Shown: positions 1 to 64,000, counted from the first letter of the stretch. The stretch: 64,000 bases of DNA from Candidatus Saccharimonadia bacterium (GCA_041743505.1 JBGTMQ010000021.1:64521-128520), one strand, 5' to 3'. The notes: generated by a model from the letters alone, not told the origin. Made by a program: numbers and translations.

Positions 1-612
1 CTGGCATTTGGGGCTATCGCTGGACCGGTCCTATTTACGCTTAGCTGGTTCACCCTCGGCTTCCTAAGCACTGGCTATACACTTTTTGGCACCAGGATCG
101 AGCCTTACTCATCCATTACCCAGCCTATCAGTGGCTTGGGCATGGGCTCAACAGCTCCTTTTATGAATACAGCGTTTATTGTTATGGGTATTTTATTGAT
201 AGCTGGTGTTCTCGGTATTTTTCAGAGCATAAAGCAAATGAGTGCTGCTACCCGTTGGAGCTGTACGGTGCTGCTGGCGCTTCCAGGTTTAGGGGCTATT
301 ATATGCGGCATCTTTAATCTGGAATTGTTCATGCTGCACTTCCTGGGCTTTGGTTTGCTCTTGATGTCAGTTCCAGGATTTCTCGTTACAGGGTTTCTCC
401 TTCGTCGAGTTCCGCGCTGGCGGCGTTTTGGCAACTGGCTGATGATAGCCAGCCCGCTGACGGTCGTGCTAACAATTCTATACTTTGCGACTTTCAATCC
501 GGAGGCAGCCGGTCAGGGGCTTGGGGTAGCAGGCGTCACGCAGCGCATAATGGTCACTGAAATTCTGGTGTGGTATGTGGCCATGGGTTGGTTGGCTTTG
601 CGGCGGGGCTGA
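1..612 (+). CDS. Integral membrane protein (5' partial, continues upstream of window)
   Basis: Frame 1 is open from nt 1 with no stop. It contains the listed ORF 136..612. Multiple hydrophobic helices. A hairpin terminator follows. Confidence 0.5.
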   Translation: MAFGAIAGPVLFTLSWFTLGFLSTGYTLFGTRIEPYSSITQPISGLGMGSTAPFMNTAFIVMGILLIAGVLGIFQSIKQMSAATRWSCTVLLALPGLGAIICGIFNLELFMLHFLGFGLLLMSVPGFLVTGFLLRRVPRWRRFGNWLMIASPLTVVLTILYFATFNPEAAGQGLGVAGVTQRIMVTEILVWYVAMGWLALRRG

Positions 613-619
613 AATGAAA

Positions 620-645
620 GGGTGCGCTCTTGGTCGAGCGCACCC
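620..645. terminator. Bidirectional hairpin GGGTGCGCTC-ttggtc-GAGCGCACCC
   Basis: Perfect 10-bp inverted repeat just after the + gene stop. A T-rich tract lies on the minus side (TTTCATTTCA). Confidence 0.4.
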
Positions 646-660
646 GTTGGCGTGTAGAAG

Positions 661-801
661 TTACTTGTCCTCTTGCTGACTGCCTTGCCGTGAGTCGGTG
701 TCAAGACCCGCGAGCTGGCGGCCGGCTTGAATTGATGCATCACGTCCGGTATTGAGGGCGTTAGCCTGCTCATGGACCGTATCCCGGTCGGTTGATTCGG
801 G
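661..801 (-). CDS. Small hydrophilic protein (47 aa, MPESTDRD...), possible stress-type protein
   Basis: Internal ATG of ORF 661..1002 preceded by GAGAGG RBS. The upstream part of that ORF overlaps gene 920..1354. Confidence 0.3.
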   Translation of the reverse strand, partial: PESTDRDTVHEQANALNTGRDASIQAGRQLAGLDTDSRQGSQQEDK

Positions 802-919
802 CATGGTTTCCTGCCTCTCTTGGTTGGGCTGGTACCTTCGGTCATGATACCAGCTTTGGCGTAAGCTAAGAAAATAAAGGCGGGGCTCGGTGTGAGCCCC
901 GCAGAGGGAGTGGTTGAGG

Positions 920-1354
920 TCAGTAGCGCGAGTGGCAGCCCGGAATAAGGCTACGAACGATACAGGTAATAAGATGCGGCAGACCTCCTTCACTATCGGC
1001 ATGGCGACCGATACCGGCTACGATGCCAAACAGGATGATTACTGCACCGACCCAACCGATGGCCCAGACCCACTGGTATCCATGGCCGACGACGGAGGTA
1101 AGCAGTGCGACCGGTAAACTGGCAACGGCCAAGGGAACCATCCAGTAAGCATCCGCGATGTCCCCCAGGGAGTAGCCCAGCCACAAAACGGCAAGGCCGA
1201 TGAGTGACACGATGGAACCAAGTACTAGCCCGGCAGCGATGTGTCCGGAGACGGCCGCCGCAGTCAAACCAAGGCCGGCCGCGATGGGAAGGGCGATGGA
1301 CCAACCGGCGCCGCGCAGATGGCGGAATCCGGCACGACGAGCTGGATAATACAT
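920..1354 (-). CDS. Hypothetical integral membrane protein (4 TM)
   Basis: GGAGG RBS 6-8 nt upstream of ATG. Strongly hydrophobic 144 aa. Confidence 0.55.
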   Translation of the reverse strand: MYYPARRAGFRHLRGAGWSIALPIAAGLGLTAAAVSGHIAAGLVLGSIVSLIGLAVLWLGYSLGDIADAYWMVPLAVASLPVALLTSVVGHGYQWVWAIGWVGAVIILFGIVAGIGRHADSEGGLPHLITCIVRSLIPGCHSRY

Positions 1355-1448
1355 CCTTACTACCTCCTAAGGCAAAGGAATGGAGTTTCGAGCTGCCTAT
1401 TATTATACTACGTTTCTGATATAATTACAAGTATCAGGTATGCAAAAA

Positions 1449-1497
1449 GAGCCAAGATCTGGCTGCTATTGAAAGAGCTTGGGTTTGGCTCTTTAAG
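1449..1497 (-). terminator. Hairpin AAAGAGCCAA...TTGGCTCTTT downstream of tRNA
   Basis: 10-bp inverted repeat immediately 3' of the tRNA on the minus strand. Confidence 0.3.
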
Positions 1498-1508
1498 AAT
1501 AAAAACTA

Positions 1509-1584
1509 TGGTGCGCCCGGAGGGATTTGAACCCCCGACACCCAGTACCGGAAACTGGTGCTCTATCCCCTGAGCTACGGGCGC
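1509..1584 (-). tRNA. tRNA-Arg (anticodon CCG), CCA encoded
   Basis: Reverse complement folds as a 76-nt cloverleaf: acceptor GCGCCCG/CGGGCGC, D-arm GCTC/GAGC, anticodon stem CCAGT/ACTGG with loop TTCCGGT (anticodon CCG), T-arm GGGGG-TTCAAAT-CCCTC, 3' ACCA. Confidence 0.85.
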
Positions 1585-1600
1585 GTACTAACGTTTATGT

Positions 1601-1629
1601 ATTATATAGATAAGACGTGCGGTTGTCAG
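1601..1629 (-). promoter_or_regulatory. Sigma70-like promoter for tRNA-Arg: CTGACA-N17-TATAAT
   Basis: On the minus strand, -35 CTGACA (1624..1629) and -10 TATAAT (1601..1606) with a 17-nt spacer. The TSS falls about 10 nt upstream of the tRNA 5' end. Confidence 0.4.
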
Positions 1630-1664
1630 GGCCTCTGGAACATAGTGGCAATGTCAGTTAAGCT

Positions 1665-2075
1665 TTGAGTATGAGTAACGTGGCACTCGCAACCGAAGAA
1701 TCCAAGACAGCGCTGGAGGACAGCGTATCCTGGTATTTGGCCGACCGACTGACTGATCCGGCCATGCCGATTGCAACCAAAAAATATATGACCGGCGATA
1801 ATTTACTGGTGTATCTGACGCGGTGTAATGTGGCGGAATCGGCTGTGCCTAGGGTAAAGGTACAAGTGCTGCGCCGGGTAGACGGCGGGGTGCATGAGAC
1901 CGGTTACCAGCTGTATGGCGACCACCGGTTTGAGAAATATCAGAATGCCATGATTTTTGGCGGGCAGGCTACGGAAGGGGCCGCTGATGCCGGCCCCCAA
2001 CAAGTCACCCAAGAAGAGGCTGGGCAACTCCTTCAGCTGCTTTCGACCTTGCAGTCCGCCCGGCAAACACTGTAG
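1665..2075 (+). CDS. Hypothetical protein, translationally coupled to murB (TAGATG overlap)
   Basis: ORF stop abuts the murB ATG. No recognisable domain. Confidence 0.5.
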   Translation: MSMSNVALATEESKTALEDSVSWYLADRLTDPAMPIATKKYMTGDNLLVYLTRCNVAESAVPRVKVQVLRRVDGGVHETGYQLYGDHRFEKYQNAMIFGGQATEGAADAGPQQVTQEEAGQLLQLLSTLQSARQTL

Positions 2076-3008
2076 ATGAAGCTGGCGATTCCAAACTTGC
2101 AGCACAACGTGCCATTGGCGCCGTATACGACGTACCAGATTGGCGGACCGGCGGATGACTTTGTGGAGGTGCGTAACCAGCATGAGCTGGCTGCAGCGGT
2201 GCTGGCCGCCCGGGCTGCTGGCGTGCCGTATTTTGTGTTGGGTACCGGCGCCAATATCCTGGTGACCGACAAAGGCTTTCGCGGACTGGTTATTCGAAAC
2301 CGGGCCGACCGGGCGGTGGTGCATGGTAACCAGCTGACGGCCGAGAGTGGCGCCACTATCGCTAGCACTATTGATCTGAGCGCGGTTTATGGGCTGAGCG
2401 GCCTGGAGCATTTTGTACTTATCCCCTCTTCGGTGGGTGGCGCCATGTGGCAGAACCTGCACTTTGCCAGCGTGGATGCCCCTCATTGGGATAAAACCGG
2501 CGAACTCAAGGGTGGGCAGACACTGTATGTGGAAGAAGTGGTGCAGTCGGCAAAAGTAATGAACGAAGACGGTAAGATGCAGACGGTAGACCGGGGATTT
2601 TTTGCCTTTGGTTATGACGATAGCATTTTGCACCATCGCCAACTGATTGTGCTGGAGGTGACCTTTGAGCTTAAGCCCAAATCAAAGCGGGCTATTGAAC
2701 TGCAGATGCAAGCTAATGCGGCTTGGCGGCGGGCTAAGCAACCGCAATTACCTGATTTCCCGTCCTGTGGTTCGATATTCAAGAAGATTGAAGGCGTGGG
2801 CGCCGGCCGGCTGATTGACCAGACCGGACTTAAGGGCAAGACGATTGGCGAGGTGCAGGTCTCTGAGAAACACGCCAATTACATGGTGAACCTAGGCGGC
2901 GCCAAGGCGGCCGACGTGCTGGCACTGATTGAGCTGGTGCAGCGCGAGGTTAAAGCCGCCACCGGCTACGAGCTGCATACTGAGATCGGCGTTATTGGGG
3001 AGCGTTAA
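2076..3008 (+). CDS. murB: UDP-N-acetylenolpyruvoylglucosamine reductase
   Basis: N-terminal FAD-binding block (APYTTYQIGGPADDFVEV...VLGTGANILV) and C-terminal MurB domain. 310 aa. Confidence 0.9.
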   Translation: MKLAIPNLQHNVPLAPYTTYQIGGPADDFVEVRNQHELAAAVLAARAAGVPYFVLGTGANILVTDKGFRGLVIRNRADRAVVHGNQLTAESGATIASTIDLSAVYGLSGLEHFVLIPSSVGGAMWQNLHFASVDAPHWDKTGELKGGQTLYVEEVVQSAKVMNEDGKMQTVDRGFFAFGYDDSILHHRQLIVLEVTFELKPKSKRAIELQMQANAAWRRAKQPQLPDFPSCGSIFKKIEGVGAGRLIDQTGLKGKTIGEVQVSEKHANYMVNLGGAKAADVLALIELVQREVKAATGYELHTEIGVIGER

Positions 3009-4071
3009 TTGAGAGGGGGGTTTCCTTTGGGTGGCGGCGTAGGTAGGCGCGGGAGTCAAGGAAGGCGATGACGATGAAGAATATCCCGGCTAAGCCAATC
3101 ACCACCTGGGGAATTTCATAGCCGATCGTAATTAATAGCAGGACGGCCAGGACGCCGATGCCGTAATGGGCGCCGTGCTCCAAATAGACATAGCGGGCTA
3201 GAGTGCCTTCGCGCACCAGGTAAATGGTTAGTGACCGCACGAATAGCGCGCCAATACCAAGACCCAGAGCGATCACGAGAATCTGGTTACTGACCGCAAA
3301 GGCGCCAACTACCGCATCAAAGCTGAAGCTGGCATCCAGCACTTCCAGGTAGATAAAGCCAAACAAGCCGGCCTGCGTCAGGTGTTTGGCGGTTTGAGCT
3401 TTGAGTAAGCCTGATTTTTCGATCCGGTCAATATCAAACAACTTGGTCAGGCTGGTCACCGAAAGATAGACGGCCATCCCGGTTACGCCGGCCAAGAGGA
3501 CTGTGGAAGCGTGATGGTGGCCGATGGTGGCTGCCACGAGAGCCAGGGTAAATAGTGAAATGATGACGGTGAGGTTTTCCAGGCGGCCGATGGACGCCAG
3601 GGCGTTTTCCAGCCGGACCAGCCACTTGATGCGGCGGTCTTCAAAAATGAAGTCGAGGAATAACATTAACAGGAATATGCCACCGAAAGCCGCGATGGCC
3701 GGATGGGCCTGCAAAATGACGGCCTCGTACTTCTCGGGCGAGTTAACGGCCAAGTTAAGTACTTCTATGGGCCCGAGATTGCCGGCGATGCTGACGATGA
3801 GCAGAGGAAACACCAAGCGCATGCCGAACACGGCGATGAAAATGCCGAGTGTCAGAAACAGACGCTGCCAGAACGGGCTCATGCGGCTTAGGACTTTGGC
3901 GTTGACGACCGCATTATCGAAGGAGAATGTTAGCTCTAAGAGCACCAGTATCAATACGCTGAGGGTTATCGCCGGTCCGGCCGTGAATGGCAGAAGAATA
4001 AAAATGGCCGCAGTAATGACCACGGGGATACGGAAAGCATGAAACATATATCCCATTATGCCACAGCCCAC
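2992..4071 (-). CDS. TerC/DUF475-family integral membrane protein (YkoY-like)
   Basis: ELTFSFDNAVVNA signature of the TerC/DUF475 family. Many TM helices. Start may be at an internal Met (4056). Confidence 0.6.
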   Translation of the reverse strand: MGCGIMGYMFHAFRIPVVITAAIFILLPFTAGPAITLSVLILVLLELTFSFDNAVVNAKVLSRMSPFWQRLFLTLGIFIAVFGMRLVFPLLIVSIAGNLGPIEVLNLAVNSPEKYEAVILQAHPAIAAFGGIFLLMLFLDFIFEDRRIKWLVRLENALASIGRLENLTVIISLFTLALVAATIGHHHASTVLLAGVTGMAVYLSVTSLTKLFDIDRIEKSGLLKAQTAKHLTQAGLFGFIYLEVLDASFSFDAVVGAFAVSNQILVIALGLGIGALFVRSLTIYLVREGTLARYVYLEHGAHYGIGVLAVLLLITIGYEIPQVVIGLAGIFFIVIAFLDSRAYLRRHPKETPLSINAPQ

Positions 4072-4183
4072 GGGCTTTGATATAATATTATTGATTTAAT
4101 TGATGACTCATGTCATTATTTCTTGGTCATCCCACTAGGTGACACGCTCCTATACAACCTAGATACGAGGAGGTGGCTTTCGC

Positions 4184-4966
4184 ATGGGTATCTTGTATAC
4201 CAACCCGTTTACGCCGGAGCGGATTTTGGCTGCAACTGAGGACCAGGAGTTGGCTGACCGGGCCGGGCGGGCCTTGGCGGCGATTGAGTCGGCAGGTATT
4301 GATCCGTGGCGCCAACCGATTGACTGGGCTTTACTACTGCACGTTGAAGGGCCACATGGTGTGGCGGCGCCGCTCGGGACGGTAGCCGAGGTGCTTATGC
4401 TACTTGCGGCCGTTAGCGATCCGGACGGCGGTGCGCCGGCAAGCTTTTTTAGCCGGGACGTTTCTGCTCCCAAGCTGGAGCAGCGAATTAACCTGATCAA
4501 TAGCCGTGGCTGGGTGGGGCGCAACCGCCCTGATAGCCCACGTAGCGGGTGCAACGTCTCGGGGGCCATGGAAGAGATATTGGTTAGCATTGCTGACGAA
4601 CATGACATCCCCGCACTAAAACAGCTGGCTTCGTTGTCTGATAAGGCTGAACCGCCCACCATTGTCATGCGTCCGCATGCGGTGGCAATTGTGGCTTATG
4701 ACAAGCCTGACTATTACTACCGCTTTCGGGACCTGATTCATTTGACGAGTCTGGTGCCCATCCGGTGGATCATTCTTTCCAGCGGGGAAGAAGTGGCTTC
4801 GTTTTACCAGAGCGAGCTCGCATTGCGTCAAAACGCCCATGTCGTGACACTGTCCAAGCAGGGCGTTGCCCTGCCCGAGGACCAGTTATTTGTGGCTACC
4901 GCCGAGGGTCTCGGCGACTGGTACCGGCTTCAGGCTGGAGAAGGGCTTGTTCCTTCTGAGGCCTAG
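4184..4966 (+). CDS. Hypothetical protein
   Basis: GAGGAGG RBS 8 nt upstream of ATG. A strong terminator follows. Confidence 0.55.
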   Translation: MGILYTNPFTPERILAATEDQELADRAGRALAAIESAGIDPWRQPIDWALLLHVEGPHGVAAPLGTVAEVLMLLAAVSDPDGGAPASFFSRDVSAPKLEQRINLINSRGWVGRNRPDSPRSGCNVSGAMEEILVSIADEHDIPALKQLASLSDKAEPPTIVMRPHAVAIVAYDKPDYYYRFRDLIHLTSLVPIRWIILSSGEEVASFYQSELALRQNAHVVTLSKQGVALPEDQLFVATAEGLGDWYRLQAGEGLVPSEA

Positions 4967-4987
4967 CGATTGATGTTTTCAAGCGGG

Positions 4988-5030
4988 TAGTTGCGGCAAG
5001 CCTGCAACTACCCGCTATTTTGTGGCATAG
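4988..5030 (+). terminator. Rho-independent terminator AGCGGGTAGTTGC...GCAACTACCCGCT + ATTTTG
   Basis: 13-bp perfect stem followed by a U-tract. Confidence 0.6.
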
Positions 5031-5125
5031 ATGGCCGTTATAATGTTGACTTATCGGCTTCTATGTTATATTGTTCTAACCTGACGCGTGTCACGTGTCG
5101 TTCATCTTCAGATTTGGAGGCGGTT

Positions 5126-5962
5126 ATGGCTAACCCATTCGTCAAAGCATGGAAGTACCTCATGGCATTGTTCTCGTCCAAGGTTGACGAATATGCTGAC
5201 CCCAAGGTACAGATCCAGCAAGCCATCGAGGACGCCCAGCGCCAGCACCAGGCCTTGTCGCAGCAGGCCGCGGCCGTTATTGGAAACCAGCGGCAGCTGG
5301 AAATGAAGCTTAACCGGCAGCTTGGCGAGATCGAGAAGTACCAGTCCTCGGCGCGGCAGGCGCTGGTGATGGCTGATGAGAAGCGTCGCGGCGGCGATGA
5401 GGCCGGGGCCCAGCAATACGAGCAGGCCGCCGAGTCCTTCGCCACCCAGTTGGTGACCGGCGAGCAGTCGGTGGAAGACCTCAAGACGCTGCACGACCAG
5501 TCCCTGCAGGCGGCCGCTCAGGCCAAGGGCGCAGTCGAGCAAAATGCCCTGGCGTTACAGCAAAAGCTAGCTGAGCGGTCCAAGCTGCTAACCCAGCTGG
5601 AACAGGCCAAGATGCAGGAGCAGGTTTCGGGCGCGCTGCGATCGATGACCGAGCTGGCTGCGCCGGGCAATGTGCCGTCGCTGGATGAAGTCCGGGACAA
5701 GATCGAGCGCCGGTACGCCAACGCCATCGGGGCAGCCGACCTGGCCAAGAACTCGGTGCAGGGACGGATGCTGGAAGTCCAGCATGCGACCACGGATGCG
5801 GCCGGCCGCAGCCGGCTGGAGCAAATCCGCCAGTCGATCTATGGTGCTCCGGTGACCGGCGCAATGCCCGCAGCCGATGCACCGGCTGCTTTGCCCGAAC
5901 CGGCGCCCGCTCCGGCGGCGACGGTAACCGACATCACGGGGCGCCAGCAGCGCTCCTCGTAG
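5126..5962 (+). CDS. pspA: PspA/IM30/Vipp1 family protein (phage shock protein A-like) with Ala/Pro-rich C-tail
   Basis: [40 protein letters not shown] is the typical PspA N-terminus. Coiled-coil throughout. The ATG is internal to ORF 4991..5962 and preceded by GGAGG. Confidence 0.8.
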
Positions 5963-5987
5963 CACGTTTCTTTGTAGCAATCCCTTG

Positions 5988-6030
5988 CCGGGCAGTCGCC
6001 CGGCAAGGGATTATTTTTGACGGTTTGACT
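5988..6030 (+). terminator. Rho-independent terminator AATCCCTTGCCGGG-cagtcg-CCCGGCAAGGGATT + ATTTTTG
   Basis: 14-bp perfect stem followed by a U-tract. Confidence 0.65.
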
Positions 6031-6045
6031 GAACTATTATATAAA
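6017..6045 (+). promoter_or_regulatory. Promoter TTGACG-N17-TATAAA of the first LuxR gene
   Basis: Hexamers at 6017..6022 and 6040..6045. The same architecture recurs at 7066..7094. Confidence 0.4.
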
Positions 6046-6107
6046 CCGGTTAGCGGTTTGATTAAGCACTAATGAATGTTTATCTCCCATCATGAGATGA
6101 GGTTTTC

Positions 6108-6965
6108 ATGGCTGCCGTGTTAACCGTCGTACCTTACGACACCCCGGTAGGAGCAATGGACTCTGGGGGCGCTGAGATACGCTCCACGTCCAGTGCGGGC
6201 AAGTCTGAACTGGATATCCTGAAGCTGCTTGCCAAAGGCTTGCCGGATATGGAGGTAGCGGCCAAGCTGGGCATTGATGAGACTAGCGTCAAGCGTGATG
6301 TGCAGCTATTGATGACCAGGCTTATTACCTCGCTGGGGCAGGCACTTGAGCTGCTAACCGACCCCAAGCGCGAGCTGACTGTAGACGTATGGCTGCGGTT
6401 GTTTTGGGACTCCGCGCGGGAGCAAGGCTTGGTTTCTGAGGCTTTTTTGTTGCTATCGGCTGCTGCAACACACTTACCAAACCCGGGTATATCGCAGAGC
6501 GAAAAAGCTGATAATTCCCGGCTGACCAGGCGTGAGAAGGAGATTCTGCAGTACGTGGCTCGTGGTAGGAGAAACTATGAGATCGCCAACGAGTTGGTTA
6601 TCTCTTGCCGCACAGTGGAGTCCCATGCGAATGCGATAACCCGCAAGCTTAAGGCCCGGACCCGGGCGCATCTATTGCGCCGGGGCGTGGAAATGGGCGC
6701 TTTAGAGGTCCATAGCATATTCCATCCCTTTGGAATTTCAGAAGCGGTAACGCCGCAGCCGCGCTTCAGCCCCATGTGGTACCGGACACAGATTATGACC
6801 GGCCTCTCCTACGGCAAGTTCCATCAAGAAATTGGCAAGGAGCTGTCTCTCGATCATGCCGCCCTGGAAGGTCATCTCAAGTATCTGCGTGATATGCTGG
6901 ATGCCCGTACCTCGGCGGAGATTGTAGCGTTCGGTGCGCAGCGGGGTCTTCTGAGTTTTGGGTGA
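6108..6965 (+). CDS. LuxR/GerE-family regulator with three tandem LuxR-type HTH modules
   Basis: Canonical HTH at residues ~140-190 (TRREKEILQYVARGRRNYEIANELVISCRTVESHANAITRKL). Degenerate copies at ~30-75 and ~225-280. Confidence 0.7.
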   Translation: MAAVLTVVPYDTPVGAMDSGGAEIRSTSSAGKSELDILKLLAKGLPDMEVAAKLGIDETSVKRDVQLLMTRLITSLGQALELLTDPKRELTVDVWLRLFWDSAREQGLVSEAFLLLSAAATHLPNPGISQSEKADNSRLTRREKEILQYVARGRRNYEIANELVISCRTVESHANAITRKLKARTRAHLLRRGVEMGALEVHSIFHPFGISEAVTPQPRFSPMWYRTQIMTGLSYGKFHQEIGKELSLDHAALEGHLKYLRDMLDARTSAEIVAFGAQRGLLSFG

Positions 6966-6986
6966 CTTTCGAAGCGGCCTGCGATA

Positions 6987-7030
6987 AGACCGTAATGACG
7001 TTTCGACGTCTTTACGGTCTTAGTTTTGCT
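6987..7030 (+). terminator. Hairpin AAGACCGTAA-tgacgtttcgacgtc-TTTACGGTCTT + AGTTTTG
   Basis: Inverted repeat followed by a T-rich tract. Paralogous to the terminator at 7561..7607. Confidence 0.5.
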
Positions 7031-7065
7031 TGATGGCCGGCGACTTTGCGGATGGGGCTTTTTCG

Positions 7066-7094
7066 TTGACGTAAGCAATGGTCATTGGTATAAA
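7066..7094 (+). promoter_or_regulatory. Promoter TTGACG-N17-TATAAA of the second LuxR gene
   Basis: Paralogous to 6017..6045. Followed by a conserved GGTTTGATT box and a GAGATGAGGTTTTTCATG leader. Confidence 0.4.
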
Positions 7095-7155
7095 GCGAAT
7101 AGTGGTTTGATTTTGAGTATAGTGAATGATTGACTCAGCTGAGATGAGGTTTTTC

Positions 7156-7548
7156 ATGACCACCGCACCCGCTACACACTTGCAACCGAGACTTTGTGAT
7201 GAAGCACCACCCCTGGATCCGCTTGCCAGATTTAGCGTATCACCGCGCGAGCGGCAAGTCTTGAAAGGTTTGGCCCAAGGCAAAACAAATTCTCAGATTG
7301 GCCGTAGCCTGTTTCTGGCGGAGGACACAATCAAGACTCACCTGCGGCGGCTCTTTCGCAAGCTGGATGTGACGGACAGGACGCAAGCTATAACCTTCGT
7401 TGTTGGTATATACCAGCAAATGCTGCGCGAGATTCTCGACCCAAAATCTGACCTGACAGACTCCCGGCGGTTAGCCTTGATCCGCCGGCTGGAACAAGGG
7501 CTGGCCGAAGATATAGGACGGCCGGCGCCAGTTATCTTTCCCGGGTGA
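7156..7548 (+). CDS. LuxR/GerE-family regulator (single HTH). Alternative start at 7126.
   Basis: SPRERQVLKGLAQGKTNSQIGRSLFLAEDTIKTHLRRLFRKL. The start was chosen by homology of the leader/RBS to the first LuxR gene (GAGATGAGGTTTTTC-ATG). Confidence 0.7.
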   Translation: MTTAPATHLQPRLCDEAPPLDPLARFSVSPRERQVLKGLAQGKTNSQIGRSLFLAEDTIKTHLRRLFRKLDVTDRTQAITFVVGIYQQMLREILDPKSDLTDSRRLALIRRLEQGLAEDIGRPAPVIFPG

Positions 7549-7560
7549 ATCAGGCGACAT

Positions 7561-7607
7561 CAAAGACTGTAAAGACGCCCGGCGTCTTTACAGTCTTATT
7601 TTTGTTT
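7561..7607. terminator. Bidirectional terminator AAAGACTGTAAAGACGCC-cg-GGCGTCTTTACAGTCTT + TTTTTGTTT
   Basis: 18-bp perfect stem. Sits between the convergent LuxR (+) and trxB (-) genes. Confidence 0.6.
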
Positions 7608-8588
7608 GACGGCCGGCATTTTGGGGGAAGAGGTGCTTGCTGATGGATGCCGGGCCAGCCAGCGTTCGGCGTCGATGGCGGCGGCGCAACCTGATCCGGC
7701 GGCGGTGACAGCCTGGCGGTAGGTATGATCGACCAGATCGCCAGCCGCAAAGACTCCAGGCAGGTTGGTTTGGGTAGCCGGTTCTGTGCCGCCGCTTCCT
7801 TGGACACGGACGTAGCCGGCCGGGTCGGTGCCGACCTGGGCGCGGACGAGTCCACTGCGCGGATCGTGGCCAATGGCCATAAAGACACCTGATACCGGCA
7901 GCTCGGATGTTTGGCCCGTGATGGTGTCGCGCAGCTCGAGACCGGTGACCTTGTCGTGACCAAGGACGCGGGTTACCTGGGTGTTGGTGTGCCAGATTAT
8001 TTTGGGATTGGCCTTGGCTCGTCTCAGCATGATTTTGGAAGCTTTGAATTCATCTCGCCGGTGAACGACGGTGACCGAGTTGGCGAAGCGGGTGAGGAAC
8101 AAGGCTTCCTCCATGGCTGAGTCCCCGCCCCCGACCACGGCTATGTCTTGGCCGCGGAAAAAGAACCCGTCGCAAGTGGCACAGGCGGAGACGCCGTGGC
8201 CGAGGAGGGCTTGCTCGCCGGGCACATTGAGGTAGCGAGTGGCTGCGCCCATGGCCAGGATGACGGCTTTGGTGGCGTGTATTTGGCCGGCGGCGGTGAC
8301 ATATTTGGTGTCACCGGTGAGTTCCACGGCTTCGGCATCTTGTTGGCTTAACTGGGCGCCGAAGCGGGCGGCCTGGTCGCGCATTTGTTGCATTAACTCC
8401 GGACCCATGATGCCGTCCTTAAAGCCGGGATAGTTTTCGACTTCGGTGGTCGTCATGAGTGCGCCACCGTACTGACTGCCTTCGAAGACGAGTGGCTCGA
8501 GCCCCGCCCGGGCGGCATAGACGGCCGCGGTATAGCCGGCCGGGCCGGACCCAATAATGATGAGATTTCTGACGTGCTCAGGCTTCAC
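7596..8588 (-). CDS. trxB: Thioredoxin-disulfide reductase (GTG start)
   Basis: [20 protein letters not shown] motif. Redox-active CATCDG. Second Rossmann [10 protein letters not shown]. 330 aa. Confidence 0.9.
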
Positions 8589-8919
8589 TTATTATTTCTT
8601 CCTGTAATGCTGCCCCAATGGCTGTGGCCAGCTTAGACTGGTCCACGACGCCGACAGCTTCGAACCGGGTGCGACCGTTTTGGACTACCCGTACTGTCGG
8701 CAGAGCCATAATGCCCAGCCTGGTGGTGAGGCCCGGTTCCTCATCGACGTTTAATTTTGCTAGTACAATTTTACCATCAAAGGCGGCCTCCAATTCGCGT
8801 AGGCGCGGTTCCATGGTTAGGCATGGCCCACACCAGGGTGCCCAGACATCGAGCAGCACTAATTTTTCGGCTTTTACCACTACATCATCGTAGGTTTCTT
8901 CGGTCACGGACACAGGCAT
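8578..8919 (-). CDS. trxA: Thioredoxin
   Basis: WCGPC active site. 113 aa. Overlaps the trxB start by 11 nt. Confidence 0.9.
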
Positions 8920-8960
8920 CTCCCCTCCTCAAGCCATTCTTCGGTAGTGTAATAAAACTA

Positions 8961-8990
8961 TTGACGTACGCTATATGCAGCGTACATAAT
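8961..8990 (+). promoter_or_regulatory. Promoter TTGACG-N18-CATAAT upstream of nrdA
   Basis: -35 at 8961..8966 and -10 at 8985..8990. About 65 nt 5' of the nrdA ATG. Confidence 0.45.
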
Positions 8991-9013
8991 GCTAATGCTA
9001 ACACATGTGGTGT
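8966..9013 (+). promoter_or_regulatory. Candidate NrdR-box-like palindromes overlapping the nrdA promoter
   Basis: GTACGCT-ATATGC-AGCGTAC (8966..8985) and ACACATGTGGTGT (9001..9013), centres about 31 bp apart. They resemble NrdR boxes (acaCwAtATaTwGtgt) but do not fully fit. Confidence 0.25.
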
Positions 9014-9056
9014 ACATAAGGCAATCGATAACACTAGATGCACAGGAGGGTGCGAC

Positions 9057-11450
9057 ATGGATATTACCGTAACCAAGCGTGATGGCTCGAAACAGCCATA
9101 TGACGCCAATAAGATTAACCAAGCACTCGAACGAGCCAGCCGGGGTTTGCCGGATCAGATCAGCATGGTGGTGCAAGTGGCCACCGAGGTTCAGCTGACA
9201 CTGTTTGATGGTATCACCACTGAGCAGCTGGATGAAGCGGTGATCCAAACGGCGCTGCAAAACGTGAAAGACGACCCGGCCTTTGATGTGATTGCAGCCC
9301 GTTTGCTACTAAAGACTATTTACAAAAAAGTACTGGGCGATTATGCCACCGACGATGAGTTGGTGGCTTTGCACCGGGAGAAGTTTGTTGCTTATGTGAG
9401 GGATGGCGTGAAGCACGACTTGCTAGACAAGCGGATGGTCGAGGCGTTCGATCTGGACAAGCTGGCCGGTGCGCTGGTGCCGAGCCGCGACCAATTGATG
9501 AGGTATCTGGGCGTGGTGACAACGCGGAACCGTTACAGTTTGCGGCGAGATAGTGGCGAAGTGATTGAGGTGCCGCAATATACGTTGATGCGGGTGGCGA
9601 TGGGACTATCGTTTCATGAGCCGAATCCGACCGAGTCAGCGATTGGGTTTTATGACCATATGAGCCGACTGGAGTATTTGCCGGGTGGTTCGACGCGGGT
9701 AAACGCCGGCACCAAATATCCGCAGCTGGCTAATTGTTTCCTGATGGAAATGCAGGACGACATGGAGCACATTGCCAAAAGCAACCGTGACGTGATGTGG
9801 ATGACCAAGGGCACGGGCGGGATTGGTTTGGCGGTGACGAAGCTGCGGGCCGAGGGCTCGCCGGTACACAGCAACAACACGTTTTCGAGCGGCCCGATCC
9901 CGTTTATGCACACCGTAGATTCGATTTTGCGGGCGGTATCGCGGAACGGCAAGAAGTTTGGGGCGTTGTGCTTTTACATGGAAAACTGGCACATCGATTT
10001 CCCGGAGTTCTTGGACCTGAAGCAGAATTCCGGCGACCCGTACCGGCGGACGCGGACGGCTAACACAGCGGTGTGGATTAGTGATGAGTTTATGCGGCGG
10101 GCGCAGGCTGACGAGGACTGGTATTTGTTTGACCCAGCCGAGGTGCCGGACTTGAACGAGCTGTATGGCGGTGAGTTTAGTAAGCGGTACTCGGAATATG
10201 TGAAGCGGGCTGAGTCAGGACAGATGCGGGTGTTTAAAAAGATCCGGGCGCGGGAGCAGTTGAAAAGTATATTGATTACGCTGCAAACGACCTCGCATCC
10301 GTGGCTGACCTGGAAAGACACGGTGAACAACCGGGCATTGAATAGCAACACGGGCACGATTCACATGAGTAACTTGTGCACGGAGATTTGCCTGCCACAG
10401 GACCGTGACAATATTGCCGTGTGCAACCTGGCGTCGGTGAACTTGAGCGCGCATTTGTCGGTGGGAGCGGCTGATTTTGACTGGCCGCGATTGGAGGCCA
10501 GCGTGCGGTCGGCGGTACGGCAGTTGGATAACTTGATTGATATTACCGAGGTGCCGATTCCTGAGGCGATGCACTCGAATAAACAAAACCGGGCCATTGG
10601 CCTCGGGATGATGGGCTTCACCGACGCCTGCGAGCGGTTGGGACTGGCGTACGAGAGCGAGGAGGCCTACGGGCTGATGGACAAGCTGGCCGAGTTTATT
10701 AGCTACCAGGCGATAGATGAGAGTGCCCGGCTGGCCAAGGAACGTGGGGCTTACCCGAACTTTGAGGGGTCGCGGTGGAGCCAGGGACTGGTGCCATTTG
10801 ACACACTGAAGCTGACGGCGGCCGACCGCGGGATCAAGATTACGGTGGATCAGGGCGCCACACTGGACTGGGACGCGCTGCGGTCTAAGGTGAAGCGCGG
10901 TATGCGCAATGCGACGCTGATGGCCGTGGCGCCGACGGCCAACATGGCCCACGCGGCCGGGACCACGCCCGGGATTGACCCGCAGTTTTCGCAGATCTTT
11001 AGCCGTGCGACGTTGAACGGTAAGTTTCTAGAGGTTAATGGCAACCTGGTGAACGACTTGAAGGCACTCGGATTGTGGGAGAGCGTGCGAGAGGACATTT
11101 TGCGGGCACAGGGCGATATTCAGGGCATTGAGACAATTCCAGCGCGGGTTAAGGCCATATACAAGACCTCGTTTCAATTGTCGCCGTTGGCGTTTATTGA
11201 GATAGCGGCCCGGGCGCAAAAATGGATTGACCAAGCTATTAGCCGCAACATGTATCTGGAAACGCGCAATGTGGATGAGATGGTGGGTATTTACTCTGCG
11301 GCCTGGGAAAAGGGCCTCAAAACCACCTACTACCTTCACATGAAGCCCCGCCACACCGCCGAGCAGAGCACTGTTAAAGTCAACAAGTCCGCTGATATCG
11401 CTAAAGCCAAGCCGGGATTCGGCTTCGGGTTTTCGAAGCAGCCGTCGTAA
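9057..11450 (+). CDS. nrdA: Ribonucleoside-diphosphate reductase alpha subunit (class I, with ATP cone)
   Basis: ATP-cone N-terminus (VTKRDGSKQPYDANKINQALERAS). Catalytic core (NLCTEI...; C-terminal YYL). CAGGAGGG RBS before the ATG at 9057. The longer ORF from 8757 is an in-frame upstream extension. Confidence 0.9.
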   Translation: MDITVTKRDGSKQPYDANKINQALERASRGLPDQISMVVQVATEVQLTLFDGITTEQLDEAVIQTALQNVKDDPAFDVIAARLLLKTIYKKVLGDYATDDELVALHREKFVAYVRDGVKHDLLDKRMVEAFDLDKLAGALVPSRDQLMRYLGVVTTRNRYSLRRDSGEVIEVPQYTLMRVAMGLSFHEPNPTESAIGFYDHMSRLEYLPGGSTRVNAGTKYPQLANCFLMEMQDDMEHIAKSNRDVMWMTKGTGGIGLAVTKLRAEGSPVHSNNTFSSGPIPFMHTVDSILRAVSRNGKKFGALCFYMENWHIDFPEFLDLKQNSGDPYRRTRTANTAVWISDEFMRRAQADEDWYLFDPAEVPDLNELYGGEFSKRYSEYVKRAESGQMRVFKKIRAREQLKSILITLQTTSHPWLTWKDTVNNRALNSNTGTIHMSNLCTEICLPQDRDNIAVCNLASVNLSAHLSVGAADFDWPRLEASVRSAVRQLDNLIDITEVPIPEAMHSNKQNRAIGLGMMGFTDACERLGLAYESEEAYGLMDKLAEFISYQAIDESARLAKERGAYPNFEGSRWSQGLVPFDTLKLTAADRGIKITVDQGATLDWDALRSKVKRGMRNATLMAVAPTANMAHAAGTTPGIDPQFSQIFSRATLNGKFLEVNGNLVNDLKALGLWESVREDILRAQGDIQGIETIPARVKAIYKTSFQLSPLAFIEIAARAQKWIDQAISRNMYLETRNVDEMVGIYSAAWEKGLKTTYYLHMKPRHTAEQSTVKVNKSADIAKAKPGFGFGFSKQPS

Positions 11451-11470
11451 CTAATAAGAGGGACACCATT

Positions 11471-11671
11471 ATGTTAAACGTAACCACAACTACTAATCCG
11501 GCCGCGAATCTGAGCGAGCAAACGGTGCAAGAGCGGCTAACTGAGATTGCCGCGGCCGTGGCGGCTGCTTCAGGGAGCGGACAAATCATGCCTCAGGCTA
11601 GCCGGCCGCCCCGAGTCCTGGCCTGCCCGATTGATCCGGCCGAGCGGGCGGCTTGCGATAGCTGCCAATGA
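11471..11671 (+). CDS. Small hypothetical protein (66 aa) between nrdA and nrdB
   Basis: GAGGGA RBS. C-x9-C-x2-C near the C-terminus. Not NrdH or NrdI-like. Confidence 0.35.
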   Translation: MLNVTTTTNPAANLSEQTVQERLTEIAAAVAAASGSGQIMPQASRPPRVLACPIDPAERAACDSCQ

Positions 11672-11919
11672 AAGCGGGCTTTGGACGGTGGGGGCGTATT
11701 TCGGGCCGGCGGGCGCGATGTAATTTCGCCTTCCTCCGACCTCGGCGCCTTTTCTAGGCGTCGAACTTAGGGCTACTTTTTGAAAAATAAAAACGGGCCC
11801 AGCGTAAAACGCGAGGCCCGAGTGGACTTGATAGTTTCGCGCGAAGCGAAACGGGCGGTTCCTTCTCACTAATCGATTTCGAGCCGGATAACTTGTGTAT
11901 TAGGCGAAAGCTCGATTGA

Positions 11920-12285
11920 TTATCCCATGCGGATCCGGATCACGGGCGTGTCGGGCGACAGAATCAACTTATCGCCACCATCGGGACGACTCCGTAGGCT
12001 GCCGTTGTCGGTGCCGGTAAAGAAAAGGATTTCGGCCCATTGGTCGTCCAGCTTCCGTAGAAGTCCGGCTTCGGCCTGGACGGCGGAGCTGCCGTCGGAA
12101 CTAGAATCATCATCAGTGATGCGGATAATGAATTGAGCTCCGATGGGCAGGATGGCAAAGGTCCTGTGCCCGGTCGTTGTGCCGGTGATCCGGAGCAATC
12201 TTGGGCGGTCATGCGACACATCACTGAGCGCACGGATTGCCTCTAGCTCGTCGGGCTCGTAGTCTACTTCTGCTCTCTTCCCCAT
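11920..12285 (-). CDS. Hypothetical protein (121 aa) inserted between nrdA and nrdB on the opposite strand
   Basis: AGGA RBS 7 nt upstream. No recognisable domain. Confidence 0.35.
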   Translation of the reverse strand: MGKRAEVDYEPDELEAIRALSDVSHDRPRLLRITGTTTGHRTFAILPIGAQFIIRITDDDSSSDGSSAVQAEAGLLRKLDDQWAEILFFTGTDNGSLRSRPDGGDKLILSPDTPVIRIRMG

Positions 12286-12372
12286 TCGAATTCCTCATCT
12301 TTCAGAGACGGTAGAACAGATAATATATTTTAACAACTATAATTAAATATGTCAATAGTCGAAGGAGAATAA

Positions 12373-13368
12373 ATGGGTATTTTAGGAACCGGCATCCAGG
12401 ATGGATTGCTGCTTAAACCGATACATTATCAATGGGCGTATGACCTATATAACCAGGCGGTGGCTAATACTTGGTTTCCGAATGAGATTCAATTGGGCGA
12501 GGATTTGGGTGACTGGAAAAAGATGAGCGATGAGGAGCGTCATGCGTTGACGTTTTTAATGAGCTACTTTAACCCAAATGAGCTGCTAGTGAATAAGGCG
12601 CTGGCGTTTGGGGTGTATCCGTACATTAATGCGCCAGAGGCTCATTTGTACTTGGCCAAGCAAATGTGGGAAGAGGCCAATCACTGTATGGCGTTTGAGT
12701 ACGTATTAGAGACGTTCCCGATTGACCGAGAACAGGCTTATGAGGCGCATGTGGACGTACCGTCAATGGCGCGCAAGGAGGAGTTTGAGGTCAGGTTTAT
12801 TAAGCGCATGACCGAGCAGACGCTGGATATTACGAGTACTGAGGGTAAGCGCGATTTTGTACGCAATTTGGTGGCTTACAACGTTATTTTGGAAGGCATT
12901 TGGTTTTACTCGGGATTCATGGTGGCTTTGAGCTTTCGGCAGCGGAATTTGTTGCGAAACTTTGGTTCATTGATTGACTGGATTGTGCGGGACGAGAGTT
13001 TGCACTTGAAGTTTGGGATAAATTTGATTTTGACGGTGATGGAAGAGAATGCTGACTTGCAGACACCGGAGTTTGCCGACGAAATTAAGCAGATGATTTT
13101 GGATGGCGTGGAGATGGAGACCGAGTACAACCGGGATTTGTTACCGAGCGGGATTTTGGGTCTGAATGCGGATTATATAAACCAGTATGTGAAGTATTTG
13201 GCGGACCGTCGGCTGGTGGAGTTGGGCTTTGGCGCGCACTATAACGTGAGTAATCCGGCCAAGTGGATGGCCGCAGCTAATGACACGCTCCAACTAGTGA
13301 ATTTCTTTGAAGCCACTAATACCAGTTACGAAGTGAACGCTAATGCGCACAACAAAACGGATAAGTAG
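12373..13368 (+). CDS. nrdB: Ribonucleoside-diphosphate reductase beta subunit
   Basis: Ferritin-like di-iron ligand blocks (EEANHCMAFEYV..., IWFYSGF..., VRDESLH...). Confidence 0.9.
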   Translation: MGILGTGIQDGLLLKPIHYQWAYDLYNQAVANTWFPNEIQLGEDLGDWKKMSDEERHALTFLMSYFNPNELLVNKALAFGVYPYINAPEAHLYLAKQMWEEANHCMAFEYVLETFPIDREQAYEAHVDVPSMARKEEFEVRFIKRMTEQTLDITSTEGKRDFVRNLVAYNVILEGIWFYSGFMVALSFRQRNLLRNFGSLIDWIVRDESLHLKFGINLILTVMEENADLQTPEFADEIKQMILDGVEMETEYNRDLLPSGILGLNADYINQYVKYLADRRLVELGFGAHYNVSNPAKWMAAANDTLQLVNFFEATNTSYEVNANAHNKTDK

Positions 13369-14560
13369 CAGAGCGGCCCTATTGGGGCCGGCGTTTGTGG
13401 CGGCTATTGCCTATGTTGACCCGGGTAATTTTAGTACGAATTTGAGCGCCGGCTCGATGTATGGCTATCTGCTGGTGTGGGTGGTGGTGGCGGCTAATTT
13501 GATGGCTGGATTGGTACAGTATTTGTCGGCCAAGGTGGGCCTGGTGACTGGGCAGTCATTGCCGGAGGTAGTGCGGGACCGACTGCCCCGGTGGCCGCGG
13601 CTGGCGTATTGGGCGCAGGCCGAGATGGTGGCGATTGCGACCGATTTGGCCGAGGTCTTGGGCGGAGCCATTGCGCTGAACTTGCTGTTTGGACTGCCGT
13701 TATTGGTAGGCGGGCTGATTACCGGGTTGGTGTCGTTGGTGTTGTTGGCCAGCCAGAACCGCTATGGTCAACGGCCGTTTGAGCGGATTATTGCCGGGTT
13801 GCTGCTAATTATTCCGGTGGGATTTGTGGCCGGGTTGTGGCTGAAACCACCGGATTTGGCCGGGACGGTGGGTGGCCTGGTGCCGATACTGCAGGGACCG
13901 GACAGCCTGTTGCTAGCGGCCGGGATGCTGGGTGCCACGGTGATGCCGCACGTGATTTATTTGCATTCGGCGCTGGCCCGTGACCGGCATGGACATGTGA
14001 CTGATCCGGCGCGGCTGCGGCGATTACTGGGCGCCACCCGGATCGACGTGGCTATTGCCATGCTGGTGGCGGGTGGCATTAACCTGGCCATGGTGCTGTT
14101 TGCAGCTTCAACGCTGCATGGTGTACCGGGACTTGAGACCATCACTGACATGCATGCTGCTACTGCGGCCGTGCTTGGCGGTGGTGTGGCGACGCTGTTT
14201 GCGGTCGGTTTGCTAGTATCGGGGCTGGCCTCGACGGCGGTGGGCTGTTACGCCGGCGCCGTGATTATGGACGGGTTGTTGAAGCGGCGGATTTCGTTGC
14301 TGGTCCGGCGCGTGGTTACCCTGGTGCCGGCTCTGATTCTGCTTGGCTTTAATGTGGAACCCACTTGGTTGCTGGTGTTGTCGCAGGTCGCATTGTCATT
14401 CGGTATTCCGTTTGCCATTGTGCCTTTGCTGCTTGTGACTAGCCGGCGCAGCATTATGGGTGAGCAGGTAAACTCGCGGCTGGTGACCGGTCTGACTGGT
14501 TTGATTGTGGCGTTGATTGTGGCGTTGAATATCGCTCTGATTGGCCTGACGATTATGTAA
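13343..14560 (+). CDS. mntH: Nramp-family divalent metal (Mn2+/Fe2+) transporter
   Basis: LGPAFVAAIAYVDPGNFSTNLSAG (DPGN motif) and GATVMPH (MPH motif). 11-12 TM. The start overlaps the nrdB end by 26 nt. Confidence 0.85.
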   Translation: MRTTKRISSRAALLGPAFVAAIAYVDPGNFSTNLSAGSMYGYLLVWVVVAANLMAGLVQYLSAKVGLVTGQSLPEVVRDRLPRWPRLAYWAQAEMVAIATDLAEVLGGAIALNLLFGLPLLVGGLITGLVSLVLLASQNRYGQRPFERIIAGLLLIIPVGFVAGLWLKPPDLAGTVGGLVPILQGPDSLLLAAGMLGATVMPHVIYLHSALARDRHGHVTDPARLRRLLGATRIDVAIAMLVAGGINLAMVLFAASTLHGVPGLETITDMHAATAAVLGGGVATLFAVGLLVSGLASTAVGCYAGAVIMDGLLKRRISLLVRRVVTLVPALILLGFNVEPTWLLVLSQVALSFGIPFAIVPLLLVTSRRSIMGEQVNSRLVTGLTGLIVALIVALNIALIGLTIM

Positions 14561-14812
14561 CTACCAGGAACTGCCGCCCCGGGCTCGCCGGCGCGTTTCG
14601 TCGGCTTGCTGCGATAAGGCGGCTGCCTCGGCATTATTCTCCTGCACAGCTTCGCTGCTGGCCTGGCGATCAAGGGCGTCGGCCTCGGCGAGCATGGCCG
14701 CTTCGGCCATACGGGCTTGCGACTTTAGACTACTAGCCTCCGACTTTAAGGCATCTGCCTGGCGTTCTTTTTCTACTGCATCATCATATAATTCAACTGG
14801 ATCGGCCATCAT
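14561..14812 (-). CDS. Small coiled-coil protein (83 aa)
   Basis: AGAGG RBS. Ala/Glu-rich heptad-like sequence. Confidence 0.4.
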   Translation of the reverse strand: MMADPVELYDDAVEKERQADALKSEASSLKSQARMAEAAMLAEADALDRQASSEAVQENNAEAAALSQQADETRRRARGGSSW

Positions 14813-15302
14813 TACCTCTATTTATTCCAGCGCTTATCCTAATATGGGGCTTTGTCATGTGCATTGGTTATTCTCACGAGTAAAGCCCGCACCCAATGAA
14901 CAGATGCGGGCTTATTGGTGATAATTAGCCATCGTGATGGTCGTGCTCGTCGGTCCGGGCGTCTTGTATGCGATGGGCTTCGGCGTCGGGATCGGTGGCG
15001 TCAGGTTCAACGCTGTCATCATCAGGGTCGTAGCCGGCTGTGGTTATGACTCCCCCTTTTTACTGGTCGTTGTGGAGCAGGCTATTCCTCGTCCTCACTT
15101 CCGATCACAATGATCACCTCTTCGACAACTTCGCCATTTGAAGTTTCTCGGTCGCTACTCATGGCATTCCCCTTGCTTTTAGACCGGCTTTTGGAGACTT
15201 TGAGCGTCAGTCGGACTGACTGTAAGTAGCTTTGCCCTTTGATTACTTGCGTCTATGTTTGGCAGAAGCAATTGGTATTTTATATTAGCACCTGCTTGGT
15301 TG

Positions 15303-16658
15303 CTAGGGTTTTGTCGAGACACAGGTGCCGGCCACTGGTATGTCATTGGTGAGGTTGCTCATCCAGAGCAAAGTGTCGGCCAGGCTAATTGCCATGGTGC
15401 TGTAATGAGTGGCGCTGGGCCATACCCTTAGCTGTGCCGGCCCTTGGGAATTTGGGCAGATGCGCTTCATGGCGGCCTCTTGCTGGGACGGCAGGACTAC
15501 GTTGTCGTGTGCGCCCTCATTAATGAGCTTGGCGCTGTCGGTTTTAGCACTGCCGACAATATTGATGTCAAGCCGTTTCTTGAATTGCCGGTATGGACCG
15601 CTATTCAGACCGTCACGCAGGCTGGCCAGGAATTCGGGTGTGTAGACCGCGCTGGGGGTGTGACCCCAATAGGATAAGTTGGTGTCGATACAGTGGGACA
15701 GCACATCGGAGCGCAAGTTCTGGCGAAAACGTGGCTGTAACATGGTGGTTAGATCATAATCGTCGCGGTAATAGTCGGCGTAGCTAGTCAGGACGTAGGG
15801 GCCGAACCAATTGATGTTTGCCGAATGCAGAATGTCGGCCAGTGTCTGGCGGACATCCATGACCGGACCAAAACCGACGACACCGCTGATACCCAGCTCC
15901 GGTGCGTAGTCCTCGGCGATCTGGTCAGCCCAGAACGCGCTATGACCGCCTTGTGAATAACCACCCAGGAAGACATGGCTAGCATCGAGTGCATCGGTGC
16001 CTTGATTGAGATTGATGAGCGCCCGGACGCTATCGAGGACCGCGCGGCCCTCCAAGGCACCAACCATGTAGTGGTGGATGCGGTTAGGGTCACGCATGCC
16101 TTCGTAATCGGTAATGACTGTGGCATAACCCTGGCCGGCGTAGGTGACCATGTGCGACTGATAGTTGGCCCAGTTGGCCTTGGCCGGGTTCTCCAGGCTG
16201 GGCGCACATTGATCGCCGACGCCGACGGTGCCCGTGGCAAAGCCAAAGATAGGCGCACTCGTTTTGCCGACCGGCTGATACACCCGCGCGTAAACCTTAA
16301 TTGGCGTGCCGTCCTCCAGGTACGAGCGGTATTGCAGTTCGGTTTTGGCGACGCCGAAAACCGGTTTGGGCGTATGGGTGGTGTAGTTTTGGTGCGATAA
16401 GGCCTCCACTTCCTCGGGCGTGAAGTTGACGACCGTGCTCTGCGATAAAATCTTACCGGCGTCGACCATGGCCGGCTTTGGCTTAGCGATGGGGGTTATC
16501 GGCGTTTTGGGTTGAGGACGCAATACCGAATACGCCTCAAACACAATCATGACCCCAATAACTAGCGCCGTAGTCAAGATGAGTCGCCGGCGGGTACGCT
16601 GCAGACGGCGCTTAACGACTAAGGTCGTAGGCGAGGACGTATTTCGTGTATTGTCCAT
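15303..16658 (-). CDS. Secretory lipase (LIP family) / alpha-beta hydrolase with N-terminal membrane anchor
   Basis: GYSQGG nucleophile elbow. Conserved LIP-family blocks. N-terminal TM. Confidence 0.65.
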   Translation of the reverse strand: MDNTRNTSSPTTLVVKRRLQRTRRRLILTTALVIGVMIVFEAYSVLRPQPKTPITPIAKPKPAMVDAGKILSQSTVVNFTPEEVEALSHQNYTTHTPKPVFGVAKTELQYRSYLEDGTPIKVYARVYQPVGKTSAPIFGFATGTVGVGDQCAPSLENPAKANWANYQSHMVTYAGQGYATVITDYEGMRDPNRIHHYMVGALEGRAVLDSVRALINLNQGTDALDASHVFLGGYSQGGHSAFWADQIAEDYAPELGISGVVGFGPVMDVRQTLADILHSANINWFGPYVLTSYADYYRDDYDLTTMLQPRFRQNLRSDVLSHCIDTNLSYWGHTPSAVYTPEFLASLRDGLNSGPYRQFKKRLDINIVGSAKTDSAKLINEGAHDNVVLPSQQEAAMKRICPNSQGPAQLRVWPSATHYSTMAISLADTLLWMSNLTNDIPVAGTCVSTKP

Positions 16659-17124
16659 CCGGTATCTTCTCGATTAGTCTAAATCCTTGGCGCGCATAAT
16701 ACTTGGCATGATCGTGGGTGACAAGGCTAGCAGTGTGGGCCCCTCGGGCCGCCATCTCCTTAAGACCCCGGGACAGGAGCTGCAGGCCAATGTTTTGTCC
16801 CCGGTAGGCAGGATCCACGAACAACCAGTACATCTGGCCATTTTTGTCCCGGGGTACACTGGCGATAATATAACCGATAATTTTGGCGTTATCCTTGGCT
16901 ACTAAAATGATCCGGCGGGGATGCACGGCTGCCCAGGCCATACCGACGAGCGTATTGTCGGCCAGGACAGACTGCTTGTATGAATCATCGAAATGCTCGA
17001 AATGCGCCATGAGTGCGTCGACAAATACCTGATGGACCCGCCGTGCATCACGCAAACGCATTGGTTTTACGGTTACTGCTATACCTGCCGTCTGATTATC
17101 CTGAGTCCCGCTTGCCTGCTTCAT
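16612..17124 (-). CDS. GNAT-family N-acetyltransferase
   Basis: Acetyl-CoA motif YRGQNIGLQLLSRGLKEMAARG. Confidence 0.75.
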   Translation of the reverse strand: MKQASGTQDNQTAGIAVTVKPMRLRDARRVHQVFVDALMAHFEHFDDSYKQSVLADNTLVGMAWAAVHPRRIILVAKDNAKIIGYIIASVPRDKNGQMYWLFVDPAYRGQNIGLQLLSRGLKEMAARGAHTASLVTHDHAKYYARQGFRLIEKIPDGQYTKYVLAYDLSR

Positions 17125-17146
17125 TCTGTAACTAGTGTACCATCCC

Positions 17147-17602
17147 TTACTGAACTGTCACACGGGTAGTTTGAGCAGGGTTGAGATGGTTATGCAGGCC
17201 AAAGCTGCCTTTTTTAGTTGCGGTTACCGTTTTACTCTGACCGGGCTCAAGTTTACCCACATTTAGCTCAGAATTGTCTGTGTGCGCCGGGTGGTTGTCG
17301 GAGTTGGGGTCAACCACTTTGGAGGACTTATTAATAAAGGTGATGGTCTCGCCGGCCTTAACGGTTGTTTGGTTAGGTATAAACATATTGCCGTCATAGG
17401 CAATAGTGGGCTGGGTCTTGGCGGCGGGCGAAGCCGACGCCAAGGGTGAAGCTGGTGAGCTGGCCGTGGTGGCCGGCGACGGACTGGGAGACGGACTGCT
17501 GGCCGGACTGTGGGCAGTACGCGTAAGCGCGAAGACGAGTATAGCCAGAATGAGCACCGCCACTGCCACAGCCACGGCCGCTATTGTTGTCGGGCGCGCC
17601 AT
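17147..17602 (-). CDS. Secreted/anchored cupredoxin-like domain protein with Ser/Pro-rich linker
   Basis: N-terminal TM, low-complexity SP linker, C-terminal beta-sandwich-like 90 aa (TVKAGETITFINKS...GSFGLHNHLNP). Confidence 0.4.
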   Translation of the reverse strand: MARPTTIAAVAVAVAVLILAILVFALTRTAHSPASSPSPSPSPATTASSPASPLASASPAAKTQPTIAYDGNMFIPNQTTVKAGETITFINKSSKVVDPNSDNHPAHTDNSELNVGKLEPGQSKTVTATKKGSFGLHNHLNPAQTTRVTVQ

Positions 17603-17782
17603 ACGTCCCTCCTGCTATTATCTTTGATAGGCCTCATTATAACTTAGATGGTTTCGGGAATAAAAATACGGTGAGTAGAATGCCAATCCGGCATCCCGCT
17701 CACCGTTTCGAGGCTCTTCCGGGGCGAAGCTTGATTCGGTCATGTAACCGGATGCGGAGGGCGAACGGCAGACCGAGCCCTC

Positions 17783-18532
17783 CTAGTTTCCGAGTGCGGA
17801 TCCGCGTTGCCAGCCGAGCCGTCTGAGTAATTCAATGAGATTCTCGAGCTCAGTGGCCGCCGGCTGATTACTCGCCGCGCGGGTACGAAGAAGTTTGATC
17901 CGATCCGGTGTAAAGCTCGCAAGCCGTGTGCCCGGCTTGACGCCAATACTTGCGAGCTTGGAGGCTATGTAGCCGTTGTCTACTTGGGCAACTGTGGTGG
18001 AATTAGCGAGCGGAGCAAAATCAAGCTCGAAGTAAGATAGAGCCTCCCTGACCGCCTGAAAATCAAACCAACCCAGCCGGTTGTAGGCTTCGAGCTCACT
18101 CATGCGGGTAAGGCTTGTCAGGCAGCTAAAGCCCATCTTCCGCAGCCGTTTATAGGCCTGCGGACTGAGTTCAAGGAGCTCGATACTGCTACTGTAACCG
18201 GGGCTGCCGGCTAAACTCAATTCTCGTAGGGCGAGTGCCCGGATAATCCTCCGGTAGCTGAAAAGATCCACTGCAAGATCTTCTCTCAGATATTGCTCGG
18301 TTAGCGCCGCAAGCTCTGACGCAGTGCCGACACCAGCCTTTGTCAATGAGGTTGTGAGCTGGGCACTAAGCCCGAGTTCGCGCAGCTCAGTTGATGTCTG
18401 CCGGCACTTAACATCGATGATGCTGACATCATCGAAATATTCAAGAAGGCCTTCTAGTTGTCTTCGGACTGTGTTTTCGTTACCCTGGCAACGAAAAGTG
18501 ACTTTAAAGATGAGCTCTGTCACGCTACCCAT
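17783..18532 (-). CDS. Hypothetical protein with HhH-like repeats
   Basis: Repeated L..LGLS..L...L.KAG segments reminiscent of RNAP-alpha-CTD-like HhH. Confidence 0.35.
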   Translation of the reverse strand: MGSVTELIFKVTFRCQGNENTVRRQLEGLLEYFDDVSIIDVKCRQTSTELRELGLSAQLTTSLTKAGVGTASELAALTEQYLREDLAVDLFSYRRIIRALALRELSLAGSPGYSSSIELLELSPQAYKRLRKMGFSCLTSLTRMSELEAYNRLGWFDFQAVREALSYFELDFAPLANSTTVAQVDNGYIASKLASIGVKPGTRLASFTPDRIKLLRTRAASNQPAATELENLIELLRRLGWQRGSALGN

Positions 18533-18679
18533 GGCGCTCCATTCGGAGGATGTAGGGGCACTTCAGTCTGATGTTTATATCACCGTTTTTTACTTTCGTC
18601 CAGATGACTCTTGCCGCTAAACTGAAATTCCGCTCCAGATTGTAGTCCGGAGCGGAATAGGTAATGCCACCGCTGACTG

Positions 18680-19303
18680 TTATTTCAGCTTGGCGGTAAG
18701 CGAGACAAGATGACTGCGGCCTTGCAACCTATCCCACTTGAAAACCGCAAAGGCGTACGGTGGTGGCGATTGCTCGAGGTAGTAGTCGGTATAATGCCCG
18801 ACATAGGCTGCCGGCGACACGAAGCCAGGGCCTGACCAGGCCAGTAATTCCGCGGCCTGACCTGGGGTTAGCTGGTCAATTGCTACCAGACAATGGAGGC
18901 CGGGGTACTGGACATTACGGGCATAATAGTGCCGGTCCACGTAACGATGATCAAAGCCAGGGCCGGCCAGTACTAACTCGGGCCTCGTCCAGTAGCGGAC
19001 CTGCCCATCCTCAATGTCTGCCATTAGCGTAGACCCCGCAGCAGGTTGGCGCATATTGTAATGTTTGCTGGCAGGATGATCGCCGGGCTTAACGAAATGG
19101 AGCGAGCCGTCGATCTCTTTGACGGGAACACGGCTATCGGTGCCGGCGAATGGATAGGTGTGCCCATCCATCAGTCTCAGCCGGCCGGCAATTACGGGGT
19201 CTTGGCCGGACACCTGATCATAACCTGGATCGACGCTCACTACGATAGCAAATTGCAGAGCACCCCTGGCAAGTGCGCATGGCCTTGTCGATGGCCGCAC
19301 CAT
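18680..19303 (-). CDS. Hypothetical protein
   Basis: ORF 18680..19393 with a probable internal start (MVRPSTRP...). Confidence 0.4.
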   Translation of the reverse strand: MVRPSTRPCALARGALQFAIVVSVDPGYDQVSGQDPVIAGRLRLMDGHTYPFAGTDSRVPVKEIDGSLHFVKPGDHPASKHYNMRQPAAGSTLMADIEDGQVRYWTRPELVLAGPGFDHRYVDRHYYARNVQYPGLHCLVAIDQLTPGQAAELLAWSGPGFVSPAAYVGHYTDYYLEQSPPPYAFAVFKWDRLQGRSHLVSLTAKLK

Positions 19304-19461
19304 ACCACAACCTCCTTGGTCTGTTGGTGGGCATGTAGCTGACAATTGTGAAGTCTCATCCGCATTACGCGGATGATGCAAACGATAGCACAAAACTTGA
19401 CGCGGTTTATAGTCTTATTTATAGTGGCTTGGCCATTTCCCATCCCGAGAGTGGGTTTGTG

Positions 19462-20313
19462 ATGCGGTCATTACGACTTGTACCCCCCTTGCCGCCCGGT
19501 ATTAAGGGTGATGAGGGGATGATCGGCCAGAACTCGATTGTTTGGAGGATTGCGCGGGATAAACGGGTGATCCTGGGTGGTCCCAGCGCCCTACTCCTGC
19601 AAGTCGCCCACCCGATGGTGGCGGCGGGCGTGGCCGACCATAGTACCTTTGAGCGAGATCCACTAAAACGCCTCATTGGCACGCTTCACGCCACGCTCGT
19701 CACGACGTTTGGCGACAGCAAGCAGGCGGCCGCCGCCGCCCGAGCCGTCCGTGAGGTGCACCGGCGCATTCATGGTCCCCTTGATAAGACACGCGGCGCC
19801 TGGCAGGCCGGCAGCTACTACAGTGCTTTTAGCCCGGACTTGTGCCTTTGGGTCTACGCTACGCTAGTGCAGCTGGCGCTCGACTCCTACAGCGAATTTG
19901 TACGAGAGCTGAGCTTTGAGGAGCGAGAAAGGTATTACCACGAGAGCGCGCCTTTTGGTGAGTTGTTTGGGGTGACATCGCAGGTCCGGCCAAGTGATTA
20001 TGGCGACTTTCTCGGGTATTACCACACGATGCTCGAGCAGCTGGTGGTAGACGAGCGTGCCAAGCAGATAGCCCAGTCGATATTTGACGCCAAGCTCTAC
20101 GGCATACCAGTCTCGCCATTGGGCCAAGTGTTTGCGGCCGGGCTGCTGCCGGCGCCAATCCGGCAAGCCTATGGGCTGAACTGGGGTTGGGCCACGCGGG
20201 TGGCTTGGCAGACTTGCCGCCTCAAGGCTCGCCTGGCCGGCAATTTGGCGCCGGCGCGTTGGCTGCACTGGCAGCATTATCACATGGCTCAGGCAAGGGT
20301 CGTGGCAGATTAA
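19462..20313 (+). CDS. MpaB/DUF2236-family oxygenase-like protein
   Basis: LLLQVAHPMVAAGVADHSTFERDPLKRLIGTLHATLVTTFG...VREVHRRIHGPL matches the DUF2236 core. Start at MRSLRL, or 19348. Confidence 0.6.
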   Translation: MRSLRLVPPLPPGIKGDEGMIGQNSIVWRIARDKRVILGGPSALLLQVAHPMVAAGVADHSTFERDPLKRLIGTLHATLVTTFGDSKQAAAAARAVREVHRRIHGPLDKTRGAWQAGSYYSAFSPDLCLWVYATLVQLALDSYSEFVRELSFEERERYYHESAPFGELFGVTSQVRPSDYGDFLGYYHTMLEQLVVDERAKQIAQSIFDAKLYGIPVSPLGQVFAAGLLPAPIRQAYGLNWGWATRVAWQTCRLKARLAGNLAPARWLHWQHYHMAQARVVAD

Positions 20314-20423
20314 TCGCCCCCGATGAAGCCCCCAACATGGTTTTGTCGGGGGCTTCGTTTACGGTCTATAATAGAATCGCCTGGCAAAGATGTCCCTCAC
20401 CGACTGAACCGGAGGTTTCAACG

Positions 20424-20885
20424 ATGTTACGGCGTGCGGCAGGATTGCTGGCCATTTTGTCGTTTGTACTCATTGCGGGTTGTGGAAGTAATACCCCGGC
20501 GCCAGCGGGCCCCGCTGCAGTCAAGCCCGAAACTACCCTGACTCTCAACGGTAAAACCTATACCTGCGAGTCCGTGGCCGGAGTAGCGGAGGGTGAGGGC
20601 AGCTGCTCGGCTGAGGCCCAGGATACGTTTGACCTCTACAAAGGTAATATTGACAGTTATGTCAATGGCGGGCGGCTCGGTAAACTCGGTGAAGAGCCAT
20701 TCACCCTCGAGGATCGCGCCTATGCTGGACTTGCGGCGTGTGCCCATCAGAAGCGCAGCCAGAGCCAGCAGGACTTTGTCGCCTTTATGCTGAGCGAGGA
20801 GGCGTTCAAGAACCTCTCGCCTGGCGACCTAACGCCGGCCTGGTCCGAGGCGAGTAAGAGTCTATGCAATGGCTACCCGGACTAG
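20424..20885 (+). CDS. DUF732-like lipoprotein (paralog 1)
   Basis: Lipobox LIAGCGS. 4 conserved Cys shared with the paralog at 21051. Confidence 0.6.
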   Translation: MLRRAAGLLAILSFVLIAGCGSNTPAPAGPAAVKPETTLTLNGKTYTCESVAGVAEGEGSCSAEAQDTFDLYKGNIDSYVNGGRLGKLGEEPFTLEDRAYAGLAACAHQKRSQSQQDFVAFMLSEEAFKNLSPGDLTPAWSEASKSLCNGYPD

Positions 20886-21050
20886 ACAGCCAGGGTAATA
20901 AGGCTGCGAGGTGGACATCATGCACCACTTCGCAGCCTTTCTAACGCCTCTACTAATTTCTGCGTGGGATGGCGTGCCAAATTATAAATATTATGCTATC
21001 ATGTCTTAACCTTGGCAAGAAAATGTTCCTTTCCGCTTTGGAGGTTTAAC

Positions 21051-21566
21051 ATGAGAGTGCAGTATCTGGCGGGACTATTGGCTGCCGTGGCAATCCTTGT
21101 GGCGGGCTGTGGAAGTGGTCAAACCGTGGCGGTGGGAGCGCCGAATACGGGCCCAACAACAGCATCACCGGGAAAAGCGGCACTCAATTTGCCCCGGAAT
21201 CCTAGCTCGACTGTTACCATCGACGGCCAGGTTTATATTTGCGAGACTGTCACCGGTATCAATAATGGTAACTGCTCCGTGGAAGCCCAGCAGGTGTTCG
21301 ACTCGCACAAGGACGATATTGACCCATACGTCAATAGTGGCCGGCTCGGAGAGCTCAGCGACTACCGGTATTCAATTCAGGATGCCGCCTATGTTGGCAT
21401 CGGGTCTTGCGCTTATCATATGCGCGGTCAGAGCATAGAGGTATTTATCGCCTTTTTAAGAAAGGAGCCAACTTTTAAGGATGTTCCTGATGAAGACATA
21501 AGGCTAGCCGGACGGGAGGCACAAAAGATGTTATGTCCGGCCGGCACCGGCCAGAATACCGTGTGA
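21051..21566 (+). CDS. DUF732-like lipoprotein (paralog 2)
   Basis: Lipobox LVAGCGS. Clear paralogy with 20424..20885 (TIDGQVYICETV / TLNGKTYTCESV, etc.). Confidence 0.6.
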   Translation: MRVQYLAGLLAAVAILVAGCGSGQTVAVGAPNTGPTTASPGKAALNLPRNPSSTVTIDGQVYICETVTGINNGNCSVEAQQVFDSHKDDIDPYVNSGRLGELSDYRYSIQDAAYVGIGSCAYHMRGQSIEVFIAFLRKEPTFKDVPDEDIRLAGREAQKMLCPAGTGQNTV

Positions 21567-21574
21567 CTTAGCAC

Positions 21575-21665
21575 GAGTTACTGCGGCGAGGTAGCGCTAA
21601 ATGCGCTCTTCGCCGCTTTTTTTAATAGTAAAACGCCCGCCGGCACAAGGCCGGGGGCGTTATTG
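21575..21665. terminator. Tandem hairpins: GGCGAGGTAGCGC-taaat-GCGCTCTTCGCC+T7 (+ strand) and AACGCCCGCCGGC...GCCGGGGGCGTT (minus strand)
   Basis: Convergent terminators between the lipoprotein gene (+) and the small membrane gene (-). Confidence 0.55.
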
Positions 21666-21701
21666 GAGTGGACGGGGATTGAGCGGGCTCGTGCCGTCGG
21701 G

Positions 21702-21941
21702 CTAGTGATGCCTGGCCAGGTTGTACAGCTTCGCAACCCTGCGGGTGGCGAGGCCAATGAGAAGGGTCAGGCCTCCGACTGCCACACCGCTGGCGAAGAT
21801 GAAGTCGTCGCTAACCCAGGGCAGGTTGATGATACGCGAGGCCATCAGGCTACTCAGGACGCCGGCGATGATCAGGGTGACCCCGCCGATAATGAGGCAA
21901 ACGGCGGGCCAGGCTGGCTCGTGCGTACGGGCAGTGCTCAC
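21702..21941 (-). CDS. Small 2-TM membrane protein (79 aa, GTG start)
   Basis: AGGAG RBS 8 nt upstream of GTG. Confidence 0.45.
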   Translation of the reverse strand: MSTARTHEPAWPAVCLIIGGVTLIIAGVLSSLMASRIINLPWVSDDFIFASGVAVGGLTLLIGLATRRVAKLYNLARHH

Positions 21942-22078
21942 TGCGTCACACTCCTAAGGTACGATCTCGTATGATGAGAGCTTATACTCATTATAACACT
22001 TAATGATTCATAATGCAAGTTTTATTCATAGCGCAGTGAGTCGATGGGGCTTTGGCGGGCGGCGCGGTAGGTGGATTA

Positions 22079-22348
22079 CTAGTGTCTACTCTGCTTTTTT
22101 TGTAACTTTGTTTCGAATAAGAGATCGGCTAGGAATACAAAGAGCATAAAGCCCAAGACGCTCATAATGCTTTCGAGAAGGCTGTTGCCACGCCAATATA
22201 GTACCGCGAGCAATAGAAGTGCAGCGAGGCCGAGAACTAACCAAAAAATATGGATTTTGCCCTTTTGTCTCGCATATGATGCCGCGAGAATGAGGCAGAC
22301 AATTGGTAGGCCGATCAATAAGTCTACTAAATAATTCATAAATATCAT
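22079..22348 (-). CDS. Small 3-TM membrane protein (89 aa) in a lower-GC stretch
   Basis: Hydrophobic. AT-skewed codon usage relative to its neighbours. Confidence 0.4.
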   Translation of the reverse strand: MIFMNYLVDLLIGLPIVCLILAASYARQKGKIHIFWLVLGLAALLLLAVLYWRGNSLLESIMSVLGFMLFVFLADLLFETKLQKKQSRH

Positions 22349-22635
22349 TATACTCAGAATCGATCAATCCTTTAATTTAAGACTGCTTACGGTCTGTTTC
22401 TCCGGTGACTGCGACTTTTTATCAATTTTAGTGCGCTTCTTGTGCGCCTCAATAAGCTGCAATATGAAGAACCACCCGAGGAAGAATACGAGTATACCAA
22501 TCAGGGGCTCAAGCATATGTCATCAACATAGATTACTTGCATATAGGAGACGCGAAAGATGTTTACTATTGCTTTTCGCAATGTCCACCGGTATTTCATA
22601 ACTATGGCCGCTGCCTTGGCTTGTGAGTAGCTAGA

Positions 22636-22878
22636 CTACTCAGAATCTTTACCAGCCTTGCCTTTGCCATATATCGCTTTATGCGTACGCCACATTAGGT
22701 AAGCTATTCCAAAACTGATTAGAGGAGTGACTACCTGCTGGAAGAACTGAGAGCCACTAGTATATGCGCCTGCAAATATAACGAGAAGCAGGTCAATAAA
22801 GAAGGCCAATACAAAGATAGAGGCAATTGTTGTTACCACTGTCCGCAAATTAAGCGTGCGCTTTGTCATACTTCTCAT
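22636..22878 (-). CDS. Small 2-TM membrane protein (80 aa)
   Basis: Hydrophobic. Same lower-GC stretch. Confidence 0.4.
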   Translation of the reverse strand: MRSMTKRTLNLRTVVTTIASIFVLAFFIDLLLVIFAGAYTSGSQFFQQVVTPLISFGIAYLMWRTHKAIYGKGKAGKDSE

Positions 22879-22960
22879 CTACAGTTATCAGCTTTCAGTA
22901 TACATTATGATCGAAAATAATTGTCGCCCGCGAAAGATGTAATCGCGGGCGACCTGGTGC

Positions 22961-23305
22961 TTACGAGACGCAGTACCAGCTGTTTGGGCCGTACCCAATT
23001 ATTTCGGCGTGGGTACCTGGATGGATAGCATGACAGTAGCCGTTCATATCGGGTCTACCCTCAGATCCAAACAGCGGGACGATAAATGGAAACGAGCCGC
23101 TAAGATCAGTACACATCCAGCCATATGGCCCTGCGTTCCAGTTTGTTGCGGAGAAGTGGCCCTGTCTCTGGCAAGCCAGAACTGCATCCGCCCGGCCTCG
23201 AACCGGAGAACTGTTTTTCCCTGAGGCTGCAACTGGCGTAGCGGTACCTATAGTCGTTGATGCCATGGCTGGTGCGGCAGATACTCCTAACACACTGAGT
23301 ACCAA
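22961..23305 (-). CDS. Secreted 4-Cys small protein. The signal peptide appears to extend upstream of the annotated TTG start.
   Basis: The in-frame upstream sequence reads KTGEGTAAQRLFSRVAVIATLVLSVLGVSAAPAMA|STT (n-region, h-region, AXA). The mature part has 4 Cys. AGGAGG sits upstream but no canonical start codon is at the right distance. Confidence 0.4.
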   Translation of the reverse strand: MVLSVLGVSAAPAMASTTIGTATPVAASGKNSSPVRGRADAVLACQRQGHFSATNWNAGPYGWMCTDLSGSFPFIVPLFGSEGRPDMNGYCHAIHPGTHAEIIGYGPNSWYCVS

Positions 23306-23535
23306 TGTCGCAATTACAGCGACGCGCGAGAACAGGCGTTGCGCCGCCGTACCTTCACCGGTCTTCAGACCGGGTGTGACTGACGTCTTCTCCTCCTAGG
23401 GGCTGGAAAGCTGAGATGTACCCTGTAAGAACCTGATGATCTGACAGTGAGGCGATTATAAGGACGGTCTGAGTAATTGGTCAAGCATAGTCGAGATGGT
23501 GTGGGTTGATACTCCGCGGAAGCCTATTTATGGGC

Positions 23536-24831
23536 TTACTCGTAGCGGAGTGAGTCGATGGGGCTTTGACGGGCGGCGCGGTAGGCCGGGAGGGTGCCGG
23601 CTAAAAAGGCGATGGCCATGACAAGTCCGATGATGGCAGCGATGGAGGTTAGCGGGAAGGATAACAATTGCAGGCCGACGAGGTCCTTGAGAAAGTTTTT
23701 CGAGACGACATCATTAATGACCTGGCCGGCGAGAATGGCTGTGCCGGCGCCGAGGAGACTGCCCCAGAACCCCAGCATCACGGCCTCGGTGCTAAACAGT
23801 AGGAAGATGCGGCCGCCGCCCATGCCCATGGCTTTCATGAGGCCGATTTCTTTGGTGCGCTCTTGCACCGACATGAGGAGCGTGTTGATGATGCCAAAGC
23901 TGGCCGCCAGTAGGGCGATGATGGCGAAGGCGTCCAAGGCCAGGATGATACCATTGATAACTTGTTTGAAGCTGCCGATTTGGTCGACAAAGGTAGTGGC
24001 TTCGTAGCCGTCTTTTTTGAGGGCCTCCTTGAGCGCGGTGACTTGCTGCTCTGTTGAGTTGCCGTCAAACTTGGCGATGAGCATTTGGTAGCTGTTGATG
24101 GCAGACGGGGGCAGCCCGATGGTTTGGGCTTTAAATATGGCACTGGTGAGGGTTGAATTGGTATTCATGCCCCCGGAGTTGGTTAGACCCTTTTGCTGCA
24201 CCCCTTTGAGGGTGGTTTTAATTTCATGCTGCTTGCCGGTACCATCAGTGACACCGATCCTAACCTCCTGGCCGACGACAGCTTGGTTGCTTGAGTAACC
24301 AAGTACTGATACGTACTCAACCGGTAGAAGCGCTTGATGCTCGCTGGCGGAGTTGCTGAGCTGGCTGCCCGAGGCCAGGTCAATATTGGTGCCGGTAATG
24401 TAGGGGCCGGCCGACATCTGATACTTCTTGCCATTAGCACCGACGATATAATCCGGCGTTATTATCAGGTTTGGTTCGACGCTTTTGATACCGGAAACTT
24501 TCTTAATTTTGGCGACATCAGCGTTGGTCAAGACGGTGGTAGTGGTGCCGAAGGCTGTAGCTGAAACTTTTTTGGCCGGGTCATAGGCCTTGGGGTCGCC
24601 GCCACCTCCTGGTCCGCCATCGTTGCTACCGGCGGCTTGGATTATCATGACGTCTTTGGCGCCAAGGTTTTCGACCTGCTTATCGATGTAGCTGGATATG
24701 CCGGTACCGAGTCCACTGGTCAGCGTGAGGGTAAAGGCGCCAATAAAAATGGCCAGGATGGTGAGGACGGTCCGCAGTTTGCTGCGGAACATGTTGCTAG
24801 AGGCAGTGGTGAGAATATCGATGAGTCTCAT
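23536..24831 (-). CDS. MacB/FtsX-type ABC transporter permease with large extracytoplasmic domain
   Basis: N-terminal TM, ~250-aa periplasmic domain, C-terminal FtsX 3-TM bundle. 4-nt overlap with the ATPase gene. Confidence 0.8.
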   Translation of the reverse strand: MRLIDILTTASSNMFRSKLRTVLTILAIFIGAFTLTLTSGLGTGISSYIDKQVENLGAKDVMIIQAAGSNDGGPGGGGDPKAYDPAKKVSATAFGTTTTVLTNADVAKIKKVSGIKSVEPNLIITPDYIVGANGKKYQMSAGPYITGTNIDLASGSQLSNSASEHQALLPVEYVSVLGYSSNQAVVGQEVRIGVTDGTGKQHEIKTTLKGVQQKGLTNSGGMNTNSTLTSAIFKAQTIGLPPSAINSYQMLIAKFDGNSTEQQVTALKEALKKDGYEATTFVDQIGSFKQVINGIILALDAFAIIALLAASFGIINTLLMSVQERTKEIGLMKAMGMGGGRIFLLFSTEAVMLGFWGSLLGAGTAILAGQVINDVVSKNFLKDLVGLQLLSFPLTSIAAIIGLVMAIAFLAGTLPAYRAARQSPIDSLRYE

Positions 24832-25622
24832 AGGTGGACCAATCTTTTGGTGGGTGTGGCAGGGGGCTGAGGCTTAACACGAGGTGCAGGGGGTTGAGTG
24901 TCCGTGGGAGCATCGGGATGTACAGGTGGGCGGGTGGCAGGTCGGGCGGGTACATAAATTGCGCCGTCCTTGATGTAGATTTGCCGGTGGCAGCGCCGGG
25001 CCAGTTCCTCGTCGTGGGTCACCAGGATAAGGGTGATGCCTTGATCTTTATTGAGCGAAAAAATCAGGTCCTCGATCCTCTGGCCGGTGGTGCTGTCGAG
25101 ATTGCCGGTCGGCTCATCGGCGAAGATGATCTGGGGTTGATTGATGAGGGCCCGGGCGATGACGACGCGCTGCTTCTGGCCGCCGCTGAGGTCACTGGCT
25201 TTGTTGCGCGCCTTGTCCTCCAGCTCGACTTGACGCAACGCCTCAAGGCCGCGGCGCTTACGTTCTCCGCTGTGGACGCCGGCGATTTTGAGCGGCAAAA
25301 TGACGTTTTCGAGCACGCTGGTGTTGGCGTTTAGAAAGAATTGTTGGAAGACGAAGCCGAAGGTTTTATTGCGGAGCAGATTGAGGTTCCGGCCCGACAG
25401 CTTGCCGGCGTCTTGACCGGCCACACTGATGATGCCGCTGGTAGGTTTGTCGAGCAGCGCTAAAAGATGCATGAGGGTGGATTTACCCGAGCCACTTTTG
25501 CCTAGAATGGCCACGCTTTCACCTTTGGCGACGGTCAGCGTTACATTTTGCAAGGCGGTAAACAAGTTGCCGCCTTTGCCGTAGGTTTTGGTGAGAGCCT
25601 GGGTTTCGAGGATAGCGTTCAT
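24828..25622 (-). CDS. ABC transporter ATP-binding protein (MacB/LolD-like) with Pro-rich C-tail
   Basis: Walker A GKSGSGKST, signature LSGGQKQRV, Walker B IIFADEPTGNLD. Confidence 0.85.
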   Translation of the reverse strand: MNAILETQALTKTYGKGGNLFTALQNVTLTVAKGESVAILGKSGSGKSTLMHLLALLDKPTSGIISVAGQDAGKLSGRNLNLLRNKTFGFVFQQFFLNANTSVLENVILPLKIAGVHSGERKRRGLEALRQVELEDKARNKASDLSGGQKQRVVIARALINQPQIIFADEPTGNLDSTTGQRIEDLIFSLNKDQGITLILVTHDEELARRCHRQIYIKDGAIYVPARPATRPPVHPDAPTDTQPPAPRVKPQPPATPTKRLVHL

Positions 25623-25746
25623 ATTGATCTCGCTGTTGAACTTTACTGGCGGCTGCTTAGGTAAGACTGAATTACTGACTGGTGTTATACATATGGATAG
25701 TATAGCGAGGTTAGATGCTCACCGATACATAACACCCGGTTTTACA

Positions 25747-26091
25747 TTATGGTAGCTGAATTAGCCCGACTATATTTTCATCGGCATCTTTTACGGAAGC
25801 CATTAATAGGCCACCGCCCATGTCCTTAACGTCTTGGTTAGCTCTTGCACCAGAGTGTAGGCATAACTGTAAGCTTTCTTTAATATCGCTGACCTGCCAA
25901 TAACTAACGGGGCCTGTCATTCCTTCGTGGTGGCCGCTGGGGTCCAGACCAATTTCTTGATCTCCAACTTTGAACCCGACATAAAAAGGTTCATCAAAAT
26001 AGGGCTCTGCCCCTAGGAGCTTGCTATAAAGTGCTTTTGCCTGAGTTAGGTTTTTAACCGGATAGATGGTTGATTTGATGCCTTGAACCAT
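25747..26091 (-). CDS. VOC/glyoxalase-bleomycin-resistance family protein
   Basis: 114 aa with a VOC-like beta-alpha-beta-beta-beta pattern. Confidence 0.5.
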   Translation of the reverse strand: MVQGIKSTIYPVKNLTQAKALYSKLLGAEPYFDEPFYVGFKVGDQEIGLDPSGHHEGMTGPVSYWQVSDIKESLQLCLHSGARANQDVKDMGGGLLMASVKDADENIVGLIQLP

Positions 26092-26104
26092 AATAACGCC
26101 TCAA

Positions 26105-26383
26105 TTAGTTTGCTGTATCTTTCCAATTCCACCACAATAATTTGTCTGGCTCTGGATTGGTCGTACTAGCATAATATACTGCACATCGAAACACGTATAA
26201 AACGCAGCGGTCGACATACGTTCCGCAGGCAGCCATGAGCCGCTTATACATTATTTCTGGATCTTGTCCTTGTAAGTCTAATGGCTTTTCATAGCCTAAC
26301 GATTGGAGATCTTGGGCAATGGATGGGCCGACACCGGGTATGTCGGTTAAGGATTGAGCTTGTGCAATTGGGATGGATTTCAT
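26105..26383 (-). CDS. Helix-hairpin-helix (Cdd1-like) small protein
   Basis: SLTDIPGVGPSIAQDLQSLG HhH motif. The start at MKSIPIAQ gives a 4-nt overlap with the upstream gene. Confidence 0.45.
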   Translation of the reverse strand: MKSIPIAQAQSLTDIPGVGPSIAQDLQSLGYEKPLDLQGQDPEIMYKRLMAACGTYVDRCVLYVFRCAVYYASTTNPEPDKLLWWNWKDTAN

Positions 26384-27624
26384 GCTAGGTAATCGGTCCA
26401 CATAAACAAATAAGTGGCGTAGGCGCTCATGGCAATTGAGACTAGCCAAAGCCCGGTTTCGAGCTTGGTAGCGCGGTTAGGTAAATATTCGACCAGCAGG
26501 ACGAGGAACCAGGGCAAGAGGATCATGGCGTAGCGGTAAGAGTATTGCCAGCCGCCGGGATTGCCATGGACCCAGAGAGAGAATGTGAGTATGACAATGG
26601 CGGTCCAGGCTAGTGAGATGCGTAATATATCGCCCTTTGGCTTGCGGATCAGGAGCAGCAGGAACGGGCTGGCCAGCAGGATGGAGCCGCCCCAGCCGGT
26701 TGGTACCAGGTGTGGCCACTGCTGGATCTGTTTCCAGCCGGCCCAGAGCATTTGATGGGCGTTTTCGCCGATGGCTGAGAGCGAGAAAATGCCCTGCTGG
26801 TACCATGGCTCATCGAGGACGCCGGGGATGCGGGCGTAACCAAAGTCGAAGATGGAGCCGAAGCGGGCCTGGTTGTAAGCTAGTGTGGCCAAGCCGAGCA
26901 TAACGGGCGCCAGGCAGAATTGGATGATGGTGGAGCGGCTTTCTTCGAGGAAGTGGGCCCAGGAGCGGGTGCCATGCCAGTACGGGCGGAGGAGAAAGGC
27001 TAGAATAATGGGCGAAATAAGGATGACCTCGGTGCGGTTGCCGAAGGCTACGGCTAGAGCCAGGCCGGCCCAAAATGGCCGCCGGTGCACCACACTCCAA
27101 TACAGGGCCGCCAGCTGGCCGAGTACGGCAAAGCCTAAGGCCAGCTGCCAGGCGCCGGCAAATAGCAGATTGGTCATAAACCAGGTCCCGGCGACCAGCC
27201 AAAGGGCCAGCATTGCGCGCTTCTCGGGTGTCAGCTGCGGGCGGAGGCGAGTGTATAGGTAGGCGAATCCGGCGCATCCGGCCGCCAGCAAGCCGACGAG
27301 TAGATTGACAGGATAATCACGGATGATACCCAGCGAGACGAGGGTGCTGAGCGGCCAGACAGATAGAACAGAGCCGAGCGGGAAAACCGAGTAATACAGC
27401 CCGCCGGACATGGGTACCAGTTCGTTGAGCCATGTGGGCGCCTCGGTGACACCGAGATGGCCTTGCAGAAGGGCCGTGGCGATAACAAACGTGTAGTTGA
27501 GGGCTTGGTAGTAGGTTTTTTGGGCCAGGAGCCAGAAGACGGCGCCGATGAACAAAGTTAAGCCAAGGCCGAGCCAGAGGTTGATACCGCTTGACCCTAG
27601 CGGTTCTGATTTATGCATAGCCAT
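26380..27624 (-). CDS. Polytopic membrane glycosyltransferase (GT-C fold, ArnT/PMT-like), tentative
   Basis: About 12 TM helices with loop motifs typical of GT-C mannosyl/arabinosyltransferases. Confidence 0.5.
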   Translation of the reverse strand: MAMHKSEPLGSSGINLWLGLGLTLFIGAVFWLLAQKTYYQALNYTFVIATALLQGHLGVTEAPTWLNELVPMSGGLYYSVFPLGSVLSVWPLSTLVSLGIIRDYPVNLLVGLLAAGCAGFAYLYTRLRPQLTPEKRAMLALWLVAGTWFMTNLLFAGAWQLALGFAVLGQLAALYWSVVHRRPFWAGLALAVAFGNRTEVILISPIILAFLLRPYWHGTRSWAHFLEESRSTIIQFCLAPVMLGLATLAYNQARFGSIFDFGYARIPGVLDEPWYQQGIFSLSAIGENAHQMLWAGWKQIQQWPHLVPTGWGGSILLASPFLLLLIRKPKGDILRISLAWTAIVILTFSLWVHGNPGGWQYSYRYAMILLPWFLVLLVEYLPNRATKLETGLWLVSIAMSAYATYLFMWTDYLA

Positions 27625-27729
27625 GTTGGGAATATTATACTATGGGAGGATAAGGTCCGGCTTCTGTTTGCGCAAAATGCCCTCGCCGGTCAGACCGGCG
27701 AGGGTTGGTGTTGGCGCTTATGCGCTACA

Positions 27730-28356
27730 TCAGGGCCAATTAGACGCGGGCGTCATGGTTAGTGCAGCGACGGCGGCAAGAGCATCCTGGTACTCCTGGC
27801 CGGGCGCGTTTGAGGGGTTATACCAGCCGTGGCTGGCTTTGGTTCGCTGATCGGCCAGCCAGTCGTCGCGCCGGTGGCGAATGGGGTCATAAAAGTCTTT
27901 GAGCATGCCGTAGACCATGTCGCGATCCTGCTTAGCAGACAGTCCGCTACCTCCGCCAATAGCCCGACGGTACTCGGCGCTATTACCCCAGGCGAAGTCG
28001 TTATTGCCGAGGCAGTGGCTGGCCTCTTTGACCAATTCGCCATTTGGCAGACCGTGACGGTCGTGGGCATCGGCCTTAGCTAGCCCGTTGGGCAGGAATT
28101 TGGCGCCGTTTGGACCGAGCTCGATGGTGGCTAGGATCCGATCGGCCAGACATGTTACATGGCGCGGGCGGGTGGGATCAAAAAATACAGCACCAAATGA
28201 GTCACGGCCGTCCTCTACCTCCCCCGCTACAATCATGCCTTGGAGCCGGCCATCGGCTTTGACGGCCGCAGCCCTCATGATTAGCAAAATATCTTTGTTG
28301 CTGAGCGTGTGGCGCCAGGGGTTACGGTAGAGCTTCACAACAGGCGGCGGCCTCAT
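27730..28356 (-). CDS. Hypothetical protein (208 aa) with GGGSG...Q motif
   Basis: No confident family. Weak resemblance to macro/PARG-like GGG-x6-Q signatures only. Confidence 0.45.
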   Translation of the reverse strand: MRPPPVVKLYRNPWRHTLSNKDILLIMRAAAVKADGRLQGMIVAGEVEDGRDSFGAVFFDPTRPRHVTCLADRILATIELGPNGAKFLPNGLAKADAHDRHGLPNGELVKEASHCLGNNDFAWGNSAEYRRAIGGGSGLSAKQDRDMVYGMLKDFYDPIRHRRDDWLADQRTKASHGWYNPSNAPGQEYQDALAAVAALTMTPASNWP

Positions 28357-28457
28357 TGCTCCTCCTTGTACTCAGGTCCGGGGTCTTTTCCCTTGGACAA
28401 GTTATTTTCTTATACACCTCCGTTGTTTGGGCGTCAATGAGTGGAATGCTCGGAAGA

Positions 28458-29039
28458 CTATTTAACTTGGACCCGCAGGTACTGAAACGTGCGCTGGCGT
28501 CCATGCCCCAGACGCTTGGCCCAACTAGTGGGATAGTGCTTGAGGTCATGGCCGGAGATTGGTTTTTGCTCGACTAAGTTGAAGCCTATTTTACTTAATT
28601 TGGGGGCAAGCTGCTGATAAAGGTAGGCGTCGTCGAGTTTGGGAAGGTTTCGGTGCTGAATTTCGGCGCTTTCGTAGCTGTCTTGATAGCCAAATAGGAT
28701 ATCGACAAAGGCGCCGGGCTGGCAAATACGGTGAATATTGCTCCATACGACCGGATCAGCGGTGACAATTCCGGATAATAACCCGGCCCAGGGGAAATTG
28801 ATGAATACTTGATTGGCCTGGCCGTTAAGCTCCACGGGTAAATCTTCGATACTGGCCAGCGCAAACAGAACGTTCTCCAGGCCGCCTTTGGCCGACTTGG
28901 CTAGGGCTTTGGCGGACGGCTTAATCATGGCTTTATGGTTGGGATCAAGGCCAATAAAAAGCCGGTCCGGATGCTGTTTGGCCATTTGATACACAAAGTC
29001 ACCGTCTCCGGTGCCAATGTCGACGACTATTCCCGGCAC
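28458..29039 (-). CDS. Class I SAM-dependent methyltransferase, KamB/NpmA-like (candidate 16S rRNA m1A1408 MTase)
   Basis: Motif I VVDIGTGDG. Blocks KGGLENVLF, INFPWAGLL, YQDSYESAEI, SWAKRLGHGRQRTF match the conserved pattern I recall for aminoglycoside-resistance A1408 methyltransferases. Needs HMM confirmation. Confidence 0.45.
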   Translation of the reverse strand: MPGIVVDIGTGDGDFVYQMAKQHPDRLFIGLDPNHKAMIKPSAKALAKSAKGGLENVLFALASIEDLPVELNGQANQVFINFPWAGLLSGIVTADPVVWSNIHRICQPGAFVDILFGYQDSYESAEIQHRNLPKLDDAYLYQQLAPKLSKIGFNLVEQKPISGHDLKHYPTSWAKRLGHGRQRTFQYLRVQVK

Positions 29040-29319
29040 TACGTTTGCCTACCCTTCTTTTGGCCCTTTTTAGCTAGGCTAACTAGGGGGCTTAACGGCA
29101 TATAGTTCTCTTGACCAGTTCGATAGCGTCAGATGACTTAATGGTCTGAGCGGTGATATTTAACTAATATTTTGCCGCGTACTACTTTCATAATGCCATT
29201 ATTTTACTATAAAACTTATGGTTTGGCAATAAACTTTTTACTACTTTCGGCACGCGTCCTACAAACGTGAGACAATGCTGGCAACTAGAAACATGATGGT
29301 ATTTTGCCTGCGTTATGGA

Positions 29320-29361
29320 GATTGGGTGCTGCGGCTTGGGAGCAACTGCCAGCACCCAATC
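29320..29361. repeat. Perfect 12-bp inverted repeat GATTGGGTGCTG ... CAGCACCCAATC (18-nt loop)
   Basis: Lies in the AT-rich intergenic region between the divergent MTase gene and the AT-rich ORF. Confidence 0.5.
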
Positions 29362-29416
29362 CTTATTCCAGAGTATTAACGCTCTAGCTAAGATAACCCT
29401 TGGCTAAGAAGGTAGG

Positions 29417-29767
29417 ATGAATGATAAATCCCCTCGGGAAGCTTTAAAGGTGGCTATGGAAAAGCGGATTCTCAATGAATTCGGTTCTAAAATCCTTAAC
29501 GAAGAACGACTGGATAAGGTAGTTCAGTCAAGAAATAGTAAGCGCTTAGGTAGCTACGCCGACATGGCTTTTCATTGCGAATGTGACGATAAAGAGTGCA
29601 ATGAGACGATTTCGATGTCAACGGAAGAATACCAAAGGATGCACAATAAAACCAAGTATTTCATTGTGGTTCCTAGTCATGTTCGTCATGATATCGAGGA
29701 GATTATTAATTCCTTTGGTAACTATGCCTTGGTGGCTAAATATTTTCCGCACCCGAATACGCATTAA
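29417..29767 (+). CDS. AT-rich small protein (116 aa) with H-C-x-C-x4-C cluster, probably horizontally acquired
   Basis: Codon usage and GC differ sharply from the flanks. AAGGTAGG RBS. Confidence 0.4.
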   Translation: MNDKSPREALKVAMEKRILNEFGSKILNEERLDKVVQSRNSKRLGSYADMAFHCECDDKECNETISMSTEEYQRMHNKTKYFIVVPSHVRHDIEEIINSFGNYALVAKYFPHPNTH

Positions 29768-30236
29768 CAATATAATCCAGCACTTCCGGGAATTCCTGGC
29801 GCTCGATAAAATGTTTGGCGCCAGGGATTTTGTGGACTTCGGGTTGTAGGTGTCCGGAAACATACTCGAAATCGGCTTGCGGGATGTACGGGTCGTCGTC
29901 GCCATAGAACAAGCCGCTTTGTTTTTCGAGTTCGTCACCGAGTTCGGTGTGGTAGGGCGAGATGAGGACCGAGCCCTTGATGTGGTGGGTTTCGGCATAA
30001 CACATAGCGGCTATAGCGCCTGATGACCAGCCGACAATGACGTCGTTCTGGCCGATCTTAAAGAAGTCTTGCATGAAGGGTAGCCAATATTCGGCCCGGG
30101 CAATGATGGAATCGGGCATAGTTTCGAAGACGGTTTCAAAGCCGTATTGGTCTAGTTCGTGCTTGAGCCAAGGCGTCCAGGCAAAGCGCCAGTTGGTGGC
30201 TTGGTTGCCATGGATAAAAATGATGCGTGGCTTCAT
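29736..30236 (-). CDS. YdeN/RBBP9-like serine hydrolase (alpha/beta fold, 166 aa)
   Basis: GWSSGA nucleophile elbow. Short alpha/beta hydrolase typical of the DUF1234/YdeN family. Confidence 0.55.
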   Translation of the reverse strand: MKPRIIFIHGNQATNWRFAWTPWLKHELDQYGFETVFETMPDSIIARAEYWLPFMQDFFKIGQNDVIVGWSSGAIAAMCYAETHHIKGSVLISPYHTELGDELEKQSGLFYGDDDPYIPQADFEYVSGHLQPEVHKIPGAKHFIERQEFPEVLDYIVNAYSGAENI

Positions 30237-30313
30237 AGGTGTAGTGTATCAAATGCCCGGCAATAAGAGCCCCTTACCGCAAGGTCATTTGTGCACGCGG
30301 TAAGGGGTGGTTG

Positions 30314-30946
30314 TTATAGCTGGCGGGCCATGATGACGCGGCCGCCGGCATCATGGTACTGGGCGATGGTTTTATAGCCGGCTTGGCCGAACCAGTGGTA
30401 GGCCACGCTTGGTGGGCTCGACATAGTCCTGAGCATGACAACGCTGTAGCCGAGATGAGCATAGCCTTGCAGCCACGCATGGTAGAGCTGTTTGGCTATT
30501 CCAAGCCTTCGGAACCGCCGAATAACACCTATGTCGTCCAGATAGACTACGCTGGGCGTTTGCTTGGAGCTTTGGAGTGCTGCGCTGATGCCACCCAGAC
30601 CAAGGTGGGTGTCGGCTTGGCCGGGTTCTAGCGGGTAGCCCCAGCAAAAGCCGACGACTTCCCCGCTTTCGAGGGCTAGTTGGCATGACGCTCCGGGCAT
30701 GGCCAGCTCGCGGACCAGATCGTTTTTGACTTGTTCGGCAGGCCAAAACTCTTCAACTGGGCGGTTGCAATGCGTGAAGTTGAGGCTTTTAAGCTGATAC
30801 CCCTGGTGCTTCCCCCACTGCTCGCCGCAGACAACGCAACGGCGCCACTCATTCCATGGCTTATCCGCAAATACCTCCTGGTAACACGCGATTAGGCCGG
30901 GTAGCGTATTCGAATCAGCTTCCGGGTTGAAGCTTTGATATCTCAT
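30314..30946 (-). CDS. GNAT-family acetyltransferase with N-terminal Cys/His cluster
   Basis: IRRFRRLGIAKQL acetyl-CoA motif. Confidence 0.6.
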   Translation of the reverse strand: MRYQSFNPEADSNTLPGLIACYQEVFADKPWNEWRRCVVCGEQWGKHQGYQLKSLNFTHCNRPVEEFWPAEQVKNDLVRELAMPGASCQLALESGEVVGFCWGYPLEPGQADTHLGLGGISAALQSSKQTPSVVYLDDIGVIRRFRRLGIAKQLYHAWLQGYAHLGYSVVMLRTMSSPPSVAYHWFGQAGYKTIAQYHDAGGRVIMARQL

Positions 30947-31018
30947 GGTACCGCTCCGATCTGCCTAGACGGTAGGACTGCTACTGGCAACCGGTTTGAG
31001 CCAGTAGCACGCTACCGT

Positions 31019-32155
31019 CTAGGCCTGGCAGTAGTGTTGGATGATGCGGGTGTACATATCCATGAGCGTTTTGAGAGAGGCGATGTCCACCCATTCATCG
31101 ACGGCGTGCGGGTTCGCGCCTTTGGGGCCAAGATTGGCTACGGGAACTCCCCAGGCCTCCTGAATTAACTGGCCGTCGCCGTAGCCTTTGGTGGCAGCAT
31201 TGAGGTAAGTGGCGCCCGTTATGGCTTCGATTGCTGTTAGCTCTTGAGGGTCGGTATAGAGTGCCCCTAAATCGTGACGCACCTCCACTTTGAGCAGCTC
31301 TAGCCCGGCAGCTGCTATGAGTTTTTCGAGCCGGCTGACAACGGCGCCGGCCCGGAGCTCAGGCTTGGTTGGCCGGATGTCGAGGATGGCCTCGGCGTAG
31401 TCGGCTATGTTGTTGCCGTCTTTGCCAAGCACCACTTCGCCCTGGTCTTCGCCCCGCTTTAGCCCGCCGCGCAAGTAGGCCACATTGAGCGAAGAAGATC
31501 CAAGGCTGGGTGTGCGGGCCGCCTTCAGCCAATCATGTAATTGGGATAAAACTAGTTGCAGGCCGGTAATGGCGTTTACCCCGGCGGCAGGGTTGGCGGC
31601 ATGGCCGGTGATACCCTTGAGTGCCAGATGGAGCTCGATGAGGCCGCGGTGCGTATTCCATATTTGTAGGTTGCTTGGCTCGGCGGTGAGTACTAGCTTG
31701 GGGTATGGCGGCTTTTCCTGCTTGATAAACGTTTTCATACCACTAAATCCAAATTCTTCGTCGCAGTAGAACAGCAAGGTTAAGCCGGAAGGTTCGGGGA
31801 TTTGATTTAGGGCGCTCAGAACGGCGGCTATTCCGCCTTTCATGTCGTAGGTTCCGAGGCCATACAGCCGGGAACCTTCGATGGCGCCTTTGAACTGATC
31901 GTGGGTCCAGCCTTCCTTGGGGACGACAGTATCCATGTGACCGGCTAGCAATAACTTTGGCTCACCAGCGGTCCGGGCAATGACATTGAATCTGCCGGGG
32001 GCAATGACTTGTTTGGTAACCGTGAGATAGCTAAATTGCTGCAAATAGTTGAATATATACTCCCCCACCCCGGCCTCTTGCTCGTAACTAGGCAGTTTAA
32101 CCAGGTCACGAGTAATGGTGACGGGGTCTAGGCGTTTGGTGACATTTGTGGCCAT
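31019..32155 (-). CDS. M20-family metallopeptidase (ArgE/DapE-like deacylase)
   Basis: LLAGHMDTVVP metal-binding motif and dimerisation-domain pattern. Start at MATNVTKR inside ORF 31019..32272. Confidence 0.7.
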   Translation of the reverse strand: MATNVTKRLDPVTITRDLVKLPSYEQEAGVGEYIFNYLQQFSYLTVTKQVIAPGRFNVIARTAGEPKLLLAGHMDTVVPKEGWTHDQFKGAIEGSRLYGLGTYDMKGGIAAVLSALNQIPEPSGLTLLFYCDEEFGFSGMKTFIKQEKPPYPKLVLTAEPSNLQIWNTHRGLIELHLALKGITGHAANPAAGVNAITGLQLVLSQLHDWLKAARTPSLGSSSLNVAYLRGGLKRGEDQGEVVLGKDGNNIADYAEAILDIRPTKPELRAGAVVSRLEKLIAAAGLELLKVEVRHDLGALYTDPQELTAIEAITGATYLNAATKGYGDGQLIQEAWGVPVANLGPKGANPHAVDEWVDIASLKTLMDMYTRIIQHYCQA

Positions 32156-32542
32156 GGTATTTCTCCAATTAAAAAACTCGTTCCTCGAACGCATGATCGT
32201 GAAATCATGTATCCAAGGAACGAGAGGCATATAAAAAGGACCTCCCGCGGTCCCATCCTTGTTCCCAATCAATCTCTTGACTGGGCTCTCAGGCCGGCTC
32301 CGCTACTGCGACATCGGCTGCTAGATTTTACGGTTTAGCTTCCGTAGTGCATTTTGGCACTCAGCTCGCGGATCGTGACTCCGCTATAGCGCTTTATAGA
32401 TATTTAGTTGTATTGAGTAACATAACAGGTATTGAAATATTTGTCAATGGCGTAATCAGTTTTACTTCCCTTTCCGGCTATCTTACGGTTAACTTGTTAT
32501 CCTTGAGAAATGATCATAAGATTTAGCGATACATGATCCGGA

Positions 32543-32576
32543 GCTGAAAAACCCGTCAACCACGTGGCTGACGGGC
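32543..32576 (-). terminator. Rho-independent terminator CCCGTCA-gccacgtggt-TGACGGG + TTTTTCAG
   Basis: Immediately 3' of gene 32601..32993 on the minus strand. Confidence 0.55.
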
Positions 32577-32600
32577 TGTTTTGATGCGATGTGTCCGGCA

Positions 32601-32993
32601 CTAAGATGTGGCCAAGCTGCCATCGTATAAGAAGCTGCCGAACTTAACCCCGGCTTTCTCGCAGGCCAGCTGTAGTCGCGGTAGGGCGTCCTGAGTGGTT
32701 AGCACGACCGCGTCCGGCACGTCATGGCGGAGCATTAGGGCGAGTCCTTCTTCATCATCGCTCTGATCGACACCGCTATCAAGTAGGCGCTGCGAACCGT
32801 TTCGGACACTGATATACCAGCGGGGTGTGTCGTCGTCTCCGACCGCCCGGGGTTGCCCTTTGAGAAGTAAGGTACCCACGTTGTTGGTGAACCTGGCCTC
32901 ATCTGGAGCTTCGGACTTGATGATGAACCACCAGGTCGTGGCTGGGCGTTCCTCGACCTCGGTAGCTGCGACAGCAAATACCTGGGTAGCCAT
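32601..32993 (-). CDS. Hypothetical protein (130 aa), translationally coupled to the upstream Myb-like gene
   Basis: Its start ATG shares nucleotides with the upstream gene's stop. Confidence 0.45.
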   Translation of the reverse strand: MATQVFAVAATEVEERPATTWWFIIKSEAPDEARFTNNVGTLLLKGQPRAVGDDDTPRWYISVRNGSQRLLDSGVDQSDDEEGLALMLRHDVPDAVVLTTQDALPRLQLACEKAGVKFGSFLYDGSLATS

Positions 32994-33418
32994 TACTTGC
33001 CTTTCGTCTGTTGTCCTGCGGCAGGAGGCTGGATGGATAGGCTCTTTACTACATTGCGCCGGTTTTGGATGGCGCGGACCGTCCGGCCAAGTTGTACGGC
33101 TAGAACCCGGTCGGTTGGCCGGTTTGAAGCCGTAATGGCACGGTCTTCAGCCTGGCCCCACGACTGGTACTCGTTGTGCTTGGGTCCTTCGCCGGTGTCA
33201 TAGTGACGGTTCTTGTCCCGGCGTCTTCTGTCGGGATGGTTTTTTCGCCACCGTTTGTTGACCTGGTAGGCGGTACCCGGGTTTCGCAACCGGTATCTGC
33301 GACCGGTTATCGCTTGTGGGGATCTTTGAAGTTCCCGGCTCAGTTCTTGGGCGGACTTCGTGGATGATAAGACGAGCTGGTCTTCTTCGGGTGTCCAGGC
33401 CGTTCCCGGCTTCCCCAT
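32993..33418 (-). CDS. Tandem SANT/Myb-like (RsfA-like) DNA-binding domain protein
   Basis: Two W-x2-EED-x-L... repeats (WTPEEDQLVL..., WGQAEDRAIT...). AGGTG RBS before ATG (MGKPGTAW...). Confidence 0.5.
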   Translation of the reverse strand: MGKPGTAWTPEEDQLVLSSTKSAQELSRELQRSPQAITGRRYRLRNPGTAYQVNKRWRKNHPDRRRRDKNRHYDTGEGPKHNEYQSWGQAEDRAITASNRPTDRVLAVQLGRTVRAIQNRRNVVKSLSIQPPAAGQQTKGK

Positions 33419-33515
33419 CACACCTCCCAGGGCAAAGGAATGAAAGAACGCTTTCAAAGAGCAGTCATAGTGTGCCATAACATGGGGTATATGTAAATAA
33501 GCAATAGGGCTTCAC

Positions 33516-33550
33516 AAGCAAAGCGCCCGCCGACCGCAAAGGCCGGGGGC
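33516..33550 (-). terminator. Hairpin GCGCCCCCGG-cctttgcggt-CGGCGGGCGC + TTTGCTTG
   Basis: 3' of the HNH-like gene. Confidence 0.45.
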
Positions 33551-33577
33551 GCTCTGGGTCAGCGGGCGGTCCCCGGA

Positions 33578-34186
33578 TTAGATTCCGAGGATGTCTGAAA
33601 TTTCTTCTACGAGGCCAGAGCTTGCTCCTCCGGTGTAGCGGTCATTAAAGAGCTGCTCCAGGCGATACTTCCGATCAGCCACTGGCCCTTCGATTGGGTG
33701 GGGTTTGGTAATGCCGGGGATGGCCCGAACGAGGCGGCACTGGATCAGGCTGAGCGAAGTACTATCGCCGGGCATCTCACAGGCCTGAGTCAACAGCTCG
33801 ATGAGCTGGAGGCGGGTCAGAGGCATGTACTCTGGTCTTTCTGATGCTCGTAAGGCCAGATGCGTGAAGTAGGATTGGGCCCACTTCTCAGCCCGGTGGA
33901 GTATGGCCCGTAGCGTGGCGCCTGTGGGGCGGACAACGATACCGCAGCATTCGCAGACTCCGTCTACCTGGCGGCCGCCGTTGCGGCTGTGCTGGAGCGT
34001 ATCCTGCAGGATACGCAAATCGGTTATCCCGAGATCGCCAACGACGAACTCACTGAGCGTAACGATATTGCTGCATCCTGTGGGGCAGTTAACCTTGCCC
34101 TTAGCATGAATCTCCTCGCCGTGGAACACACCGAGGGAACATTTGCGCTCGAAATGAACGCGCATAAGCCTCTGTCGAGAACTCAT
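33578..34186 (-). CDS. HNH (His-Me finger) nuclease-like protein with unknown C-terminal domain
   Basis: CPTGC ... LQHSRNGG ... CECCG matches the C-x2-C / H-x-x-RGG / C-x-x-C HNH pattern. AAGGTGG RBS before MSSRQR. Confidence 0.4.
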   Translation of the reverse strand: MSSRQRLMRVHFERKCSLGVFHGEEIHAKGKVNCPTGCSNIVTLSEFVVGDLGITDLRILQDTLQHSRNGGRQVDGVCECCGIVVRPTGATLRAILHRAEKWAQSYFTHLALRASERPEYMPLTRLQLIELLTQACEMPGDSTSLSLIQCRLVRAIPGITKPHPIEGPVADRKYRLEQLFNDRYTGGASSGLVEEISDILGI

Positions 34187-34329
34187 AATGGTTACCACCT
34201 TTCCAGATGGTAGAGGGTACACCTCAAGTATCCAGGAGGATTATTTAATTATAACATTTTTGTGTTTTATAGTCAAATGTTTCGCTGGCTTTTGTGTGAG
34301 GAGCGACAGGGCCGGGATAATCTATTACC

Positions 34330-34869
34330 ATGAGTGGTATGAAGAAAATTGTTGTAGCATCGAAGAATCCCGCGAAACTACAGGCAGCTATGGTTGGCTT
34401 TGAGCGGATGTTTCCGGATGAAGAGTTCGTGGTTGAAGGTGCTGCGGGTGACTCTGGCGTGAGTGACCAGCCTGTTAGTGACGCCGAGACCTGTCAAGGT
34501 GCTTATAACCGGGTGGTTAACGCCAGGAAAGCAGTGCCCGAGGCGGATTATTGGGTAGGTTTAGAAGGCGGGATTGAGGCGCAAGAAGCCGAGATGAAGG
34601 CGTATGCCTGGGTGGTAGTGCAATCGAGGAGTGGCCAGACAGGCAAAGGGAAGACCGGCGTTTATTTTTTACCGTCCAAAGTTGCCAAGCTTGTGCGAGA
34701 CGGCGAAGAGCTTGGCACAGCCAATGATATGGTGTTTGGTACGAGTAATTCGAAACATACGAGCGGGGCGGTCGGTTTATTGACTCATGAGCTTATTGAT
34801 AGGGCGGGATATTATGCCGAGGCCGTAATATTTGCTTTGATACCTTTTAAAAACCCAACGCTGTACTAG
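34330..34869 (+). CDS. yjjX: Non-canonical purine NTP phosphatase (inosine/xanthosine triphosphatase, YjjX family)
   Basis: KNPAKLQA, SGVSDQP, NRVVNARK, PEADYWVGLEGGI, AVIFALIPFKN blocks are collinear with E. coli YjjX as I recall it. Confidence 0.7.
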   Translation: MSGMKKIVVASKNPAKLQAAMVGFERMFPDEEFVVEGAAGDSGVSDQPVSDAETCQGAYNRVVNARKAVPEADYWVGLEGGIEAQEAEMKAYAWVVVQSRSGQTGKGKTGVYFLPSKVAKLVRDGEELGTANDMVFGTSNSKHTSGAVGLLTHELIDRAGYYAEAVIFALIPFKNPTLY

Positions 34870-34890
34870 AAGCATGAAAAAATGATCCTC

Positions 34891-34922
34891 AGCTCCGGGG
34901 TGGGTTCCGGGGCTGAGGAGTG
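34891..34922. terminator. Bidirectional hairpin CCTCAGCTCCGGGG-tgggtt-CCGGGGCTGAGG
   Basis: Between the convergent yjjX (+) and the OMP-decarboxylase-family gene (-). Confidence 0.5.
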
Positions 34923-34940
34923 TGCCGGCCGACTGGACAC

Positions 34941-35690
34941 TTAGGGCATGGCAGCAATGCTAGCAACGATCCTATCGAGGTTCTGGCTGGGATTGCCGAG
35001 CGTGATGGGCCGGCCAATCACCAGCCGCGTGGCTCCGGCTGCCAAGGTGGCTTCAGGAGTGTCTGTCCTGGCCTGGTCATCAGGGCGGAAACCAATCGGG
35101 CGGATACCTGGCGTGATGAGGTCAAGCGTGTCGAAACGCCTGTCTGACCGGATTGCGTCAACTTCGGCCGGCGAGCAAATCAAATCCGTGAAGCCGAATT
35201 TGAGCAGCATTTCGGCATAGTAGAGCGTCTGCTTGGCGGTGTTGCGGTCGTTGAACTCGTCGCGGACAATGCGCGCCGCCTTGCTGGTCAATACGGTGAC
35301 GCCACAGGGCTTTGTACCGGCTTCATGGCAAGCATCAGCGAACCGCTTGAGGCAGTCGATCTTGACGGGGTCATCATTGGTCACAAAACCGGTGGACAGT
35401 GCTCCGGCCATGCAGCTGAGCATAAACGGCCGGTGTGCCAGGTGCCTTTGGGTAATTTCGGCGACCTTGGATGGAACTTCGATGATTTTCGCGTCGTCGA
35501 ATACCAGCAGCCCGCGTTCGTTCAGCCGGTCGACGATGCCCAGGCCGGTCTCGGTGACGAATAGGCTGTCGATCTTGACTATGCGCAGGTCAGGCATGCT
35601 GTCGAGGTGGTCCATCAGCGCCGCTTCGTCTGTAACATCGGCGCTCCAAATAACGCGCTCGATGGGTTGGATGGATTGGATGGTAGTCAT
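34941..35690 (-). CDS. Orotidine-5'-phosphate decarboxylase family protein (PyrF-like)
   Basis: GVTVLTS, LITPGIRP, LVIGRPIT blocks and the DxK motif (DDAKIIE). AGGAGG RBS before MTTIQS. Confidence 0.6.
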   Translation of the reverse strand: MTTIQSIQPIERVIWSADVTDEAALMDHLDSMPDLRIVKIDSLFVTETGLGIVDRLNERGLLVFDDAKIIEVPSKVAEITQRHLAHRPFMLSCMAGALSTGFVTNDDPVKIDCLKRFADACHEAGTKPCGVTVLTSKAARIVRDEFNDRNTAKQTLYYAEMLLKFGFTDLICSPAEVDAIRSDRRFDTLDLITPGIRPIGFRPDDQARTDTPEATLAAGATRLVIGRPITLGNPSQNLDRIVASIAAMP

Positions 35691-35839
35691 GTCCGTTCCT
35701 CCTTGCAAACCAGATACGGTCATATTTTAAGGTCCGTTTATCTAGGATACTGATTGTTTTGATCCTCGGCAAACGACAAATGCGTTAAACAACCTAAAAT
35801 CTCGATCGGTTGATCCAGAACTTGGGTTGATGCCCGGCC

Positions 35840-35868
35840 CCCGTGAAGGGGCCGGGCGCTGCTTGAGC
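35840..35868 (-). terminator. Hairpin GCCCGGCCCC-ttcac-GGGGGCCGGGC 3' of the vWA gene
   Basis: 11-bp GC stem right after the vWA stop. No U-tract. Confidence 0.35.
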
Positions 35869-35891
35869 CTCGTGGTGAGGCGTTAGCAGAG

Positions 35892-36782
35892 TTAGACGAG
35901 CTCGTCGTCGTCGGTAACGGCGGCAGTCGTGACGACGGCCGAGACGTTACGAGCGGCACTGACGCGACTCATAACCGCCATGAGGCGGCGGAACCGGCTG
36001 GCCTGCTCCTTAGGCGTTTCGCCGGGCTTGCGAGCGAAGGCCTGGACCTGCTCGCCGTCGATGCCCAGACCGTTGATGGCGTACTTCTCCAGTTCGGAGA
36101 GTTCGTTCGGCCGGTGACGCTTGACCGACAGGCCCCACTCGGTCTCAAAGTAGAAGAACACGTAGCGTACGCGAGTCTTGTCGCGTCCGGTGATGATCTG
36201 CCTGACGCCACTTGGGTCGGTTGGAGCGCCATTGTTGGCACCATCCGATAGGATCACGATATCGACGTCAACGTCCATACCGATTTCTGCCTGGAGGTCA
36301 CCCGCATAGCGAAATGCCTGTGCGGAGCCCTCCGTGATGGCCCGGTGCAAATCGGTACCATTGCCCCAAGCCGGGTTGTAGTCTCCGGTAGTGATCTGGG
36401 GGAGCTGGTCGAACGGGTGGAAGTAAGACTCGTTGCCATCGGCATCGGTTCCCTTCCAGATTGGCACGGGTGAGCCGCTACTGAAGGCAACGCCACCAAC
36501 GCGCAAGGCGCTGATGTCGTCCTCGCGCGCTGCGGTGACGGCGGGCACGAAGTCCTCGTTAAACCCATTGCGCAATGCAGCGGCGACCGGGTCCATCGAC
36601 GGCGAAGCGTCGAGGATGAAGTACACGACACGCATGCCGCCGCCCGACATCATTTCGTCGGTGGTGAGGGCAGTGCCCTGGACAATCGGTGCTGCGATTT
36701 GAAATGCTGCGTGTACGACTGCATCTGAGGCATCGGGGTCCTGGAAAAACGAAGCAATCTCGGGGCTAACTGAACTGGCCAT
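35892..36782 (-). CDS. von Willebrand factor A domain protein (TerY-like)
   Basis: MIDAS DxSxS (VVYFILDASPSMD). Later T and D ligands (DIVILSDGANNG). AAGGGAG RBS before ATG (MASSVSP). Confidence 0.7.
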   Translation of the reverse strand: MASSVSPEIASFFQDPDASDAVVHAAFQIAAPIVQGTALTTDEMMSGGGMRVVYFILDASPSMDPVAAALRNGFNEDFVPAVTAAREDDISALRVGGVAFSSGSPVPIWKGTDADGNESYFHPFDQLPQITTGDYNPAWGNGTDLHRAITEGSAQAFRYAGDLQAEIGMDVDVDIVILSDGANNGAPTDPSGVRQIITGRDKTRVRYVFFYFETEWGLSVKRHRPNELSELEKYAINGLGIDGEQVQAFARKPGETPKEQASRFRRLMAVMSRVSAARNVSAVVTTAAVTDDDELV

Positions 36783-36874
36783 TTGAAGCACTCCCTTGCT
36801 TTTGGGGTGGGTTTTCGGGGGTAGGGAGCCTGCCTGCGGCCGGGCTGGCCGCAGGCAGGCTAGTCAACAACGAG

Positions 36875-38002
36875 TTACGCTGCGGCCTGGAACTTCGCGT
36901 CGTGGGTGATGAAGCGCACACCCTTGGCTTCAGCCTCAGCATAAAACTTCACCACGTGCGGAGCGTCCGGAACGATAGCCGCTGTGCAGTCGGTGACGAA
37001 GGCCAACTTCTCGAGGAGCCGGGCGTTGGTGTTGTCGAAGTACCGTACTGCCTGCTGCTCTGTGTGGTAGTTGCAGAAGTCTTCGGTAACACCCACGAAG
37101 TCGCTCGTGCCTTTCACTTGGCCGAACAGATCAACGATGGTCTTCTGGAAGCCGCCTTGCGGATGAGTAGAATCTGGACGGCAGGGCTGGAATGCGCCGA
37201 ACCAGTCCGTATCGCGAATGTGCCCCTTGAACAGTGGCACCGGCTCCAGCATACGAGCGCCCTCCATGAACGCAAGCGTCTCGGATAGCAGCGGGTGCAG
37301 ATTGGTGCCGTCGGTGCCGATTTTGCAGTGCATGGCGAAAACCCAAACGGGGCCTTGGCCGGTGCCTTGCAGATGGTGCCAGTACTTAACCGTGTCGTCG
37401 GCATTGAACATTGACTTGATGTGGCCCATGTCGATTGGCCCGTTGGGACCAAAGCACGTAGCCTTGAAGATGCCACGACGCTCATCGGCCAGATCTAGCA
37501 CGGCTGCTTTGTGCTCGCGCAGGTCAAACGGCAGGCCATCCTCGGCCCACCAACGCGACCCGAAGCTGAGGTGCAGCGGCGGGTGGCTGTCCTGAGAGTG
37601 CACAGCCAGCGTGTAATGGTCGAGAATGGTACCGTTGATAGCTCGCACACAGGCGCGAAGCACGGCGGTGTCGGTGCCGTTAACTCCCAGTCTGCCGCCC
37701 TCGCGGAAGTCATCCTGGAGGTCGGTGAACATGATGGCGTTGGAGATGCCAAGTTCAATCAGCTGGGCTGCTGTTCGCAGCTTGTTGTTCTTGCGGTAAG
37801 CAACGCCCTCGCGGAAGGCAGTCTCAACGTCAGGGCGGTACCGGATGTAGGCCTTACGTGGGTCCCAAAACTCGGGGGTGTAGAGCAGCGGCGCGTGAGA
37901 CGCCACAGTTACACCAGCCGGAAGGGTCAGGTCGATTGCAGTAGACACGTTCTTTCTCCTTTTGCCATCATAACCGGATGGAACAGAGGGGGGGTAGTAC
38001 AA
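36875..38002 (-). CDS. Long-form nicotinamidase/isochorismatase-family hydrolase (PncA-like) with ~85-aa N-terminal extension
   Basis: FTDLQDDFREGG...SQDSHPPLHLSF...FAMHCKIGTDGTNLHPLL...GVTEDFCNYHT is collinear with PncA catalytic D/K/C and the metal-binding D-H-H-H blocks. TTG start at 38002, or GTG at 37948 with an AGGAG RBS. Confidence 0.6.
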   Translation of the reverse strand: MYYPPSVPSGYDGKRRKNVSTAIDLTLPAGVTVASHAPLLYTPEFWDPRKAYIRYRPDVETAFREGVAYRKNNKLRTAAQLIELGISNAIMFTDLQDDFREGGRLGVNGTDTAVLRACVRAINGTILDHYTLAVHSQDSHPPLHLSFGSRWWAEDGLPFDLREHKAAVLDLADERRGIFKATCFGPNGPIDMGHIKSMFNADDTVKYWHHLQGTGQGPVWVFAMHCKIGTDGTNLHPLLSETLAFMEGARMLEPVPLFKGHIRDTDWFGAFQPCRPDSTHPQGGFQKTIVDLFGQVKGTSDFVGVTEDFCNYHTEQQAVRYFDNTNARLLEKLAFVTDCTAAIVPDAPHVVKFYAEAEAKGVRFITHDAKFQAAA

Positions 38003-38018
38003 GGGGCCAGGGTGGCCC

Positions 38019-40001
38019 CTATTTCTTGCTTGTCATGGTCAAAATGCCACTGCGACGCACGATGCCAACACGTCCGTTTACACGGATGAGCTGGTCATCG
38101 ATGGACACCTTACCCGTGGTATCGGCGAGCGTGGTGCAGCTGCCATCGGACAGTTGCTGCTTCACAATGCCGCTTGGGGTGGCGTGCAGGATGCTCTTGC
38201 CCTGGTACAATTTGCCACGCAGGTTGGACCAGGGCTCATAGCTTGGGTCGGACTGGCCGATGGTTTGGTTCTGGTGAATTTTTCCATCGAGCCCGATGAC
38301 TGCGTAGCGCACGTAGTCGCGCCCATTGAAGGACGTCTGCATGACCAGGAGCACTGAGCTTTTACTGAAGTAAACGGCGAAGTCTTCCACCGTTTCTCCG
38401 GTGCGGATGCCCAGATCGCCAACCTTGTGGTACTGGTAGCGGCTACCCTTGGCGTTGCCGTGGATAATGAACCACTCCCAGTTGCGAAGCGCCCGGTCGT
38501 AACCGAAGATTACTTCGCGGTCGGCATTGGTGGCATGGTCGGCCGTGAACCAGCTCTGACGCTGGTGCACTTCGGCCACTGGTTCGTCAAAGACGACGCC
38601 GGCCGGACCGAACAGGTCGCTGCGCACTAATGTGTTGCCAGCGACACGGTACAAGAACCGGGAGGTTGTGTCGAACACAGCGGTTTCGCCTTCGAGTACT
38701 CCCGTAGCAGTACCCTGCAGGCGACGCAAATTGCTGCCTTCGATCCGGTAAAGCTCCAGCACGGCCGGTGCCGGCTGGCTTGGGTTCGGACAGACAACCA
38801 GGCAATTCTTGAAGAACCGGTAGCGCGCGCCGGGAATGCTGGGGAGTTCCGGGGAAAGAATCGTGCTTGCCCCATGCTCATCAATGCGGACTACCTGCAC
38901 CGTGCCACCGAGACGGCAGACCAGGTACAGATCTTTTTCGACGAGTTGAGCAAACAGAAGTACTCCCTGAGTTTTGAACAACTCCTCGATGAGGAAGCTG
39001 GTCAACACAGGCACCTGCACCAACGTGATTTCCTGACACTTCGGACATTGCCGGCGCGAGGTGTGGTATTCGGCGCCGCATTTCTTGCACCCGGTGACTT
39101 CGAGCGCGAACGCGCGAAGCATGTCCGGATCCAGCGGTGAGTCAACCCGGCGCTTGAGCCGCTCCACGAGAGCGTGAAGCACCTCGTCGCTGAGCATTTC
39201 GGGCGCGCCGATCATGGCCGGGAAAGTGACGCCAGGATCGTAGATGGTGAGTCCGGCATTTGCCCGGTTCTGGATGCCTTTTACTGTGGGATGTGTCCCC
39301 ATTTTGAACGGATGCGCCCCCGGAATCGCCATCAACGAGAAAGCGACTAGAAAGGCAAACCGGTCGTGGTGAGGCCGGGCCGAAACGTGGGTGCCATTTT
39401 CCTCCAGATTAGGATACAGATCCGGATGGGCAAACAGCTCCGTAGTTGCTAAGCATGGAAATCCGGGAAAGCCCCAACTACCAGTGTCGACCCAGACGCG
39501 ACTGCCGTCGGGTTGGAACATGACGCAACCAAGGTTAACGTCGCCAACCACCAGGCCTTTGCCGTGTAATAAGCCGAGATCATCGAAGAGGTCGGCGAAG
39601 AGCTGTGCAATCATGCGCAAGCCAACTTGATGACTGGTACGGAATGATCCGTCCAGGAGCATCTTGAGCTTGTGATAGCTGGCCGGAATGCGGCGCATTT
39701 GAAAGCCAACCGCGCGGCGTCCGGTTGGGTCGAACACGGGGAGCATGGGAAGCGTGAATTGGGGCGGCAGGGCAAGCCCCTGGCTACAGATAGCCTGGAT
39801 TTTTTTAGAGTGATAGGCTGCGTTACCCGCGGCCTTCTTGTCTCCGGGATCAGCCGGGTGCAAGAGCTTGACACAGAGGGCGGGATCACGCGGATGGGCA
39901 ATGACCATGCCCTCGGAACCGGCGCCGAGCTTGGTTTGGAGGTCGACCTGGTAGGTGACTCCGCCAAGCATGTAGCGGTCAGTTGTAGGTGGTTTGTTCA
40001 T
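38019..40001 (-). CDS. Ser/Thr protein kinase-like protein with Zn-ribbon and ~330-aa uncharacterised C-terminal domain
   Basis: Gly loop LGAGSEG, catalytic Lys (CVKLL), HRD-like LVVGDVNLGCV, DFG-like DTGSWG. C-x2-C...C-x2-C ribbon (CKKCGAEY...CPKCQ). ATGA overlap with the PP2C stop. GGAGG RBS. Confidence 0.65.
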   Translation of the reverse strand: MNKPPTTDRYMLGGVTYQVDLQTKLGAGSEGMVIAHPRDPALCVKLLHPADPGDKKAAGNAAYHSKKIQAICSQGLALPPQFTLPMLPVFDPTGRRAVGFQMRRIPASYHKLKMLLDGSFRTSHQVGLRMIAQLFADLFDDLGLLHGKGLVVGDVNLGCVMFQPDGSRVWVDTGSWGFPGFPCLATTELFAHPDLYPNLEENGTHVSARPHHDRFAFLVAFSLMAIPGAHPFKMGTHPTVKGIQNRANAGLTIYDPGVTFPAMIGAPEMLSDEVLHALVERLKRRVDSPLDPDMLRAFALEVTGCKKCGAEYHTSRRQCPKCQEITLVQVPVLTSFLIEELFKTQGVLLFAQLVEKDLYLVCRLGGTVQVVRIDEHGASTILSPELPSIPGARYRFFKNCLVVCPNPSQPAPAVLELYRIEGSNLRRLQGTATGVLEGETAVFDTTSRFLYRVAGNTLVRSDLFGPAGVVFDEPVAEVHQRQSWFTADHATNADREVIFGYDRALRNWEWFIIHGNAKGSRYQYHKVGDLGIRTGETVEDFAVYFSKSSVLLVMQTSFNGRDYVRYAVIGLDGKIHQNQTIGQSDPSYEPWSNLRGKLYQGKSILHATPSGIVKQQLSDGSCTTLADTTGKVSIDDQLIRVNGRVGIVRRSGILTMTSKK

Positions 40002-40804
40002 GACGTACCTCCGTCGATACGCTCCATTGCAATAACGCCACAGTCATCGCCCATATATTCGCCAAACTCCTTGCGGAGCAGGTTGAGCAGATACTGCAAG
40101 CCCATTGGATTGTTTGGCGCATGGCTGAACAACCGGTCGGGCAACCCAATGTTGGGCAGGCCGAGCAATTCTTCGATACCATCGGTCGCCAATGCGATTC
40201 GCTGGATTTCGGCTGACGGGTAGTTTGCAGTGTCAAATCCGCCACCAATGGCAGGATAAGCCGGCCGGTCATTCTGGTCGACGATGTGAATATCATCATT
40301 AATGATGATGACACCGTCGCCGGCCTGGAATGTGACCAGATCCTCGCCGTCATCAACGAACCCGATTATCGTGGCTGCCAAGTAGTCGGTCGTAAACCGT
40401 TGCGTGGCATTCAGCTCGTTACGGAATTCGTTTGCGCCCTTGAGCTTTACAATCAGCGGCCAATGGATATTGGACGGCATGACTGTGCTGGCGAGGTTAC
40501 GCAGAAAGTTGATGACGGCGTGGTACAAAGGCAGCGGAATTTCCGCCATCTTGGCACCGCCGACGATCAACTCCTGAATGTGTGCCAGGCAAAACACGAC
40601 CAATAGGTTCGAGCCGACTTCACTATGAGTGAATGCCGGAATACCACTACAACCGTCTGATGCCAACCCTATCCGGTAGTTCTTGCCCCGTTTGGGGATA
40701 CTAAACTCCTGATACAGGACGGCATCCTGGTTGTTGGTGCCGTGCTGGATGTGTTTGACGCCCTGTATGGTGCCCGACCTCAAGCGGTATGCTGGGCTAG
40801 TCAT
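39998..40804 (-). CDS. PP2C-family Ser/Thr protein phosphatase
   Basis: GTNNQDAV (motif 1 Asp), ASDGCSG (metal-binding DG), C-terminal GDDCGVIAM (DDxT-like). Confidence 0.75.
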   Translation of the reverse strand: MTSPAYRLRSGTIQGVKHIQHGTNNQDAVLYQEFSIPKRGKNYRIGLASDGCSGIPAFTHSEVGSNLLVVFCLAHIQELIVGGAKMAEIPLPLYHAVINFLRNLASTVMPSNIHWPLIVKLKGANEFRNELNATQRFTTDYLAATIIGFVDDGEDLVTFQAGDGVIIINDDIHIVDQNDRPAYPAIGGGFDTANYPSAEIQRIALATDGIEELLGLPNIGLPDRLFSHAPNNPMGLQYLLNLLRKEFGEYMGDDCGVIAMERIDGGTS

Positions 40805-40848
40805 TGCGCCCTACCCTTCTTCTCGATTTGTCAACGATCGTGCTGGAC

Positions 40849-40877
40849 ACCATACTATCTGAAATGACGTTTGTAAA
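40849..40877 (-). promoter_or_regulatory. Candidate promoter TTTACA-N17-TATGGT for the PP2C-kinase-PncA-vWA operon
   Basis: Read on the minus strand in the divergent intergenic region. About 45-nt leader to the PP2C ATG. Confidence 0.25.
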
Positions 40878-40921
40878 GCCAAGCGTCTGTTATTTGTATA
40901 TAAAGCTGTCAAAGTTCATTC

Positions 40922-41000
40922 GTTAGCGTAGAACATACACTAACAAAATCAATGTATACCAGTGTTTGTGTATTGTCAACACTAACTTATAGCGCTATAA
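40922..41000. promoter_or_regulatory. Candidate NrtR operators: GTTAGCGTA-gaac-ATACACTAAC (40922..40944), direct ACACTAAC repeats, and perfect palindrome TTATAGCGCTATAA (40987..41000) overlapping the nrtR -10
   Basis: Palindromic elements in the divergent intergenic region, one coincident with the promoter -10. Confidence 0.3.
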
Positions 41001-41001
41001 T
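40973..41001 (+). promoter_or_regulatory. Near-consensus sigma70 promoter TTGTCA-N17-TATAAT for nrtR, with a leaderless-type start
   Basis: -35 at 40973..40978 and -10 at 40996..41001. The ATG at 41008 is only 7 nt downstream of the -10. Confidence 0.5.
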
Positions 41002-41007
41002 GCTCTT

Positions 41008-41685
41008 ATGAATTCTTTACGCCCAGGCTTAGCACAAATCCGGCTGACCGTAGACGTCGTTATTTTTACGATTGATAACAATGAACTTAAACTTCTCTTG
41101 ATTGAGCGGGTTGGCGAGCCGTTTATTGGCCAGGCCGCACTTCCGGGAGGTTTTTTATGGGAGGGCGAATCAACGGAGGAGGCGGCCCGGCGGGTATTAA
41201 AAGATAAGGCAGGTGTGAGCGGGACGTATCTTGAGCAACTGTATACGTTTGATAAGCCGGGCCGTGACCCGCGTGGCCAGATTATCAGTGTGACGTACTT
41301 TACGCTGGTGCCTAGTGAGGCGCTGCGACTAGAGCCCAGCGGCACAACCCAGCGGCCCCATTTGCAGCCGCTTGATGGTCTCCCACAGTTGGCGTTTGAC
41401 CACAACGAGATTGTAGATTATGCCATGAACCGTTTGAGATCCAAGCTTGAATATACCAATGTGGCTTATTCGCTGTTGCCGTCGGTGTTTACGTTTGCCC
41501 AGCTACAGCAGGCTTACGAGATTATTTTGGGGCAGATGTTGGACCGCCGGAATTTCCGCAAGAAATTTATGTCACTGGGCCTGATTAAGCCGACGGGGGT
41601 TCACCAAGAAGGTGGCCGGCACCGTCCCGCTGAATTGTATACGTTTGTGTCGCGGCAGCCTTCGGAACTCGAGCGGTGGTTTTGA
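41008..41685 (+). CDS. nrtR: NrtR-family Nudix-related transcriptional regulator of NAD metabolism
   Basis: N-terminal Nudix box GGFLWEGESTEEAARRVLKDKAG. C-terminal wHTH with the NrtR signature (FTFAQLQQAYEIILGQMLDRRNFRKKF). Confidence 0.7.
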   Translation: MNSLRPGLAQIRLTVDVVIFTIDNNELKLLLIERVGEPFIGQAALPGGFLWEGESTEEAARRVLKDKAGVSGTYLEQLYTFDKPGRDPRGQIISVTYFTLVPSEALRLEPSGTTQRPHLQPLDGLPQLAFDHNEIVDYAMNRLRSKLEYTNVAYSLLPSVFTFAQLQQAYEIILGQMLDRRNFRKKFMSLGLIKPTGVHQEGGRHRPAELYTFVSRQPSELERWF

Positions 41686-41720
41686 TTAAAAATACCCGCT
41701 AGCCACATTCGGCTAGCGGG
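41686..41720. terminator. Bidirectional terminator CCCGCTAGCC-acattc-GGCTAGCGGG (T-tract on minus side)
   Basis: 10-bp perfect stem between the convergent nrtR and the small minus-strand gene. Confidence 0.55.
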
Positions 41721-41730
41721 CTGGTACTGG

Positions 41731-41934
41731 TTATAGCGGTGGGAGCCCCATAGCGGCCCGCCATTCTGGAAGTGCCCGGATGGTGAGGATCTCCTCGAAA
41801 GAGAGGGCGTCCTTGCTTTTGCCATGCTCTTCGCACCATTGGGTGACAACTTGATCGGTCGTCCTGATACGACCGGCCAGATCCGGGTTAGCTTCGATCA
41901 ACTGATCGCGGATTTTGTCTGCACTAGGCTCCAT
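41731..41934 (-). CDS. Small hypothetical protein (67 aa)
   Basis: AGGAG RBS 6 nt upstream of ATG. Confidence 0.4.
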   Translation of the reverse strand: MEPSADKIRDQLIEANPDLAGRIRTTDQVVTQWCEEHGKSKDALSFEEILTIRALPEWRAAMGLPPL

Positions 41935-42018
41935 CGTCTCGCTCCTAAGCTATCCGGCTGCTGTGAATGAAAGCGGCAGAGCCCCGGGGAGGGCCCTGCC
42001 GTCACGCGGATACGAAGC

Positions 42019-42579
42019 CTAAGCTTCGGAAGTTAAGCGAATACGTGGACGGATGCTTGAGACCGGCTGGTAAGGTTGGCCGGCGAGGTCGGCTCCGGCG
42101 CCTCTGATACCGCGCATTTGGGTCTTGTACGCCTCCCAGCCGTCGGTGAACCTGGCGGAGTCGATGAGCTGCTCGTATTCCGAGGCCACACTTCCGGCAT
42201 GCTTAAATCCGGACTCCGTAATAGCCAGCGAGTAACCATCGGCGCCAAGAAGCCTCCCAAACATGAGCTGATGGTTGCCGGGAACCAGAATGATCACCCA
42301 CTTGTCGGTCTGCTCGGCCAGCTCTTTGTATTGGCGGCGGTAGCGTCGCCGGTCACCGCGCTGAACGACACCGTTGGTCATCATGAGTCCGTGGAGCTTG
42401 TAGTCGTTGACAACCGCCCGTCGTTGGGCCTCGGTAATAGCGCCGGCATGACGCAGGCTATGAAACACGCTACTGCCGGGCCGCGTCAGCTCACCGGGAC
42501 GATCGACGCGAAGGAACATTAGCCCGAGCAGCAGGAGGTCCAGCAGCTGTTCAGTCGAAAAGGACTGCGGTTTGGTCAT
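42019..42579 (-). CDS. Hypothetical protein (186 aa)
   Basis: No family assignable from sequence. Lies upstream of the 67-aa gene on the same strand. Confidence 0.4.
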   Translation of the reverse strand: MTKPQSFSTEQLLDLLLLGLMFLRVDRPGELTRPGSSVFHSLRHAGAITEAQRRAVVNDYKLHGLMMTNGVVQRGDRRRYRRQYKELAEQTDKWVIILVPGNHQLMFGRLLGADGYSLAITESGFKHAGSVASEYEQLIDSARFTDGWEAYKTQMRGIRGAGADLAGQPYQPVSSIRPRIRLTSEA

Positions 42580-42879
42580 AGTGCCTCTCCACTCTGTCTA
42601 CTTTTGGGGGAGCTATCCCGGATTCCGCCGGGACAACGGTTATTTATAATGCCATAAGTGATATATTAATGCAATGATCTTTCTGCAAAAAGGGCAGGTA
42701 GTTTGGTGTGGTGGCCAAACTACCTGCTGTGTTAATCCCCTGTTCTACGCGGTAATTTTGAAGGCAGTTCCCGCGGCGAATGTGCGCGGTACTTATTTTA
42801 CGATGCAGCTGTGTTTCGTCAACATGATGCCTAAAGCCTATCCTGAGGCTTCAATCGAAATTGAAATCTCGGGATAGGC

Positions 42880-42950
42880 CCGGTGCCCACGTCTGGAAGA
42901 CGCGAGCACCGGGTAGGCGGGCTGAGCTGGTTCAGCTCTTGATGTCTGCC
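42880..42950 (-). terminator. Compound hairpins (GAGCTG-aac-CAGCTC; CCCGGTGC...GCACCGGG) 3' of the SPFH gene
   Basis: Nested inverted repeats followed by a T-rich tract on the minus strand. Confidence 0.4.
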
Positions 42951-43858
42951 CGGGGGTTTGGCTGATCATCCGGGCTGGCCGCGCCACGGGCGGTGGAGCC
43001 GGCAGCAGCACCGGCAGCAGCCTGAGCGGCAACATTGTCACCAGACATGTCGGTCACGATGAATGTGGCCTGGTCGGCACCGATCTGAGTGAGGACCTGC
43101 AGCCGCCGCAGCACCAGTGCCTCGGGGGTCAGCTCGTCGGCCGCTTCACGCAGAATACTGGCACTCCGCTTCTCGCCTTCGGCAGCAGCGACCTTTGCAT
43201 CAGCGTCACGCTTGGCCTCTGCCACGGCAGCCATGGCCCGCTTCAGGTTATCAGGGAGTTCGACGTCCTGAAGTGCGACACCTTGGACTTCGATGCCCCA
43301 GGTGCTGACAGTTTCCTTGATCTGGTCAGCGATTGCGGTAGTGACCTTTTCCCTGTCCGATAGCACCTCGGTCAAGTCGTGCTCGCCGATGACCGACAGC
43401 ATGGCTGACTGAGCTAGCTGTTGAATAGCGTTGTCGAAATCTTCTACGTCAACCTCAGCCTTGATGGGGTCGACGACGCGGAAATAAACGACGGTCCGGA
43501 TAGTGAGCGAGACGCCGTCCTTGGTCATGGCGGTTTGCTTGCTCAGGCTCAGGGCCTCGATAGCCACCACCACCTTCACCATTCGTTCGATGAACGGGAT
43601 GATGAAGTTGAGACCGGGCTGGCGGGCTTTGCGCTCGCGGTCGACTTTGCCGAGCCGGTAAACGACCCCACGCTCGAATTGCTTGACGATTTTCGCCGTG
43701 GCTACGACGAGAGTGATACCAACCAGGATGAACAGTCCGATGAGCAGGAGCAGGCCCCATGGGATGCCGGCGTCCGGTTCGATGCCGTACTGGGAGGCGC
43801 ATTGGGTGGCATTGTAGAAGTAACTGTCAGGGTCACAGACTTCTTGAACGCTGAACAT
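42932..43858 (-). CDS. SPFH/Band-7 (stomatin/HflK-C-like) domain membrane protein
   Basis: N-terminal TM, SPFH core, C-terminal coiled-coil and Ala-rich tail. Confidence 0.8.
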   Translation of the reverse strand: MFSVQEVCDPDSYFYNATQCASQYGIEPDAGIPWGLLLLIGLFILVGITLVVATAKIVKQFERGVVYRLGKVDRERKARQPGLNFIIPFIERMVKVVVAIEALSLSKQTAMTKDGVSLTIRTVVYFRVVDPIKAEVDVEDFDNAIQQLAQSAMLSVIGEHDLTEVLSDREKVTTAIADQIKETVSTWGIEVQGVALQDVELPDNLKRAMAAVAEAKRDADAKVAAAEGEKRSASILREAADELTPEALVLRRLQVLTQIGADQATFIVTDMSGDNVAAQAAAGAAAGSTARGAASPDDQPNPRADIKS

Positions 43859-44004
43859 TATGGTCCTTTCGAGGTGCGGGAACTGGAACAGTTATGTATT
43901 ATATCACTATCTCTGATATTAGTCAACTTCTAGGGGCTTGGGCACCAAAAAAAGACTCCACCGGCCACAAAGGCTAGCGGAGTTGGTGCGGGAGCAGTGA
44001 CGAT

Positions 44005-44349
44005 TTAGTCGTTGATTTGCCTCGGCTTCTTTTTCTGGGGTGGAAGCTCCGGCCGTTGCAGATGCTGAGCGAGAAAGGCGTCGACGCGGATGCGCGTGTC
44101 CATGGGCAGTTGGGGGAAAGCCCGGTCGGCCGCCTCAACATCGCGCATGATGTCTGTCGCTACGACAACAGTTTGCTGAGCTTCTTGGGCCATTCGCCTC
44201 AATGCTTTCTCTTCTTTGCGGGAAAGACGGCGCTTTTCCCGCTGACCGATGATGGCGTAAAAGCCATTGCTGAGGCTTTCGCCGAAGAATATCCAAATGA
44301 CGAAGGCAATGAGAAAGAGCGACCAAAAGTGCTCGATGAAACTGTCCAT
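44005..44349 (-). CDS. Small single-TM protein (114 aa) in the SPFH operon
   Basis: TM near the N-terminus, charged helical tail. 4-nt gap to the upstream gene. Confidence 0.45.
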   Translation of the reverse strand: MDSFIEHFWSLFLIAFVIWIFFGESLSNGFYAIIGQREKRRLSRKEEKALRRMAQEAQQTVVVATDIMRDVEAADRAFPQLPMDTRIRVDAFLAQHLQRPELPPQKKKPRQIND

Positions 44350-44352
44350 GAG

Positions 44353-45141
44353 CTAGACCTGCTTTCCAGATGCGGGAGGGCTCCATGGCTGTTTGTCCGG
44401 TGTCAGCAGGACCCGCTGATAAGGTGGTTCGCCGAGCAGAAACGCTGGACTGTCGATTTGGGGCCGCGGGATGACGCCGGCTTGGGTGAGGATGAGCAAC
44501 AGCTGACCTTTGACTCCATCGGCTGCAGCATAGTCGGCTTCTGGCTCCCATCCGGAAGCACCAGTAACGGCGTTGAGCTCCTGGTCCGGTGTTAGCATGA
44601 GACGGAATCTGGAGCTACCGAAGGTGCGCGTGTCCCCTGGCCGCAGATTCCGCTCCCACATGACGGCTGTGTGAGTATCGTAGCCAAACCGGAGCGTGGT
44701 GCGGATTTTGAGGTGGGCAATTTCGTAGGGCGATAGCCCGACCCCGGGGATGGGAACCTGGAAGTCGCCAATGCCATACTCGCCCAGCAGGCCGAGCCGG
44801 ACTTGTTTGACTACGGCCGCGACGTAACCTGATTCGTCGTCAAAGTCTCCGCGCTCGGGTAGAGATTCGTGGTCCGGCTCTGGTACTTGGGAAAAACCCT
44901 CCACTACCAGAAGGTAGAATGGATTGTCCGGCCAAGCGCCCGTGGTTAGATTCCGTGTAATCTGGATGCTTCGGACTGATTGGCTGGCGGCAAGATCGAA
45001 GTGCTCCCGCGGGATATCACTTATCAACACGAACTTCACCTTTCCAGTGTCGTACGGAACATGTAAAGTACTACCCACACTTCTGTATGGATTCACCAAC
45101 GATACAATAAACTGTTTTTTTATAAAAGTACTATTGAGCAA
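44353..45141 (-). CDS. Hypothetical soluble protein (262 aa), first gene of the SPFH operon
   Basis: No TM and no recognisable motif. Confidence 0.45.
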   Translation of the reverse strand: MLNSTFIKKQFIVSLVNPYRSVGSTLHVPYDTGKVKFVLISDIPREHFDLAASQSVRSIQITRNLTTGAWPDNPFYLLVVEGFSQVPEPDHESLPERGDFDDESGYVAAVVKQVRLGLLGEYGIGDFQVPIPGVGLSPYEIAHLKIRTTLRFGYDTHTAVMWERNLRPGDTRTFGSSRFRLMLTPDQELNAVTGASGWEPEADYAAADGVKGQLLLILTQAGVIPRPQIDSPAFLLGEPPYQRVLLTPDKQPWSPPASGKQV

Positions 45142-45179
45142 AAAAATGCCGGAACCCCTATTATTCCAGAGGTTCCGGC
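45141..45179 (-). terminator. Rho-independent terminator GCCGGAACC-tctggaataatagg-GGTTCCGGC + T7
   Basis: 9-bp stem plus a U-tract, 3' of gene 45198..46265. Confidence 0.6.
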
Positions 45180-45197
45180 TCTAAAGATTGCACGCTC

Positions 45198-46265
45198 CTA
45201 GTAGCGGTCGTACAGGGTGGGTGTGAAAGGATGCAATTTGACTTCAAGGGTCAGGGCTATATCCTCATTCCCTTTGGCCCACGCGCTATTAAGCTTCAGC
45301 TGTAGCCGCTCGCACGCTTGACTAGAGGTGTCATGTGAGTAAAAACCGATAGGCAGCGTTACGCCGGCGGAGGTCTTGTAGGATTCGCCGTTGCCAATAT
45401 GATAGCGCCGCACAGCGGGCTCGGAGGCTAGAACCTCCGCTACCATGGCTTCGATTTGCGCGCAGACATGCTCGTCCAGCCGCTCGAACCCACCGGTGTG
45501 AGCGCTCATGAGACCCAGAGGATAAGCCGGCGTGAGCTCAGACTCGTTAATGGGCAGCAGGAGTGCCCGAACATACTCTGGCGTAGTTTCGAGGAGGTCA
45601 TCATTCACGAGTTCTGATAACAATTCCTCGAATAGCTCACCCACGCGGGACTGGGTTTCCGGAGCTGAAGCGCTCCAGTCCCGAGCCACGGCTTTGCGGA
45701 GAATATCTCTCCGCATCATCGTTGAGCCCTCATAGTAAAGCTGCGCGTAGACGAATTGCATGAGAATCGCCCGGACCACCTTGGCTCGAAGCGATACCTC
45801 GGCTAGATAGGCCTGATGCAGTTCATCCAACCTGGGGAGGAGCCAACCGAGCAGGTCATGAAGGTTGGTGAATATTGCAGCGTCGGGATGAAACTCCCGT
45901 TCTCGCACGAGGGCTCTTTCGAGCTGCTTTCGCACGTGGCCTTCGGGCATATTTTCGACGTCAAATACCGCGGCAGCCCGGTCGCCGTAGCGGGTGAGGA
46001 CCTGGCCGGTGCGCTGCAACGAATAGCTTGACAGAGGGTTTCCCTCTTGCATTGGATCGCCGTTGAAGTAGATGTATAAAGCACTGCGCTCCGCTACGGC
46101 ATCCTCATTCTGTTGCTCGCTATAGCCCCAAGTGCCGGGCGAAACTGATGGATCGTAGAACATTGCTTCGGGATATCCCAGCTTCACAAGCAGGGCAATG
46201 AGTGGCTTGCGCCACGGGTTATTGCCGACTGTTCCGCCAAAGAACACTATCCAATGCTGATTCAT
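45198..46265 (-). CDS. Protein with N-terminal nucleoside 2-deoxyribosyltransferase-like (Rossmann/SLOG-like) domain and helical C-terminal domain, tentative
   Basis: HWIVFFGGTVGNNPW resembles the (T)IYFGAGWF N-terminal strand-loop of NDT-fold proteins. AGGAGG RBS before ATG (MNQHW). Confidence 0.35.
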   Translation of the reverse strand: MNQHWIVFFGGTVGNNPWRKPLIALLVKLGYPEAMFYDPSVSPGTWGYSEQQNEDAVAERSALYIYFNGDPMQEGNPLSSYSLQRTGQVLTRYGDRAAAVFDVENMPEGHVRKQLERALVREREFHPDAAIFTNLHDLLGWLLPRLDELHQAYLAEVSLRAKVVRAILMQFVYAQLYYEGSTMMRRDILRKAVARDWSASAPETQSRVGELFEELLSELVNDDLLETTPEYVRALLLPINESELTPAYPLGLMSAHTGGFERLDEHVCAQIEAMVAEVLASEPAVRRYHIGNGESYKTSAGVTLPIGFYSHDTSSQACERLQLKLNSAWAKGNEDIALTLEVKLHPFTPTLYDRY

Positions 46266-46375
46266 TACCAGCCTCCTAGACGGTTGTGATGTACGCACTC
46301 TCCTAACTTAGATTAAAACATATTTCTCTTAAAAGTGCAACTATGCCGATGCTGTAGGGTAAGTGGGAGCTTTTG

Positions 46376-46795
46376 CTAAACGCCGAGGAAGCCGATAATG
46401 AGGCCCATAACCATGATGGTGGCGAACTCATTGCTAATGTTGAGTAATGTTAGTTTGGGGGGCCGGCCCTCAAAGGCGTCGTGAGTAATGAAGCGGGCAG
46501 CCGTAAAGCCGAGCCACATCCAGAAGGCAGTGGTGAGGGAGTCTTGCAGGAAGCTGTTTTGAAAGAATTGGTTGGAGAGAAATGCGACATGAGCGAGTAC
46601 GTAGGCTGTTATGAGGCTGACAACCATAGTAGCGGCGATGGGCTTAAAGACGCTGCCGCCGTCTTTTGACATATCGATTTTAGCGAGCTTGATCCAGGTA
46701 TTACCAAATACTGAGCGGGCATACCAGATGCTGCCGACGACTAACGAGCTGAGCATAGCCAGGATGACTGCTAGAATATTGATTTGTACTTCCAC
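46376..46795 (-). CDS. DUF1761-like small membrane protein
   Basis: 4 TM, 139 aa. Confidence 0.45.
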   Translation of the reverse strand: MEVQINILAVILAMLSSLVVGSIWYARSVFGNTWIKLAKIDMSKDGGSVFKPIAATMVVSLITAYVLAHVAFLSNQFFQNSFLQDSLTTAFWMWLGFTAARFITHDAFEGRPPKLTLLNISNEFATIMVMGLIIGFLGV

Positions 46796-46859
46796 GTATT
46801 TTAGACTCCCTTATGCCTAAATTGTACTCCTCGCGAATTGTTTTCCCTAGCCCGGCGCC

Positions 46860-48107
46860 TTAATCGTGGCGGAGGGCCTCGATGGGATTGACACGAACGG
46901 CCCGCCAAGCCGGGTAGGCGACCACGAGCAGGGCGACCACGATAACCAATCCGAGAGTGCTAAAGACAAGCCACCAGGGCAGGCTAAAGATATTGACGGG
47001 ATCGGTGACGCCACGTGAGCTGGCCAGCCGGGTGAGACCGAGGTTAATGGCGACGCCCAGCAGCCAAGATGAGGCAATGCCGCAGATACCGCCCAAGACG
47101 GCCAGGCCAACGGCTTCGGCAACAAACAAGCGGCGGATGTCTTTGCGCCGGGCGCCGAGGGAGATCATAAGAGCGATTTCACGGGTGCGTTCGAGCAGAG
47201 AGATGGTGAGGGTGTTGAACATGCCTAAAACGGCGATGAGCATGCCAATGCCACCGAAGCCGGCCAGGATAAAGTTGAAGAAGACGAAAACCTGCTTGAT
47301 CTGGTTAAGGGTATCGATGGGCGATGTGGTGTTAAAGCCGAGCACCTCAATGCGCTTGCGAACGGCCGCGACATTGGACTCAGAGTCGACCATGACTTTG
47401 GCTTGCGCGTAATTGGTGACGCCGGCAGACGCGAAAAAGGTGTCGGGCATAAAGACCTCGGACCCGCTGCCGGTATCAACCACACCTTTAATAACGCCGT
47501 TGGCTAGGAGATGCCGTTTGGCGCCGTCGCCGGCGGGGGCCAAGATATCTAGGCGCAGGACTTTGCCGGTGGCTTTGGCGGGATCGCTAATGCCAATGAG
47601 CCTAGTGAGCGACGAGTTTACGAGTATCTCGCCGGGGCCGAGCTTGAGGCTGCCTTTGGTGGTGAGACGCAGCGAGCTGAGATTTAAGTAGGTTGAATCG
47701 GCGCCATAGACTACAGCATCGGTACTCGATTGGCCGAGCGTGACCTTGCTAGCCAGTGTGTAGCTTTTGGCAACGTCGGTGACATGAGGGATCTGGCGAA
47801 TTTTGGAGATATTCGGGGCATCGAGCGGGACAATATTGGAGCTGGGAGGCGTGACATCGACGGCGGTGACTGATTTGGATCCGATAACCTGCTTGAAAAC
47901 AAGATTTTGCAGGCCAAGACTAAATGAGAGTAAAAATGTGATGGAGCCAATGCCAATGAGAACGCCGCCGGCCGTGAGGAAGGTGCGGAGTTTGCGGGCA
48001 ATAAGGTTACGGTAGGCCATGTACAGGATTATTTTGGGACGAAGATGGCGCGTGCCGGCGTTGGCCTCGAATTCGACGTAGGCGGTCGACTTGACTGATT
48101 TAGCCAT
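46860..48107 (-). CDS. FtsX/MacB-type ABC permease
   Basis: N-terminal TM, ~250-aa extracytoplasmic domain, C-terminal 3-TM FtsX bundle. 8-nt overlap with the ATPase gene. Confidence 0.8.
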   Translation of the reverse strand: MAKSVKSTAYVEFEANAGTRHLRPKIILYMAYRNLIARKLRTFLTAGGVLIGIGSITFLLSFSLGLQNLVFKQVIGSKSVTAVDVTPPSSNIVPLDAPNISKIRQIPHVTDVAKSYTLASKVTLGQSSTDAVVYGADSTYLNLSSLRLTTKGSLKLGPGEILVNSSLTRLIGISDPAKATGKVLRLDILAPAGDGAKRHLLANGVIKGVVDTGSGSEVFMPDTFFASAGVTNYAQAKVMVDSESNVAAVRKRIEVLGFNTTSPIDTLNQIKQVFVFFNFILAGFGGIGMLIAVLGMFNTLTISLLERTREIALMISLGARRKDIRRLFVAEAVGLAVLGGICGIASSWLLGVAINLGLTRLASSRGVTDPVNIFSLPWWLVFSTLGLVIVVALLVVAYPAWRAVRVNPIEALRHD

Positions 48108-48831
48108 GTTTCACCCCTATTTTCCGGCGTCTGGCGGCATTTTGCTCGGTAGTGTCGGTGAGGAGGCCGTCTTTAATTTCTAGTTGTTGGGTACTAAAGC
48201 TCAGATAATCGAGGTTGTGGGTCACGAGAATGACGGTTTTACCCTGCTCTTTGACGCTCCGTTCGAGCAGGCCCATGATGAGCTCGCCGTTTCGGGAATC
48301 TAGATTGCCGGTGGGCTCATCGGCCACGATAACACGGGGGCTGGCAATAAGTGCGCGGGCCATGGAGACACGCTGTTGCTGCCCGCCCGAAAGTTGCGTT
48401 GGGTTGTGGGCCGAAATATTGCCGAGGCCGACCTGCTCGAGCCGCAACTGGGCGAGACTAGTGGCCTGCTGCCGGTCGTAGCCCGCTAGATAGAGCGGGA
48501 AGGAAACATTTTCGATGACATTGAGGCTACTAACCCAGTAGTTGGTTTGGTTGACCATGCCGAGGGTGAGCTGGCGGAACCGCGCCCGATCGTCCGGAGT
48601 GAGCTGGTAAAGGTCCTGTCCGAGCATGTCCACGGTTCCGCTAGTGGGAGGTTCGAGGCCGACAATGGTGTTGAGCAAGGTCGATTTACCTGAGCCGGAC
48701 GGTCCGTAGATGATGGCAAAAGCGCCCTCTTTGATTTCAAAGTTTACGTCGATGAGCGCCTTGACCGTCTCGGTGGCCAGGTCGAATTGTTTATGTAGAT
48801 TGGTGATTTTGAGAAGGGTTTTACTGCTCAT
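48100..48831 (-). CDS. ABC transporter ATP-binding protein (FtsE/MacB-like)
   Basis: Walker A GPSGSGKST, signature LSGGQQQRV, Walker B VIVADEPTGNLD. 4-nt overlap with the giant gene stop. Confidence 0.85.
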   Translation of the reverse strand: MSSKTLLKITNLHKQFDLATETVKALIDVNFEIKEGAFAIIYGPSGSGKSTLLNTIVGLEPPTSGTVDMLGQDLYQLTPDDRARFRQLTLGMVNQTNYWVSSLNVIENVSFPLYLAGYDRQQATSLAQLRLEQVGLGNISAHNPTQLSGGQQQRVSMARALIASPRVIVADEPTGNLDSRNGELIMGLLERSVKEQGKTVILVTHNLDYLSFSTQQLEIKDGLLTDTTEQNAARRRKIGVKHG

Positions 48832-51800
48832 TTGAGGAATCCAAATATGTTTGACAGGGCATTGAAGATGATGCTGAGAACGCTTTCGGTGCCCCGCCCG
48901 ATGATGGTGGACTGATCGGTGGAGCTACCTTCATTGCCGGCGCGGTCGCGGGAGATGGCCTTGAGATGGAAAACGGTGGAAGTGGGTAAATCGGAAATAA
49001 TAACCACGTGGTCGTAGGTGTAATTTTGGTCTTCGGCGGTTTTGGTGCTGTAGCTGTCGCCGGACGAGCCTTGATTGAAGGCGACCTGGCTGGCGGCTGG
49101 CTCGTCGGTCTTCCAGCTAACCACCATCTGGCCGCGGGCGTCTGAGCCAGTGCCCTTGATGCTGGATTCTATGGTGACTCGCGAGACTTTGGGTGGGCGG
49201 GTGTCGAGGGCGGTGCGGAAGACTTGTTGATCGGAAACGGCCAGATTGCCGCTGCCGTCACGCGAGGAGGCGGTGAGAATGTATTCGCTATTATCGACGA
49301 GGTCGCTAATGGTGATCTGGTGGTCGGTGGTGAGCTTGGATTCGCTGACCTCCAACTGTTTTTGGCCGCGGGGCCCGTACTGGAGGCCGGAGGTGGCGGG
49401 CACATTGGTGGTCCAGGAGACAAGCTGAGTGTTCGTGGGGGCTCCGGCGACCGGCTGGAAGCGCAGGTCCGAGATACGGGGCCGGGCCGGGGTGGTAAAG
49501 GTGAAGATACTGGAATTGTACTCATTGCCATCGGCATCGAAGGTGTTGATTTTGTAGAAGTATTTAGTCCCGTCATCGAGGTTAGTGAGTTGGGCGGTAT
49601 AGGAAGATTCGGCGGTGGAGGTGTTGAGAATCTGGACGCCGCCAAAACTGTCGGTCTTGCCAAAGTAAATCTTGGTGCTGGTGGCGTCTTTGGAGGTGAA
49701 ATGAATGGAAGTACTGGTAAGCCCGACGGACGGATTGGTGACTTCTTTGATGAGGGGGGCCGGCGCCGTGGTGAAGCTAAACTCATCGGAGCTGCCCAGG
49801 TTGCCGTCTTCGTCGATCCATTTGGCTTTGGCAAAGTAGAGTGTACCGGGAGACAAGTTGGTGAGATTGATGGTGTGAGCTGTCACCTGGTTGGAATTGG
49901 CGACTTCATCGCTGGAGTAATTGCCGCTGGAGGTACCAAGCGCGATGCGCGAGTCACTGGCGCGGTTGGTGACCCAGCTAATGGTGGCGCGGCGGGTGGT
50001 GACATTTTGCACGGCCACCTGGTTGAGCAGGCCGGCCGGGCTGGTGAAGCGGCCGGTAGGCAGCTTGGAGACTGAGTTAGAGGCTACGCCACAGTTATTG
50101 GCTGAGTCACAGGCTTTGATTTTGTAGTAGTACGTGATTTGACTGAGGCCGCTGTCGACCAGGCTGGTGGCGCTGGTGGTGGCGACGACGCTAAAGTTGA
50201 CGTTGTCGGTGGAGCGGAAGACGCGGTAGGTGGCCACGCCGGCGCCCGGATTGGTGGGTGGTTCCCAGGTGAGAGCCAGGCGCCAGTTGGCGGTGGATTT
50301 GATGGAGGCGTCGACGACGTCCGGGTTGAGCGGCATACCCGGGGCGGAGGTATTGGCCGTGAAGATGACACTAGCTGCAGTGGCGTAGTTAATGTTGCCG
50401 GCCTCATCTTTGGCTACAACATAGAACGTGTTATCGCCGGGCTGGGTGGCGTAGGGTCCGGCAGTAATGTTGGTAACGCCGGCAGCGGTGAAGGTGCAGT
50501 TGGAGACGGTGGGTGTGGCATTGACGGTGTAGCAGTAGGTGAGGTTGGCGGCTTGCCCGGCAAATGAGGCCGGAGCCACCCAGTTGAAGCTAAATGAGTT
50601 GGTGGTGTTGGTAGTGGGGATGGCGGCGAGGTTTTGAGGTGAGCTCGGTGAACTGGTATTAATTTTAAGCGCAGTGGTGACATAGACGGGTGAGACATTA
50701 CCGGCCAGATCCCAGGTGCGGAAGTAAATGGTGTTGTTGCCCTCAATGAGGTTGGCAAAGTCCGGGGTATTTTGGGTGGTATAGGACCCATCGTTGGCGA
50801 GCAGGTCGGTGGCGTCCTGAGTGCCGAAGTGGTTGTCCCCATACCAGGGGCTGGAGGCGCCAATGCGATACTGGAGGCCGGCCACACCAGAGTTGGCGTC
50901 GCTGGCGGCATCACTGCCACTGGTTTGCCAGGTGAGCGTGGCGGTTTTGGTGGCAATGAAGTTTGATGGGGCCGTGATGAAGGCCGGATTGGTGGGCGTG
51001 GTGTTATCGAAGCGGAACTGGAAGTTGGTGCTGGTGCTTGAGACAGCATTGCCGGCCCGGTCGATGGCGGTGACGTAGAGGTAGTAGGGATTGTTTGATG
51101 ACGTGAGCGCACTGGCAAGGTAGCCGCTGGTAGCCAGGTCCACGCTGTCGCCCGGCACAATGAACTGGCACGGCGTACCGGTGGTGGCCAATGGCGAGTT
51201 ACCAAGGATACCTTTGGTGCTGGTCGGGTCGGAGCCGGCTGTTTGACCGAGGTACAGGCAGTAACCGTAGATGCCAGCGCCAGCGTCGGAGCCGGCGGTC
51301 CAGCTGAAGTACGGCGAGCCGCCGTTGGTCCAGTCATTTGAGGCCACGGTGGGCCCACCGGCCGACTTGTACATGACGGCCGCGGTGGCGTTGGTTTCGG
51401 GTGGGGTTATGTCAGTGATGCCGGAAACGGTGACTGAGTCCAAGGTAACCCGTTGTGTGCCGTCACCTTGGGCGATAGCCTGCCATTTGATACCACCACC
51501 CATGACTACGGGGAACGTGGCGATGTTGCTGTTGATGACTGCGGCGGAGTTGGTTTGGGTGGTGTCGGCCGATACAACCCAGGCACTGCCGCTCCAGTAT
51601 TTCCACGTAGTGCCATTATCGGTCGAGAGGCGGTAGTTGATACTGCCTCCACCCAGTGTGGAACTGTCGCTAAAGGCGCTCCAGCTGGCAACGCCAGTGC
51701 CGAGGACGGCGCTGAGCGGGCTGACGGCGAGCGGAGCATTGGAGTAGGGTTTGGTGGTAAAGCTACTGCGGGCAGAGTCGCTGATGCGAACTTCGTCGAG

Positions 51801-54800
51801 TGAGCCGGCAAAGTAGCCCTGAGCCACGCCGGCCTGGGCGGCGCCAAAGGTGGTGCCGAGCAGAAGCGGCTGGCTGGTATTGGGCAGTGACAGCGAGGCG
51901 GAAGTGGAAGCATTGAGCGTGCCATCAATGTATAACTTCATGGTACCGCCGTCATAAGTGGCCGCCAGGTGATGCCAGCTGGTATTCTGGCCGACGGTGG
52001 CCGACTGCAAGAAGCCGTTGTTGCCATAGGACCAGATGGCGGCGTCGACGTTGGCTGAGTCGCCCAGGCCGGCGTAGAGTTTGCCGCGATAGGTGGTCAT
52101 GGCGCGGACTGTTTCGGTAGCATTGACGGCCCAGCTGCCATTCATGGCGTCGCCGCCGATTTGGGTCCAGGCGCCATTGTCGTATTGCCAGACCTCGCCA
52201 TCGCTGGCGGTGTTGGCCAGTCCCGCGTAGAGTCCGCCGTTGTAAACCGACAAGCCCTTGGCTTGCTCGTATTGGCCGTCGATCCAGCTACCGCCTATGG
52301 CGTCGCCGCCGATTTGCGACCAGGCCGTGCCATTCCACTCCCAGATTTCGGCGTCTGCGGTGGTGTTACCGAGGCCGGCGTAGAGTTTGCCATTGTAGGC
52401 TTGAAGAGATTCTACCTGCTCGTAGACGGTATTCCAGCTGCTGTTTAGGCCATCGCCGCCGATCTTGGTCCAGGTGGCTCCACCCCATCGCCAGACTTCG
52501 GCGTCGGTGGCGCTGGCGCCCAGCCCAACGTGGAGCTGTCCGCCGAAGACGGTCATGGAGCTGACGCGCTCAAAGCCGGCCGCCCAGCCGCTGTTTAGGC
52601 TGTCGCCGCCGATCTTGGTCCAGGCCGTGCCGTTCCAACGCCAGACTTCGGCGTCGCCCGCAGTATTACCGAGGCCGGCGTAGAGATTGCCACCAAAGGT
52701 AGCGAGCGAATAGACTTCCTCGTATCCGGCGGCCCAGCCGCTGTTTAGGCTATCGCCGCCAATTTGGGTCCAGGCAGTGCCGTTGTAGCGCCAGACTTCG
52801 GCGTCCCCGGCGGTAGTGCCCAGGCCGACATACAAATTCCCACCATAGCTGGTCATGCTGAGAACGTTTTCGAAGGTATTAACCGCCCAGCTGGAGTTAA
52901 TCCCCTGCCCGCCCACAAGCGCCCATGATGTGCCGTCAAAGCGCCAGACTTGGGCGTTGCCGGCCACGGTATTACCGAGACCGGCGTACAGATAGTCGCC
53001 CGAGACGGTCATACTTTCAACATCTTGAAGATTGAAAAAGCCCCAGCTTTTATTGACGTAGCCGCCGCCCATCCGCGTCCAGGACGTACCGTTGTAGGTC
53101 CAGATTTCGGCGTTGTTGCCGGCCGCGGTTAGGCCGGCGTAGAGGGTGCTGCCCGTATAAAGCAGAGACTGCACAATAGTATGCGTGTTGGTGAAGCCGC
53201 TATTTAACCCATCGCCGCCAATTTGGGTCCAAGCCGTGCCGTTGTAGCGCCAGACTTCATTGTCGCCGGCAGTATTGCCTAGGCCGGCGTAAACGTTGGT
53301 GCCATCGTCGGTTAAGGCGTAAACCCCTTCATAGTTGGTGTTCCAGCTACTATTTAAGCCGTCGCCGCCAATTTGGGTCCAAGCCGTGCCGTTGTAACGC
53401 CAGACTTCGGCGTCGGTGGTGCTGAGGCCGATGCCGGCGTAGAGATCACTGCCGAGCCAGCGCAGACTCTGGACGGTCTCGTAGGTCACATCTGCCCAGC
53501 TGGAGTTGACGGCATCACCGCCGATTTTGGTCCAGGCCGGTGTGGTGCCACAGTTGCCGCAGCGCCAGACCTCGGCGTCCCCGGCGGTAAGCCCTAGGCC
53601 GGCGTAAATGTTGGTGCCGTCTGTCGCCAGAGACGGGACGATTTCGTAGTTGGTGGTCCAGCCGCTAGCCAGGCTGTCGCCGCCAACTTTGGTCCAGGCA
53701 CTGCCATTCCAGCGCCAGACTTCGGCGTCGTTGGCCGAGCTGCCGATGCCGGCGTACAAGTTAGAGCCCATCACGACCATACTGGTGACTTCCTCATAGG
53801 TGTTGACGACCCAGCTGCTGTTAATGCCGTCGCCGCCGATCTTGGTCCAGCTGGAACAGCCAGTGGAGGTGTCACAGCTCCAGACTTCGGCATCCCCGGC
53901 ACTGGAACCCAGCCCGGCGTAAAGCGTGTTGCCATTGGCGGCTAGTGACAGGACATTTTCGAACGTTTGGTCGGACCAGCTGGAGTTCTTGCCGTCGCCG
54001 CCGATTTGGGTCCAGGTGGACCCATCCCATTTCCAGACCTCAGCATCAGCCACGGCATTGCCTAACGCGGCATAGACGTTGCCGCCGATAGCAACCTGGG
54101 CGTTGACAGATAACTTACCGTTTAGGTCCCAGCTACTCTTGACGTCGTTGCCGGCTTGTTGAGTCCAGTTGGTGGCTGCGGAATTAGCCAGCTCATACGT
54201 GACCTTGCCGGTTTCCTGGTCGTAATACAGCTTGTAGGAGCCCTTGTCGATGACACCCTGCTGATGGTCGTGGCTGGTGTCCGAGAACGTGCCCGCGAAT
54301 TTGGTCCAGGCCTCCAGGGTATTGTCCTGGTCCAATGAGAGTGAGGCAGAATCTGTGGCCGATACTTGATCGCTGGTTCCGTTAAGCGTGAGGCCGTTGT
54401 TTAAGTTACCGAGGCCGAACGTGCCGCCGGTGACTGCACCCGTGTTGCTATTGGTTGAGGAATCGGCGGCGCTACCACCGCCGGCTTCATCCAGGTGGTA
54501 GAGGGCTTCGGTGGCGGCATCAGGGGTGTAGTTTTGAGCTTTATGACGGACGCTGGTACCACTAACCTCGAGGGCGCTGTCGATGGAGAAATTGCTGGGT
54601 GTAGTGAAGTCCCAAGTATGGGATGAGTCAGCAAAGATAGCGTGGTGCAGGCCGCTCACAAAGAAAATACCAATGATGTAGGCTGTGAGGGCGGCGTAAT
54701 GCACCCGATGATGGTGACGATGGTTATGCCAGCGATCATACCAGTCAAACTGACGACGGAGGTGCTGATGCGGACGGGCGGCAAGATGGTGGTGGGCTGT

Positions 54801-54998
54801 GCGAAGGTGCGTTGCGGCCTGACCGGCGACGGACATGACGGCGGCCAAGCCACCTACTAGACGCGGCCGCACTGTTGACATGGCACGGCTAGCCCATCGC
54901 TGGACATAGGCTACACCGCGCCTTACCAGCACTGACCTAGCGGTTGCGCTACGGCGTCGTGCGGCTTTGTTTGCTCCTCCTAGTTTCGACCGGGCCAT
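48828..54998 (-). CDS. Giant (2056 aa) signal-anchored surface protein: LamG/ConA-like, ~15-17 propeller-like tandem repeats, second LamG, multiple Fn3/Ig-like domains
   Basis: Basic cytoplasmic N-terminus then a TM. LamG_3-like blocks (W.HLAATYDG..MKLYIDG...SLDEVRISD). ~50-aa repeats (LYAGLGNTAGDAEVWRYNGTAWTQIGGDGLNSSW...). C-terminal Fn3-like modules. Confidence 0.8.
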   Translation of the reverse strand: MARSKLGGANKAARRRSATARSVLVRRGVAYVQRWASRAMSTVRPRLVGGLAAVMSVAGQAATHLRTAHHHLAARPHQHLRRQFDWYDRWHNHRHHHRVHYAALTAYIIGIFFVSGLHHAIFADSSHTWDFTTPSNFSIDSALEVSGTSVRHKAQNYTPDAATEALYHLDEAGGGSAADSSTNSNTGAVTGGTFGLGNLNNGLTLNGTSDQVSATDSASLSLDQDNTLEAWTKFAGTFSDTSHDHQQGVIDKGSYKLYYDQETGKVTYELANSAATNWTQQAGNDVKSSWDLNGKLSVNAQVAIGGNVYAALGNAVADAEVWKWDGSTWTQIGGDGKNSSWSDQTFENVLSLAANGNTLYAGLGSSAGDAEVWSCDTSTGCSSWTKIGGDGINSSWVVNTYEEVTSMVVMGSNLYAGIGSSANDAEVWRWNGSAWTKVGGDSLASGWTTNYEIVPSLATDGTNIYAGLGLTAGDAEVWRCGNCGTTPAWTKIGGDAVNSSWADVTYETVQSLRWLGSDLYAGIGLSTTDAEVWRYNGTAWTQIGGDGLNSSWNTNYEGVYALTDDGTNVYAGLGNTAGDNEVWRYNGTAWTQIGGDGLNSGFTNTHTIVQSLLYTGSTLYAGLTAAGNNAEIWTYNGTSWTRMGGGYVNKSWGFFNLQDVESMTVSGDYLYAGLGNTVAGNAQVWRFDGTSWALVGGQGINSSWAVNTFENVLSMTSYGGNLYVGLGTTAGDAEVWRYNGTAWTQIGGDSLNSGWAAGYEEVYSLATFGGNLYAGLGNTAGDAEVWRWNGTAWTKIGGDSLNSGWAAGFERVSSMTVFGGQLHVGLGASATDAEVWRWGGATWTKIGGDGLNSSWNTVYEQVESLQAYNGKLYAGLGNTTADAEIWEWNGTAWSQIGGDAIGGSWIDGQYEQAKGLSVYNGGLYAGLANTASDGEVWQYDNGAWTQIGGDAMNGSWAVNATETVRAMTTYRGKLYAGLGDSANVDAAIWSYGNNGFLQSATVGQNTSWHHLAATYDGGTMKLYIDGTLNASTSASLSLPNTSQPLLLGTTFGAAQAGVAQGYFAGSLDEVRISDSARSSFTTKPYSNAPLAVSPLSAVLGTGVASWSAFSDSSTLGGGSINYRLSTDNGTTWKYWSGSAWVVSADTTQTNSAAVINSNIATFPVVMGGGIKWQAIAQGDGTQRVTLDSVTVSGITDITPPETNATAAVMYKSAGGPTVASNDWTNGGSPYFSWTAGSDAGAGIYGYCLYLGQTAGSDPTSTKGILGNSPLATTGTPCQFIVPGDSVDLATSGYLASALTSSNNPYYLYVTAIDRAGNAVSSTSTNFQFRFDNTTPTNPAFITAPSNFIATKTATLTWQTSGSDAASDANSGVAGLQYRIGASSPWYGDNHFGTQDATDLLANDGSYTTQNTPDFANLIEGNNTIYFRTWDLAGNVSPVYVTTALKINTSSPSSPQNLAAIPTTNTTNSFSFNWVAPASFAGQAANLTYCYTVNATPTVSNCTFTAAGVTNITAGPYATQPGDNTFYVVAKDEAGNINYATAASVIFTANTSAPGMPLNPDVVDASIKSTANWRLALTWEPPTNPGAGVATYRVFRSTDNVNFSVVATTSATSLVDSGLSQITYYYKIKACDSANNCGVASNSVSKLPTGRFTSPAGLLNQVAVQNVTTRRATISWVTNRASDSRIALGTSSGNYSSDEVANSNQVTAHTINLTNLSPGTLYFAKAKWIDEDGNLGSSDEFSFTTAPAPLIKEVTNPSVGLTSTSIHFTSKDATSTKIYFGKTDSFGGVQILNTSTAESSYTAQLTNLDDGTKYFYKINTFDADGNEYNSSIFTFTTPARPRISDLRFQPVAGAPTNTQLVSWTTNVPATSGLQYGPRGQKQLEVSESKLTTDHQITISDLVDNSEYILTASSRDGSGNLAVSDQQVFRTALDTRPPKVSRVTIESSIKGTGSDARGQMVVSWKTDEPAASQVAFNQGSSGDSYSTKTAEDQNYTYDHVVIISDLPTSTVFHLKAISRDRAGNEGSSTDQSTIIGRGTESVLSIIFNALSNIFGFLK
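51950..54150 (-). repeat. Nucleotide-level tandem repeats (~150-156 bp units) encoding the propeller-like blades
   Basis: Recurring near-identical strings, e.g. gtcgccgccgatttgggtccaagccgtgccgttgtagcgccagacttc at ~53211 and ~53361. Confidence 0.6.
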
Positions 54999-55221
54999 TG
55001 TTGTCTCACAATTTCTTATTGTATTTTAGCATAAGAATCATGAAATTGTACCGTTGCATTGGGCAAAACTCCAGTCTGTTTATTTGGTCCGAGGCTCACA
55101 TTAATCGCTATTGCCTAGACGAGAGTTCCTGATCTGCGTTTGTACTTTTTACGTTTATGTGTTATAATATAATCATCCACTACGGAGCACCCCTAACCCT
55201 TTCCTTGAGGAGCGTGACCCC

Positions 55222-55806
55222 TTGTGGCGTTGGCTCAACCGGTTACTCGCCGGCAGCGAAGAGACCCGAGTAAGGAGCCGCTATTACCTGGCGCCCGATG
55301 CTGATCTGGACCCGGAGCTGATCGACAAGCTTGAAGGCCATGTGCGCTGGGTAGCCAGCTGGCTGAATAGCCCGGCCAGGAATGCCGCCATTGAGTCGTT
55401 CCAGGTTCGCCCCAGCGAAGACGGCAATAGCCGCGTTATTGGCTTATGCTGGACGCAGGACACAGCATTGGGTCCAGAGCCGAGACAAATCTGGATAGAA
55501 TCAGCTCTCAACTTAACGGACGAGGCAGCGACTTTGATCCACGAGCTTTGCCACGCGTTCTGCTTATCGGGTGAAAGCCATGGACGGCGGTTTCGCCGGA
55601 TGTACATAGTGGCATGGTCGCTCTACTTCCGGGCCAATGACTTCACGGTTAAGTACCAGATATCGAGTCATTTGCGCCGGTATCAGGCGGGCGGCTTCTG
55701 GGCCAGGCGACGTGAGAACAGAGAGCTGTTGAACCTGGTGAGGGAGACCCGAAAGGCCGCTGCCAAAGCCCAGGGCTCAGCCTCCGCATCGAGGCGGGCG
55801 GCCTGA
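55222..55806 (+). CDS. SprT-like zinc metallopeptidase domain protein
   Basis: LIHELCHAF (HExxH) followed by GESHGRRFRRM, typical of the SprT-like family. Confidence 0.45.
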   Translation: MWRWLNRLLAGSEETRVRSRYYLAPDADLDPELIDKLEGHVRWVASWLNSPARNAAIESFQVRPSEDGNSRVIGLCWTQDTALGPEPRQIWIESALNLTDEAATLIHELCHAFCLSGESHGRRFRRMYIVAWSLYFRANDFTVKYQISSHLRRYQAGGFWARRRENRELLNLVRETRKAAAKAQGSASASRRAA

Positions 55807-55932
55807 TTTTCTGTGAGGTTACCAATCCATGGGACCGGCTAATTATAGTCGGTCCCATTTTTTGGTTATAAAAGCTAAGCCCGGGTTGGCATGTAGTTGC
55901 CGCACCGGGCTGAGGATAGAAGCCGGGACATA

Positions 55933-56376
55933 TTATGAGGGGTGCGAGAGCTGATCGATGTCCCCGGTGGCTATTTTTAGGTGGTGCACCCAACCTGAGG
56001 GAGTATGGAAGCCCCAGTTCCGCAAGCGCCCAGTCGTGATGAATAATGTCCAGACATACGGGGTGAGGAGCGTAAGGCGATGAGGGCTGGTGGCTAGTCG
56101 AATCCGGATACTGCCGGCCCGGTGCACTTTGATGCCGGCTGGGCGCTCCTCACGATATGCTCCCCAGAGCATGAGCGAGAACCAATGCCAGGGATGATCG
56201 TGCAGATATGGATCCGTGTCGCTTCTCAGAATCTTATGTAGCTTGACGCTAAACCAAGGCGTGCGGAACAGCGTTATGCGGTAAAGGTGAGGCACCAGTT
56301 GACCCCTGAAATCTGGCTGCTTGACGAGCTTGCGCTCCATAAAAGCCCATTTGTCACCTGGACGTCGCCGGCTCAT
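55933..56376 (-). CDS. Hypothetical protein with conserved HDHPW motif
   Basis: 147 aa. LHDHPWHWFSLMLWGAYRE block. Confidence 0.4.
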   Translation of the reverse strand: MSRRRPGDKWAFMERKLVKQPDFRGQLVPHLYRITLFRTPWFSVKLHKILRSDTDPYLHDHPWHWFSLMLWGAYREERPAGIKVHRAGSIRIRLATSPHRLTLLTPYVWTLFITTGRLRNWGFHTPSGWVHHLKIATGDIDQLSHPS

Positions 56377-56479
56377 ACTTACTCCTACCAGTAGATGCTA
56401 CCCGGTTTCGGGCTATATCAAATTATAACAATACCCGCCGACCACAAGTAATTCTTGCGGCGGGCGGGCGGGGGCGGAC

Positions 56480-56935
56480 TTATTTCGTGATCCCAATCAA
56501 CGCCATACCCCACTCGCAGTAGCTATCTGGCGTAGTGAGTAGATTGGTGGCGTAGGCCCTAAAAATCTGGTCCGCCGTGGCATGCAACCCGGGATACCAG
56601 ATCATGGCAAAGATAAGCGGGTTCCAGCGTGGTTGATCGTGTTGGGTGTGTGGGCAATGACACGGCGCTGCCGACAAGACATAGGGCTCAACGCTGCCGT
56701 CTGGGTGTATATCCGAGCCGGCGAACATGAAGAAAACCGGCCGTGGACAGACGAGGCGGAGGGTGGCACCTTTGGCATAAACCGTCAGGTCGATCACCGT
56801 CAAAGGGTCTGATACTAAAAGGGCGGTGATTTTGAGGCCGTCATCGCCGATGTTGGCGAGGTCTTCGGAGGTCACTCGATGGGCTTGCGGGTCGATACTC
56901 AGCAACTCTGCATCGAAGGGATGTTGAGCGCTCAT
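56480..56935 (-). CDS. Hypothetical protein (151 aa)
   Basis: ORF with a reasonable codon-bias match. No family assigned. Confidence 0.35.
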   Translation of the reverse strand: MSAQHPFDAELLSIDPQAHRVTSEDLANIGDDGLKITALLVSDPLTVIDLTVYAKGATLRLVCPRPVFFMFAGSDIHPDGSVEPYVLSAAPCHCPHTQHDQPRWNPLIFAMIWYPGLHATADQIFRAYATNLLTTPDSYCEWGMALIGITK

Positions 56936-56942
56936 TGGGCAC

Positions 56943-57518
56943 CTATATTCCAGGGACGTTTTTGACCACTACCTTATTGGCAAGTTGCCCGACGTACAGT
57001 GAGCTCTCGGTGTGATGCTGCTGTCCGTGAATGCCGCGGCATTGGCTTTCTTCGTGCTGGAGCCGAAGCATACAGGTATCGACTTCAGGGTTGTCGACGC
57101 CGAGCGGAATCCATCGCATCAAGCACCAGGGACCACTGGTTGGCGCCCAGTCAGGTAGCTGGGGTCGTTTATTATCCCACTGCTTGTGTTGCTCTGGCGT
57201 CCAGGCCGGAGTAGCAGCGATGAACAAGCGCATATTACCTTCCCAGTAATACTGTTCGTTTGGCTCAATCAGTACCAGGTCACCTGAGTCTAGATGGTGC
57301 CCGGCGTCCCCGATGACCAGTCGGCCGCTTCCCCCCAGCACAAAGGCCATCTCGGTGCAGGCCTGGTTATAGACCACTCCGTCGGCCGGGTAGCGGCCAT
57401 AGATTTGGGCAACTGCTCCATTGACGAGGTCATAGTCCATTGGATATTCATGGACAACGCAACTGTCACTGTTGGCATGCTCGATTGTCTCGGTGATGCG
57501 CACTAATCTCATTGTCAA
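56943..57518 (-). CDS. Cupin-domain protein
   Basis: G..LVIGD..H.L..GDLVLIEPNE cupin motif pattern. Confidence 0.55.
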   Translation of the reverse strand: MTMRLVRITETIEHANSDSCVVHEYPMDYDLVNGAVAQIYGRYPADGVVYNQACTEMAFVLGGSGRLVIGDAGHHLDSGDLVLIEPNEQYYWEGNMRLFIAATPAWTPEQHKQWDNKRPQLPDWAPTSGPWCLMRWIPLGVDNPEVDTCMLRLQHEESQCRGIHGQQHHTESSLYVGQLANKVVVKNVPGI

Positions 57519-57670
57519 TCCCGTCTGGAAGGGGCTGGTTCGTCAACCTGCGATTATTTTGCAAGCGTTACTTCATAGAAGCAACCATAACTAAAAAGAG
57601 AGGGCAACAGCCGGCAGCTATTTGGCCCATCCTAAAACTTTAAAAATTGATTAAAATCTTGGGGTGAGCC

Positions 57671-57697
57671 CACCCGCGCCGGATGGCGGGGTGGGAG
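57671..57697 (-). terminator. Hairpin CCCACCCCGC-catccggc-GCGGGTGGG 3' of gene 57737..58078
   Basis: GC-rich stem followed by a T-rich tract on the minus strand. Confidence 0.45.
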
Positions 57698-57736
57698 TTT
57701 GGTGAGCCTGGAAGGCGTGAGGCAGAGACGGGGGCT

Positions 57737-58078
57737 TTAACTGCCGGACGAGTCCTTGACTTGCCGACTCAGGGCGGCCCGGAATTCTTCCTGAGTGCAG
57801 ATCCCGTACCGAACCATGCCCACTTCCTGGTTCCACCAGCCGTCAATTTTGTACTCGAAGACATAGGCTAGCGCCTGGCGGAAGAGATCCTCCTGCTCCT
57901 TAGCAAACCCAGGATAGACACCTGACTTGACCACTGGGTAGCCGGCTTGCCGAAGAGCGGCCTCGATGCAGCCCATCTGCCCAAGGTCGCCAGTGAAGGT
58001 GAAGTAGGCGCGGTCGTCGTGGGTATTGGTTAGAGCCGTAACAGCGCCGGGGGCAACAGTGAAGCTTAACTCGGTCAT
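57737..58078 (-). CDS. Hypothetical protein (113 aa)
   Basis: No family assigned. Confidence 0.4.
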   Translation of the reverse strand: MTELSFTVAPGAVTALTNTHDDRAYFTFTGDLGQMGCIEAALRQAGYPVVKSGVYPGFAKEQEDLFRQALAYVFEYKIDGWWNQEVGMVRYGICTQEEFRAALSRQVKDSSGS

Positions 58079-58197
58079 GTCGTACTCCCTGATTGAGATT
58101 AAACTCGGGCAGCTTGGGTCGGGTTTATGACTCAGTGTTAGGTATTAAATACCGTTTCTTTTAATACCATATATTATCTGTTTGGGCAATACCGGAC

Positions 58198-58566
58198 TTA
58201 GTCGCCGAAGTCGAACATGTCTCCGAGGAAACCTTCGCGCTTGCGTTTTTTGGGGTGTTCGCCATAGCGGTCGCCGGAGTATTGGTCACCACGACGGTCG
58301 CCGTGATCGCTATCGCGGCGGGTATCCCGGTAGTCATCGTGGCGGTCGTTGCTGAGGTCGTGATCATAGGGCTGCGGCTGCGGAGCTTGGCGATCTTGAT
58401 GGCCGGTTTCGTAGGAGGCGGCGCGGTCGATGACTTTGTCGAGTTCGCCGCGGTCAAGCCAGACACCGCGGCACTTGGGGCAATAATCGATTTCGATGCC
58501 TTGGCGGTCGGCTATTACGAGCGGCGTGTTATCTACTGGACATACCATGCGGGTTCTCCTGAACAT
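58198..58566 (-). CDS. Zinc-ribbon (zf-TFIIB-like) protein with D/H/R-rich C-terminal tail
   Basis: CPVDNTPL...IDYCPKCRGVWLDRGELDKV zinc ribbon. Low-complexity RD/DH tail. Confidence 0.5.
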   Translation of the reverse strand: MFRRTRMVCPVDNTPLVIADRQGIEIDYCPKCRGVWLDRGELDKVIDRAASYETGHQDRQAPQPQPYDHDLSNDRHDDYRDTRRDSDHGDRRGDQYSGDRYGEHPKKRKREGFLGDMFDFGD

Positions 58567-58607
58567 TACTTCATTAGTTTATCAGCAATGGCTGAAATTA
58601 AGCTGGA

Positions 58608-60119
58608 TTATAGACCTGAAAAGTAATCGGTTTTGATGCGGCTGTGTTTGATGCCGAGTTGGCGGAGCATGGTGCGGTAGGATTCGACCATGACGTTGGG
58701 GCCGGAGAGGAAGAACATGACTTCCTGATAATGAGGTACTTGGTTTTTGATAATGTCAGCCGTGAGAAAACCTGTCTCCCCTGTCCAGTCTTTGGGTACT
58801 TCGCGGGCCGTGAGGAGATAGTGGGTGGTTAGGCCGATGGTTTTGGCCTCGTCCAACAAGGGCCGGTAGACGAAGTCGCTGGGATTATTGGCAGAGTAAA
58901 ACATGGTTATGTCGCGGTGTTGATTGGTGTCGAGGAGGTGCTTGATCATGCTGCGGAAGGGGGTGATGCCGATGCCACCGGCGATGAACACGAGCTTTTG
59001 GTTGGGTTCGGCGGGCAAAATGAAGTTGCCGGCGAGTTGTCCGGCCATGACGGTATGGCCGGGTTTGAGGTCGTGCAGGGCGGTTTTGAAGCTGCTGGAC
59101 GGGGTGTAGAACCGGGTGGTCAGGTGTAATTCTGGTTCGGTCGGCGATGAGGAGATGGAAAAGGTGCGGCGGTTACCGCGGATATCGGTGCGGCCGTGCG
59201 GGACCAACACATCCATGTATTGGCCGGGCTGAAACTGAGCCGGGCGGTCCTTGGTGAAGCGGAATTCGGTGATGTCGGGTGAGAGCTGGACTTGTTCTTT
59301 GAGCTTTAGGCGCAGACGGTACTTGGGGCTCATGAAGTAGGCAAAGACGTTACCAATGAGGAGCGCAACTTCGGGAGTGCTATAGATGGGGCCGATGTGG
59401 ACTTGGGAGCCAAATATGACACCAACGAGCGCGCCATAGATGAGGATGTCGCGGTTGCGGGGCGGCATGGTGGCGGGTTCGGTTAGCATAATGGTGCCAA
59501 GGAAGATGAGCGGCCAGGATAGGTAGGCCGTGGCTAAAACGTCGGTGACGGAGCGGTCTGCGGCCACCAGGAGCATCGTGGCCAGCGTGGCCAGTACAAA
59601 GGCGGTGACGAGCTGAAAACGGCGGACTTTGCGGGCTACCAATAGACCCAGCGCGATGACGAACGGCAAGAGGATGGGCGTGGCAACCCACCAGGTGGCG
59701 GCGTAGAGCCCGGTGAGGCCGACCGCGGCGGCGCCGAAAGCGGCCGGATTGAAGATGTGCTTGCGGCCTGTAGCCAGGAGGTACTTGGAGGCCATGGCAA
59801 TGAGGCCGGCGAGCGCGATCATGGCCAGGTCACGGACATTGGCGGGCGGCGCCAGGAGGAAGAATAAAATGATTGCAGTAATGGAAGCCGACTCAGCGCC
59901 GGTGGGAGCGTCGAATAGGGTGCTAAATAACCAGTTGGCGGCGTAGCAGACCAAAAACAGCGTAACAAGCGAAACCAAAAGCGCAGGGCCGGATAGGCTG
60001 AGCGCGCCCATGAAGGCAAATATGATGGCGACGGCAGCTAGCGCCATGAGGCCGTACAGCATCAAGCGGTACATAGTGATGCCGTTCAGGAACCGATCAA
60101 TTTGCCGAATCACTACCAT
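58608..60119 (-). CDS. Membrane oxidoreductase: N-terminal NqrB/RnfD-like domain fused to C-terminal FNR-like FAD/NAD(P)-binding domain
   Basis: HIFNPAA and IMLTEPATMP (RnfD/NqrB FMATDPVT-like) in the TM domain. RTFSIS (RxYS-like FAD motif) and GGIGITP NAD(P) motif in the C-terminal domain. Confidence 0.55.
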   Translation of the reverse strand: MVVIRQIDRFLNGITMYRLMLYGLMALAAVAIIFAFMGALSLSGPALLVSLVTLFLVCYAANWLFSTLFDAPTGAESASITAIILFFLLAPPANVRDLAMIALAGLIAMASKYLLATGRKHIFNPAAFGAAAVGLTGLYAATWWVATPILLPFVIALGLLVARKVRRFQLVTAFVLATLATMLLVAADRSVTDVLATAYLSWPLIFLGTIMLTEPATMPPRNRDILIYGALVGVIFGSQVHIGPIYSTPEVALLIGNVFAYFMSPKYRLRLKLKEQVQLSPDITEFRFTKDRPAQFQPGQYMDVLVPHGRTDIRGNRRTFSISSSPTEPELHLTTRFYTPSSSFKTALHDLKPGHTVMAGQLAGNFILPAEPNQKLVFIAGGIGITPFRSMIKHLLDTNQHRDITMFYSANNPSDFVYRPLLDEAKTIGLTTHYLLTAREVPKDWTGETGFLTADIIKNQVPHYQEVMFFLSGPNVMVESYRTMLRQLGIKHSRIKTDYFSGL

Positions 60120-60134
60120 ATAGTCACCTCTTGG

Positions 60135-61022
60135 TTATGTGGCTGAAAAAAACGTGGCGGGGAATCCCGGCGACTGCTGCAGTGAGCCGCCGCTATGTAC
60201 GAGTGCAGACTCAAACTTATAATACCCGTCTAAGACGGACTGATCCACAAAAAACAACGCTGTAGCGAGGGCATCAGCTATGAGGGCGGTGGGGGCGGTG
60301 ACCCAAACCGCCTGGAGGTGGCGGGGAGAGGTGAGGGTGTGGGGATTTAGGATATGGTGGTAGTCGCCCCAGGCGCGGCGGTTGCCGGCCGAGGCACAGA
60401 GGCTGGTGTTGGACAGTTCGGCTACGCCGATGACTTGGGTTGGGTCGGCCGGGTGCTCGAGGCCGACCCGAAGTGGCGGGCCGTCCAGGCGACGGTAGCG
60501 CATGTCACCGCCGGCGTCGACGCAGTAGGACGTGAGGCCGTGATCTTCGAGCAGTTCGCTGACGAGGTCGACCAGGTAACCTTTGCCGGCGGCGCCGAGG
60601 TCGAGCAAGGCGGGTTGGTGGAGGGTGAGATGCGGGAAGTCGTAGGTTAGGGTTTCGTCCCAGGCCGGCGGGGACGTGAGCGGTTTGGGCGTGAGCGAGT
60701 AGGCTGCGTCGTAGCCGGCGTCGGACAGGGTCTGGCCGATGAGCGGCGTGACGGCCCCGTTGGTGATGCGGTACAAATCTTGATAGATGTCGAATAGGGG
60801 CTGAGCGTCAGCCGGTAATTCGTAGCGGCCGGCCTGGTGGGACAGGCGCGTGATGAGCGAATCGGGGCGGAACCGCGAATAGGCCAGGTCGAATTGTTCG
60901 ACGCGGGCGGCTATAGCGTGCTTGATTTTGGCGGACATGGGGGCTCGGGATACGGGCTCATAGACCTCCACGGACCAGGCGGTGCCGATGGCTTCGAACC
61001 GTAACTCCAAAGCCGCCCCCAA
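60135..61022 (-). CDS. apbE: FAD:protein FMN transferase (ApbE/Ftp family)
   Basis: GAAGKGYLVD and HILNPHTLTSP blocks typical of ApbE. Confidence 0.75.
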   Translation of the reverse strand: MGAALELRFEAIGTAWSVEVYEPVSRAPMSAKIKHAIAARVEQFDLAYSRFRPDSLITRLSHQAGRYELPADAQPLFDIYQDLYRITNGAVTPLIGQTLSDAGYDAAYSLTPKPLTSPPAWDETLTYDFPHLTLHQPALLDLGAAGKGYLVDLVSELLEDHGLTSYCVDAGGDMRYRRLDGPPLRVGLEHPADPTQVIGVAELSNTSLCASAGNRRAWGDYHHILNPHTLTSPRHLQAVWVTAPTALIADALATALFFVDQSVLDGYYKFESALVHSGGSLQQSPGFPATFFSAT

Positions 61023-61027
61023 GTGCT

Positions 61028-61525
61028 TTAGCCTTTGGCTTTGGACTTAATTTGCTCCAGGGCCGAGTTAAAGCCTTTGGAGGTCAGAGATGAGCCGGAC
61101 ACCCTTGAGATACTGACGTCATCAATGCTCTTGCCAAGAATTTGGGCTTTGTAGCCATTAATAAATTGACCCTGGTAATTGCGGCCGGTCGGATTGGCGG
61201 ATCCAGAAACCGCTGTAGTGTCGGCGACGGCGCCGTCTTTGATGGTGACCGAAATATCGATTGATTCGCGTCCGCCCGGTGATTGGTATGTGCCGGTGGC
61301 GGAGTATGTACCATCTTTATAACCCGACGAGGGATTGGACGAGTTGGATGTCGGGGACGGCGTGACGCTAGCTGAAATACTTGGCGTAGGTGAGCTGGTA
61401 GCCTGGTTGGAGGTATCAGTTTTCTGGCTCGACATCATAACGCCAATGGCGATGGCCGCCACTATGACCAGCAAACCGACAATGGCGATAATCTTCTTGT
61501 TATTATCCTGTGGTTGTTCGTTCAT
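61028..61525 (-). CDS. Membrane-anchored FMN-binding domain protein (NqrC/RnfG/PplA-like flavinylation substrate)
   Basis: N-terminal TM, S/T-rich linker, FMN_bind-like C-terminus with a flavinylation-type motif (SRVSGSSLTS). Confidence 0.55.
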   Translation of the reverse strand: MNEQPQDNNKKIIAIVGLLVIVAAIAIGVMMSSQKTDTSNQATSSPTPSISASVTPSPTSNSSNPSSGYKDGTYSATGTYQSPGGRESIDISVTIKDGAVADTTAVSGSANPTGRNYQGQFINGYKAQILGKSIDDVSISRVSGSSLTSKGFNSALEQIKSKAKG

Positions 61526-61650
61526 GCACCCTCCTATCAGCGAGTATTCTCGTTGTTAGCACAATTTTATTAATGTATCCTGAGAGTGAGCTGTAATCTG
61601 GGTTTGATTACACCATATATGACTGTACAAGCTATGTTTGTGGTTTTGGA

Positions 61651-62358
61651 TTAATGCCGACCCGTGAATACCCGTTCCAGCGTCCCGTCTGCCACTAGTC
61701 TATGCGGGTCGCCGTGGGCGACTACCCGGCCTTTGTCCAGAATATAGCCGCGGTCGGCGATTTCGAGAAGAGATTTTAAATTGTGCTCTACTACCATGAC
61801 GGCGGTACCCTGTTGTTGGTTGATGTCTTTGACAAAAGCAAACACCTCTTTGACAACCTTGGGAGCCAGACCTAATGACGGCTCGTCGAGGAGGAGGACC
61901 TTGGGGTTGGTCATGAGACCGCGGGCGATGGCGAGCATCTGCTGCTGTCCACCCGATAACGTACCGGAGCGTTCCCGGCGCTTGGTGGCGAGCACCGGGA
62001 ACATCTCAAATAGCTCTTTGATCCGCTGCCGCCGCTGTTGAGGGCTATCAATGATGAAGCCGCCGATTTCCAGATTCTCCTCTACAGTGAGGTCTGTAAA
62101 GACCCGGCGGCCTTGGGGTACAAAGGCGATACCACGGCGCACTACCTCGTGCGACACCGGTGTAAATTCCCGGCCTTCCCACAACACCTGGCCAGATGAT
62201 ACTTTGGCTAAGCCAAAAATGGCCTTTAGGACAGTTGATTTGCCCGCCCCATTGGGCCCCATGAGGGCGACAATTTCGCCCTTGCTTAGCTCCACATCCA
62301 CTTTGTCTAGAGCCGTTACGCCGCCGTACTGGACTGATAATTTCTTGGTCTCAAGCAC
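61651..62358 (-). CDS. livF: Branched-chain amino acid ABC transporter ATP-binding protein (LivF-type)
   Basis: Walker A GPNGAGKST, signature LSGGQQQML, Walker B LLLDEPSLGL. Confidence 0.8.
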   Translation of the reverse strand: MLETKKLSVQYGGVTALDKVDVELSKGEIVALMGPNGAGKSTVLKAIFGLAKVSSGQVLWEGREFTPVSHEVVRRGIAFVPQGRRVFTDLTVEENLEIGGFIIDSPQQRRQRIKELFEMFPVLATKRRERSGTLSGGQQQMLAIARGLMTNPKVLLLDEPSLGLAPKVVKEVFAFVKDINQQQGTAVMVVEHNLKSLLEIADRGYILDKGRVVAHGDPHRLVADGTLERVFTGRH

Positions 62359-63088
62359 CTAAGTATGCCTCAATTACCCGCTTGTCGGCCAGCACTTCGT
62401 GCGGTGTACCCTCGGCCAGGAGCTTGCCAGCATCCATTACCACGACCCGGTCGCATAATTGTCGGATGAGGGCCATATCATGCTCAATTAATATGATGGT
62501 CTTACCTTCCTCGCGTAGCTCCGTCATGATCCCGCTAACCATTTTGACCATCTCAGGGAAGAGTCCGGCGTATGGTTCATCGAATAGAACAATATCGGCC
62601 TTGGTGGCGAGGGTGCGAGCAATTTCTAATAACTTCCGTTGGCCATACGACAGCTCTGCCGCCTTGGCGCCCTGTTTATTCCATAAGCCGACCCGCTCTA
62701 ATACCTCTTTCGCCTGATCGTAATGAAACTTTTGATGCCGTTCAAATAATGCGCCCCAGACGCTGCGCTTGGTCACGACTACCAGCACGTTATCTAGCAC
62801 GCTGAGTTGCTCAAACAGCCGCACACCTTGAAATGTGCGGGTGATTCCGAGCTCTAGCACTTCACGTGACCGCAGCCGTCCGTGCTCAGTTTCGCCGTTA
62901 ATGACGATGGTGCCGCCGTCCATTTGGTGGAATCCGGTTAGCACATTGGTGAGGGTGGTTTTGCCGGAGCCGTTTGGACCGATGATGCCGGTAATTTTGC
63001 CCTTGGAGAGGCTGATTGACAGCTTGTCGATGGCTCTGACGCCGCCGAATTCTTTGACCATGCCTTTGGTTTGGATAGCGTATTTCAT
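62351..63088 (-). CDS. livG: Branched-chain amino acid ABC transporter ATP-binding protein (LivG-type)
   Basis: Walker A GPNGSGKTT, signature LSYGQRKLL, Walker B VLFDEPYAGL. Confidence 0.8.
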   Translation of the reverse strand: MKYAIQTKGMVKEFGGVRAIDKLSISLSKGKITGIIGPNGSGKTTLTNVLTGFHQMDGGTIVINGETEHGRLRSREVLELGITRTFQGVRLFEQLSVLDNVLVVVTKRSVWGALFERHQKFHYDQAKEVLERVGLWNKQGAKAAELSYGQRKLLEIARTLATKADIVLFDEPYAGLFPEMVKMVSGIMTELREEGKTIILIEHDMALIRQLCDRVVVMDAGKLLAEGTPHEVLADKRVIEAYLGA

Positions 63089-63951
63089 AATCTATACTCC
63101 CCCATTAACCCTTGCGGACGGTAGTGCATCAAGAGGATTAGAATTATGCCGTAGACCACTAAGCGCATTTGGGCTGCTATATCGGGCGTGAAGCCGACGA
63201 ACCGTAATATTTCAGGCAGCAGGACCAGCACCAGCGCGCCCACCGCCGCTCCGCGCAACGAGCCCAGGCCTCCGAGCACGATGATGGCCAGCATAAAAAT
63301 TGAATCACTGACGGTAAAGGTATGTGGGTCAATAAAGCTGGTATAGGAGGCGTATAACGCGCCGGCTACGGCGGCCATGGCGGCGGCGATGACAAAGATG
63401 ACTAGCTTATAAGTCTGGGTGCGATAGCCAAACACGCCGAGCGCCTCCTCGTCCTCGCGGATGGCCTTGAGAACCCGGCCAAACGATGAGGATACAATCG
63501 CTTGCGATAGCCAGTACACACCCGCGGCGAGGATTAAGGCTAAGACCAAGAAGGCGAAGCTATTGCTAAACACCAGGCCAAACAATTCCGGGCGCAATAT
63601 TCCCGGGATACCCAGCGGTCCCTGTGTCACGGCCTGCCAATTGAGCAGGACGGAAAACACAATCACGTTAAAACCCAGGGATACAAGCGCATAATAATCG
63701 CCCCGGAATTTCGCGAGCACCATACTAATGGGCAAAGCTAACAGCATGGCTGCCAGTACGCCAGCCCCTAGGCCGACGAAAAAGTTCGCGCCATGACCGA
63801 CCATTAAAATCCCGGTGACATAGGCCCCAATACCATAAAAGGCCGCGTGGGTCAGTGATAGCAGGCCGGTGTAGCCCACGACTAAGTTTAGTGACAGGGC
63901 CAGAATGGAGAAGATTGAAAATAAAACTGCTAGATGGATAAGGTATTCCAC
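63085..63951 (-). CDS. livM: Branched-chain amino acid ABC transporter permease (LivM/LivH family)
   Basis: 8-10 TM with the conserved LivM blocks. Confidence 0.75.
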   Translation of the reverse strand: MEYLIHLAVLFSIFSILALSLNLVVGYTGLLSLTHAAFYGIGAYVTGILMVGHGANFFVGLGAGVLAAMLLALPISMVLAKFRGDYYALVSLGFNVIVFSVLLNWQAVTQGPLGIPGILRPELFGLVFSNSFAFLVLALILAAGVYWLSQAIVSSSFGRVLKAIREDEEALGVFGYRTQTYKLVIFVIAAAMAAVAGALYASYTSFIDPHTFTVSDSIFMLAIIVLGGLGSLRGAAVGALVLVLLPEILRFVGFTPDIAAQMRLVVYGIILILLMHYRPQGLMGEYRL

Positions 63952-64000
63952 TACGGCCGCTTTCCTAAAATGCCTTGTGGCCTAAATAGCAAAAATAGAA

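What the first reader, a model, noticed from the sequence alone, without database searches (positions are those of the whole stretch)
58608..61525. Minimal NQR/RNF-like flavinylation module: FMN-binding lipoprotein-like protein, ApbE flavin transferase, and an NqrB/RnfD-FNR fusion
Three co-directional genes encode (i) a TM-anchored, S/T-rich protein with an FMN_bind domain and an ApbE-target-like motif, (ii) ApbE, and (iii) a polytopic protein carrying RnfD/NqrB signatures (HIFNPAA; ...MLTEPATMP) fused to an FNR-type NAD(P)H/FAD domain. This resembles extracytosolic flavin-based electron-transfer systems that depend on post-translational flavinylation. It also appears to collapse the NqrB and NqrF functions into one polypeptide.
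Basis: partly seen in the sequence, partly recalled or inferred. Interest (0 to 1): 0.6.

Follow-up and report, generated by a model that had tools for sequence, protein, structure and literature searches.

The report
Known NQR/RNF-like flavinylated electron-export module
The three genes are a real, intact copy of the already published "NQR/RNF-like" system, which probably passes electrons from NAD(P)H inside the cell to a flavin-carrying protein outside it; this copy is an ordinary member, with two unexplained details.

Summary
Three minus-strand ORFs lie at 61525-61028, 61022-60135 and 60119-58608.

- **Partner (165 aa):** a signal-anchored, S/T/P-rich FMN_bind protein.
- **ApbE (295 aa):** Pfam E=7e-43.
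- **Fusion (503 aa):** an RnfD/NqrB-fold membrane domain joined to an FNR-type FAD/NAD(P)H module. PF03116 scores above its cutoff, and the top 15 Foldseek PDB hits are all RnfD or NqrB.

Méheust et al. 2021 (eLife) defined exactly this architecture as the "NQR/RNF-like system", found mainly in Actinobacteria and CPR. Huang et al. 2024 modelled the complex. I found no experimental study.

- The partner has no Cys, so it is not a lipoprotein here.
- The RnfD-like domain lacks the whole flavinylated loop.
- The NqrF 2Fe-2S domain is absent.

Two details I did not find discussed:
- The flavinylation motif is non-canonical, S-R-V-S-G-S-S instead of D-x-x-[S/T]-G-A-[S/T]. It is conserved in at least 100 of 120 relatives.
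- The cluster's ApbE has no export signal in all 30 complete ApbE ORFs examined (window plus 29 related loci), although its substrate is exported.

The physiological electron acceptor is unknown. Interest is low to moderate.

The parts
61028..61525 (-). Gene 1: NqrC/RnfG-like FMN_bind partner, 165 aa. It has an N-terminal signal anchor, an S/T/P-rich linker and an FMN-binding domain. There is a GGAGGG ribosome-binding site upstream of the ATG.
61433..61492 (-). Hydrophobic signal anchor of the partner, residues ~12-31, preceded by KK. Predicted N-in/C-out.
   Evidence: Hydropathy; N-termini of homologues. The topology is inferred.
61322..61432 (-). Low-complexity S/T/P linker, residues 32-68, 68% S/T/P.
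61088..61108 (-). Predicted flavinylation motif S140-R-V-S-G-S-S146. Ser146 aligns with the FMN-bearing Thr of canonical SGAT motifs. It is non-canonical at the Asp and Ala positions.
   Evidence: canonical motif from PMC12052999. Flavinylation itself has not been shown.
60135..61022 (-). Gene 2: ApbE-family FAD:protein FMN transferase, 295 aa. DAGGD, HHI(L)NP and ADALAT motifs are present. There is no signal peptide, lipobox or TM segment.
59325..60119 (-). Gene 3, N-terminal RnfD/NqrB-fold membrane domain, residues 1-265. It lacks the flavinylated periplasmic loop.
59739..59762 (-). KHIFNPAA signature, residues 120-127. It aligns to GQNPFNPAM of RnfD/RsxD.
59460..59489 (-). MLTEPATMPP signature, residues 211-220. 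It aligns to ILTDPVTAS of RsxD and IATDPVTSP of RnfD.
58611..59318 (-). Gene 3, C-terminal FNR-type FAD/NAD(P)H module, residues 268-503. It has RRTFS (317-321) and GGIGITP (381-387). There is no Fe-S domain; the whole protein has one Cys.
58198..58566 (-). Adjacent Zn-ribbon (PF13453) gene, 41 nt downstream and co-directional. Probably not part of the system: it is absent from all 37 related loci.

Best explanation
This locus is a member of the published NQR/RNF-like flavinylation-associated transmembrane electron-transfer system. It belongs to the 'type 2' branch shared by Saccharibacteria-like CPR and Actinomycetota.

Proposed path, with the status of each step:
1. NAD(P)H is oxidised by FAD in the cytoplasmic FNR module of the 503-aa protein. 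The domain identity is shown; the activity is inferred.
2. Electrons cross the membrane through the RnfD/NqrB-fold domain, probably through a non-covalently bound flavin. This is inferred by analogy to NqrB. No cofactor site was tested here.
3. Electrons reach an FMN that ApbE has attached by a phosphoester bond to Ser146 of the signal-anchored partner. The motif and the adjacent ApbE are shown; the modification is inferred.
4. The RnfD-like domain has lost its own flavinylated loop. The partner's tethered FMN is therefore thought to dock into the vacated pocket, as in the AlphaFold-multimer model of Huang et al. 2024, and then pass electrons to an unidentified extracytosolic acceptor.

Flow is unidirectional and outward. 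The second (return) half of the NQR/RNF circuit is not encoded.
For: - **Architecture.** It meets the published operational definition: a PF03116 + PF00175 fusion in a cluster with ApbE and FMN_bind (definition).
- **Fold.** The top 15 PDB Foldseek hits of the N-terminal model are RnfD or NqrB chains. The next hits, urea and Rh transporters, have E>0.07. The family profile hits RnfD 8ahx_D at E=7.6e-6.
- **FNR module.** The closest solved relatives are NqrF FAD/NADH domains, E down to 2e-21 with the profile. The RxFS and GGIGITP motifs are present.
- **Loss of the covalent-FMN loop.** The 82 residues of E. coli RsxD (143-224) that hold DGISQAT/T187 have no counterpart in this family. The fusion has no [ST]G[AS][ST] motif. 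This agrees with PMC10979944.
- **Partner.** Family-level FMN_bind assignment, and alignment of its SGSS to the SGAT of the solved domain 8p2a.
- **ApbE.** E=7e-43, with the catalytic His and Mg-site motifs retained.
- **Synteny.** Of 37 full-length fusion loci from different species, 30 have ApbE immediately upstream and 30 have the FMN_bind gene upstream of that. They span CPR, Chloroflexota, Actinomycetota and Alphaproteobacteria.
- **Export of the partner.** Signal anchors in CPR and lipoboxes in Actinomycetota.
Against: - No experiment exists on any member, as far as the searchable literature shows. The direction of flow, the cofactor in the membrane domain and the acceptor are all inferred.
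- The flavinylation motif lacks the Asp and Ala of the canonical D-x-x-[S/T]-G-A-[S/T].
- The cluster's ApbE has no export signal while its presumed substrate is extracytosolic. One step of the maturation model is therefore unexplained.
- I could not run a multimer prediction or inspect model coordinates, so docking of the partner and flavin-to-flavin distances are taken from the literature.
- Neighbouring genes give no consistent clue to the acceptor.
Confidence: 0.65

Rival explanations
1. Same complex, with a specific role: an assimilatory metal reductase. The exported FMN would reduce extracellular Fe(III), or Cu(II), for uptake or homeostasis rather than serving energy or redox balance.
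For: - Méheust et al. report VIT1 iron transporters in six such clusters.
- Among related loci, an NRAMP-like transporter sits directly downstream in L003.
- A CopA-type ATPase lies nearby in L008.
- An OmpR-type two-component system adjoins 11 of 37 loci. Its best NCBIfam subfamily is 'heavy metal sensor/regulator', but it scores below the cutoff.
Against: - The associations are sporadic and mixed. The 'P-type ATPase' cluster combines Cu-type and Ca-type pumps.
- The window itself has no metal transporter next to the operon. Its neighbours are Liv-type ABC genes and a Zn-ribbon protein.
Confidence: 0.25
2. A minimal redox-driven ion pump. The NqrB/RnfD-like domain, which is the ion-translocating subunit type in NQR/RNF, would couple outward electron transfer to Na+ or H+ export and so energise the membrane of an organism with little respiratory machinery.
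For: - The RnfD/NqrB fold and its most conserved intramembrane motifs (FNPAA, TEP/TDP) are retained.
- The family is large and conserved: 369 representatives at 50% identity with E<=1e-30.
Against: - Four of the six NQR subunits are missing, including NqrD/E.
- No ion-site residues were tested here.
- Both published analyses treat it as a simple unidirectional conduit.
Confidence: 0.1
3. Inward or cytoplasm-facing function. The leaderless ApbE would indicate that flavinylation and the relevant chemistry occur in the cytoplasm, for example a membrane-tethered flavin reductase. Alternatively, electrons would flow from an external donor to NAD(P)+.
For: - ApbE lacks any export signal in the window and in the 29 related loci with a complete ApbE ORF.
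- Cytosolic ApbEs are known to serve cytosolic targets (PMC12052999).
- Some CPR genomes carry the fusion with no adjacent partner or ApbE: L012, L013, L018, L019.
Against: - The partner has a KK-flanked signal anchor in CPR and lipoprotein signals in Actinomycetota, so its FMN domain is predicted to be outside.
- The fusion has no flavinylation motif.
- Reducing NAD(P)+ from an external flavin would be uphill without the missing energy-coupling subunits.
Confidence: 0.07
4. Chance adjacency of unrelated genes, or decayed remnants of an NQR/RNF operon.
For: None beyond the small size of the cluster.
Against: - All three ORFs are intact, with catalytic and cofactor motifs.
- The gene order is conserved in about 30 species across four phyla.
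- The AF2 models are confident: pLDDT 88, pTM 0.82-0.86.
Confidence: 0.02

Closest known systems
NQR/RNF-like flavinylation-associated system (Méheust et al. 2021, eLife, PMC8238504; Ktedonobacter racemifer complex modelled in Huang et al. 2024, PMC10979944)
   Same: - Identical architecture: an NqrB/RnfD-like membrane domain fused to a PF00175 NAD-binding module, an NqrC/RnfG-like FMN_bind partner and ApbE.
- The same phyla (CPR, Actinobacteria, Chloroflexota).
- The same loss of the NqrB/RnfD flavinylated Thr.
   Different: - The modelled Ktedonobacter-type clusters, represented here by the related Ktedonospora locus L009, belong to my 'type 1': a canonical V-D-I-V-[S/T]-G-A-T motif and an ApbE of about 247 aa.
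- The window belongs to 'type 2': an S-R-V-S-G-S-S motif and an ApbE of about 290 aa.
- I did not find the motif variant or the leaderless ApbE discussed in either paper's text.
Na+-NQR (NqrA-F) of Vibrio cholerae
   Same: - NqrB fold (Foldseek prob 1.00, TMq ~0.62).
- NqrF FAD/NADH module (profile E ~1e-18 to 2e-21).
- NqrC-type ApbE-flavinylated FMN_bind domain.
   Different: - No NqrA, NqrD or NqrE.
- No 2Fe-2S domain.
- No covalent FMN on the B-like domain.
- No evident quinone-reducing return path; electron flow is presumably one-way and outward.
RNF complex (RnfD/RnfG; Azotobacter vinelandii 8ahx/8rbq, Acetobacterium woodii 9eri, E. coli RsxD/G)
   Same: - The best sequence and fold match of the membrane domain is RnfD.
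- The FNPAA and T(D/E)P motifs align.
   Different: - The 82-residue RsxD segment carrying T187 is deleted.
- No RnfA, B, C or E.
- The electron donor is an FNR module, not RnfC/RnfB.
Listeria-type extracellular electron transfer (Ndh2, EetA/B, PplA, FmnB)
   Same: Works alike: a cytosolic NADH dehydrogenase feeds an ApbE(FmnB)-flavinylated, membrane-tethered FMN_bind protein on the surface of a monoderm cell. The partner gives a weak hit to NCBIfam PplA.
   Different: - An unrelated membrane component, with no quinone step implied.
- A single FMN_bind domain.
- FmnB is an exported lipoprotein, whereas this ApbE is leaderless.
Ferric-reductase/NOX-type fusions (membrane domain + FAD/NAD(P)H module)
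   Same: The same design logic: a C-terminal cytosolic FNR module fused to a membrane electron conduit. There is a weak PF08030 hit.
   Different: The membrane domain is RnfD/NqrB-fold and presumably flavin-based, not a di-haem cytochrome b domain.

Membership tests
NQR/RNF-like system (Méheust 2021 operational definition) | [quoted passage not shown] | tested here: met
   PF03116 scores 29.7 bits against a cutoff of 27.7. The family profile hits RnfD at E=7.6e-6. The top 15 Foldseek hits are RnfD or NqrB.
NQR/RNF-like system (Méheust 2021 operational definition) | C-terminal cytosolic NqrF-like NAD-binding domain (PF00175) on the same polypeptide | tested here: met
   PF00175 E=4.5e-18 at residues 378-482. 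The closest PDB relatives are NqrF FAD/NADH domains.
NQR/RNF-like system (Méheust 2021 operational definition) | Lies in a flavinylation-associated gene cluster (ApbE and/or FMN_bind within five genes) | tested here: met
   ApbE and the FMN_bind gene are immediately upstream in the same orientation. The arrangement is conserved in about 30 loci.
NQR/RNF-like system (Méheust 2021 operational definition) | [quoted passage not shown] | tested here: inconclusive
   The partner has a KK-flanked hydrophobic N-terminal anchor, and orthologues have lipoboxes. SignalP was not available, and ApbE itself has no signal.
NQR/RNF-like system (Huang 2024 structural description) | The NqrB/RnfD-like subunit lacks the conserved flavinylated Thr | tested here: met
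   The fusion has no [ST]G[AS][ST] motif. The RsxD segment 143-224 containing T187 has no counterpart.
NQR/RNF-like system (Huang 2024 structural description) | The NqrC/RnfG-like partner binds the NqrB/RnfD-like domain, with its FMN near the vacated flavin pocket | not testable with these tools
   Only single-chain prediction was available, and model coordinates could not be inspected.
Bona fide Na+-NQR or RNF complex | Full subunit set (NqrA-F or RnfA-E,G) encoded together | tested here: not met
   The only neighbours are Liv-type ABC genes upstream and a Zn-ribbon gene downstream. No other NQR/RNF subunit family appears in 37 related loci.
Bona fide Na+-NQR or RNF complex | Covalent FMN on the B/D subunit, and a 2Fe-2S ferredoxin domain on NqrF | tested here: not met
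   The flavinylated loop is deleted. The 503-aa fusion has a single Cys.
ApbE FAD:protein FMN transferase | ApbE fold/domain with catalytic His and Mg2+/FAD-site motifs | tested here: met
   PF02424 E=7e-43. DAGGD (169), HHILNP (222) and ADALAT (249) are present. It aligns to solved ApbEs 4xgw and 3pnd.
ApbE FAD:protein FMN transferase | Typical extracytosolic localisation (lipoprotein or signal peptide) | tested here: not met
   The first possible start codon (TTG 61022) lies 5 nt after the upstream stop. Residue 9 aligns to residue 20 of signal-truncated E. coli ApbE. The same holds in the 29 related loci with a complete ApbE ORF.
Canonical ApbE substrate motif D-x-x-[S/T]-G-A-[S/T] (PMC12052999) | Asp at position 1 and Ala at position 6, with Ser/Thr acceptor at position 7 | tested here: not met
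   The window has S-R-V-S-G-S-S. The acceptor Ser and the Gly are kept, while Asp is replaced by Ser and Ala by Ser. Among 120 relatives, 5 have Asp and 1 has Ala. The relaxed [S/T]G[A/S][S/T] form is met.
FNR-type flavoprotein reductase | R-x-[YF]-[ST] FAD motif and G-x-G-x-x-P NAD(P)H motif | tested here: met
   RRTFS at 317-321 and GGIGITP at 381-387. PF00970 and PF00175 both hit.

The most novel reading that the evidence does not exclude
The 'type 2' clusters (the window, other Saccharibacteria-like CPR and Actinomycetota) may be a distinct enzyme-substrate pair. A leaderless ApbE of about 290 aa would recognise a non-canonical, highly conserved S-[R/K]-V-[S/A]-G-S-S motif. It would flavinylate the partner in the cytoplasm, before or during export, rather than outside the cell as in all characterised extracytosolic ApbE systems. 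One Arthrobacter-type orthologue has an RR and three have RK in a Tat-like position of the lipoprotein signal. This would fit export of a pre-flavinylated folded domain in that lineage, but the window's KK anchor does not fit it.
Probability: 0.2. Interest if true: 0.6.

Novelty: already known. Interest (0 to 1): 0.3.

Why it matters
The class is one of five flavinylation-associated transmembrane electron-transfer systems that have been predicted but never characterised.

In CPR bacteria, which are generally regarded as having little or no respiratory chain (background knowledge, not tested here), it could be a main route for disposing of NAD(P)H electrons or for reducing extracellular iron. 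The window's organism is only inferred to be CPR.

This locus adds no new concept. It does document two points:
- A whole branch uses a motif that breaks the 'strictly conserved Asp / Ala' rule used to predict ApbE targets and to design flavin-tags.
- The dedicated ApbE lacks an export signal, which the current maturation model does not explain.

Both points can be tested cheaply by co-expression.

Tried and rejected
- **Promoter/terminator scan of 57500-62000.** Counts were at shuffle level, so the scan says nothing about operon boundaries.
- **Rfam on the whole window.** Only one tRNA was found. There is no FMN riboswitch or other element ahead of the operon.
- **Structure job with locus-derived sequences.** I worked around this by placing the window's N-terminal domain first, above full-length database proteins.
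- **Foldseek against AFDB50.** The library was not installed.
- **Méheust supplementary table.** I looked for the SignalP calls of ApbE in NQR/RNF-like clusters, but that sheet was truncated in the stored copy.
- **Organism name of the window.** The exact proteins are in NCBI/Logan without names, and the contigs come only from Logan runs SRR28170470/71. The taxonomy rests on the nearest named relatives (Saccharimonadales, Patescibacteria) and is not established.
- **P0272.** This 75%-identical partner protein is listed with the same longest-contig length. It is not inside the window and has no encoding contig on record.
- **Neighbour-gene clustering for an acceptor clue.** Only sporadic two-component systems, ABC ATPases, mixed P-type ATPases and one NRAMP turned up. 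I rejected this as a basis for a firm functional call.
- **A second SGAT in E. coli RsxD (residue 276).** It lies inside a TM helix next to the TDP motif. I do not take it as the flavinylation site; DGISQAT/T187 is (the T187 assignment follows Backiel et al. 2008, as cited in PMC8238504).
- **NJ trees of the fusion.** The membrane domain separates type 1 from type 2. The window's FNR half groups with type 1. There are no support values, so this is not a claim of mosaicism.
Full report
**1. What is there**

The window carries three tightly packed minus-strand ORFs at exactly the reported coordinates: 61525-61028 (165 aa), 61022-60135 (295 aa) and 60119-58608 (503 aa).

Pfam results on these proteins:
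- ApbE: E=7e-43.
- NQR2_RnfD_RnfE: 29.7 bits, gathering score 27.7, matching the C-terminal part of the profile.
- NAD_binding_1: E=4.5e-18.
- FAD_binding_6: 21.3 bits, cutoff 21.1.
- FMN_bind: only 19.1 bits, cutoff 22.

NCBIfam places the C-terminal half among FNR-type reductases, including NqrF. All three proteins are intact.

The first gene has a GGAGGG ribosome-binding site. The ApbE ORF can start no earlier than a TTG located 5 nt after the preceding stop codon.

**2. Testing each domain call beyond the single-sequence hits**

*Membrane domain.*
- A profile of 22 N-terminal domains from related loci finds one PDB family only: RnfD of Azotobacter vinelandii (8ahx_D, E=7.6e-6).
- An AlphaFold2 model of residues 1-265 (pLDDT 87.7, pTM 0.86) was searched against the PDB with Foldseek.
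- The first 15 matches are all RnfD or NqrB chains (prob 1.00, TMq 0.59-0.71). Urea and Rh transporters follow at E>0.07.
- The fold assignment is therefore solid.

*FNR module.*
- The closest solved relatives are the FAD/NADH domains of NqrF.
- RRTFS and GGIGITP motifs are present.
- The whole protein has one Cys, so NqrF's 2Fe-2S domain is not represented.

*Partner protein.*
- 28 of 34 syntenic homologues hit PF04205, best E=7.9e-12.
- Their profile hits the solved FMN-binding domain 8p2a_A at E=3e-19. The SGAT of 8p2a_A aligns with the window's SGSS.

*ApbE.*
- It retains DAGGD, the catalytic His (HHILNP) and ADALAT.
- It aligns with solved ApbEs from about residue 9 onwards.

**3. This is a published class**

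Méheust et al. 2021 (PMC8238504) define an "NQR/RNF-like system" as an NqrB/RnfD (PF03116) + NqrF (PF00175) fusion in a flavinylation gene cluster. [quoted passage not shown] Huang et al. 2024 (PMC10979944) modelled the Ktedonobacter racemifer complex and made three points:
- The NqrC/RnfG-like partner binds the NqrB/RnfD-like domain directly.
- The flavinylated Thr of NqrB/RnfD is not conserved.
- The partner's covalent FMN may sample the vacated flavin pocket.

A literature search for later or experimental work returned only these two papers.

**4. The lost flavinylation site**

I aligned E. coli RsxD, fetched, to the family profile.
- RsxD residues 19-142 and 225-333 align, including FNPAM with FNPAA and LTDPVT with LTEPLT.
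- The 82 residues between them (143-224) have no counterpart.
- That segment contains DGISQAT with T187. T187 is the RnfD flavinylation position reported by Backiel et al. 2008, as cited in PMC8238504.
- The same gap appears against A. vinelandii RnfD.
- The fusion has no [ST]G[AS][ST] motif.

The loop is deleted, not just mutated.

**5. Relatives and context**

Named relatives of the fusion are Candidatus Saccharimonadales and Patescibacteria. The exact protein occurs on two Logan metagenome contigs with the same neighbours. The window is therefore probably, but not provably, from a Saccharibacteria-like CPR genome.

A scan of species-representative genomes returned full-length fusions from these groups:
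- many CPR lineages;
- Ktedonospora and Anaerolineales;
- Actinomycetota (Microbacterium, Arthrobacter group, Nocardioides);
- alphaproteobacterial contigs, including a 1.1-Mb Mesorhizobium contig.

In 30 of 37 full-length loci an ApbE gene ends just where the fusion begins, and an FMN_bind gene precedes it. A few CPR loci carry the fusion alone.

The membrane domain on its own retrieves 369 cluster representatives at E<=1e-30. Most of the top 150 are about 480-510 aa, which is the fusion architecture; about 30 shorter ones are probably contig-end fragments.

**6. Two subtypes**

| | Type 1 | Type 2 |
|---|---|---|
| Number of loci | 14 | 16, plus the window |
| Taxa | CPR, Chloroflexota, Alphaproteobacteria | Some Saccharibacteria, all Actinomycetota |
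| Partner motif | V-D-I-[V/I]-[S/T]-G-A-T (canonical) | S-[R/K]-V-[S/A]-G-S-S-L-T-S |
| ApbE length | ~247 aa | ~290 aa |

(Table.)

- Among the 120 closest database relatives of the window's partner, at least 100 read x-x-x-[S/A]-G-S-S. Five have Asp at position 1 and one has Ala at position 6.
- The 2025 ApbE review gives the motif as D-x-x-[S/T]-G-A-[S/T] with a "strictly conserved aspartate". It also notes that D-to-A had minor effects, A-to-V lowered flavinylation, and Ser is a poorer acceptor than Thr.
- The variant is therefore plausibly functional, but it lies outside the rule normally used to call targets.
- In a simple NJ tree the membrane domain separates the two types. The subtypes are most simply two clades of the whole system.

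**7. An unexplained point: ApbE has no export signal**

- In the window and in the 29 related loci with a complete ApbE ORF, the ORF begins within about 12 residues of the conserved core (often fewer) and directly abuts the upstream gene. The 30th, L030, is cut off by the contig end.
- The partner has a KK/KKK-flanked signal anchor in CPR and classic lipoboxes (LAGC, AAGC) in Actinomycetota.
- According to the review, ApbEs are typically exported lipoproteins. The known cytosolic ApbEs serve cytosolic substrates, and a cytosolic Salmonella ApbE did not complement.

Three explanations remain open:
- Flavinylation precedes export. The motif can be recognised as a short tag.
- A second, exported ApbE encoded elsewhere does the job.
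- The leaderless enzyme has another target.

I cannot decide between these with a 64-kb window.

**8. Mechanism, and how much of it is shown**

*Shown:* the domain identities, the folds, the cofactor-binding motifs, the deletion of the RnfD loop, the conserved three-gene synteny and the export signals on the partner.

*Inferred:*
- NAD(P)H oxidation by the FNR module.
- A non-covalent flavin relay in the membrane domain.
- ApbE-dependent FMN on Ser146.
- Docking of that FMN on the RnfD-like domain.
- Outward delivery of electrons to an acceptor.

The acceptor is unknown. Metal-related neighbours occur in some relatives: an NRAMP-like gene in L003, a CopA-type ATPase in L008, and two-component systems with weak heavy-metal-type similarity in 11 of 37 loci. 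VIT1 is reported in the literature. These associations are inconsistent and are absent from the window.

**9. Verdict**

This is a correct observation and a correct interpretation of an already described, still uncharacterised system. The locus is an ordinary member of its Saccharibacteria/Actinomycetota branch. What remains of interest is the non-canonical, strongly conserved flavinylation motif and the leaderless ApbE. Both are easy to test experimentally.

Noticed in passing
window 60135-61022 (-); related loci L003-L044, ApbE ORFs ending at ~6000: The cluster's ApbE has no signal peptide, lipobox or TM segment in the window and in the 29 related loci with a complete ApbE ORF (L030 is cut off by the contig end). 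Its presumed substrate is exported (signal anchor or lipoprotein signal). I did not find this discussed in the two papers that describe the system.
   Followed up: partly
window 61088-61108 (-); P0271-P0390: The flavinylation motif of the whole 'type 2' branch is S-[R/K]-V-[S/A]-G-S-S. At least 100 of 120 relatives have it; 5 have the canonical Asp and 1 the canonical Ala. It co-occurs with a longer ApbE (~290 aa). Type-1 clusters pair the canonical VDIVSGAT with a ~247-aa ApbE.
   Followed up: partly
L035, L028, L029, L082 (FMN_bind lipoprotein N-termini): Arthrobacter-group partners have LRRTLF, FRKSVF, LRKTLY or VRKSVF just before the hydrophobic core and lipobox. This resembles a Tat motif (one RR, three RK). 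It could allow export of a pre-flavinylated folded domain. The window's KK anchor does not resemble it.
   Followed up: no
L012, L013, L018, L019 (CPR); L010; L052: Some CPR genomes carry the fusion with no adjacent ApbE or FMN_bind gene. L010 has the partner directly abutting the fusion with no ApbE between. L052 has the order fusion, then a 303-aa partner with IARIGQATETT, then ApbE.
   Followed up: no
L014, L016 (1.1-Mb Mesorhizobium contig), L017, L020: Complete type-1 clusters occur on alphaproteobacterial contigs. The distribution is therefore wider than 'primarily Actinobacteria and CPR'.
   Followed up: no
L016, L017, L020, L022, L031-L036, L003, L008: An OmpR-type histidine kinase/response regulator pair adjoins the cluster in 11 of 37 loci. 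In L022 it is directly upstream on the same strand. The best NCBIfam subfamily is heavy-metal sensor/regulator, below cutoff. An NRAMP-like gene lies directly downstream in L003, a CopA-type ATPase in L008 and a Ca-type ATPase in L033.
   Followed up: partly
window 48828-54998 (-), 46860-48831 (-): A 2056-aa protein has an N-terminal hydrophobic segment and about 20 tandem ~45-residue repeats (GGDxxNSxW...YAGLG...DAEVW). It also has a Laminin_G_3 domain and fn3/purple-acid-phosphatase-N-like domains. A MacB-like ABC ATPase and FtsX-type permease pair follows it.
   Followed up: partly
window 58198-58566 (-): A Zn-ribbon (PF13453) protein with a D/R/H-rich C-terminal tail lies 41 nt downstream of the fusion and is co-directional. 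It is present in the same-organism contigs L001/L002 but in none of the 37 related loci.
   Followed up: partly
P0272 (not in window): A 75%-identical paralogue or orthologue of the partner protein is listed with the same longest-contig length (136,915) as the window's proteins. This hints at a second cluster on the same contig outside the window. No encoding contig was on record.
   Followed up: partly
window fusion, residues 268-503 versus 1-265 (NJ trees): The window's membrane domain groups with type-2 loci, but its FNR half groups with type-1 locus L003. The trees have no support values, so this is only a hint of domain-level mosaicism.
   Followed up: no
window 1509-1584 (-): A single tRNA-Arg(CCG) is the only Rfam/ARAGORN hit in the 64-kb window.
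   Followed up: yes
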